NCBI RefSeq assembly: GCF_015852565.1
Contig: NC_136191.1
Location: 11,976,578 to 12,040,577, forward strand
Source: Branchiostoma floridae
Lineage: Eukaryota
Direction: 5' to 3'
DNA: 64,000 bases
The translations under genes were made by a program, and so were the position numbers. The notes under the pieces were generated by a model, which ran no database searches, was not told the DNA's origin, and saw only the letters and a list, made by a program, of their open reading frames with translations. Numbering within the stretch: position 1 is the first letter of the stretch; every line of letters begins with the position of its first letter. Below are positions 1 to 64,000 of this stretch, one piece after another.

Positions 1-1560
1 GTTAAGATCATTCAGAGTATCAAAGAGTCAACTTGAAATGTTACTGGCACTGAAATGCCTGCATATAACCGTTATACTGACAAGGATCATGTACATTTGT
101 AACCTTACCGCAAGATATGGATCCAAGTCCATTATAGCCAGTAATCAATGTTTATGTGCTAATCCTGGATGAGTTTGCTTGTTGTTGTTTTTACGATGAT
201 TATCGTTTTTCCACGGAACAAAAACAGAAAACAAAAGAAGATGAAGACTGAACTGTGTCAATCAAAATGTTATCAACGTGGGTGGGAAGACTTAAAAGCA
301 GGTAGATACAACTGTGATAAGGTAAAAAATATGTTGTCACACCTGGTTTTAAGGTAAAGATAGTACCATCAGGCTGGCTCAGTACATGTACAGGTACGCA
401 AACATGTTTGTTGTTGATAAATGCCTAATGAACTGTAAGCAAACAAAGCCATTTGTTTTCCAGAATTCCAAACAAACAAACAAGACAAAACATCACCACG
501 CCCTCCTCTTTGCGCAGTTTGCAGGGGAGGCAAAAAGATCTTACCTCCCGAATGACAATGTAAAACCGGTATGCCTACCTGTTCAACATTGTTCGCTTAT
601 CTTCGAATGCTGACGGTTTGCAGATTTAAGGGAGATGATTAAGTAGCGTGCGGATGCGAGAGAATTCCTCACATCGTTGTGCAACTACCTACTGTCATCA
701 TGATAAACCCCAGCCCCATCTCTTAAGGGCGGCTCACCTGTACTTAAAACTGGTCCAGAAAAGAGAGCTCTTAAAAATTGGCTATGAGGAGATGTTAATC
801 TAAACGCTACAGCAATAAGGCCATTAGTGGAAACCTCGTCCAGGAAGCCAAAGAAAACGCTTAAGGGCAAACGCGCAATTAACGAGATTATGTCTTATCC
901 ACATTTTCTAATCAGTGAGATAGTCTTGAAAGCAACGCTCCCATGAACACAAGGCATACCTAGCGTTGTTTGGGGTATCTGTTGAGTTGAAATGTTACAC
1001 GGAGGTATGTTTTGAATATGATAATTACCCGGTAAACGCGTGAGCAGGTGCTTTGTGTGCATGGCCGCTGGGAGGGAAAGGAATGTTTTAATAAACACCA
1101 AACGTGAGCCTGGTATTCAATATCAACATTTGCGCCAACCGCTTGTATTCCTAAACTCCTTTTTTTTAAATTTTATTTCTCATATCCTTTTTTATCTTTC
1201 ATTCTTATCTAATGACATGAAATTTTGGTTAGCCTAACGCGGCGTTCAAGCAATTGTATGATATATTTTTCATCACTATTTGTTCGTTTTGCAAATTTAT
1301 CTTATCTCCAAGCAGATGTAGGAGGAGGGAAAGATGATTGAAGAGTTGCACTACTAAATCGTACGTATTGTACTACTGAAAGCGCAACTACAAACGTAAA
1401 ACATCGAGACTTACCTTACAGATCCTACATCTACTTGAAGACATAACTCTGAAGTGATATTGATATAGGTAGTCACTGCCGAGCCAATCTATGTTTAACG
1501 TTATATGGTGATGCTCATAGTCCTGTGCTCTTGAATGACTCTCTATTGAAGAAATAAACA

Positions 1561-1590
1561 GACACAAACACACACACATACACACGAACA
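1561..1590. repeat. (CA)n microsatellite
   Basis: cacaaacacacacacatacacacg. Confidence 0.8.
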
Positions 1591-4500
1591 TTTAACATTA
1601 TTACATCAATATCTCTCACTTGGATGAAACTGATTGAAAGTATACTACAAACCATGTAAGCATAATCAACCCTTCCAGTGCTATGAAATGAATCTCCCCT
1701 TCCCAAACCAGCTTGAACCCGACTGTTGCCTGCCGCCTTGATTACAGACAAGATAGCAAGCAACTCAGGACCTGTTCTAGCGGCTTTTTGTGTGGTATAC
1801 TTTGTACTTCATGCTGACGGAATGCAGCTATCTACTGAAATATCGTATTTGGGTGGTTGTCGGTGTGTGGTTCAATAAAGAAGCCTGGAAGAATAAAAAC
1901 AATGCACTCTCTGGAGTCCACCTGTAGGATCCAAACAACAGGTGAAAATCCAGGGATGATATCAGCCGGAAATGTCATGTCATACTCCGGTTGATCCAAC
2001 GAATTCCCTGGTGGCCATCTAACCCTCAGATCACCTTACAAAACAAGTGATTGTTCTGTAATAGAATTCAAAACCTTTGTTGTTATATTTTTAATTAGAT
2101 GATTGGGTAAGACTATTGTTAATGCCCCTCGTTTATGGTGGCAAGTGCAAAAAAGGCATTAAGCATGATACATGACGCATGTTGCCTCACAGTGCAGGTC
2201 ATAGACCCTTGTTTTTGTTTTGTCCAAGTCGTGATATTAGAAACCGTTGACAGTTTTAAACACGCCGTTCCCGAGTCGAGACGTCTTACACCTGGCAGCT
2301 GCCGGGACGTCAAGGTCGCCTGGGAAGCTACTGAAGCTAGCCTGATTAAATCGCGCTCATAGCGGCCCTCCAGACTCACCGTCTCCGGGAGGGGGCCAAT
2401 TTCCAAAATTAGCCTCAGACAGGGACAGATTGTCCAACTATGCTGGGGTTAAACAAGAAAGTAATTTTAGAGTTTACTTTGGAGGATACTTCTACGAAAT
2501 ATACAACAGGCATGCGCTTCTATGTTTTAATCACAATACGTTTAACTGTGCCATTTTCAGTCAGTTATCTGGCACCCGTCCAATCTTGTAATCTAGCCAC
2601 CGCTTTGTGGCTGTTTTGTTGCACATCGCCCCACCTCCATTCTCCCAGCAAACCTTGTGCGCGGTTACCGGTCCCATTGCTCGTGGAACGCGATGCATTT
2701 CCTGTATGTTTTGACTCGCGTTGATATCAACAAAATTACAGCATTTTTCAGACCCAGTCTCCGTCTCAGGTTCCCATCTCGATGCTCAATTTGCCCAGAT
2801 GTAGACAACAAAGGCGTAATGATCCTCCCACAGGGGATCTGGGCCGCTTCTGGGCATATATGTCGGATAGTGGTCATCGATTTGCTATTGAGACGACGAA
2901 TACGACTATAATGCCAGGTCACAGACGCCATGTTCTAGACGATACTCCTTTCACGCAACCGCAGGCCTTTCCTATGAATTCTTCACTTACTGCTATCTAA
3001 CAGTGATGATCCCTTTAGAAATGTGAATGAATGAACTGTATCATATGTTATTCTGTCCTCTACGGAGAATGCTGATGAGGGTGTCAGGGATACAGTACTC
3101 TCCACACGTTCCAAGTACTTGTACTTTTCCATTTCATTTCGTTCGTCCGTCCGTTCGCCCGTCTGTTCATCTTCACCATTAATCTCCAAGCAGATCTTAC
3201 GATAGCATATATGCATAAGATAGTATCAAAAACTGACAAACTAGTGTAGCAGGCCTTCTCTTATGCTACCGTAGGATCTGCTTGGAGATTGCGTCACCAT
3301 ATCTCTCCACTGTCTGCAGTCACTGGCTCACCCTTCCTTTCGCATATCCATTCACCGATCTGTGTCTTGTGTAATCTCTCCCGTTCGCACACCTGTTGAG
3401 TCCTTCCCCATAAATCACCGTATTGATGCGGCACCTCGCTGGGCGTAATGATGGCCGCCGCACCGCCAGGGTTCCCCAGGTGATGTGTCCTGCCCTCATT
3501 TCACACCTGCGGACCGGACCAACTTTTATGTGAGCAATTTTGGACCTCCCAACGAGAAACGGCTCACCTGGGGTCAGAGGTCAATTCATCGGTCATTATA
3601 TTCCGTTTATTCCTTCATTACCTCAACTGTTCCACTTACAGTGCTGTCTAATGCATGTGGTATTGGGGTATTAAATTGCAGGTATTAAATTGCGGCTCGG
3701 CAAATGCCAGCAGTTTTGTGAATTACGACAAATTGTCTTCAACAAAGCTTTTGGCAACTCCCATATGAAGTAGACAATCTAGTGTAAAAATTGTGGTGAA
3801 GTACAAAATCTTTTAAGTCTTTCAGCGATATACCACCATGGTTGTGGCTAACTCGCACGTGCCTCAAGGCGCTGTGGTCGGATAAAACTAATTTGGATTA
3901 TTTAAGTTCGTTGAACAATTACTTGACTGACATGCGAGGGGAACGACTAAACATTAATGCACAATAATTGTGAGATGGTGAACCCCTTGAGATTTCTTTT
4001 GCTGAGAATTTTCCGACTGAGATTCTACATAGGCAACTTACAGTTGTAAAATTGTCTAGGATATTGACACTGTGCGCGGACTTCTCGGTGTCCTTTTCCG
4101 TGCCCTTTCGACTCGTGGACTCCTCTGATGCGAGGGAGGTAGTGAGGGTACAAAGGTTCGCGGCTATCCTTTCACTTAACCGCTCCGAGGAATATTTCAT
4201 TCCTGGCGACAGCGGGACCTCCCATGGTGAAAGTAGCATCAGACCCAGCTTAGGTATCTTCACTACCCTTCCGTCAATGTCGAAATAAGAGTGATTTGTG
4301 TTTTCTCTTGTATCGTCTGCGAGACTGCGACCGTGTCCTGACTCGTCAGAGATCGTATCTGTCGCAGCAGTCGGTACTGATCCAGACCTCCCATTGCTGA
4401 AGTTGGGGGAGGAAAGAATGACCTTGGAATGTATCAAGTGCTTTCCGTTCAAGGTCTTCAATAACACAACATCCTCGACTCTATAACTCTTGGGGGATTT

Positions 4501-5735
4501 TAAATTAGCAAGAATTAGTCATCGGGATTGGCGATGTAGCATGGTTGGTAATTTTTGTGATTTGATCAAAGTGAAAGGCACCAAGGCTAAAATGTTCGGA
4601 TATTGAAAGAGCCTTGATTCATTATCTGATACAGACAGAGCAGATATAGTAAAACGAAGTACATTTTTCACAGGTCATAGATTTACAGAGGACGTAAAAG
4701 TATCGTTTGTATTGCCACTTTTATGTGGCATTTGTCTCATACCTTTGCAGTTAGCGCAGTTGTACTATTTTAAAAGCCAATGTCCAACGAACTCCTCCCT
4801 TCTCGTTGTCTCGGTTACATCAGTTTATATGGTTGGTTGCCCCGCCAATAAGGTGGAAAGTGATCAAATGTCAGAGCAATTTATCGGCTAAAATTTTGTT
4901 AGCTTTTTTCTTCGTCTCCGTACTTCTGTCAGACCTCCCACGACACAGCGGGGGGTCATGGGAAGGTCACGTGCCACACCAACTCCTACAGGTGTGAGGG
5001 AGGAAAGTATTATGGGTCAATTACAACATGGCGAAGGTGTCCAAATGATTCAAACTGACAGGCGTACAGTTGATGAGTGGGGATAGCTTTCTCCTCATTT
5101 GGACCTCCCACAATCACGGCGTTTCTCGGAATATTCGGAGGGATAATGAAGAAAAGAAGGACGATCTTCCTGAGAGTACAATCAAGGAGCTTTTATCAAC
5201 AGGCCTGTTGACAAAAGCTCCTTGGTACAATGAAGTTACATCATGTTTTTCCTGATGATAAAGTTACATATATGTAGTTACATACAACTAATATTAATAT
5301 CACGTCTCAAAAATGAACAGTAGACTTAGCAAAGATAATATAGAGGCACAAAAGCCAGAAGTAACTCAACATGTCAGTTAGGCAATCCAAGAAGCTTAAG
5401 GGTATATCTGTAATTGTAACTTTTATATTGAAAGTACAGTATGAAAATTCAGTCAATGTTAACATAATGCGACTTTTCGGTAACGCCATTTATGCCCAAA
5501 CGAAGAAAAATGAGATCAACAAATTTCAAGTACAAATGACCCAAAAGAATGAGATTAGTAGGGACCAGCTGTAACACCTGTTTCTCTCACAGGGCAACAC
5601 TCCCATCTGTAGTCGACTCTCCTTGATTTAGGTCACGTGAGTATGTCCATTGTGCTAAAACGTTCCTCTAGGACCTTGATAGCAGGTTATGAGACTGTCA
5701 AGGCCAACAATCTTTACATGAATATTTCTTCATGC

Positions 5736-5750
5736 CCCCCCCCCCCCCTC
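5736..5750. repeat. poly-C homopolymer (15 nt)
   Basis: catgccccccccccccctcattcc. Confidence 0.8.
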
Positions 5751-7599
5751 ATTCCTCTTACCCGCCATTGTCTCTTGAGGTCAGCCGAAGGTCAAACTAT
5801 CCGACGTCTGAACCGCCTTGTCTCCACTCAAAGAGAAGTTAATTCACTAAAAGCACATTGATCTCCTTGCAAATAGCCGTGGAAAGGTTCTTAATGCACG
5901 TCTAGAATAGACTTTGTAACTATGTTTAATGATATAATTGTACAGTCATGTAGTCGTAGTGTCGTCTGGAGAGGAAGGAAGTCACTGGGTGGGAGGGGTT
6001 CTGGAGCCACCGAACTTCTCAAGTGTCGTCCGGAGTCGTAGGAGGGAGACCTGTTCGTATGTCCCGAAAACTTCCTACCTCTCAGGGCAACAAGATTAAA
6101 TATTGTCCCTCCCCCTTTGTCTGTCATACCCCGGGGAATTTCTGTATATCCGTGGTGACATCTGTTAGCTGGGTCGTCTTTGGTGGGCTCTTGTGGCCCA
6201 TCAAGTCGAGAACAATGCTCCGTAGTTCTGTCTTAATTTTCTGTGATTAACTCTCTTCATGAGAGGCCTCCAACAGGATCTACAGTATCGAGTTGCAAAT
6301 AAAGCCTTTAAGAACAAAACTGGCTGATCAGTTCCGCCTTCAAGCGACAAGAAGTCAATTCAATCTATTATCTTCCAATTTTACCCGTTTAACTTCAGGA
6401 ATTGTGACCTATAATGTGGGTGACAACATGTCGCCACAAGGGCAGACAGTCGGAAACCTTAAAACAAACAGAGGGAAGGTGGGCGGTTTTCCCTTTATTC
6501 TGGGTGTTCCTAACTGTGCTCTATGGTTTAGCCCAGATCTACAGATATTTTGATAAGGACTTGCCCTTTTTTTATCTTTTATATGTGGGAGGGGCAAGAG
6601 ATTAAAGTTTGTATAAACTGTGGTCTAAGCGGTTGTAAATATGGCAGAGTTGACAAGCTTACATTTTTACGATCAGACATTGTTTTGACCCTATTTTGCT
6701 GGTACGGCTACCTCGTATCCAGGTCTCTCTTTTTTCTAGGCTTGAGCGTCATTGTTTGTTACTATGTCTGAGTTGTAATAGAATTAAAAGATAAGAAGTG
6801 CATGCATGATGATAGAACGTGTCGGAATGTTATCATGCGATATCGGGTCTTCTTACGTAAAGGGCTGTATTGGAATCTTAGGTCATGATCAGTAACGTTG
6901 CTCACATTTGTATGTGGCAATACAATGTTTCTATGGTGTGAAAAAAAATGGTAGCAAATTTTGATTTTGTCTTTTTTATCTTTGACGTAAAATGTTGTAC
7001 AGTATCAGTAAGGAGTACGTACTGACTAGCTCCCTATAACTTATCATTGTCAATACTTATCAACGAAGGTCGATATGTGTAAAAGGCAACATTGTTTTGA
7101 AACCTTACAAAGGGTCATGTATTTGTTCGAGGCTTGAACAGTTTCCTTATTGTACCGTAAGCGACATCAGAAGTTTTTGTTCTGATGCAGGAAGCGGATG
7201 GCAGCGTGGTTGCAGCGCACTCGAGTTCGGCAAAAACGTCTATTTCCGTGACTCCTCGGAAGCCCTTAAGAGTTTGGAATTTCGTCCGTTCAGGAACTTT
7301 GTACTTTTAGTTAGCAAATAAATGTTTTGCCCGTGACATAAAAGAATGTGCGGGCTATCAGAAACAATGTAATATCTCTGTATAGTTTTGTAGATGCTGT
7401 CGTCATGTTTCGTCATGACTAAGATATGCTGAAGGCTACGTGTTGTACTTCACATACGTAATTCTGAACTTACATCAACACTTTCCCTGTCAACGACGGA
7501 ACGTCAGGTGTTGATTGTTGTGTTGTCATTTCCTGTCTGACATTTTTATATTTCAGCCATACCATAGGTATGGTGAAATATATTATATTCGTAATGTTT

Positions 7600-8230
7600 C
7601 TTTCTTTCTTTCTTTCTCCTGTCAAATCTTCAATTCGAATCAACTCCGCCGTTTTTAAACCGATTGACTTGAAATTTGGCACAAAGGTAGAGTAAGCTAA
7701 TACCCTCAGGTGTTTTTTTCATTTTTTTCATATCTGCCTTAAAAATGATTTTATTGAGGTTTTTGTCAATTTTTATGTATATTTTGGGCTCCTGTACCCT
7801 GGTATTACAGCCGAATGACATGAAATTTGGTACAGAGGTGCCCTGATCATATGCCCACCCAGATATCAGAACAGTTGTGGCATACGGTACAACAAAATGC
7901 TTAATTTTCCGATTTTTGGCCATTTTTTGACAAAAAAAGCACATTTTTGCCTCCTGTACCCTCGTTTTACAACCGAATGACCTGAAATTTGGTGTAAACG
8001 TGCCCTTCAATTATGTGCACATGAATTTAATAACAGTTTTTCCATACAGTACAACATAATGCTTAATATTGCGATTTTATGGCCATTTTTTGACAAAAAT
8101 TGAACATTTTTGGCTCCTATTCCCTCGTTTTACAACCAAATGACCCGAACTTTGGTAAAAGTGTGCTCTAGATATTTATCCAAATGACTCATGTGTAATT
8201 TTTGGCATGGAACACTTTAAAATGATATAA
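7600..8230. repeat. ~160-bp tandem repeat array (~4 units; conserved core ctcctgtaccctcgttttacaaccgaatgacctgaaatttggt)
   Basis: Unit cores recur near 7650, 7790, 7950 and 8110. The ORF 7630..8010 (-) is repeat-derived. Confidence 0.7.
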
Positions 8231-8867
8231 TTGGGAATTTTTTGGGTCATTTTCCAATGGCCAAAGGGGTCAACGACCTCAAGACCTATTGTTGCATGAG
8301 GGAGATGGCTGAAATATGCTGTATTTGCTCTCAAGCAAATGTCGGCCTTTCTAGTTTCTAGATAAAGTTTATATCTTATTTTGATATATTACATTTAATA
8401 TCGGTAGTCTTTTCTGTTTAAGACATCACATGAGATTGATTTTCAGGCTACAATATTATCTTAATTAGATTGACTAGTTTAACTCTTTCCTTCGAAAAGG
8501 TAACGCTTGTTTTCCCGCCACGTGGGTGTTTGTGGCACCACACATTCCTCAGGAACTTTTATAACATCCCGTAAGTATTCAAAAATGTTCCAAACACGTT
8601 CTCCGGTTCTGTGTGTTCTGACCAGCCGACCAATCGGCGTGGGTCTTGTGGCCTGCCGTCATGTGGGTACGTTGACACCCCCAAACCTTCCCTGGGGCGG
8701 TCTGAGAGGTAATTACCTACCTGTCATGAATAGCATTACACTGGGCGTTATCGGGTGACCGGGCTGGGGGTATATATATTGGCGGGAGGCCAGCAGCCAC
8801 ACGAAACCGAGCAGAGCCTGCCTGCTGTACGTCTCGCGTAGCTAACAGTGGATTTGCATTCTTAAGC

Positions 8868-8884
8868 CTTGTCTATATATAGTG
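8868..8884 (+). promoter_or_regulatory. TATA-like element (tctatatatag) ~45 bp upstream of the PLA2 ATG; a second TATATAT run lies at ~8771
   Basis: TATATA sequence directly upstream of the first ATG (8927) of the group III PLA2 ORF. No in-frame upstream ATG. Confidence 0.3.
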
Positions 8885-8926
8885 ACTGTGGACACGACTT
8901 TTAGACCCGACTACTAACTAGCAGTC

Positions 8927-9594
8927 ATGGCAATTACTACTGTAGGGCGCCAAGTGGCAGTAGCCGTGCTTTTCGTCGTCGTTGAGAGCGTTTTCGCGAG
9001 GAATCTGATTCCGTCCGTGTTCTACTTCAACGTAAGTGTGAGCGGGGACGGCGAGCGCGTGCTGAGCGTCGTGAAGGACGGCGTCTTCGCTCGGGAGACC
9101 TCCGTGGTGCTGCCCGAAGGGACGCCCCGCACCCCCACGGCGGACATCAGGTTCCGCCAGGTGACCGACGGCCGGCTCTTCACGCAGGCCGTGTACGGCG
9201 GGGACGGCGTCGTCAGGGATTGCGACGTTCGAGAAGACCGAGACGCGATCGACGGCTTCGTCGCCTCGTTCCTTGCCGAGGACACCACGATGACAGACGC
9301 CGCCGTCCGAAGAGGGCTCGTCTCGGGGACGGACTCGCTCCGGAGGGACTACCTCTGGACAGAGTTCTCCCCTCTGGTCGCCGACGGCAGCGAGGGCCTC
9401 GTGTCCAACATCTTAACCCTGGTGGACTTCAAGACGGCGAAGGGGAAGTGTCGGGAGTTTGAGAAGGCCGTGAAGAGAGAGATGCACCAGCAGCAGAGGG
9501 AGAAGAGAGACCTGGGCGGCCGGACCAAGCGCGCCGGGAGCTGGCTCATCTACCCCGGGACGAAATGGTGTGGAGCTGGTGACATGGCATCCAA
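8927..9594 (+). CDS. PLA2G3-like: Group III secreted phospholipase A2 (PLA2G3/bee-venom type), exon 1: signal peptide, ~180-aa prodomain, RTKR furin site, start of PLA2 domain (LIYPGTKWCGAGDMAS-K)
   Basis: ORF 8927..9598 begins MAITTVGRQVAVAVLFVVVESVFA (hydrophobic signal). It ends ...GGRTKRAGSWLIYPGTKWCGAGDMASK, which matches the bee-venom PLA2 calcium loop IIYPGTLWCGHGN. A GTAAGT donor lies at 9595, leaving phase 2 (AA|). Very high GC3 codon usage. Confidence 0.85.
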
Positions 9595-12500
9595 GTAAGT
9601 ATTCTTTCTATCTTTCCTGTGACTTAATACTTTTGTAAATGTCTGAAAACTGTAATATTTGTTACAATCTAGGTGACAGCGTGTGAATAGGGTTGGATAC
9701 ACGGAACACGAATGACTGACACGCCACCGACATAAGTTGGGCAGAAATAATGCGGAGTAATCCAACCTCTAGCCTTCCGTAATGAATTGTGTTGGAACAA
9801 AATTTGATTTACCCCGTCAACAACGTGACAGGAACGCTGTGGCCACGTCTGAAAAGACTGTGCCGATTGTTAGGGCCTGCCTGCCTGCCGGCTTTCACTC
9901 GCGCTGCGCGGAGTAAACGTGCCTCAAGGGCGCGAGACGGGCAGGTATGTCAACTTAATAAGAATGGACAAGGAGGCCGGGCAACGTTCTTCTAAAGACG
10001 GGGCACAAACTATTTACAACATGTGGTGTGAAGCTGGTTTGCTTTCACCACAGTCAACGCATAGGAAGTCTTCTATTTTCTCATCTACAACATCAAACTT
10101 GTGTAACATTATCAAATATGCTGTTGATATACATATACTACTTGATAGAAGATGTAACTACACGTTCCCTGTACTACTATACTTAGCCCCTTTGAAAAGG
10201 ACGTAACTAGTAGTTAGTGATTCTGTACACGTTTGCCGTCCATTCCGTACTGTCTCTTAAATTGAGGCCTTGTTTCATGCACCCTTCGGTGTAGTTTTTG
10301 TACCGTCCCCGCATCCACCTGCAGGGAAGTCCGCATGCCAGTCAGGCTGAACAGCTTATGTAAAACAATTCACCGACATCGTTCCAATGAATCGAAGGGT
10401 TTTGTCTGCAAAAAAAGGCAAGTGGGGGTAGTTTGAGTCAGCTCGGGTTTATTTCTTCTCTAAACGTTTCCCTAGCGCAACGTGGACGTCTGTCATCACA
10501 TACAAGCGGGTAAGCCCGTCCGACTTGGGGCTGTTCTCCACTCTACAAATAAGCTGTGCCACCGATTATTAGCGGGGTTTTCCGCCCTCAGTAACATCGT
10601 GGGGGCAACTGGGGGCAAGTTCTGGCCCAATGCCAACACTTCGGCAAATCTGTCCATCCTAAAGCCCTTGTCACAACATTGCGGTTGTGCGCGCCCGGAG
10701 GCCTGTGAATTTAACGAGGACAAAATTACACCGTACGGGTCTGTCGACTCTAGACGAGACATGAAGATAAGAAGAGCAGAGGTCTGAATTTTTACAGCCG
10801 CTCCCACAGCCGGCTTTGATGTTGTACTGATAGTGTGGCAAATTCAAGAATAGCCCATTGCTTATTGCAACATTTGATCAAACTTTCATCGCTAAGTGGA
10901 GGTGAACTGTTTAGCCATGTCCGGTAGATGGCGCTCCGACTGATTTCAGGGACCCGCAGTTCCTTGTTCATCCTTGGATTTAATTGTTTTCCTTTTTTAT
11001 CCGACAATATTGCATTTTATTCTCTGTCCGCTTGCTTCGTCCTTCAACAGTTTTGGGTTGGGTTTCCAGGATAGCGTGCAAGTCTGGGAGATAACCTTGG
11101 TACGAGACGGCATTGCAGGATTCCCAAGTTTTCAGGCACGAACTTGAACTCTGCAAGGTTCCTCCCTGACGGGATATTGTCTTCTGTCTGGTTGCGTGCT
11201 TCTGAATTCCCAACTACGTCTCCTGTTTACGTTTAGATGCTATCGCCTGGAATTGCAAAGATATGTCGTTTTGTTGTTAAACAAACTCGGGACGTTTTGA
11301 CACTGGGAATGAACGCTATTTCCCCGCCTTGCTCCTTCTGTCTGCCTGGCTCAGAACCATTAACTCCTTTAATGGCTCTAATTTACAGTCCACTTCTTCT
11401 CGAGGCGATATCGTCTTTCACCCGAAGAAAGCATGTTTGTTGACTCTGAGATGCTATCTTAAATTAGGTGTTACAGTCATCTGTCATGATCCTGTTCAAC
11501 CGTCGAGCAATCTGACGTTTCATCTGCAAAAGAAAGTTAGATTTTGCTACATTATTTCTCTCCGTGAGTGACATGTCAACTACAAACAGGTGAATTCTGC
11601 ACCTCATAGCCTCAGACGATCAGCTCATGTTCAAGTTTCCCTGCCGACAAAGGTATACCCTTGTCATTCGCATCTGGACGACATATCTTGTCATCCCTTG
11701 TTTTTCATTCAGTAAAATTATACCTCACGCAAGTGCTGTCTTCTGTATGGTACAATGAAAACAGTGGTAAACCGTTTCGTATGTGTGTGAGTGTCACTGC
11801 GCGCGCCAATTTTTCAACTCGGAGCTCTGTCGGCAAACAAACAGAGACTGGCATCGACCTTTCAGTGCTTAGTAAACAAACTTTGGACCTCGATCACGGA
11901 CTCACGGGTGTCACAGCCACTTGTAACTATTAGCTGGGCATGACCGGGCGGGTTTAGCTGAGGACAGAAGCCGGTACGGAAAAAGCAATAACTTCAGTCG
12001 ACAACAGGTGCACATTCGAAGGGATACCCAGAAGGCTTAGTTCAAAATGGCGGCTGTTCAAATCTAAAGATTTTTTATCGCCAGTGTTTTTACTGCATCA
12101 TTCAACAAGAAATCAGAATTGTACCTTATTTTCGACGCAAATGACGAAGAAACGTTTCTCATCGCAGTCTGAAAGTTTTATTGTTTTTGTCCAGGTGAGG
12201 TGATAGAGATTAGGTGCTGACCATATCTCATTTTTTTATCTGACGTTATCGATGAGATATCCGAACCCGATAAGCTCACAATAGAATATGTCCTCCACTT
12301 CCGATGAGAGGACAGCTTGTCCCCAACCCGCATTAATTGTCCCGAGAAGAATTCCTGCTGCAGGGAAAGGGCAAAAGGCCACCACTACACAATGTGGGTT
12401 ATGCTAACAGCCTGGCTAATTTTCGCCCATCAAGGAAATGTGTTTCTTGGAGCGACGTCCCGTCCCAAAGTATGATTGATCACAGTGAATAACTCAGGAA

Positions 12501-14540
12501 GGAGACTAGACGAGAGGTGAATAGATAGACATTCGTTGTGGTCGAGGTGTTTAACACCGTTTAATATAGACTACACACAAAAATACTCATTACGTTGCCA
12601 CGTTCTAATGAAGGAATGCACACGGAATTTCCATATACAACCACAACAACTGCGTTGGAATGTTAACAATCAACAAACTAAATGTAAAGAATGATATAGT
12701 AGTATATCACGTAAACAACAACCGCGTGGCGTAAGTCACTTGACTGGACTTTGAAAATGCGCGATGGTTGAATAAACATTGGCGTGCTTTACCCTTTCCA
12801 GGTGACAATATGACCGTACTCCTGTACTCTGTATGTGTGAAATGTCCTGAAAGTCACGGGGATTGAGGAAGGGGTATTCTTATTGTCAACCTTGACTGTG
12901 ATTCACGAAATCAACTGCCATACAAACGTCATGATGGTACCCGATTTTCCCCTCCTCTTTTACCTGTTGGGAAAAAGGCAAAGCTTTCTATAGTGTCATG
13001 GTGCTCGTACTTGCCCTTTTCAGTGTCAATGAACCATATCTGCCATGATAATTCAGTACCTTCCTTTGACCCCAAAATTACGACACTAGAAATCGCAGAC
13101 GAAAGGACACGAAATCTGTTGAGCCATGTTTGGTCCCTTCTCAGTGACTCGTAGTAAAACATTCCTTCCGGTGTCCTATATAATGTTGGCATCCCGACCG
13201 CGACTTGATCCACAAAAACCACGATGTTTAATTCAGGTGTTACTGCCGCTTACTTTATGTTAAAAGTCAAACCGCCTGGAGCAAAGCCGGATTTTACCAC
13301 AACAAACAGATGTCACCCCTGCCGCAGACATTACTATAACTCAAGGACAACCTCTATTATCTATTTCCTCACTTCTTGTCTGATCTCCGACCCGGGGGTC
13401 TTTTACCTGTCGATCAAAGGTTTAGACAGGTGGTATGATCAAATATATCACAACGCGCCGATCCCAGGAGTGGGGATATACGGCTTACCGATCAAACAAT
13501 TCGGCAGTGGGTGACTCACTGACGATCTTTTTTATGAACGAGACAAAAACGGAAGTGTAGGTCATCTGAACGGCCATCTATAACTCACCCCGCGCGTGTC
13601 ACGGCACAATTTACTCAGTCTGGAAATGTTCGCAACGACACAAGCAATTGTCAGGAACTTGCAGGACAAGAACACAGTGTAATCAGTCAATGCCGGGCGT
13701 TGTGAAACTGCATAACTCGTCTCACTGTCTCACTGCCGAGCCATTTCTTGCAGAAAATTGAACAACCACCTGTTTTGCTGTCACTGGAGTCAAATGACAA
13801 AGAGCGAGAACCTACACTTTAACCTTGGCCTAAAACTGACCATATACAGAGCAGATGGGGCAAGAAATCTGATTGGCTGAGGAACGAATGCTCAGTCCAA
13901 ACCCAGTGACGTCCCCCAAACATCAATCAAATACAATGCGTCCTTGTCCACTGTTAGCATGTTTTGAATGATGATCAGTGAATGGAAAATTCACAACAAA
14001 GGGCCTACTAGGACTGACGACGTATTGTAGGATGAAATCGTCCGTAAGTTATGCTTAAGCTTCGTATCAGCAGCATTATAAGCGTACCCCTTGAAGTCGT
14101 CTTGACGTTATTGTTAGATAACTCCGCGAGGTGAAAGTGTCAGAGCTCACAAATACCGACTCTTCCCGCGGAACTCCCTCAAAGGACCACCGCAAACACA
14201 CGCGACTAATACCTTAAGACGGTATTTGCTTGGTTAACAACCAATTCTTGGGCGTACAAGAAAAGACGAGAGGGTCTCAGAATTATCTTCTTAAGATAGC
14301 ACAATGGGTAAAACGGCATTAAAGGTATTTAGCAAAGCCTTGTCGTTTTTTTGGCCGCCTCTTGATTGTGTAGAATTTGGGGGGTGGGTGCGCCCCCTTT
14401 GTTGGTGCTCTACTTTTGCAACCTTGGAGGATTCCAGGCACCATCAGATACTGGGTCGTTAGTGGAAAGATGATACCCTTGTCTGGACGAACAGTTCTGA
14501 AAAGTGAAATCAAGATCCTAATCTATTAGAAAAAGTAAAA

Positions 14541-14585
14541 GACAGAGAGAGAGAGAGGGAGTGAGAGAGCGAGAAAGAGAGAAGA
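14541..14585. repeat. (GA)n microsatellite
   Basis: gagagagagagagggagtgagagagcgagaaagagag. Confidence 0.8.
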
Positions 14586-15448
14586 GGACCAACAAGGCAA
14601 CGGACAGGGGGAAAATGTGTGGACAGCCGATTATTTCACAAACTTCGAAGTTACCAAATCAAGACCTGTCATTACAAAACAAGAACATAAAGATGCCATC
14701 GATTGCAAATGATCATGGACTATTTCTGTCTATGTTGGAACGCAGAACACACAGGTTTCGCTTGTTGCACAGTCCATATAGCTGTGAAACAGGTGTTCTG
14801 AGGTGTCGCGTTTGTGCATAGTTCAGTTAGGACACTAAAACCCACACCCTTCTCACTTACCAAACAACACCCCCAGATGTCCCGGGTTCTGTAACAGAGA
14901 GAGAATTATCTGTGCTGATAGGCTCGACTGTTAAGTGGCGAAACAGCCCCGTACTTTGTGCTGGAAGGCAGATTCCTCCACGCTAAAAGGTCTGATATGG
15001 TTAGGGATTAACGCCTCGGACAACACATACGTCCACAGGCGATGCAGCCGGGCCTGGCCAAGGGCTTGTTCTTTGTACCAGCTCTGTGTGGAATGCCGGG
15101 AATGGCAAACTGGATGTGTTAATACCGTTTGTCAGGACGCCCCCGAGTGAAGATTTTATCCACGACATCAGTACGGCATCGAATACCGTCCGTCTTCGGG
15201 ATAGGAAGATTGCAGGATGTCACGTCTCGCGAGAGACGATACCGCGAGATGTCACTCGGGGTCAGTAACGGTTTATTCAGGATGAATCTGCTTAAAGAAC
15301 ATCTGAAGTCTCAAGGACCAGAGTTTTATTTCTAGTGATTGAAAAAAATAGCACAAATGCCCAAAAATAACTGTCACCCATAGTCTTTCATTAATGTATT
15401 TATCTTTGAAAGATTTCTTAGTCTTATTATTTTCTCTCTTTTCTGCAG

Positions 15449-15595
15449 GTTTGACGACTTAGGAGAGGAGGCAGAGGTGGACAAGTGCTGCCGGGAACAC
15501 GACCACTGCGAACACCGCATCCCAGGATTCTCCTCGGCATACGGCTTCTTCAACTACCGCTTCCACACGCTGTCGCACTGTGACTGTGATGACAG
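15449..15595 (+). CDS. PLA2G3-like: Group III PLA2 exon 2: catalytic His-Asp (CCREHDHC) and CDCDD motif
   Basis: A ttctgcag acceptor at 15441-15448. AA+G gives Lys, then FDDLGEEAEVDKCCREHDHCEHRIPGFSSAYGFFNYRFHTLSHCDCDD, matching bee-venom ACCRTHDMCPD...LSCDCDDKF. A GTGAGA donor at 15596. Anchored to the minus ORF stop at 15459. Confidence 0.85.
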
Positions 15596-16140
15596 GTGAG
15601 ATGGGGTGATGGGCGGGAGGGGGGGCTAGGGAGATAGAGGGAAAGTAGAGTAAAGGTAGGACGAAATCAAGATAAGAGGGACCAAGGCCAAGGGGGAGGA
15701 AAAAAGGTACAAAGAAAAAGTGAGATTGATACACTCACGGAAGTATGACGGATAGACTTCAGTAGGGGGGATCATAGAGCTTGTTTACAATAACATATCA
15801 AGGACGATGGGGATTGAGAATTTAAGGGATAAGGAAGAGGATTAAGGGGGTGGGAGGCGCGAAACGGAAGGAGGAGAAGGATTAAAGCAGGAAGACAAGG
15901 TGTGGGAGGCCTGTTTTGACTTCTTACGTATGAGCTGTCTTTCCTTTTCCGTCTTGTCTCGCCTGAACTGCTGTACACTACCTTTGATCTATAAGACTCT
16001 GACAGGACGCCCCTCACCCGACATTCCTTCGTCATGGAGTAGTAGGGACGTAATCTCCAGGGAAATGTATGGCTCCGGTCTGTTTTGTAGGTTTTTGTGT
16101 TATTTTAAACGTTCTCAATTGAGACGCACATGGACAGACA

Positions 16141-16172
16141 GGAAGAAGTAGAAGAAGTAGAAGTAGAAGCAA
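16141..16172. repeat. (GAAGTA/GAAGAA)n short tandem repeat; source of the poly-Leu ORF on the minus strand
   Basis: gaagaagtagaagaagtagaagtagaagc. Confidence 0.6.
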
Positions 16173-19100
16173 AACACCGCAGAAGAAGAAGTATTGAAAC
16201 GCACCGGAGTCATACATCTGCTCGGAGACCAATAGAGACGAGGTTCTCACGAGCAAGGGTTGCAAACATCTGTTGTGATGGACGTCATTAAGGGCAGGGT
16301 CCCACAAACCTGCACCGTCCGTTCCACCGTTTAGCGCACCTGTCGTCACCCAAACAAAGGCCCAGTCGGATTCTCCCTTTCCCCGACAATATTGACTAGT
16401 TGTCCTGTGGGTGACCAAACAAGACTCCGTGCCCCTTACCGGGCCCGTCTCACCGGTATCGGGTGAGGCTGGTACTGTTTGTGGTTTCATAATCCATTCT
16501 TGGGACGTTTGTCTGCTTCAACTTGCAACAAGACCTTCGAAGTGGGGTCAGCGCGTGCCGCTCCATTTTCTCACGCTTGAGTTTCAAGTGTTGATGGCCA
16601 GACATTGTGCCCGGTGTGTTCGCGCCTTTGTCCCCGGCTGTCGCCAAGTCTTCTGAGGCCGGCTTGAAAAGACCGTCCTCTCGCAGGTGATGCGGTGTTT
16701 TTGTTGATAGAATGCGGGATGAAACAGTCACGTTGGCCTCCCGTAACAGAACCCCGATCTTTTCCCACGCTCTTTCTAAAAAGTCTGAAGCATATATGTG
16801 TAACATATATGTACTAAATATTATATACCCCCTCCGGTTCGGAATATTCCCACACTATTTTGTTTGGTGCCGTTACTCGCTCATACAGGACACAAAACAA
16901 GGACAAAACACAGCGACAACAGCAGTCTATGGCTGTCAATAAAGCAAGGGTTTGAAGGACTGTTGGGTAACTCATGTTTTAATTCTGTCAGTCTGTGTAG
17001 TAAAAATCACTCACTCATAACATCAGGGTTGACAGCGCACATTTTGAAGGCAATTAAGAAACCGGCACATGCATACATTGGGAATAGCATACAGTCTCTC
17101 AGAGATACGTTCACCATGTAAGTGTGTGTAGGGTTGCATTAGGCCCCTCCTATAGTTTGTTCGCCATGTTGCGGTCGCTGTCGCTGTGCGCCGCACGTTG
17201 TGCCGAACACCACAGGTACGCGACCGCAACATTCCCCGCTGTGTTGACGTTTGTTTAAGGGCCCGACCCAGGTGTGTACGAACAACATTTGTAATCGCCG
17301 GATAATGTTTCCGAGCAGTGCAGTGGTAAAATTCCTCCGCTGTTTTCAAAATCTGTCTATTCGTTCGGGTGGCACAAAACGTTGCTATTTTCTCAGGAAT
17401 GTAAGTTGATATTCTTGAGGTACGACCTGCCAACTCTGATCATTTCACTTCATCCCTTCAAAGCCTTCCGCCCGAAAACCTGCGTAACATTCGCCCTTAA
17501 GGTACGGAGTGATGACCTGGCGGCCCAGGTGTACAAAATCCACAACTGCAACCCCAGAATCTAGACAAGAACCTAGCAGGTGGCCGCGCCAGCCTTAAGA
17601 AAATATGTGAAATCAAGTTGTTTTATGGAGTTAATCAGTGCGCATTAAAAGATTACCGTAAGTCGTTAAGTCTCCGTCGTAAGGACGCGTGAATTATGTG
17701 GGGGGACAAATATGCATGTTACCGTCCAACCGGTATGGGCCGGCCCGGAGACCTAGTGTTAGCCGATAAGAAAATTGGTCTGACAGAAGATTTATACCTG
17801 GACAAGCGATAGCAAATTAGCACTGCAAATCATCACCAAAAAATCCTTCCTCGACAATGTCAACGCGAAAATTGTTAATGAAAGCACCAAAAAGCTGTCA
17901 ACTTCGTTTAGCTGCTTTCCGAGACAGATATTTCTGGACATCGCCTGGTAACTTAACACTGCTGGATACTACACCACCAATCCTTATCTTTCTTTATTTC
18001 AAGGGTAACTAGTAATGAAGCCTGCAGTAAGTACAGGTTTGAAGGCGCAGATTTTCGATAGTTTCCGCACCGGTTTCATTTCACTAATGCAGGTGCAAGC
18101 CGTCTTGTGGGTCAAGTGACATCCAGACCGTCAGATGACAGGCTATGTACGTGCAATGTAATTATTCCCTGACCTTTCCCTTTGAAACTGTGTCCTCGGA
18201 GACTCAGACCAAACAACCGCCCTGTAATCTGTCTAATACCAATCTCGTTGTTCGTAGAAAGCCAGCATTTTTCCGGACATTACTTTCCAATGAGGTAGAC
18301 GAGGTTGCAGCTATACAAATCGCCGCAAGGAGGCGCGTCGTCGAGACGAGATGACCATAGACCTCTCCACAAACAAATCTTGACTAAAAGTAGAAGATTA
18401 CGCAAACCGATAGCTTCCACGCTTTTCGGTTAAGATGGCCTTTTGAAGTCTATTCAAGCGTTTTGAAGTTACTTTGTAAGGAGAACAAGCGGTAATTGTT
18501 AACACTGTATCTCTTTCAAGGTATTTCCTTATCATGATGATCGGGGAGACAATGTCTATTTGTCTCTACGCGTTGGTGGTCTGTTCTAATGGTATAAATA
18601 CACGCACCTTTTCTTTCGGGAAGAGACGACAAGATAACATTGTATCTCTGGGATAATTGGTAAGCTGTTTTACTTTGTACCTGACAACAAACAAATGTGT
18701 TTACCTCTTTCCAAGATACGGAAGTAACGTAACCTCTGTATCAGAAAGATGACCGTGCTTCCTTTATGCCGTCATCTTTGTGCAAAAGACTATACATGTA
18801 CTACCATGAAGCTACAAGCACTCGTCAGTATCTATTTGCACACTGTAAGTAAACATATCCAAACATTTCAGCACGCTGATTCTGTTACCTACATTTGCCT
18901 CATCGATATATTCACTTAGATGTTGAGTATTAAAAGGCACCCGATCAACGTTTCTTCAAAATGCTCCTTCCATTTACAAAATGAAAGAAGAGATTTCCAT
19001 GTTATCTCCAATAGCCCGAAGCACAAGTCTGTATCGTGTTTCTGCATCCCCCGGCACAGGCGCCTTCTCCACTGAGAAGTCATTTTATCTCCCCCTGTTT

Positions 19101-20796
19101 GATGGTGGTCTCGTTTTTAAGTGCGGTAAGTAACCGGCCGGGGACGGTCGCGACAACATTTACACCACAAATGTCGCCACGTGTCCCCGGGTAACACCGC
19201 TGCACGGGACAAGCAGGTGTTTCGGCCGTCTCCTAGCAACCAAGACATCGGCGAAAGAGTCGAGTTTTAAGAAAAGAATGCAGAGAGCCGAAGTGATCGA
19301 TGAGTATGCAACAGTAATGTTTGACCACAGATCGATTTACTCTTCAACATGTTTGGCATTTTTCTGCCATGTTTGGGCAGTTTTACCTGTTGGAAAGAGC
19401 GTTTTTACAATGGGTGATTAGACATTCCTTACATAGTTGTTGGCGTCACATATATCTTCTTGGCAGTTTCCGTCACAATGGCTTGCAAACTGAATGCAAA
19501 TTTTCAAGATACATGTACCAAGAAGTCATATACCATTGCAAGAACCAGATTTTTAATCTTCAAGCAAATGTTACTGTGAGAGATCGTGGCGTTTTCTGAC
19601 GGCCGGATTTCTCTGTCACGCAGAGAAGCATGGCCATCAGAAAACATGATAATCTTTCATGCTAACATCTGCTTGGAAGTTACCTTCAACCAAAACAGTA
19701 AATTTGATTCGCACGTGAGAAAGAACAGAGTACGTTTCTCAGATACACCCTCACTTTGTCCACAGACTAGCTTCGATGGTTTGTTTCGAACCTATATCAG
19801 ACATGGCCACGCTGCATAGCACTTGAGGCTTACAGTGACACGAGAAACAGTGATGGTCACCGTCAGCACGGTATCAAAAAGTGCCTGGCGCCGTCCGACT
19901 AAATCAAGTAGGTGTACATGTGGGAAAGGAAACTTGGGGAAAACTAGAGCTCTGCCATGTTCCTTTCCTGGCCGTCGCTTCTGGGTGGGCCTCATACGTC
20001 AAGCGTGAACACAAGAAGCCGGGCAGGGTAGAAGAAAGGAAAGTTTTGGCAGCGGTAATTTCCGCGCCAGGTTTGCAGTTACACCTTCACGTCAGTTTCT
20101 GCACGTCTTAAAAACAAGGAGGATTAGTAATACATCCGTTACGCGTATCTTTGCGTTCCTCTGCGGTTTCCGCATGGCTCCATTTGTTGTTCCCTTGTGG
20201 ACGACCCTGTCTTACTTTCATACCGACGGCAAAGTTCTACCTGTCAAAAATATCGTACATTTCCTATGGCTAGCTACAGTATACGGCCTGACACGACAGA
20301 CCTTTCCTGTTCCTTTCCTTTCTAAAGACGCAGAAACTCATTAAGCCGTAATGGTAGTTATTTCCTGGGGCGGCTCGAGGTGTGGGGTATTACTGAGAAA
20401 CAGTAGCCATCCATCAGGCTATTCTCACACTTCCCAACACTTACATTCCGTGTCGTTTCCCTCTATATTTCACGAGAGGCCGTTCTCCAAGGCCTTTGGC
20501 GTTTTAACCTGATTCACCTGCCACATGTTTTATGTGTGCATGTGATAAAAACTTACAGAGAGGAAATGGGGCTTAGAGGATAAGAAATCGTATAACGTAG
20601 TTAGTTATTTCATAAAGTTGATTTACATATAACTGTGTCTAGCAATGTTACTTTGTTTAATACAAGGATTTCTAGATGATCAAATTGATATTAAAAATTC
20701 GATTTCCGTTCTGGATGTTCTTCTCTGTAGATATCATCTCCAGTTTTATACTTATAGAAAGCGGGAAGCTAATCAAATGTTTGTATGTTTCCACAG

Positions 20797-20931
20797 ATTC
20801 TACAACTGCCTTCAGTCCACCAGGAATCCCGTGGCTAACATGGTCGGCAAGATCTTCTTCAACGCCGGACAGCCGCCTTGCTTCGACCTCAACGAGGAGC
20901 ATGGCTGTTTGAAGCGCTCCTGGTGGGGAGG
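20797..20931 (+). CDS. PLA2G3-like: Group III PLA2 exon 3 (FYNCLQSTRNPVANMVGKIFFNAGQPPCFDLNEEHGCLKRSWWG)
   Basis: A ccacag acceptor. The in-frame continuation AG+A=Arg, then FYNCL..., matches bee-venom KFYDCLKNSADTISSYFVGKMYFNLIDTKCY. A GTGAGT donor at 20932. Anchored to ORF 20645..20935. Confidence 0.8.
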
Positions 20932-21275
20932 GTGAGTACTGCAGGCTTCTTCTTCCTGTTCACCTGCCAATGGAAATCTTAAGTACACAAAATGTACCGT
21001 GGCCGACAAGTACAATGAGCAGCACACCTGATTAGGTAGCAACTATACACGGACTTAGAACGTGTCGTACTCTATGTGTGCAACCTTTCAGTAGTAATTT
21101 TCGTTAAAAAAGTAAGAAAGTGAGAGTTAAAATTGACCATCGTGCTTGTCCTGTATCAAAGACCTTTAAACCGTCTTTGGCTGTACTTGGTTGCTAACTT
21201 TGGGGGATTTGGACAACGTTTACCTTACCAAAGTGTTCCAAACTGTTTTCATTAAAATACAACCTCTTTGTTGTA

Positions 21276-21552
21276 CAGTTGCTACAAGTATGGGATGACC
21301 ACGGTGGCTACACTGAGACAACCAATGAAGTACGAACCGTCCAAAATGATTCCCCTGGGTGACAGCAAAAACAACAATAACAACGACAACAACGACAACA
21401 ACAACAAAAACCGATCGTCGGAGGAGAGAAGTTCCAAGAGGAGGCCATTCATGTCTAACACACCGAAGGCTTCAAAACGTAAAGTTAAATCCAAGAAGAT
21501 CCTTCGTGGTCTCATGGGTCCAACACGGAACATCGCGAGAAAGTATTACTAG
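21276..21552 (+). CDS. PLA2G3-like: Group III PLA2 exon 4: end of PLA2 fold (GCYKYG...), poly-Asn/Asp tract, basic C-terminal tail, stop
   Basis: A ttgtacag acceptor. GG+T=Gly, then CYKYGMTTVATLRQPMKYEPSK... (bee-venom CYKLEHPVTGCGER...). The tract NNNNNDNNDNNNKN is encoded by an (AAC/GAC)n microsatellite, followed by a K/R-rich tail and a TAG stop at 21550-21552. Anchored to ORF 21268..21552. Confidence 0.75.
21361..21412 (+). repeat. Coding (AAC/GAC)n microsatellite that encodes the poly-Asn/Asp tract of the PLA2 C-terminal extension
   Basis: Sequence aaaaacaacaataacaacgacaacaacgacaacaacaacaaaaac lies within exon 4. Confidence 0.8.
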
Positions 21553-24500
21553 AGTTCTTTAGTGTAGAGTAGATTTGATTCTTCAACATTCTATGAACAG
21601 AAACACTAGCGATGAATATTTCGAGTCACTGACACTCAATTCACCGCCCCCCCCCCTCTCTCTCATCGTGAAATGCCACTATCCCTCCTGATATGAGCTA
21701 TGCAGAAATGGAATCAGCCTGTATAATAGCTTACTACTATTATTATTAACAGCAGTAATAGCATATTACGACCTGTCACCAAAATATCAATAAAATCCAG
21801 CACCTGATATCATCAGTGAAAAGGTTGGGAAGTGGACATAATACGTGTCATTAACAAACTTTGGTCAAAATCAACGCGCCGTACCAACCTATGATTTAAA
21901 ATGGTCACCGTAATTGGAAAGAGGTCTAGACCGCCAATTGTTGTCCCTGTCATTGCTGGACAATGTTAAGTGTAGATCAAACTAATAAACAGTTGTTAAC
22001 ACAGTCAGCAGCCATTTTTTATGGACAATTTTGTTATGATAAATCTTTTCATAGCATAAGTGAATCAATACTGGTTAAATGAATGCATCATTTCTTTACG
22101 TTTTTCTTGAGTTCCGAATATGTTTTATACGAAGCTCACGAGACGTTGTCAACTGAGTTACTGGTACATAGCGCCACACCTCCACGAGAGACTCCTGGCG
22201 AGCTGTGATGACATTACAACAACAGGCCAACAGTTGATGTCTTGATTGCCTCTAGGAGGTTACAGGGATTAATAGCTTGTATGTTCTTGTACTAGTATTG
22301 TATCATTTTTAAGAGTTCGACAATGTTTCTCTACCTTATCTACTGTATATGTATTTATTATACTACTATGTGAAGATGAAAAGGCTGCTTTGTACACATG
22401 GCTGTGAGAGAAGTATATTACGGTTTGAGTGAAATGTGCATACATGAAAATTTGTATATCGACAGCCAAAGAAATTGCGTTTTGTATACACCTGTACCGC
22501 ACCATAAAATCCTAGAACGCTATTGTTAGTTGGTACCGTTTTTCTATTTATTGTGTTCTGCTATACATGTTTCATCATCTAATGGCATGTATGGTTTTGG
22601 GCATAATATTTGTCAGCCTCTGACGTGACAAGCATGCTACTTGGAAACATTTCTCAGCCACACCAAACCTGCAAATGACCTCACATGTACTACCTCCTAC
22701 CAACGTTAGATGACGCAGCTGTTTAGTGAAGCATCTGCAAGCTAACATGTACTGTAGTTGTACTTGGTTTTGATTCGTTCAATATGAGAGACGCTTGCCA
22801 CTACCGAAGTGCTTATTCCCATGGGAATGGGGCGCATGTACACCCATTGTATCATATCAATGTAAATAAATTGTCAAAGACGAACACTATTTGTGGCTCG
22901 CATGATTATTTGAGTGATCTATTTCATAAACGTTTGACTTGTAAAACTCAATGCTTTATTTGCGCCACAAATATTTCTTCGTTTTTCAAGTCAAATGGTA
23001 TCGTTACTTATTTTAGGCGTTGCAGAGAATTAATAAGCTTCTTATTATGATAAAGAATGTGCATTATAACAATAGCATTGTATTCAATAAAACGTCTTTG
23101 GGGTAATCCCCTTCCCAGCCAACTAAAAGCTGGGTCATTCTGTCAACGAAAACAGCTGGCACAGCATGCTTGGCCAGAAACATACACCAGCCAGTTTTAA
23201 ATACGCGACCTCTTATATAGACAAAAACATCGGCGACAAACTTAGAGACTTGTATCCTATATTTTTTCAATCATCCTAAAAGTAAAAAGTGAATTCAGAA
23301 AGTTCATATGTTGCATCTGTACTATCAAGCTGAAGTCTCTACGTTTTGCGACCACAAGATTCGACCGTTCAGTGAGTTGCGGAAAAGCATTGTTGCTGAA
23401 TAGCGTGCTATGTTCTGTTTAGCATAATTAAGGTCAGAAATTTGAGATGCTCTCAACATGACAAAAGCCGCGCCTTGAATCTACATACAGTTCCGGGGCA
23501 GGAACAACAGCAACATAGCAGGCAAGTGTGAAGTCGTATAACCATTGAACACTAATTTCTGCCTACAACTAGTACAAGGTGAGTGATTCTATACCTACAT
23601 ATGCCATAACAACTGCCCATGGCTTAGGGAGGATACATTTGTAGTTGTTGACGCGAAGTGTAAACATCATCGAACACAGAAGGGAGTGATCGGTACTGAA
23701 TACCCCTAATTCTTGGTATGTGTACCGTAACAGAATCTGACACGCACAGATTTACTTGATCTTTATATTTGTTCTACCTGTGAGCCAACACACCCCGACC
23801 ACACCCTGAACCTTAATGTTTCGTCCCATTCTCACTGGGTGACTTTGAAACGGTGTTTTGGTTGTGCCATCATCCATGGCCGGGTAGGTATGCATGCAAC
23901 TTATGGGTATTGTAGTGCTTCGGACGCGTCGACGGATAATGCGCACCTCGACATGTTCTACGCTCATTTTCTGTCAGTTGTAACTCTGTATCCTGGACAT
24001 ACATATACCATATACCATATGTCCTGAGTCCCAGTGAACGGAATGGAACACATCACGTTGATCTGATGATAAATGGGCGTTGACATCCTTAGTCTGATAA
24101 CCATCCCACAGGCATTTGGGTTGTTTTTATGCATACCCAGCCTTGGTCCTGCTATTAAAGCATTGACCTCTTTTCTGCTAGCAGATCTTTCTGATCACAA
24201 TTGTGAGTTAACGTTACGTATCCGAATACACGTAGAAATTACACGAAGTGCGTTAGCTGACCTTGGCGGGCGGACAACCCTCCAAGTACCGAGGACCGAG
24301 GACATCCCAGTCGCCTCAAGATGGGCTGGGACATCCTGTCCTAGATCCTGTGGCAGATTTCCGGACGCTCTCTCCAGGGAATCATAATATATGCATAGTT
24401 AAGATTAAGTTTGTAAATAATAGATAATGCGTGAAACCTCTAGATCTCTTTACTTTTATATACGTCGACTGACTAATGGTTTTCGGGTCACATAAGGACA

Positions 24501-24624
24501 TAAACCCTTAGATTGTTTATGCTCCTTCATAGCACATTTTTATAAGGAAACTAATTACACGAGGCTTCGTTTAACCAATAAATGTCATATCATTATCAAG
24601 AAGTGGGGATCAAATCCGAACTTC

Positions 24625-24636
24625 TTTATAAATAGA
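24625..24636 (+). promoter_or_regulatory. TATAAATA box candidate upstream of the scramblase gene
   Basis: ctttataaatagag lies ~370 bp upstream of the scramblase ATG. A long or spliced 5' UTR would be required. Confidence 0.2.
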
Positions 24637-25004
24637 GCAGAAGGGATGCACACTTTTTCCGATACCCCCTCCACCTCAATCTTCGGCCATGAACGGATTG
24701 ACCCCAACAGCCATCCATAAAGCGCGTAAAACTATTGTTCTGTGCAGCTCTTCCAGTCAAGGTGAATGAAAATAAGAAATACGATTTCACTTTGTGCACT
24801 AGTGGGTGCCAATCTTCAAGTGCAGCAGCGTAGACACGCAAACCATTCCTTGGAGAAAAGACGACCCTCTCGACGAAGGTACTAACTGAAGTTTCTTTTA
24901 CAGAATACATGTTTCCTGTAGAGATACGGTACTTCTAGATCACTGAGTATTTGAGGCCACAAGTCTTTTTGACGTTTCCATCGGCAGACCGGAGTCTACA
25001 AACC

Positions 25005-25055
25005 ATGGCCTCGCCAGCTGTACCAGACGAGGGCCAAGTACAACTTGAACTTGAA
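25005..25055 (+). CDS. PLSCR-like: Phospholipid scramblase exon 1 (MASPAVPDEGQVQLELE)
   Basis: Kozak aaaccATGG. A GTAAGA donor at 25056. In phase with the downstream exons. Anchored to ORF 24951..25178. Confidence 0.55.
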
Positions 25056-25209
25056 GTAAGAGTGTGGTCACCCGCCCTTGACCTTGTTACCTTCCATAAA
25101 ACGATAAAATGGCTGTGTTTCCATTTGACAAAATTATACAATGGTATTATGTATTTTGTCTTTGCGCGTGCTCCATGACATTGACCCTAATGACGTCATC
25201 CATTCCCAG

Positions 25210-25342
25210 CCTATAACTGCCCAGCCGAGTCACGTGGTCCTGACGAATCAGCCGCAGGTTCCCATTGGCTGCCCTCCTGGGCTGGAGTATCTCACACAGA
25301 TTGATCAACTCCTGGTCAAACAGAAAGTAGAACTACTGGAAG
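25210..25342 (+). CDS. PLSCR-like: Phospholipid scramblase exon 2 (...[28 protein letters not shown])
   Basis: Matches the human PLSCR1 region [31 protein letters not shown] donor at 25343 (phase 1). The 5' acceptor (cattcccag at 25209) is the most plausible in-frame site, but the exon start is uncertain. Confidence 0.7.
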
Positions 25343-25687
25343 GTGACTGAAGTAGTTTGCAATCTAAAAATTGTTTTGAACCATAGTGTAGAAAGTCTTC
25401 TTCCAAATATCTACAAACATTCTTTCGAAGTTTTTCTTTCTCTTACTACTTCCCTAAGTCCGTCTAACAGCGTTTTCCTTGCCTTTGGCTCTTGCTATCC
25501 GTTGGAAAGTCCGCTGATTTTCTGCTGGTCAGTAAATTTCTCAAGTGCACCATTAATGGTGTGAGGAGTACGTAAGTGACACTTTGACGTACCTCAGTAG
25601 TAGATATAGATAGAATTACAAAGACATTTATGACCAATTTGTGGATGTAGAACATATTGCATGACAGTGATTTCTGTCTCTCTATAG

Positions 25688-25765
25688 TGTTTTCGGACAT
25701 CGAGACCAAAAACAAATACGAGATCAAGAACTCCATGGGACAGCAGGTGTACTACGCAAAAGAAG
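25688..25765 (+). CDS. PLSCR-like: Phospholipid scramblase exon 3 ([26 protein letters not shown])
   Basis: A tctatag acceptor and a GTGAGA donor. Matches PLSCR1 [26 protein letters not shown]. Confidence 0.8.
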
Positions 25766-25794
25766 GTGAGACATTACATTACATTATCGATCCT

Positions 25795-36458: not shown

Positions 36459-38079
36459 TATTCTGGCACATTATATATCATCAAGATGTGTAGTACTCTG
36501 TGTCAATTTTATACTCCTACATTTTGTTCAATGTTCCCGATGTCATGACCTACATAGATAAGGAACTTATCATTTTGTTTCCAATGGATATTAAATTACA
36601 ATGTTATAGCACTGCCAGAACTGACAACTACATGGTACATTCAGATAATGCTTGTACATGTACCTTAATTCAATAATATAGACCAAATAAATGTACACTC
36701 ACACAATGTAATACATACATGTACATGGCTTTCCTTTTCCTTTGAATGCCATCATTGCATGACATTTATAGAGTTTGAACATTTTACAGCCTGGAACTTA
36801 AACAAAGATAAGCTTGGTGGAAAACAACAACAAAAGAAAGACTGGTATCAAGAAACAAGAGGCAGAACACCCAGGAAAAATATAAGCTGCCAGTAGAAGG
36901 TGGTAAAATGGATTGATTGACTTATTTAGTGCTCAATCAATTAGAATATTCAGAATTCAATACAAAGAAATAATTATGAGTTTGTATACACAATGACATC
37001 ATGAAAATCAGTACTGAAGTGCCAGAAAACAACAAACTTTCTAGGTGTCTGAAATTCCAAATATTTCAGCAAATATTGTAGTAATTTCTCTAAGTCTAAG
37101 ACACATCAACTAGCAAATATCATTCATGAAAATTGATTCTTTGCTACAAAACAATTCATTACTTGTACATTTTCTGAAATTCCAAAGAACATCCTAGCAA
37201 TTTGTCTAAGACACATTAACCAAGAGTTGACAGTAACTGAGCTTTTTAAGTTTATAGAGTTAATGTTTCTGAAGATCCCCCGGCTCATTCAAACTGCTGT
37301 GTATCCTCTCTAATGCTCAGTTGGATACAAATCTCACATCTATACAGTCTGTAACAATTTAAACATTTGCCCAAAATAACAAACTGATTGACTGGGTAAA
37401 CGCTTTTCTACAAAAAAGGAGTGGAATTAACCCAGCTGTGAGAATTGCCTTGGACATATGGTTCGAAGAGTCTTAGAGTGTGCCAAAAATACTGCTTCAA
37501 TTGTAGCAATTGAAAAACATCTATACATGTATATGAAATGCTGGCTCCTATTTACAATTTTGTATTTGAATAATTAAATGTTATATATTGCTTAGATACT
37601 CCAGCAGGAAGAGGACAGTTTTACCAGTGTCCACCAAGCAATGGTCTCGGGACCATGGATAAGCAATGTCAACATACAATATATTTGCTGTTTTAGTATG
37701 ATGGAAAACATATTCATGACATACTGTCAAGGTTTGCACACTTGTTAATCCTGTAAGCTTTGTATCAAAACAAAAGGTCTGGGTCTTTAAAAGGATTATA
37801 TGGATGTAACAGTTAGTCCTTTTGATGACGAAATGGCTTCAATATTTTGTCAATGGCAAAAAACATTTAATTTACCAAGAATAACACTACACATACAGAT
37901 ATGGTGCTTTTCAATACTTCTGATCAAGTCTGTTGCTGATAACTTAATCAATGTCTGACTTTACTTCACATTTTATTTAACATGTAACACAAGGGTAACA
38001 CAAGGAGTAGAAAACATTGCTGTAGTCACTCTGCCTAAAGTACTGCTCCATTTTACATGGATAACGACTGTTTGCTTTG

Positions 38080-38232
38080 TTATAGCGTGGGACCAGGTTG
38101 CCGTGCGGAAGAAAAGCCGAGTCCAACTCCCTTCTGGGTGTGAGTCGTGCCCCGTGCAAACTCGTACTGCGCCTCCAGAGAACGGAACAGTTTCTCCTGC
38201 TCCTGTTGGATGTCTGGTCCCTCTGCTGGGCC
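38080..38232 (-). CDS. RSRC2-like: RSRC2-like terminal exon (GPAEGPDIQQEQEKLFRSLEAQYEFARGTTHTQKGVGLGFSSARQPGPTL, stop)
   Basis: A ttttcag acceptor. Matches the human RSRC2 tail QQEEVFRNLDAQYEMARSQTHTQRGMGLGFTSS. TAA stop at 38082-38080. Confidence 0.8.
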   Translation of the reverse strand, partial: GPAEGPDIQQEQEKLFRSLEAQYEFARGTTHTQKGVGLGFSSARQPGPTL

Positions 38233-38604
38233 CTGAAAACAGATCAACAATATCTAACTCAAAGTCCACTGACAACTACAGACAACTACAACATTCATGT
38301 TGGCCACTTCTGTGATCTAACAAATATGGCTAAAACAGAAGTATTGGGGATGATTGGGAAAGGTAAAAAAGACAGCCTAGACTGCAACAAAACAGAGGTG
38401 GCAAATGTGACTGTACTCAGAGATCAAGAGTTAAAGGAACAGATTTTGATATGTAACAGCAAAGCAAGTTGAGGGCTTGACCATGCCTTAGATAAATATA
38501 AAGCTCTTTGACAGCTTTCTTTCTTTCTTTCTTTATTCATTAAAATCAACCTTACAGAGATTAATTACAACTGTGACTTGTGAAAGTAATTAACATGGAC
38601 ATAC

Positions 38605-38724
38605 ATGACTTGCCCCACTGCCTGATGCCTCTCCATGGATTCCCATCAGTCGGCGGAACTTCGCCTGCGTGGCCTCGTCATGGAACTTGGTTTTATCCCA
38701 GACAGTACCCGCAGGAGCATCACC
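38605..38724 (-). CDS. RSRC2-like: RSRC2-like SMAP-domain exon (GDAPAGTVWDKTKFHDEATQAKFRRLMGIHGEASGSGASH)
   Basis: A tatcttag acceptor and a CAT|GTATGT donor. The KF(R/L)RLMGI motif is typical of the SMAP (small acidic protein) domain found at the RSRC2 C-terminus. Confidence 0.75.
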
Positions 38725-39090
38725 CTAAGATACACATACAGAGGGGGTACTCAATTATCAAATAACTAAAACAGTCAACATGTTGGTACATGCTAATGAA
38801 TGACAAAGCGATTTAAATATTGTTATTCATTTAAGCCAGAGAGGAAAACAAATATATTGCTGCGTGCAACTCCATCAGGGAAAGAACATCACAGAATCCA
38901 TTCAAATGGATCCAAACTACTATGCAACAAAAAAGAAAGTTGTAAAGACCCAATGAGCTAGAGCTCCATTTGATTGTACATATTGTTGGATTACAACTAC
39001 AGATACTTTATCATAGCAATAGCAATAGCAGCTATCAGGTGATAAAATCTAAAGTAACCCAGCATGATGTCACAAGGTCTGTAGACCTAC

Positions 39091-39192
39091 CTCTTTCTTC
39101 TCCTTCTTGCCAGCCCAGAGCAGTTTTCTTTTCTGCATCTGTTCTGCATACTTCATGGGGTTCACTGCAGTTGGGTTGTAGTAACTTGGTAC
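39091..39192 (-). CDS. RSRC2-like: RSRC2-like exon (VPSYYNPTAVNPMKYAEQMQKRKLLWAGKKEKKE)
   Basis: A gttggccag acceptor and a GAG|GTAGGT donor, 34 codons. Resembles the conserved RSRC2 NP..KYAEQMQKRKLLW block (from memory). Confidence 0.75.
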
Positions 39193-39415
39193 CTGGCCAA
39201 CACACATATAATGGGCAGTCATGAACTGTTACATTTAGTAAACTACTAGTATGCAAACCTTCTAAGTTGAAATTTTGTGTGTTAAAAAAAAAGATTCCAG
39301 TATTAGGACCACAGGACTGATGACTTTGAGAGACTTTGAATACAGACTAAAGACTGGTGAAGCACAGTCTTATGTAGTATGAAGGTTTCACCTGTATGCC
39401 TGTCTCAGCAGCTAC

Positions 39416-39525
39416 CTTCATCTGCATGGCCCTGGCAGCTGCACACACGGCCTCCTGGGGCGTCACCTGCTGTCCTGCCAGCAGGGGGTTCACTCCAGCG
39501 ATGGAGGGGGGCGCACCTGCAGCAG
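39416..39525 (-). CDS. RSRC2-like: RSRC2-like exon (AAGAPPSIAGVNPLLAGQQVTPQEAVCAAARAMQMK)
   Basis: A tatgtatttcag acceptor and a GAAG|GTAGCT donor. Phase 1 in, phase 0 out. Confidence 0.7.
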
Positions 39526-39667
39526 CTGAAATACATACAGGTGCACATCTTTTTGGAATGCAGGAATGCAGGAATGCAAGACAAAAATGTCATAAGACTC
39601 AATGACAAAGCATGAGAATGATTTCTTACAATATCTTGACATGTGTAAAGTATCAACACTGTCCAAC

Positions 39668-39885
39668 CTTCACCACTCTCCAGTTTAGCCTCCATCTCAG
39701 CCTTTTCTCGTTCGGCCTTTTCCTGCTGTTTTTTCTTGGCTCGCTCCAGCCTCCTGCGCAGAGCGTCCTGTGCGTCCAGGGCAGGGTCACCGGTTGGACT
39801 GGCGCTACCGGAGGAGGAACGTGACCGGTCCCGATGACCTGGGCTGCGACGGCGCCCACGTCCCCGCCCGCGACCACGCATGCCC
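39668..39885 (-). CDS. RSRC2-like: RSRC2-like exon: RG/RS repeats followed by a coiled-coil (RRRLERAKKKQQEKAEREKAEMEAKLESGE)
   Basis: A ccccacag acceptor and a GAAG|GTTGGA donor. Anchored to the minus ORF 39405..39980. Confidence 0.75.
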
Positions 39886-40291
39886 CTGTGGGGACTAAAC
39901 ACAAACATTGTGTACTCATTTATGTAAGGAATTGGAAATAAAATGTGAGCTTCTGTAAAGAGACTTATGTTGTAAGACACATTTTTGGTGGGTACAGTGT
40001 TCTATAAGAGATTCTTTAGGCAAAAATATTTTTCGAAGGAAAGAGATGGCTAATGCCATTAAATCCTAGTGGATGCATTCTTTGTAATGCTTTCTAGATG
40101 CAGTCTTCTACAATAATTAATAACATGACTATGTCACATTAAGAAAATTATAGTCTGTGTGACGCGAAGACTGCTATCCTAAGCTGTAACTGGCCCCTCC
40201 TCGCTAGGAGGTCGGCTGATGTTGGGCGGGCTGCTATAAGCAAGATTTAATCAGGCTAAGAAAATTACATATAACAAGATATAGAACCAAC

Positions 40292-40639
40292 CTTCTCCGA
40301 CGAGGGGGTGACCTCCGATGATCTCTCCTGGGTATGGGTGACCTCGAATGACGCCTCCTTGGAGATCTTGACCTTTTGCGTACAAATGGTGAGCGCGACC
40401 GTGACCTCCTACGAGGAGATCTTGACTGCTTCTGTGGTGATCTTGAATGCCTTCTGGGTGATCTTGACCTTGATTTTGAGCCCCTGTGATGAGGTGACTT
40501 GGATCTAGCTGGGCTGAGCGACCTGGATCTTGATTTTGTATGCTTCTTTGACCCTGATTTTGATCTGTGAGGAGTGGGTGATCTTGATGATGAATGCCTC
40601 CTGTCTGGAGATGGTGACTTGGAACGCCTCCGTGCCTCT
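40292..40639 (-). CDS. RSRC2-like: RSRC2-like second RS-domain exon (EARRRSKSPSPDRRHSSSRSPTPHRSKS...RSPPRRRR)
   Basis: A ctgatttgtag acceptor and a GAAG|GTTGGT donor. The phase joins AG+A to the previous exon. Its mirror image appears as the plus ORFs 40308..40508 and 40530..40784. Confidence 0.7.
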
Positions 40640-40827
40640 CTACAAATCAGAGAAACACAGGAATATTATTAGATGTTTTATCAGATTTTTCAGGAATTTT
40701 GACAACAATCAATATCGAGCCTTCCTTGGCGGTCACAAGATCAATCTTTTAACTGATACAAACCTTGATAGAACTAAAATGTAGAAAATCAGAAATGTTT
40801 TCACTGACAAAAGCATATTTCATACAA

Positions 40828-41172
40828 CAGGGCTCGAAATACTTTTTTCTGCATACCCGCACTGGTGTAGGCAACATTGAAAATCACAGGTGCACCAGAC
40901 AAATTCTACCTGCACCACTCTGAATTCAGGAAGTATGGATACCAAAGTTGTTCCATTGCTGTTTTTTCTTTGAATACTTTAAATTATAGTCAATGCATGT
41001 AACAGTCTATGCAGCTGATAACAATCTACATACGTCTACATCATAAGACATTTATATTCAAAACCCATTACATGGACCAGTGCAGGTTAGGTGCAGGTAG
41101 ACACCTGAAATACCTGCACAGCTCCAATTTACCTGCACTAACCTGCATATGCAGGTGGTATTTCGAGCCCTG
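40828..41172. mobile_element. MITE family A copy 1 (345 bp) in an RSRC2-like intron; TIR CAGGGCTCGAAATAC / GTATTTCGAGCCCTG; 5-bp TSD TACAA
   Basis: Perfect 15-bp terminal inverted repeats. Subterminal TGCAGGT/TGCACC reiterations. Identical TACAA sequences directly flank both ends. Confidence 0.75.
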
Positions 41173-41372
41173 TACAAGGAATCTTACTGATCCCATAGCT
41201 CAATCCACCCCTTCTACACTTCAACCAAAATATATGACTGCAAATCTTTAATAACAAAATTGCTGCCATCATCCAAAAGAAGTAGCCACTCTCTTACTGA
41301 CTAAACTTATCACTATTTGATATAAAACAGCTATTGTTTTATACATTACATACAAAGGAGACTTGAACATAC

Positions 41373-41971
41373 CTGGGGGGTGACCTTGAACGTGATCTCC
41401 GTCGTCTCCTGTCTGGTGACCTGCGCGAGTCCCTCCTGTCCTTGGGTCTGCCTTTCTCCCAGTCTCGAGACGACCTCCGAACTGGACTGTCCCGTGAACC
41501 ACGTGCCCCGTCGCGAGAACGCCGTCTCCTGTCCGGAGATTTCAGTCTGTGCCTCCCCTCTGGAGACCCCTTACTCCTGTGTGCCTTCTTCTTTGGCGAC
41601 CTAGACCTCTTACGCTTTGGAGAAGGGCTTCTTGATGATCTTGAACCTTTATAACCCTTCCTGGGTGAGACAGACCTTCTGGGTGATGGTGACTGCGATG
41701 TCCTTGACCGTCTTGGTGACCTTGAAACTTTTGGTAAACTCCTTGGTGATCTCGACCTTTTAGGAGACCTTGACATCTTGGATTTACTGGGAGACTTGGA
41801 GTATCTTGGGCTGTTCTTATTGTGAGACTTCTCTCGCTGATCCACAGGTGAATGAGACTTCCGTGGACTCACACTTGCTGACCTCGATGATTCTCGTTGT
41901 CTTCTTGGGGATGGGCTACGATCAGATGCCGGGGATGCACCAGAGAGACGTCTGTCTGTTACAGACTTGTC
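41373..41971 (-). CDS. RSRC2-like: RSRC2-like large RS-domain exon (Ser/Arg/Pro-rich; SPRKSHSPVDQ...RSRSRSPPR)
   Basis: A ttcttcccaaaacag acceptor at 41972 and a CAG|GTATGT donor at 41372. ~200 aa of SR/SP dipeptide repeats. Anchored to the minus ORF 41339..41872. Confidence 0.7.
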
Positions 41972-43726
41972 CTGTTTTGGGAAGAAGTGGCGTCTTACAA
42001 GGGATAATGCAACAAAACAAAATTAGTATCAAGAAGTGGCAAAGTTGTCCACCTGGAAGAGAAACAGACTAGAAGCGAAGTTAAAGATTCTTTCATTAAT
42101 CCAAACAACAACTCATTTCTTTGCTTGTTGTGTGAGTTTTTATTTTATTTTTGCCATTGAACTCATTCCTCATACAGGTAGTCCAAGCTTTGCACCAGAA
42201 ATCGTAGGGTTTTGTAAGATACTAAACAATACAAACCCTGATACTTTTGTTAAAATGTGTTTATTTTAGTATAGAGTATGTAGGAATGCTGATGCCGAAA
42301 ACTGTGTTTTGTTAAGTGAGGGTTTCAAATCCTTTGTACTCAATTCTATCTACATACTACATAGCCAAAGACCATATTATTGTGTTCTTTTTTTTTCATT
42401 TCAAAGGCAGGCAAGGATAAGCATGATCACAGTGAGGAGTACCAAACAAATAACCGTCTCAGTCTTTCTTGTTACAAACCAAATGAAAGATAGACCTATG
42501 ACTTACATATCACAATAGTACACAATACGATGAAGAATAGATACTTTTGCATACATAAGAAGACTCACTCTGAGATGTGTACAGACACCAAGCAGCTATT
42601 TACCTGTAGCAGCCACTGGTCTAACAAGAAGGGCCGGATGCTTTTGTCCCGGCCAGCTTCACTCGGAGTACTGGGCTCGCCGAGGCATGGTTTAAGCTGG
42701 TGCATAGTTCAGCAATTATAGAGGTGTTATTATGTGTTATTACATCTCTTCCACTGTACTATGACAGTAGGCTATGCTTCAGTGCTCCTTCCAAGTGTGT
42801 ACTTACATCATCTGAGATGGTAACTGATAGCTGTTGTACTTATATGCTACACTCACCTCCAGAATTTGTATGGAATTTGTATCTCTAGTGATAAAGCAAC
42901 ATACAAAAAAATCTTTGGAAATACAGACATTCTAGGAGAGATTCAAGAGAATAATTGCACCAAAGTTGAGCTGTAACCTCTATCCACATGTGGAAAATAA
43001 ACATCATCTTTGCAAATTGTACTATTATATAAAGATTACTACATAAAAAAATAGCTGGTGTGTTATGCCAAAGGGTAGTTACAGCTGCTATATCCATACA
43101 GATACAGATAAAATATGAATTTCAAGGCTTTTAACATGTAGACAGAGGTCCAGTCAATCCTGGAACAATTTTTAGCCATGTGAAAAGAACATCTGAGAGA
43201 ACATCTGTGTACTACGAGTTTTTCATGCATATGAAACTAGAAACCACATAATATCTCAATCCAAAGTTAGAAAACTAGTTGTTCTCCACTGCCATGGAAG
43301 ATATCCTGTGGGCAAAATGTTGTTAATTTTCCTGGACTAGTTCTTGTTAGCACAAACATACAAAACTACAATCTCTAACTATCAGTATAATAAACAAAGC
43401 ATGCATATCCACAGGCTGTGACAGAAATATTACATGTATACAACAAACCAGAATAGATCACTGTTGGAATTTGGGTCAAACTTGACTGACAAGTCTAACG
43501 ATATCCCAGATGATATTAATACGTACAATGGATTACATACAGAACTTGAAAACTAAGCATTTGCTGTGACTTTACAGTCATCGTTATAATCCCCAAATCA
43601 ATTTTTCATGGTACTGTATGTGCAACCCTGCATTACTTAAGCATAAAATGATAAAATCAATACAATAGCATGCTTGGCCGTTAGTTACAACTTACAAGCC
43701 TCTGAATGTAAAAGAGACAACTTTAC

Positions 43727-43849
43727 CTCTGGGTCTTGCTGTAGGTCAGACATCTCAGCCTCCAGACCACTAGAACTAGCAGCTGCCTTCTGGCCTTCTC
43801 TGGTATACTGGGGCAGATTTTCTCGTGGCTGCAGAGTCACAACAGGGAC
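43727..43849 (-). CDS. RSRC2-like: RSRC2-like exon 2 (VPVVTLQPRENLPQYTREGQKAAASSSGLEAEMSDLQQDPE)
   Basis: A tttatag acceptor and a GAG|GTAAAG donor. Open in frame, phase 0/0. No homology support; it rests on splice and frame consistency only. Confidence 0.4.
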
Positions 43850-45396
43850 CTATAAACAATATCACTGACTTTTAAAATACAACTTCAAGGATGTGTTCTA
43901 AATACAAAATTCTTTTATAGTTAATGGCTTGCATGTGTAATGCCCCTGTTAAAGAGTAGCTATAAGACAAAGAATTTAAGTAAACTGGTCTAAAATACAA
44001 GCACAAATATATTCTATAAGTTATAGACTATAACTACAACATGTATAAATAGAGTAAGTTACTTCCTAACCTTCATAAAGAGTTCTGTCTTATCTTGCAA
44101 ACAAAATTGTAAGTTGAATGTGTAATGTTAAAGGGATTTGAATTTTTCATCAGTACAGTACCATCTATATTGCCCTTGGCTTCACACCAAGTGCATAGGC
44201 TATGCTATGCAGCATAGCAATATCAAATCATTGGAAGACTTCTAATTGAACCACCGTAACCCCAAGGTGACACTGACAATGTGCTGTGGAAGCAATTTCC
44301 ATCTCAGACATAATTTGATGAAACCGTACCAGCCAATAAATCATTATCATGCTGAACATTGCTGCTACTGCAGGACTTCATCACGTACTCAGGAGGCACA
44401 TTTGCATGTAATTGAACAGTGTACGGATGTTCCAAATGAAAGGCCATGAAAGTGAAACCCTGCATACTAATGGCAGGGAAGATACAGTATGCTCTACTAG
44501 ATTTAGTAGGTATTGCACAGTTACAGTAGTGCTGTTCCATATCCCAAGAGAAAGATGAATATTATTTTTCATAAGGACCCCTCATGGAATGCGGTGAAGA
44601 AGTTGTTCGCTGTGTTTTAAGTTAATGATCAAATTGGATGTAGTTACACAATCAATGAATGCCAGACTTACTGTCACTTAGCACATGACTCCCTAAACAC
44701 AGGACCTCAATTTAACGTCCCATCCAGACATTATCCGGACAATAAAAGGTGGACATATATAACGTTACAGCTTCTAAATATTACTTTACATGCTAACAAA
44801 GCCTTGTAACTCTAATTCTAACCTATTTTTTTTCTCGGCAAGTATTTATTTAGCAAAGAAATACTTTGAAACTAGAAGTAGGATATATCATATGTGTTAT
44901 GTGTATAAAACTGTATAAACCAAGGGCAATGTCATTTTGACTGTCGCCCTACATTGGGGCGACTTGGTAGTAAATAGCTGGGGGGGAATTGGACTTCGGG
45001 CGACTTGACCTGTAACCTTTGAATTAAAAATACAGGCACCAATTTTCGACCAAGTTGAAATGAAATTTGCACCCCTACACACTCTATTCAAGTTTAACTA
45101 TCCACGTCCTAATATCTTGATTTGTCTGCCTGTGTTACCAAGGTTGAGTCTCTTTTGTAGGAAATATTAATGAAATCATATACGTAACGTTAAGCATATT
45201 CATGTAACATCACAAACATGTATATGGTGGTAGACCGCCATATTTGGCAAGATATGTTTTCATGTTGTTCTCAGTCGGGCGCCCTCGAGGGCTACAAAAC
45301 ATTCAGGGTTTTAGCTCAAAATGTCGCCATAATTGCGTTTATCTGCCACAAATTCTGTCAGAAAGTGTAATACACAGTCTACGCTGTACATCTTAC

Positions 45397-45489
45397 CTGC
45401 TTTTGTGACGGGAAAGTGCGAGGTTTCTCCGTGAAAGCTGAATCATTGGACTCGCTGCCTTCACTATCATACCCAGCCAAGGCGTCCAT
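45397..45489 (-). CDS. RSRC2-like: RSRC2-like gene, candidate first coding exon (MDALAGYDSEGSESNDSAFTEKPRTFPSQKQ)
   Basis: Kozak accaagATGG on the minus strand. A CAG|GTAAGA donor. Phase 0. It joins in frame with the 43849 exon. Head-to-head with MRPL50 ~960 bp away. Confidence 0.45.
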
Positions 45490-46447
45490 CTTGGTGTCTG
45501 GGGACAGTACGTTTGATCATCAGGATTCAGCTGTGATACCAAGGAGCGTTGGTCTCTCGAGTCAACTTTTCATATCGTCAAAACATCCACATTTTGAAAT
45601 ATTTCAATGTTTATCGTAAACTTTTTTGTGGTGTATCTTGAACTCTATCTCTAATATCCATTTGTAACCAATCCCGGATTATCCGTGTATCTGTGAGGTA
45701 ACCCCCCCTGAGTAATATTGCTTTGTCCCTCAAGTAAAGAGGAATCTCGTCTATTCTCGCGATAGCTAATCTCTATACGAGAGTTGTGTCCAAAATGGCT
45801 GCGCCCTTGGTTGGAAAAACGTTTTTCAGGAATTTCTTCATTTTATCGAGAAATTCTCTTCACTTACAAAATGTACTACTTTTTCCCAAGTATCTTTTGC
45901 TCTATACATCACGCACAGTCGGTTTAGGTCTCATTATTTACCGTACATCTTCATGACAATGTTGGCTTTTAAGTAGTGTGCGTGCATACGTCTTTGATGG
46001 GCTGTGTATAATTTTCTAGGTACACCTTCCCGTCCTGAGATGTTGATAACGTTAACAGTAGCAAGGACCCCCTTGGTAGAAGTTATTATTTTGAGACGAG
46101 CTCCACCTGTTTGAGGAGATGTCGTGGGCAGTATATATTGTCGTTAAGTCTTGTGCAAAATTATGCATTGATAGCCATATAAAAGTCTTCTGCAAGTTTC
46201 TGACACAATGTGAATACAACATGTTGCACTAGTGAGGTTTCAAGTGCCACCAAACTGACCATGCCAAATGGTCAACCATTTGGGATAGTGGTTAGCGGCA
46301 TTTGTGAGCTGGGTTTGATTCCTGTCAGCCAGGAGACTATTTCTACTCGGCTCTTCTAGTTGTTTCATTGTAATGACGTTTGAATTTATGTTATGATTTG
46401 TGTTTTTGACTCATAAATTAATGTTTTTTTCTCTAATGTGATTCCCC

Positions 46448-46584
46448 ATGGAACAGGCAGCAGTGTGTGCCAGTAGCCGGGCCTACAGTGAAGGAGGAGG
46501 ACTCCTGTCCAGTCTGTTTGGAGGGTCAGGTGATAAGGACCTAGCAGCAGCTGAACAGGAGGTTCAGGACATTCTGACACAGAG
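46448..46584 (+). CDS. MRPL50: MRPL50 (mitochondrial ribosomal protein L50) exon 1 (MEQAAVCASSRAYSEGGGLLSSLFGGSGDKDLAAAEQEVQDILTQ-)
   Basis: First ATG after an in-frame TGA. A GTGTGT donor at 46585, phase 2. It joins to the PTRKSRAY exon. The N-terminus is not MTS-like, so a further 5' exon is possible. Confidence 0.55.
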
Positions 46585-46715
46585 GTGTGTTAATCAATCA
46601 TCAATGGGTCAGATGCCAACTTAATCTGACCAATGTCTGTTACTGAAATGACAGCAGATCAAGGATGTTATATAACAAGCTGTTTTGTACTTAATTATGC
46701 ATTTCTTGTCTCCAG

Positions 46716-46854
46716 ACCCACAAGAAAGTCTAGAGCATACCAGCCACCACCTGACCTACAGGAGAGATTGGAAGGTATGGCAGCAGAAGTCAGAGGAGGA
46801 CCAACAGAGAACTGGAGAAATGTCAGTGTGGAAAACATCAAGACCAAATTCCAG
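46716..46854 (+). CDS. MRPL50: MRPL50 exon 2 (RPTRKSRAYQPPPDLQERLEGMAAEVRGGPTENWRNVSVENIKTKFQ)
   Basis: Matches human MRPL50 [39 protein letters not shown]. A tcttgtctccag acceptor and a GTATGG donor. Anchored to ORF 46633..46965. Confidence 0.8.
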
Positions 46855-47192
46855 GTATGGAAGTCAGCATCCTCCAGTGGTTTCAAAAACTGTTGCAGTG
46901 TTTTATCTATTGTATACCTATTTATTTATGACTATCTTCAACAGTTGGTATTGTTTTTACCGTGACACTGATTTAGTATGTTTTGACTCGAACCTGATGA
47001 GGGGGATATAACCTTAGTCACATTTGGGACTGCATCTTTTCCATTATAGTGACACCTAGCAAAACCTGTCAGTATTGCACTGAGGAAAGTAGCAGGGCTA
47101 CTGAAATGTTTGCAAGCAATTGCTATTGTTTGTGCCAAGAACCTTAATACCCAGTCCTGTCTGTCTTACTTGTGTATGACTTTGTTTCACAG

Positions 47193-47399
47193 GTTTTATC
47201 AAGATGCTACAAGGAGTTCGGCCATGAAGTTCCTAGTACTGAGCTGGCAAACATGAAAACCTTTCAAGATGTACTAGAGTTCTACAAAACAGCAGTAGTA
47301 GACAGTGATGTTTACAATCAGCTGATTGAAAAAGATCTTCCACCAAATGTCAACATCCAATGGGATGCCTATGATCATCTGGTAAAGAAGGATTCATAG
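47193..47399 (+). CDS. MRPL50: MRPL50 terminal exon (VLSRCYKEFGHEVPSTELANMKTFQDVLEFYKTAVVDSDVYNQLIEKDLPPNVNIQWDAYDHLVKKDS, stop)
   Basis: Matches human MRPL50 [57 protein letters not shown]. A tttgtttcacag acceptor. TAG stop at 47397-47399. Confidence 0.85.
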   Translation, partial: VLSRCYKEFGHEVPSTELANMKTFQDVLEFYKTAVVDSDVYNQLIEKDLPPNVNIQWDAYDHLVKKDS

Positions 47400-47541
47400 G
47401 TGTAAGTTTCTTGCAAAAAAAGAGAACTATTTGAACTGGTAAAATCAATTTGTCTTTTCTGAATGTTTTTCTGTAACCCAACTAGATCAATAGAAGATGA
47501 TCGGGATATATACATACTAAAGATCACTGTGTGATTTGTGT

Positions 47542-47547
47542 GAATAA
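47542..47547 (+). other. AATAAA polyadenylation signal for MRPL50 (~145 nt after the stop)
   Basis: gtgaataaaaaaaattcc. Confidence 0.4.
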
Positions 47548-49118
47548 AAAAAATTCCTGAAGACGTTAGCTATTAAACCTATTCTGCATTCAAGTCATTC
47601 AAATAGTATTTTGTAACCTCTGTATGCTATACTGTCCAATTCTATATCAAATAAACAACTTGAAAGGAGTCTTTCTTGAAACTTCATTTTTTATAAGTTG
47701 TTAAGTCAAAAAAAGACACAGACTACTTGAGAATAATGCTTTTACTTTTGATTGTTCACATAAAAGTTGGTACAAAATCAAAATATAAGGCAAGATATAG
47801 GACCTTGAATATAGATCTTAAGTGCAATAACACAGATAAAGGGTGACTTTCAAACCATTAGTCATTACACTATAGGCAGCCAGTATGGTCATCTCAATAC
47901 GAATCAAAGTTTGATCTTAAGCACACATAAATTTATTCAACTGAGGCACCAGTAGAGTCAACAGCAAGCAATACACAAGATATCAGTAGGCTATGAAATG
48001 AAAGAACATCTCCCATGCAACAACATAGTGTAAGACTTGCACAGTTGTATCTATGGACCATTCATTGACAAAATGTACATCCAAATAACCTGGAAAATAC
48101 AGCTTACACATTAACAGAAAGGGTTTCATATAGCATCTGTTCCAGTAAATACTCATGAAGCACAAATCAATTGAAACATTTACATATAGACTATAACATG
48201 TACAGTCTATCCCAGGCTCACAAAAGAGCTGGCAATTTGAGGTATCATTACCTGGAGCTGCCATGTCTAGCAAAAATGCTGGAGATTCACTGCATATACA
48301 GAATTACAAAATCCTCTATCAATTCCAGTACTGCATATCAAAATACATTCCTTATGAATATTAATACATGTATTGTATCTTCTTGCTTATCTAAAATACA
48401 TGAATCAAAATGTAGAATGATTGTATGTACATTTGGAAGATTCACATTTGATATTGAGAAGTGGGCACAGCTGAACATTACCAGAACAGGGATAATATAA
48501 TACCAGTAATCTGAAAAAAAGGAATGCTGTCAACTGATCATAGCCAGTCTCACAAATACAACAAAAATATCAATTATAGGTTCCTACAAAATAGAAGTGC
48601 ACTAAACATCTAAAATATACAATACAGTAATAATAATTACCAACATATTAACTATTACATTAACAATGGAAGAAAATAAAATGTTGCCTAAAAGTATTTA
48701 AACAAAGTTTCCTTCTTATAAATATGAACTGAATATCATTAACTGTGGCATAACATCTGAATGTATTTCGGCACCAACATGCAATTAGGAAAAAAAATTT
48801 TTAAACTCTATACAAATTATCAAAACACGATGAAGGGACAACAGAATTCCAAGAAGCATAAGCTACTTTGTGTTCCTATTTTGCTGAATATTGCCTCCAA
48901 TTTCAGATAAACATTTCTCTATTGCCATCAATTGTTTCTTCGGGGTTTAAGTGTTTTGCTGTACAGTATTTATTTTTGAGAAGAACATTGGCCTTTGGAG
49001 AAAGATGATGGCAGCATTTGATATTCATTTGTGACACATTTGGCCATTTTTCTGGGTGAAATCTTAGTACTCAAATTTCCCCATTTTCTTCTGCTGCTGC
49101 TTCTTCCTCAGCCTCTTC

Positions 49119-49133
49119 CTAAACTTCTGTCAT
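49119..49133 (-). CDS. Coiled-coil gene candidate terminal mini-exon (MTEV, stop), a possible class I PDZ-binding C-terminus; an alternative AG 7 nt downstream would instead give KFRKRLRKKQQQKKMGKFEY, stop
   Basis: Tandem acceptors cctacag|ATGACAG|AAG after a pyrimidine tract. Both options are in phase 0 and reach a stop quickly. No other support. Confidence 0.2.
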   Translation of the reverse strand: MTEV

Positions 49134-49753
49134 CTGTAGGAGACAAATGTTGTTAATTTCCAAACAGCAAACATTACTTCATTGTTTCCTGAATATCTAC
49201 TGATAATCTAGTAAGCTTACCCATCCACTCTAGCAATGGTGGATGGGCATGAGGACTTCTCAACGTGTAAAGAAAGTAGCCATGCAAAGCAGTGAAATTT
49301 GTGTAAAGAAAAAAAAATCTGCATGCCACATCTCGCTTGAATCATTAGTTCTTCAACCTACAGGATTGATTGGTGCTTTCATCAGTCACTACAACATGTA
49401 TAACGATTTCTGGAACAACCAACAAAATACTACTTTTTCTACCTCTACCCTGGGCTCCAAACTATATAAACACAAACATAGATATACACCCAGGTTTGTT
49501 AAAGATTCACCATAAGTCAGACCCTAACCTCCACCTTAGCATAGGTGCTGCTCAGAGTGATGGTGTCTGAAAAGATAAAGGAAACCACCCTTCACCATTT
49601 AGATGCATGCTTACATGCAAATATATCTGTCACAAAAATAGCACACCTAGCTACTACCAATTTTATATCATTTTAATTCACACTCTTGCCACAAGTAGCC
49701 TCCTTTAAAGTTCACACACTGTACCACAAGCAACATATGAGAATTGTGGTTAC

Positions 49754-49870
49754 CTGTTTGCTTGTGTTAGGAGGGAGGGGCAGAGTGGTGTGCTCCTCCA
49801 GACTGGCAACCATCTGTCGAGACTCCTCTAACAGTCGGTGCAGCTTACTGGTCGGGGAGGCTGTTTCCAG
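49754..49870 (-). CDS. Coiled-coil gene exon (LETASPTSKLHRLLEESRQMVASLEEHTTLPLPPNTSKQ)
   Basis: A tctgctgtag acceptor and a CAG|GTAACC donor. Phase 0/0. Anchored to the plus ORF 49686..49901. Confidence 0.5.
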
Positions 49871-50142
49871 CTACAGCAGAACCAATGAAAAACAAGCTTA
49901 GGAAAGAGGCATGTGGGTTAAAACAAAAAGGAAGATCATTTAATCATCAACTTGTTTTGCAAGCACTTACAAGTATCTTGCTGCTTACTGTACTAATTAC
50001 AGTTAGTCCTGGATGTTCTGCCAAAGGACAACAATTTATATCACAAAGAAATGACAAATCAAATCTACAAATTGTTTGCCCAAGTGGATTGTTTTTGCAT
50101 ATAGTCATTTCAGATTAAAGTAACAATTTCACCACAACTTAC

Positions 50143-50329
50143 GTCATTGACACTAAGATTGTCGTTATCCGAGGACCTGTTGAAAGAGCTGTTCCCGTCT
50201 AGAGCGTTTTCATGTCCAGGGTTCCCTCGTGTTGGTGAGGGGAGTGGTCTGATGGGGCTACTACGGGGGGACAGCGAGGGTCTGTATGGGGAGGAACTTC
50301 TTCTGGGACCACTGAGCTCAAGTTCACCT
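50143..50329 (-). CDS. Coiled-coil gene SP-rich exon (GGELELSGPRRSSSPYRPSLSPRSSPIRPLPSPTRGNPGHENALDGNSSFNRSSDNDNLSVND)
   Basis: A tgtttatag acceptor and a GAC|GTAAGT donor. Anchored to the minus ORF 50110..50382. Confidence 0.55.
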
Positions 50330-50458
50330 CTATAAACAGTAACAGAAACAAAACAGTAAAATTGATTTAATTCTTTTTGCAAAGGATGGATTGATAAACA
50401 CTTTGTTGTTTTCTTTTTAGAATCAACTATGTAGCAACTGCCTCACAGTCTAACCTAC

Positions 50459-50538
50459 CCTGAACTCCTGAGTCTGTCTTTGGAGTTGTCCAGGTTGAGT
50501 TGTAACAAGGCAATGTCTCTCTGTTGTCTCTCATATAT
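50459..50538 (-). CDS. Coiled-coil gene exon (IYERQQRDIALLQLNLDNSKDRLRSS-)
   Basis: A ttttattacag acceptor and a GG|GTAGGT donor. It leaves phase 2, which exactly restores the frame of the next exon. Confidence 0.5.
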
Positions 50539-50689
50539 CTGTAATAAAATCAAACACATAAACTTCACAACAGCTCTTGTGTAACTTCCAAAAACTATCT
50601 GACCTATTGAATCTTTTCAATCTGCACTGGGTATCATGTCTTTTCCATGAACAATTTTGGCACAATTTCACTATCTGGAAAGTTCTTAC

Positions 50690-50778
50690 CTGTCTAAGAC
50701 TCGCCAGTTCCTGATCTGTCCTCTCCTGTTTGGACCTCTGCAGTTCCAGTAGCTGATCTTTCCTCTTCTCTCTTTCCG
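50690..50778 (-). CDS. Coiled-coil gene exon (AEREKRKDQLLELQRSKQERTDQELASLRQ)
   Basis: A gatttcag acceptor and a CAG|GTAAGA donor. Anchored to the minus ORF 50531..50845. Confidence 0.55.
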
Positions 50779-50942
50779 CTGAAATCATTTGAATATCAAG
50801 ACAACAGTCAAATAAACTGCCACAATCTATTGTACTTGGCTTCAAACACCAAATACACGCATTGAACTAAATTACACTGCGACAAATGACAATAAGGTAT
50901 GCCTCTGTAACATATTTATGACTCATGTAAGTGACAAGTTAC

Positions 50943-51044
50943 CGGACAATATCAGGTCCTTCTTGGCTGCTTCTAACTCATTTTGAGCTCTCCTGAGATT
51001 GTCCTGAACAGCTTCCACATCTGCCTGCTGTTTTGTCATCTCCT
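50943..51044 (-). CDS. Coiled-coil gene exon (EEMTKQQADVEAVQDNLRRAQNELEAAKKDLILS-)
   Basis: A tttgtgtgcag acceptor and a G|GTAACT donor. In phase with the flanking exons. Coordinates are +/-2. Confidence 0.5.
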
Positions 51045-51232
51045 CTGCACACAAAAGACAGGCACAAGAAAAAACATTAATGATCCCAAAGTATCACAAA
51101 ATAGGAAAAGAAATGCAAATACATAAATGAAGTGCAAACAACAGAAGGTGCTGTAACAAATGCTGCTTGACTAACAATTCCCTCAGAGCTGAAAATGCAT
51201 AGTTTCCACTAGAGCTAATACACAGCAGTTAC

Positions 51233-51326
51233 CTTTGAACCTGTCAATCTCTTTCCTGGACTCAGCATATTTACTCTTCCACTCTGCCATCTCCCTTCTC
51301 AGGTTGGACTCCACTTTCTGACATTC
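51233..51326 (-). CDS. Coiled-coil gene exon (ECQKVESNLRREMAEWKSKYAESRKEIDRFK-)
   Basis: A ttgttccag acceptor and an AAAG|GTAACT donor. Anchored to the minus ORF 51183..51365. Confidence 0.55.
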
Positions 51327-51628
51327 CTGGAACAAAAAGTTTGAAAAGACGATAAATAAAACCATACGTATAATTTACAGTGTTATGTGCAAGCTAGCGA
51401 TCAATTACAGATTGTTAAAATTTGAAGACGAGGCCTATATGACAGCACATTGTATGCAGAACACTAGTCCAATTGGCTCTAAGCAGTCCTTAAAATTTCC
51501 TCTTGAAACACCAACTGGGTGCGGGATTTAGTCGGGATTGCGGTTAGAGACTATGTAGCTATTAGAAAACTGCATGTTTTCTACGGAGGCCCAGCAAGCC
51601 CTGTGACTTCTCCTACCCCTACACCTAC

Positions 51629-51808
51629 CCGACATGTGAGGTCCAGCCTCTTCAGCTTGGCGCTCATCTCCGTGATGTGTGAGGATGCCTCCATGAGATC
51701 CTTGTCCTTTAGCTGCAGCAAGGTGGCTAACTCCTGCTCACGTGCCTCCAGGTGTCCCAGGTTAGTAGAGATGTCCCGTAAGGACGTGTTCAGACTCTCG
51801 TTCTTTTC
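51629..51808 (-). CDS. Coiled-coil gene exon (EKNESLNTSLRDISTNLGHLEAREQELATLLQLKDKDLMEASSHITEMSAKLKRLDLTCR)
   Basis: A ttctgttgacag acceptor and a CGG|GTAGGT donor. 60 codons, phase 0/0. Confidence 0.55.
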
Positions 51809-52240
51809 CTGTCAACAGAAACATGCCATTGTTTTACATAGGAAAATTGCAAAGATTTTTCTCGGCTTTCATAATTATCAAAGAGTTTAGTGTCAGAGCA
51901 GCAATACTCTGCACAATCTATGAGAAGAAAATGTCAATCTTAACATCTTAATCTAATTATAATTATAATTCACACAGATTTTAACAGCCTTTACTCAGAA
52001 TTGCATTACAGAAACCTGAACTCGTGACCATCTCTGCATACTTTTTGGCAGTCATTTTTCCCGTGATTGATCTTAGAAATCTAGATCAACATACCAACAA
52101 AATGGAACGAACATAGCTAGAACTAAGACATCTAGAAAAAGCATATTCCAGGATATCTAATTTGCACACAGTGAGTATTTTTTTTCCTAAAGAATCAATT
52201 GAAGCCAGTGTTTGTGGGTTACATTGTTTAAAGAACTCAC

Positions 52241-52407
52241 ATTCAGCATCTCCACCCTCATCTCAGCCTGGCTGGCTCTCTCCGACTCCTTGACTAGCTG
52301 TGCCTGTGTGCTCTCCAGGGCACATGACTTGGACTGGTCCTGTGACTCCACTACTTTAATCTGAGTATGCATGTGCTTCAGCTCTTCTGACCGGCTCCGC
52401 ACATCTC
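52241..52407 (-). CDS. Coiled-coil gene exon (GDVRSRSEELKHMHTQIKVVESQDQSKSCALESTQAQLVKESERASQAEMRVEMLN)
   Basis: A tcaatgttcatcag acceptor and an AAT|GTGAGT donor. Phase is continuous with neighbouring exons. Anchored to the minus ORF 52187..52435. Confidence 0.6.
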
Positions 52408-52682
52408 CTGATGAACATTGAAAGAGAGAAGGCATCAGTCAACCAAGTCATACATTGTATAATATACATGTACATTTCTCTGATAGCAACCTTCCTCCTA
52501 ATTTTCTGAAACAATACTGTCCACAGTTCTGTATTTTTTGCTTGAGATTACTAACATTCAAGTCATGTATCTCTAGTTTTGTTCGTCATCACCTATGCCT
52601 TCTCATAACCTGATATAAAAGTAATCATCACTTTGTGAATCAAAAACAATACTTATGATAATGCCCACTACTGGAACATTAC

Positions 52683-52875
52683 CTTCTAGTCTGGAACACC
52701 TCTGCTCGAGAGTCAGCACACGTTGTCTGTCAGCCTCCCACGAGGCCAGCTGTTTCTGGTGTGCTGATACCATGTCGTTCAGCTCCCTGTCTCGGTCCTT
52801 CAGTTCACCAATCAGCAGCTGCAGTTCCTTCCTTTGCTTCTCTATCGTAGAACGCTCCAGATCAGTCACATAGTT
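52683..52875 (-). CDS. Coiled-coil gene exon (NYVTDLERSTIEKQRKELQLLIGELKDRDRELNDMVSAHQKQLASWEADRQRVLTLEQRCSRLE-)
   Basis: A ttcacttccag acceptor and a GAAG|GTAATG donor. Heptad-rich. Anchored to the minus ORF 52603..52932. Confidence 0.6.
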
Positions 52876-53189
52876 CTGGAAGTGAAGATGTGGAAATTTA
52901 CTTAAGTCTCTGCAAAAACACTCAATACACATTGACAGGCAATAGCTGCTTCTGCATTAACAATCAGTGATGTTGGAAATATCAATTAGAATACAGAGCA
53001 ATGTGGTAAGGATTTATGTATGATGTATAAAGACAACATGCTTATACACTTACTATATGATTTATCATCTTGATCAACTGATTCAATTTAGGAAAGTTGA
53101 GCTGTTTTGAGTATAAATTCAATGAGTCTCTTTCACAATAAACATTATACATGTAATGTATGATGTAACGAAAACTTGTGTCTCCTGAC

Positions 53190-53333
53190 CTGTCTAGGGG
53201 GAGATCCATTATACATGCGAGTTGGGCTGTTGGACCTGCCCTTGGGGGGAGTTCCCCTGTTCGGACTGGGGGAGCGATAGCTGGAGGCAGCTGTGGAGGG
53301 TGGAGCAGGGGAGTAGCCAAGGGGTCGTCCACC
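53190..53333 (-). CDS. Coiled-coil gene, Ser/Pro-rich exon (GGRPLGYSPAPPSTAASSYRSPSPNRGTPPKGRSNSPTRMYNGSPPRQ)
   Basis: A ccatccag acceptor and a CAG|GTCAGG donor, phase 0/0. Contains SP/TP phospho-type motifs. Anchored to the minus ORF 53145..53348. Confidence 0.4.
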
Positions 53334-53960
53334 CTGGATGGGAGACAAACATCTGCGTCATTAACTGATACAAAATTTCAGCTACTCTTTTTGGCAAACT
53401 CTTAATTCTATTCAACAAGAATAGAAGATAAAGAGCTTTCATGTAGTACAACAGCTCTATGATGTGAATGTAGTACACAATACATGTCACAGCTGTGGGT
53501 CTATCTATTGTTCCTCACAAGCATGAATGTTGTAAAGCCTTTTAAAGCTGTAAAAATAAATCTGAAAGCCAACCTTTCAAAGTGGCCTGCTATCCATTAA
53601 TCCATTACTTTTCATGGTCAATAACAAGTCAAAATGTTCTGCTCTATGCAAACACAAATACTCAAGCTTTCTGTTGGTCCAATGCTGAATAATTGATAAA
53701 TAGGGAAACTACTATAACTGAGTGAGATATTAAGGGCTGTTATTAAACAGCTCACAAAAGCATAACTGTCTTTATGGGATAGCCAAGCTGTCGCCTTCCC
53801 GCGAGGGAAGAGAAAACAATTCTAACATTTCAAACATCACAAATTCAATACACCTTTAAATCACTTGCTGTACTAACAGTTACACTGCGGGACTTTCACT
53901 ACACATGTAGTATAACATGTCTATCCAATTTCTCTGAAACTAGTAGTATATGAACCGTAC

Positions 53961-54019
53961 CTTTGATTTTGGTGTGCTTTGATACTGCGGGTCATAGCTG
54001 GGAAGACTGTAGTGGTTCG
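53961..54019 (-). CDS. Coiled-coil gene, candidate N-terminal exon (-NHYSLPSYDPQYQSTPKSK) with an LPSY (L/PPxY-type) motif
   Basis: A ttcttttgcag acceptor and an AAG|GTACGG donor. S/P/Y-rich and open in frame. Phase is compatible with the next exon. No homology support. Confidence 0.3.
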
Positions 54020-55009
54020 CTGCAAAAGAAGAAAAAGGTTTAACCGTATTTTTAGAGACAGCAATAAAGACAAAAAAATTATGACGCAAAATACAAATGG
54101 GATTCTGTTCCCTACAATACTATATACATCATACATCTTGGTTGTAAGTCATATGAAATCACTCTTGATAATAAATGATACAGTATTTCTTTTACAGATG
54201 GTACTTGTGATAAAAGTCACAGGACCTATCCCATTCTTTTTGTACAAGAATTTTGTTTATCCTTAAAACATCTGATATAACAGCCCACCTGCCACAGAGT
54301 AAACAAGTATCAAGTGACGTACACCTAATGGTGAACAATGGACACAATGTAACTCATTCTCAACAAATTGTCAAACAATCTGTATAAACAAAACTTCATC
54401 CCTGCCCACCCATTTTACTCTGGGAAAACTACCACAGTACTTTTCATCACAACCAAAGCAAACCAATATAACCTTGAAGTAACAAACCTACACACAAGGT
54501 GCAGTCTGCCATGAAATTGAAAATTCTGTTCTTGGCACTCATTTCGATGGGTTCAAATTGGACTGAATGAGGACTAAATGAGGACGCGTTCTGGAAGGAT
54601 GGCTGTGGAATCACCAGGCTTTGTCCTTGCCGAAATTTGAGTACATGATAAAGAAACATGTAAACAGTGTGTCATCCTGGCTGCCTAAACAACGATTCAA
54701 AAGGGAATGAAAAATGGTGGGATGTTGGCCATTGTATGCCCCTGTTTATAGTATACAGTCTCAAGATAAAGGACAATGTTGGGTTATACAAAGTTCTGAA
54801 TGATAGTAACATAGAAATAACAATGTTAGCCACACTGAGATAGCAACAATGTCCCTGTCCATACACCTTTGACAAAAATTACTATTGCATACAAATATAT
54901 ATTCTACAGTGCCAAGGTCAGTTAAGTGAAGAAAATTCCCCAAGGGTTGTTGACAGGCTTGAGAACAACTAGAAGTTTTCTAATAATAATATCAAACATT
55001 GTACATATA

Positions 55010-55739
55010 CAGGGCTCGAAATACCACATGCATATGCAAGTTTGTGCATGTAAAATTGGTGTGGTGCAAGTAAGTTTGGACCAAACTTGCACCAGTGCAA
55101 GTTACTTTTATCCACTAATACCTGACTTTAGAAAAAGCTTACACACACCAAGAATATTGTCTGCCATTGAAAGGTAAAAGAAAACAACACTGAATAAAAA
55201 AATAGCCTAAATTTGTTATTTCTAAACTTGGTTAGACATCCAGGTAAACAAAATTTGAAGACAATTCCATCTCTATAATGCTAATAATTCCTTTGGTGTT
55301 GTCTTACCTTGATTTGCATATGAGTAAATACATTTTGCATACAATTTAGTGACTTTGATATGATCAACAGGATTTTCCAGTTATATGTGTTTGTATTGAG
55401 TTGTTCTAGCGATGGTTAAGAATAGTGATGGAAGTCACTCGAAGAGTCCAGAAGAAATCTATTGATCTTATCAAGTTGTAGACATTGAATTGTCTTAAAT
55501 TAAGCCTAAATTCATATTTGTTGTACAATTTGAAATCCAAAATAAAATACGCTTTGGAAAACAAATATCCAAACATGTGGTCTTTATGTATCCCCATATA
55601 TTTGCAAATTTTCAGAAGAAGAATAAAGGGTTAACAGTTCACTATTTTGGGTTGTGCAAGTAAGTTTCTTTTGGTGCAAGTTACCTTTGGCTTAACTTGC
55701 ACTGGTGCAAGTTGACTGAAAAGTGTATTTCGAGCCCTG
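55010..55739. mobile_element. MITE family A copy 2 (730 bp); TIR CAGGGCTCGAAATAC; 5-bp TSD ATATA; subterminal GTGCAAGT reiterations
   Basis: Terminal inverted repeats at 55010 and 55725-55739. ATATA directly flanks both ends. The first ~470 bp recurs at 63527-64000 at ~99% identity. Confidence 0.8.
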
Positions 55740-56974
55740 ATATAGGTAACAAATTATGGAACAAAGACAGAAAAAAGTTACCTATATTGACATACACCAT
55801 TCGGAACTGGTTACAGTGAACATTGCAGACGTTACGGTCCATTTTTCCCCAACACTCGCAGGAAAACAAGAGGAGCTCCAACAAACGTTACAATGTTACC
55901 GCCAGAAATGTATCCAACAGTATCCCAAACAGCTGAAACCCACGCTAGGTGGTTACGGCTACTTGCTCCAATGATTGCTTTAGAATGCAGACCAATCATT
56001 GCACCCTTTCACCCCCTGTAAGTGTATCCCATAGACTGTTCTTATGCAGATCACCATGATTATGCAAATTAAAATGAGAGGGAAGCAACTTGTCTCCATA
56101 CCATTAGCAACACTTATGGCAACCTTTGTGTCCACCACAAAGGGATCTTTTTGCTTCAGTGGTCTTGTAAACTATGATATTTGAGCTTGAAAATGTTAAT
56201 CAATTCAAGTGTAGCACAGAACATATACATGGCAAGTCCTATTCTTATTCCCAGTAGAAAGAAAAATTAACTGCAGTCTGAACAAAGCACAGTTTAGCTC
56301 CTTTCTCTTTTAATGCTCAGACTTTTTGTTGTGTAATTTTGTAGCTTATTTAAGTACAAAGCATCTATGTTTAGCTATTCAGGAATGGAATTTTTACATG
56401 CAAAATTCTTTTCTTATTCTATCAATCAGTTCAAGTGTCATAGCTGAACATGAAAAGGTTCATTTGCATATAGGACTTCAAGAGAGAAACATTGAACAAT
56501 GGACCATGGTTTGTCCATGCAGAGTTTGGGAGTTACGTTTGGTACACAAGCTCCCCCTGTTGGTTTACCATTGATTAACACATGACAAAGCTTGCCACAA
56601 CTATATGTATAATTAGCCTGATTAAATCTCGCTTATAGCAGCCCGCCAAACATCCGCCGGCCCTCTAGAGGGGCCAGTTACAGCCCTGGACAGCGGAGTT
56701 TGTGTTACACAGACTATATGTATAATATAGTACTAGTAATTCAGTTTGAGAATAAAATGCTGCGATTCCTGTATTGGTTCTGAAAAAAATAGGGTCAGTA
56801 GGTAGGGATTACCTTTTAGTAGCTCTAGTGTAACTTTCTTTAACAAAGTAAAACTGATGACATGCACGAGGACATTATCAATGTCAAACTTTCATTTTGT
56901 ACATAGTGGTTACAAATCTGGATTTATACTTCATTTCATTTCATAAGACAAGCAGTTTTTTTAATTCATTATAA

Positions 56975-57852
56975 GGCCATGTTGATTTGATTATATGGAT
57001 GACATCCTCCAGGAACTCCAAAACTGATGCGAGCGAGCGAATAAAAAAAAAAGTTTGGCCAAAAAAAAAAGTTGCCTTCAGTATGAAATCAAAGTGGCCA
57101 GGAAGGTTGAACATAGGACTAAACACACATAGTATGGTATACCAACAGTTAGGTGTATGGACCAGCACATCATACAGGTGCAAAACATTTTTTTCTTCTT
57201 GGACCAATAGAAAAAAACAGACCTGAAAAAAAAATAGAGGAACAGGTTTCGCCAATTACAAAATGGACACACTATGTCGGCAGCCATTTGGGGTCTAAAC
57301 GGGGGGCCATGAAGACAACAAGAGCGAAGTCAAGTAGAGTACTTTATAGTCAATTGCACCAAGTTTCTACAGTCAAAGGTACAGAGACAGTTAGCCTTTA
57401 TTACATATCGCATGGAGATGGGATTTTAAAATGCAGTGGGAGTCCAATCATATTCACCAAACGGATTCCTTTGTAGCAAAATTGACCAATTACCATTGTT
57501 TTGAGTATTGCCAGCTCTCAAGTTTCCACAGACAATCAGGTCCAGGTTCATGTCCGGCCTGGAAATGATCCTCTGGGCCTGAATTTTCTGTACTGGTATC
57601 TCCCCCAACCAACAATAGATTTTTTTTCTTTCTGTCCTTTCACATCTTATTCTTTGACTTTAGATTCATTTTGGCATTCTATGGCATTAGTTATCTGTTT
57701 TCTGATCCTTTTTTTTCAATCTACGGAATATTTGTGCTCATTTTACAGCTGCTTTGCACAATTTATTGTGTGGTCGAAAACTTTTTTTTTTGGAAATGGC
57801 CGAAAATTGGTGCGAGCGCGGATGTCATCCATATAATCAAATCAACGTGGCC
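56975..57852. mobile_element. MITE family B (878 bp), Tourist/PIF-Harbinger-like; ~33-bp TIR GGCCAYGTTGATTTGATTATATGGATGACATCC; TAA target-site duplication
   Basis: The inverted repeat pair at 56975-57007 and 57820-57852 includes internal inverted poly-A/T and gcgagcg motifs. TAA flanks both ends (56972-74, 57853-55). The ORFs inside (56941..57287 -, 57153..57476 +) are element-derived noise. Confidence 0.7.
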
Positions 57853-59785
57853 TAAGCAGGCTGAATAAAAATTCTAGCTTGAAACTACATAACCACTGCC
57901 CACCCCAAAAGAAGGCTAATAAGGTCTGCAGGTTTTTAAAGGGTACATGTACAGATGTAGGTCATGATCAGAAAACAGGAAATGCAACTTTTTTTTCTCT
58001 TGGGGACTATCATGGTTCAAAGACTCAAAATACCCACGTACCAGCACAATCTACATTATAAAGACTGCATTATCAATGTACATTGAGCTGTACAAAATAG
58101 CTGAAAACAGACTATTGTACAGTCTAAACAAGTAACAGTACTTCCACTACTTTCACTCAGCCAGAATGTGCAACTCCTTAGCCTGCTTGGAAAATGCAGT
58201 TTTTAATTCCATCTCTAGAAAGTTGAGAGCTGAGTCTGATGGTATCTGGGCTAGTTTTGTCATGGCTCACCTGCACAATACAAACACATGGGTGTCCATT
58301 TCCCTGTCCTGTGGTTGAGCCCTGATTTGCCACAGGATTAGTATCAAGTAGGTTATCCAGGGTGTTTTTGTGTAGGGACTTACTCAAAACAAATAGGATG
58401 CATAGAAATGTAGGAATAGGATGTCTACTTACAGCTCTGTTATAATCTCATACTATCCTGCCCAACCTTTATCTTTAATTTTAGTTTCACCGCTAATATC
58501 AGCTGGTACATGAACTTATCATAAAGTTCATCTGTAGTGTATTGGTAAAAGCAACCATATACTCTATAATAAATTACTTACTACTAGTGGGTGACATTTG
58601 CAAATCATATCTTCGATGTTTTGCAATTATTACCTGAGGGTACATGAAGAAAATGTAAATATTTGACAGGCGCTTGTAATATTACCTCTGACGATACTGC
58701 CATCTGTGTTCCTGTTCCCCACACTACTGTAGTCCTTCCGTCCGCTAAAGGGCGAGCCTCGGGCAGGTGAAGTAGGGGCGTGGTCCATCTTTGGTCAGGT
58801 GATAAGTAAGGGAAGGAATAATAATAAGTGGTTACTATGGATGCACTTAGGAATAATGACTGAGCTTCATAAATATGTGTTTGATGGCTTTCCTATTGGG
58901 TTTATTCTTAGTTAATGATTGGAGGTCTTGGTGATTCTGGACTGATAAGTAAACAAATGTTGAATTTCTGGAACTTTTTTGTAATGTTTTTCCAAAATAA
59001 CTGCTGGTTGGTCAACCTGCTGTTCCATGTTGAAATCACCAATTATAAGTAATGAAGATATGCAAATGAAGCTTAAACACCGGACTAGCATCAGCGTGCT
59101 GTAATAATGTGGTAATTTGACTAGAAATTATGGTGGTGCGCAAACCTTGCACAAACAGAACATCTATTGTTCTATCAATGTACTTTTATCGGGGTGCAAA
59201 ATCACAGTTTTTCCCTTTTCAAAACATTTCTGCATCACTGTTAGTGGGCCTCCCGTGTCCTGGCTGAGTTTGGAAAGCAGCAAAATATGGGCAAGTCAGG
59301 TGTTTTAAGAATCTAACGTGACACTAAAAATCGTCTTCCAACTCCAAGTAGTTCTAACGTATCTCGACAACACCCCGGTACTTGTTCAAAACGGCATGGC
59401 AAAAAGCTTTGAAGAAAATCAAATAATTAAAATCTCTCATACAGGTAAGAATAAACGGCTTCTAGAAGACCAGTGCTGAAGTTTTGAAAACAAACTTTGA
59501 TCACACCGACACCATCGATCCACAGCTGTACAGACGACTTTTCTGCCACTTGCGAACCAAGCGACTTTTTTGACCGTAAACAATCGCATATTCCGGGAGC
59601 TGTGCAGATGTCTAGGTCCCAAACGGAAGGCTACTGACAGACTGACACTTTCTACTCACCCCTGGAGCAATATAAGCGGTCAAGAACAGGTTCCTAAAGG
59701 TTGAAATCTTGACTTAAGTACACAAAAACACAACAGTCGCCGGTCGGAAATTTGAATTTCTCGTTTGAACTCGAACGCCGGTTAG

Positions 59786-59798
59786 AGCGCATGCGTGA
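59786..59798 (+). promoter_or_regulatory. NRF1-type palindrome (GCGCATGCGT) within a CpG-rich block; candidate promoter of the HHAT-like gene
   Basis: agagcgcatgcgtgaggtcacgacgcctgcgcactgagcgtgacc. ~80 bp downstream, a GTAAGT donor (59877) would end a short non-coding first exon. Confidence 0.3.
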
Positions 59799-59799
59799 G

Positions 59800-59876
59800 G
59801 TCACGACGCCTGCGCACTGAGCGTGACCCAGGCGAGCTGAGGCCAACCATTTTGTTACATTTTCAGAAATTTCTGG
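59800..59876 (+). other. Candidate non-coding 5' exon of the HHAT-like gene (donor ...aaatttctg|GTAAGT); a matching acceptor (cctgttcttgcag) lies at ~60901, 95 nt upstream of the ATG
   Basis: Canonical donor and acceptor consensus. No long ORF in the exon. The spliced leader would contain a 3-codon uORF (ATGGTTGGCTGA). Confidence 0.25.
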
Positions 59877-60995
59877 TAAGTTTTCGCCTGTTTTTCACCA
59901 CAAAGGAGCACTTAAACCGATGTATCTCAATGAATGTTGTACATAAGGGTCTATTGTTCAAAATATATTAGTGTTAGAAATTGCTGTATGTTAATGGTAC
60001 GAAAAATTCTACTTGCTGTGAACCGCGGCATGTGAACCACGCGAGTTCCTTGTAATGTACATGACGTACATGCTGATGTTGAAGGGAGGGGGGCAACAGG
60101 AGCCAGTCAAAATAAGACACGTCATGTTACAACAAAACTAGCGAACACGTCTATATCCCCCGTTTTATTACGTGAAATTGTTTACTTACCTTAATGGAAA
60201 GTTGAAAATCACCAACACAAAAATATTTCACATCCATTCATGTTCCAAAATAGCTTATGATGAGGAAATTTTCCTCACTTACTTAGATTTGTATCTAAGC
60301 TATACAGAACACATGCAACACATCCACAACCAACCGTCAACATCATTACTTATCTACCTATTCAAGCACATGTACATCATACTGTACATAAATTTTAAGC
60401 TAAGGATAGCGCAAAATATTTGGGCCTTATAGAAATTGAATTGTTTTCAGAAAAATTCACAATATGTTGTTACAACATTACTAGTATCACAAGGAGTTTA
60501 AATCTTCCAGATTACTGTGACTCATGATATTGGTTGTGTTTTCATGCATAATATTGCAATGTACATTATTATAATGACCAATCATAGTAGTTGCCTTGTT
60601 GTATCCCAGCCAACTTTGCAGTTTTAGATTCAGAATACTGTAAAAGTGAGTCATATTAACAAAAAAAAAGTAACAAGGATGACAAAATACAAATGAAAAA
60701 TTGAAAGACAAATATTACCAAATGGGGTCAACCATTGGTAATGACTGTATTGATGGAAGCAATCTAATATGAAGAAGACTACATATACCATCATTTTTTC
60801 ATCAATACATTTTTCTTGTCAAACTGTACCTTCATGGCCTTTCCCATGGTTGTTCGCCTTTTGAAGACAAATACTGAGAGAATCTTGTGGCCTGTTCTTG
60901 CAGATGGTTGGCTGATCTCGGCTGGAAATTGCAAGGTGATCAATCCTGGAATTTACATTTACCTGGTGGACTGGTTTTGACAAAGCTTCCCAGCC

Positions 60996-62519
60996 ATGGC
61001 TTCTGGCAAGATGCCTGTGGACACCGCCCGCCTTCCCAGGATTGAAATGCTCCTGTACTTAATGGGATTCTGTGGTCCAGCTTTCTATTCCATCTATGTG
61101 GTCTATCGCTTATCAAAGGAGATGGAGAGCACCCTCTTTGAGGATCTAGAGTTGGACCATTCAAGTTTCCTGCCATTTCTGGGAAGAAAGAAGGACATAG
61201 CAGACTTTGAGTGGGTGTTCTGGCAGACACACTTCAGGGAAGGGCTCGTGTTTTGTTTTATCGGCCATGTCTTGGTCAGTAGACTCATGTCAATGTTTGT
61301 TTCAAAATACAGAAGAGAAGTCTACTTAGCCTACAGTTTCTTGTGCTTATACTTTGTGCTTGGATGGAAGCCCCTTGGTGTGCTTCTTGCCCATTGTATG
61401 GTGTTTTATGCTGCAGCATTATTGCGGTCAGTGCTCCTGTGCTGGGGCGTTGGAATATTCATTGTGGCCACGCTCAACTCTAGCCTTTTCAAAGTCCTCA
61501 AGTTCACATTATCAGGGGAGGACGAGAGCACATACTATCTACTACTTTTCACAGCAGCTATGTCAATTCTCCGACAGCTTAGCTTCAGCCTGGAAGTTTG
61601 CAAACTTCGCAAGGACCAAAAGGCATATTCCCTGATCGACTTCCTCTCGTATAACTTCTACATTCCGCTGTTCTTCAATGGCCCTGTGATCACGTACAAC
61701 ACGTTCCATGAGTACACTAGACACCCCATCCCATTGGACAAGACGCGCCTGGGACACATCGTGTGGAGTATGTGCCGTGTAGCAATATGGGCTGTCATTA
61801 CGGAGGCTGCATATCATCTGCTGTACTTTTGTGAACTTGAGCAACAAATCTCCATCTTGGAAAACCTCCCTCTGATGGAAGTGACCGGGATAGGATACCT
61901 TCACGTGCAATTCTTCCACGTCAAGTACATGGTTCTGTATGGATTTTCATCAACCATTGCTATGTTGGATGGAATGGAACCCCCGATGTTCCCGCGATGT
62001 GTCAGCGCTCTGTACAGCTTCACTGCGATGTGGAGGTACTTTGACAATGGCCTGCACACCTTCCTGGTAAGGTATATCTACATCCCGCTGGGCGGATCTC
62101 ACAAGGGCACCGTACGTCAGCTACTGGCATCGGCGGCATGTTTTGGGATGGTGTGCTACTGGCACGGGGGACAGTACTACCTTATCACATGGGCACTTCT
62201 CAACTGGGCAGGCATCGTAGTGGAATCTATCGGCGCCATTGTTGCAAAGACGGCAATGGTACAACATTACACAAGTCAGCTGTCATCACCCAACCAGAGG
62301 AGGTTGAAAGCACTGTGTAATGCACCCATCCTTGCCTTCCTCATCCTGTTCAACTTGGTCTTCCTGGGTGGAACCAGTGCCGGCTACGTGTACTTTGATA
62401 AGTTTTTCATTTCAGGCTTCCCCTTCACCACAGCAAAACTCCTGGCTTCCATGTACTGTTCAGTTCAACTGACTCTAACCTTTGAAAAAGTGCTGTATAG
62501 CAAGAGGAAGATTAAATAA
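60996..62519 (+). CDS. HHAT-like: Intronless MBOAT-family protein-cysteine N-palmitoyltransferase, HHAT/HHATL-like (hedgehog acyltransferase), 507 aa
   Basis: Kozak agccATGGct. The whole multi-pass membrane protein sits in one ORF. The MBOAT core WRYFDNGLHTFLVRYIYIPLGGSHKG...YWHGGQYYLITWALLNWAGIVVE aligns to human HHAT WRYFDVGLHNFLIRYVYIPVGGSQHG...YWHGGYDYLWCWAALNWLGVTVE (recalled), with the invariant His and Asp present. Confidence 0.85.
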   Translation: MASGKMPVDTARLPRIEMLLYLMGFCGPAFYSIYVVYRLSKEMESTLFEDLELDHSSFLPFLGRKKDIADFEWVFWQTHFREGLVFCFIGHVLVSRLMSMFVSKYRREVYLAYSFLCLYFVLGWKPLGVLLAHCMVFYAAALLRSVLLCWGVGIFIVATLNSSLFKVLKFTLSGEDESTYYLLLFTAAMSILRQLSFSLEVCKLRKDQKAYSLIDFLSYNFYIPLFFNGPVITYNTFHEYTRHPIPLDKTRLGHIVWSMCRVAIWAVITEAAYHLLYFCELEQQISILENLPLMEVTGIGYLHVQFFHVKYMVLYGFSSTIAMLDGMEPPMFPRCVSALYSFTAMWRYFDNGLHTFLVRYIYIPLGGSHKGTVRQLLASAACFGMVCYWHGGQYYLITWALLNWAGIVVESIGAIVAKTAMVQHYTSQLSSPNQRRLKALCNAPILAFLILFNLVFLGGTSAGYVYFDKFFISGFPFTTAKLLASMYCSVQLTLTFEKVLYSKRKIK

Positions 62520-63526
62520 CTTATTTGTGTTGTGCAAAAGTGATGTCTTAGGCCCTAGGGTTAGAAAGATTAAATAGTAGTATTTGTGACTTGTAAAAGT
62601 GATGTCACAGGGTTGCAATTGCAGACAGGAATATCCTGTTTTGCCATGTAAAATGAGAACTATATTCCAGACTGCCTTGTCAGGACTATCAATATTGTAG
62701 AAAGAAAATGAATCTAGCTTCTTTTGATATAGATATAGTTTACTTCTTTCTTGTTTGTTCAGTACTTCAACTTTTGAGTTTATTGGGCTTTTTTGTGCTA
62801 ATGAGTTTCTGAAAACAAGTTTGATCATGATACATGTACATGTGTTCGATGACATGCATTGCAAAGCAATGCAGTGTAGACAGTTCCATACTTCCAACAG
62901 CCCTATGTAATTATTGATCTACCAACACTTCTGTTGTACTGCAGCAATAACACATACAATACATGTTGTCATCTTACAGGTGTCATCTTAAAAGAAGCCA
63001 AAAGTTAGTCTAGAAACCAGGAATCATGTTTACATTTGTAAGAATTCTACTGCAGTAACACAATCAAAGATCTTGTCTTTTTCATACTTAAGATGCTGAT
63101 CAGTATGTGGTAATAGACTGTTAGCAATATGTTTCCATATCTTATTTGCCATTGTCATACATTATATATTATAGCCAAGAAATAAGTACCTTTGCCTTAC
63201 AATTAACTTGATGGGAGAATTTAAGTACAGATCTAGCTCCCAGTAAATGGAGTACTATCTAATTATATAAAAATAGCTAAGATTGCCAATGTAATGACAG
63301 TGATACATGTGCCAATTTGTACCAGTTTTTGTGAGGGTTTCATTGTTCATTGTCACTCAATTCTTGGTGAAGGGGCCAAAATACCATAAGTTGGTCACAG
63401 CTGTATAGTGCTAGAATCTAATTGTACATGAGCAAGTTATTGCATATTTCATTTACATTTCTTAATTGCTATACGACCAATCAAAGCCTAGTGTTTGGCA
63501 AGATTTATCTCGGAGGTATGGTTAAC

Positions 63527-64000
63527 CAGGGCTCGAAATACCACATGCATATGCAAGTTTGTGCATGTAAAATTGGTGTGGTGCAAGTAAGTTTGGACCA
63601 AACTTGCACCAGTGCAAGTTACTTTTATCCACCAATACCTGACTTTAGAAAAAGCTTACACACACCAAGAATATTGTCTGCCATTGAAAGGTAAAAGAAA
63701 ACAACACTGAATAAAAAAATAGCCTAAATTTGTTATTTCTAAACTTGGTTAGACATCCAGGTAAACAAAATTTGAAGACAATTCCATCACTATAATGCTA
63801 ATAATTCCTATGGTGTTGTCTTACCTTGATTTGCATATGAGTAAATACATTTTGCATACAATTTAGTGACTTTGATATGATCAACTGGATTTTCCAGTTA
63901 TATGTGTTTGTATTGAGTTGTTCTAGCGATGGTTAAGAATAGTGATGGAAGTCACTCGAAGAGTCCAGAAGAAATCTATTGATCTTATCAAGTTGTAGAC
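63527..64000. mobile_element. MITE family A copy 3 (5' part, truncated by the window end); ~99% identical to 55010-55483; left TSD candidate TTAAC
   Basis: cagggctcgaaataccacatgcatatgcaagtttgtgcatg... is identical to copy 2 except for a few substitutions. Confidence 0.8.

Follow-up and report, generated by a model that had tools for sequence, protein, structure and literature searches.

Members of the hAT superfamily of DNA transposons share the terminal consensus YARNG. According to the legend of Fig. S7 of PMC1131882, the third nucleotide of hAT termini is always G. Ac/Ds-type hAT elements and animal hAT MITEs, such as Mar of Drosophila (PMC3517528), combine short terminal inverted repeats (TIRs) with reiterated subterminal binding motifs of the hexamer or octamer type, placed in both orientations; they are mobilised in trans and make 8-bp target-site duplications (TSDs). 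Families of the same superfamily with 5-bp and 6-bp TSDs, named hAT5 and hAT6, were described in 2007 (Kapitonov & Jurka, as cited in PMC12730594), and hAT5 occurs in invertebrates and fish (PMC9004415). Non-autonomous elements are classified, in Repbase practice, by their termini, their TSD and their structure (PMC4455052).

MITEs of amphioxus have been mined in bulk, with the result of a MITE-Hunter catalogue, and they occupy ~6.7% of the genome and have propagated recently (PMC10013865). The three insertions described here come from the amphioxus Branchiostoma floridae and are probably non-autonomous hAT5-type MITEs of the hAT superfamily, belonging to two subfamilies.

Three insertions bounded by one terminal inverted repeat

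The window, that is, the whole stretch of 64,000 nucleotides of B. floridae DNA that was analysed (contig NC_136191.1, positions 11,976,578 to 12,040,577 of the forward strand), contains the 15-bp TIR CAGGGCTCGAAATAC at five sites with 0 mismatches: 40828+, 41158-, 55010+, 55725- and 63527+, all in window positions, as are the coordinates below unless a reference locus is named. The chance expectation for this string is ~1.04 matches even when up to 3 mismatches are allowed, and 5 matches were reached in 0 of 100 shuffles. The five sites delimit two complete elements and the beginning of a third, at exactly the coordinates and with exactly the sequences that the sequence-only reading of this DNA had given. 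Their sites were compared with the B. floridae reference GCA_000003815.2, chromosome CM022896.1, in which locus L028 corresponds to copy 1 and locus L026 to copies 2 and 3. The elements and their target sequences are as follows.

40828 to 41172, minus strand: MITE copy 1, 345 bp, putative "GCAGGT" subfamily, with exact TIRs at 40828-40842 and 41158-41172
40823 to 40827, unstranded: left TSD TACAA of copy 1, present as a single TACAA in reference L028 17784-17788
41173 to 41177, unstranded: right TSD TACAA of copy 1, from the window sequence and the L028 empty site
55010 to 55739, plus strand: MITE copy 2, 730 bp, putative "GCAAGT" subfamily, with exact TIRs at 55010-55024 and 55725-55739
55005 to 55009, unstranded: left TSD ATATA of copy 2, present as a single ATATA in reference L026 2399-2403
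55740 to 55744, unstranded: right TSD ATATA of copy 2, from the window sequence and the L026 empty site
63527 to 64000, plus strand: MITE copy 3, the first 474 bp before the window end, 99.16% identical to copy 2
63522 to 63526, unstranded: presumed target pentamer TTAAC of copy 3, for which the left junction alone is visible, the right duplicate lying beyond the window

Copies 2 and 3 have the same orientation, are 8.5 kb distant from each other and differ by 4 substitutions in 474 nt (0.84%), in keeping with the ~99% identity given in the sequence-only reading. Copy 1 is inverted with respect to both, its conserved end A being located at 41172, and it has in common with them the TIRs and the 63-bp end A alone (86% identity), while the interiors are unrelated; a short copy with a different interior had indeed been reported. 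The 345-bp and 730-bp elements are without coding capacity, no stop-to-stop frame exceeding 74 aa. A composite of the stop-to-stop frames of at least 22 aa of both MITE types, taken in six frames, gave 0 matches in a collection of 5.8 billion proteins, and an exact-protein look-up with a 63-aa ORF from within the MITE found no record. The elements thus show the generic features of MITEs: they measure less than ~800 bp, are non-coding, are bounded by TIRs and TSDs, and are present in 3 copies.

Empty sites and age of the insertions

All three insertions are absent from the orthologous loci of the B. floridae reference. The flanks of copy 1 (36910-40827 and 41173-45292) align to L028 13901-17788 and 17784-21833, with a 5-base overlap, and the empty site reads ...TTTGATACAA/GGAATCTTACTG, with a single TACAA. 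The flanks of copy 2 (53159-55009 and 55740-56611) align to L026 538-2403 and 2399-3271, and here the empty site reads ...TTGTACATATA/GGTAACAAATT, with a single ATATA. The site of copy 3 is likewise unoccupied in the reference, where the sequence runs CTCGGAG/GTATGGTTAAC/TTTTGC (GGTTAAC/TTTTGC); this copy is absent from the orthologous intron-3 site of the DENR-like gene in L026, L027 (GCA_019207075.1) and L031, and B. lanceolatum is among the genomes in which the site is empty. The right junction of copy 3 is predicted to read ...GTATTTCGAGCCCTG/TTAAC/TTTTGC past the window end.

Because the empty sites are clean and hold a single TACAA or a single ATATA, the 5-bp duplications were made by insertion and the matching flanks are true TSDs and not coincidental. 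It also follows that the boundaries of the elements are exactly CAGGG...CCCTG and that the occupied state is the derived one. A duplication of TA (Tc1/mariner) or of 3 bp (PIF), combined with shifted TIR boundaries, was considered and ruled out, given that the empty sites fix the length at 5 bp. This census of TSD length covers 2 complete copies and one half copy.

The same empty sites refute the idea that the repeats are not mobile and that the shared termini and 5-bp flanks come from chance, segmental duplication or an assembly artefact. Only three copies were found, all of them in one 23-kb stretch of one haplotype, which is what a non-mobile repeat could look like, but each copy is missing from the reference at base-pair resolution, leaving one copy of the flank for the two complete elements. 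Moreover, two unrelated interiors are joined to identical 15-bp termini and to the same motif architecture, and shuffled sequence never reaches the number of TIR matches given above. The probability left to a non-mobile origin is practically nil.

Over 28.5 kb, the window and the reference differ by 4.1-4.3% in substitutions, a divergence typical of allelic variation in the very polymorphic B. floridae, and the window is therefore taken to represent a non-reference haplotype of B. floridae. The 0.84% that separates copies 2 and 3 is about five times less than this haplotype divergence (~4.2%), and this small distance, together with the absence of the copies from the reference, dates the insertions as recent. 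The suggestion of recent mobilisation is thus borne out by three polymorphisms against the reference, and it is practically certain that the copies are MITEs, that they moved recently and that their 5-bp TSD is genuine. The distance between copies 2 and 3 and their like orientation fit transposition to a linked site, by which they would have arisen, possibly in the manner of Ac/Ds-type elements.

Subterminal motifs and two putative subfamilies

The window has 21 occurrences of the octamer GTGCARGT where 4.9 would be expected, and 15 of the 21 fall inside the three elements, which together make up ~1.55 kb. Each element has 7-8 (G)TGCARGT motifs in both orientations within ~100 bp of its ends. 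Past the 15-bp TIR, the two ends of one element differ from each other, yet both have clusters of the 8-mer, located as listed below.

55035 to 55102, unstranded: end-A cluster of (G)TGCAAGT in copy 2, putative transposase-binding sites, with the same cluster at 63552-63619 in copy 3
55654 to 55712, unstranded: end-B cluster of four GTGCAAGT motifs in copy 2, from the motif scan
41080 to 41157, unstranded: end-A cluster of six (G)TGCAGGT motifs in copy 1, with one more motif at 40908-40915 near end B

A MITE type with a 15-bp TIR, 5-bp TSDs and subterminal reiterations, as first proposed, is supported. The GTGCARGT motifs are putative transposase-binding sites. In their short TIRs and in the reiteration of such motifs in both orientations, the amphioxus elements resemble Ac/Ds-type hAT elements and Mar, with which they would also share mobilisation in trans; they differ from them in the length of the duplication, which is 5 bp instead of 8 bp.

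The two forms of the motif are distributed in an all-or-none manner, the counts of TGCAGGT and TGCAAGT being 7 and 0 in copy 1 and 0 and 8 in copy 2. This difference suggests two subfamilies, each of which may be matched to its own related transposase variant, because independent decay would not change every repeat of one element and none of the other.

Placement among the DNA transposons

The assignment to the hAT superfamily is based on terminal sequence, TSD length and architecture. All five ends begin with CAGGG, whose third base is the G of the hAT type, and when the Repbase criteria of termini, TSD and structure are applied, the element is placed as hAT, of the hAT5 type. The features that correspond to hAT5 are the 5-bp TSD, the CAG-type terminus, the short TIR and the reiterated subterminal motifs, which are putative binding sites; the targets TACAA, ATATA and TTAAC are AT-rich (0-20% GC over the three sites). 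These features and an animal host are shared with the hAT5 group of cnidarians, other invertebrates and fish. The amphioxus elements differ from that group in having no linked transposase, and they are set beside hAT5 by its description and not by consensus termini.

If this placement is right, a transposase of an autonomous relative, encoded elsewhere in the genome, would bind the subterminal GTGCARGT motifs and the termini CAGGGCTCGAAATAC, cut the element out and join its 3'-OH ends to the target across a 5-bp stagger, and repair of the stagger would then yield the 5-bp duplication. The enzyme would be a hAT5-clade transposase.

The 5-bp TSD had been taken in the sequence-only reading as a pointer away from hAT and toward Transib. 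This part does not hold, since hAT5 elements with 5-bp TSDs are described in PMC12730594 and PMC9004415, and every testable terminal feature of Transib and ProtoRAG fails here. Transib termini, in the account of them given in PMC1131882, consist of a CACAATG heptamer with perfectly conserved positions 1-3, a 23-bp spacer and an A-rich nonamer, and Transib targets are GC-rich. Lancelet ProtoRAG carries the blocks TR1, CACTATG, and TR5, GCCATCTTG (PMC7481187). An origin from Transib or ProtoRAG (RAG-like), with mobilisation by their transposase, would account for the 5-bp TSD confirmed in this work; 5-bp duplications are otherwise known from this superfamily, and ProtoRAG with TSDs of that length does exist in Branchiostoma (PMC7481187) and is active in lancelets. 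Nevertheless, where Transib and ProtoRAG termini have an invariant CAC, the elements begin with CAGGGCT, with G as the third base; the heptamers CACAATG, CACTATG and CACAGTG and the TR5 block are found in none of the copies; the A-rich nonamer is missing after the 23-bp spacer, positions 31-39 reading GTTTGTGCA; and the three AT-rich targets are unlike the GC-rich ones that Transib and RAG favour. Such an origin is extremely unlikely.

Termini of the form CA...TG are common to several superfamilies, namely hAT, P, CACTA and Transib. Under the Repbase superfamily definitions, P elements have TSDs of 7-8 bp, and CACTA elements have TSDs of 2-4 bp and CAC termini. A MITE of another or undescribed superfamily making 5-bp duplications (Ginger2/TDD-like, P-like or CACTA-related) is an unlikely source, though clearly less so than Transib or ProtoRAG; it gains from the fact that the transposase is unseen and that the CA...TG termini are not unique to hAT, and also from TDD-4 and TDD-5 of Ginger2, which make 5-bp TSDs (PMC2836005). 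The comparison of the TIR with Ginger gave no fit: Ginger elements have TGTNR termini and TIRs of 40-270 bp, and metazoan Ginger2 makes 4-bp TSDs (PMC2836005), against CAGGG, 15 bp and 5 bp in the amphioxus elements. PIF/Harbinger elements make a 3-bp TSD (TWA), not one of 5 bp, and an example with the TSD TAA in the same window looks different.

There is also a very small chance that the mover belongs to a transposase lineage for which 5-bp duplications have yet to be described, either a non-hAT one or a relative of RAG/Transib whose CAG termini have diverged, and that it is active today in a lancelet. Were this true, the two subfamilies, with their A/G switch in every repeat, would be the trace of a recent divergence in the DNA specificity of the transposase. 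A hAT5 origin is the reading retained in what follows.

Search for the transposase and for further copies

A Pfam scan of all 149 window ORFs of at least 80 aa revealed no transposase domain, and 154 kb of Branchiostoma DNA from seven loci, orthologues or paralogues, contained no additional copy of the element. JGI metagenomes had 0 matches to the end-A 28-mer and 0 to the end-B 20-mer, and GTDB genomes had 0 matches to the end-A 28-mer. The bare 15-mer TIR had 25 matches in IMG/VR, all single and unpaired, and these are taken as chance. The TIR string is absent from searchable papers. The family is either new or possibly already catalogued. Its members resemble amphioxus MITEs generally (LanceleTn families; PMC10013865) in being small, non-coding, TIR-bounded, intronic, recently propagated and polymorphic.

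Genes and neighbouring features of the window

The window contains, among other genes, a single-exon KLHL24-like gene (33642-35474) and, at 60996-62519, an HHAT-like MBOAT gene. The product of the latter matches, with 100% identity, an NCBI protein from a "Branchiostoma floridae x Branchiostoma ..." hybrid assembly; exact-protein look-ups of the window KLHL24-like and HHAT-like ORFs found no record.

Both insertions of the 730-bp type are situated just inside introns and near 5' donors, the exon ends being predicted from conservation and translation. Copy 3 follows the 5' splice donor of DENR-like exon 3 at a distance of 11 nt (63516-63526), and copy 2 lies ~40 nt from a conserved block on the minus strand that ends in a GT donor (55740-55781).

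At the junction 63495/63496, ~1.75 kb are missing from the window by comparison with reference L026 9195-10946. Exons 1-3 of the DENR-like (density-regulated protein) gene, with its start codon, fall in the missing segment; L027 (GCA_019207075.1) has these exons at this locus too. The junction, which shows a microhomology of GTT, is situated 31 bp left of MITE copy 3. The deletion may represent a true null allele, belong to a larger rearrangement or result from faulty assembly. An adjacent deletion made by the transposon was considered as its source and was not adopted, because 31 bp of original flank remain between the junction and the TIR.

Other repeats and structural differences are found in the window. 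At 56976-57852 lies another polymorphic TIR element, 877 bp long, with a ~33-bp TIR, GGCCATGTTGATTTGATTATATGGATGACATCC, and the TSD TAA; it is PIF/Harbinger-like, and the reference has TAA-GTT-TAA at the corresponding position, suggestive of a footprint left by excision and not of a site that was never occupied. The reference lacks a segment of 1,989 bp (30111-32099), L028 running without a break across 7645/7646; the segment is free of terminal inverted repeats and includes four tandem units of ~150 bp at 31468-31995 that are 68-79% alike. A dispersed inverted repeat of ~110 bp is present at 40149-40259 and at 56613-56718, with 80-87% identity, and the copy at 40149-40259, which lies within reference-aligned sequence, looks older than the MITEs. 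A short tandem array at 25781-25909 has a period of ~21-22 bp and an ACGTCATNNATCCTGAGATA motif, with units 71-90% alike.

Implications for amphioxus and for hAT5 elements

The elements establish no new category: the abundance of young MITEs in amphioxus is already known, and descriptions of hAT elements that duplicate 5 bp go back to 2007. hAT5 is a known but uncommon branch of hAT, and the amphioxus MITEs fit it as a tidy but ordinary example. To our knowledge, none of the hAT5 enzymes has been studied biochemically.

If the hAT5 reading is right, a hAT5-type MITE system is active at present, or was so very recently, in Branchiostoma floridae, and it has produced three insertion polymorphisms inside genes, one of them 11 nt from a splice donor. 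Such a system could serve as a source of markers for amphioxus population genetics and could point the way to a hAT5 transposase that is active. Additionally, the GCAGGT and GCAAGT subfamilies may offer a small natural case of co-divergence between binding sites and transposase.
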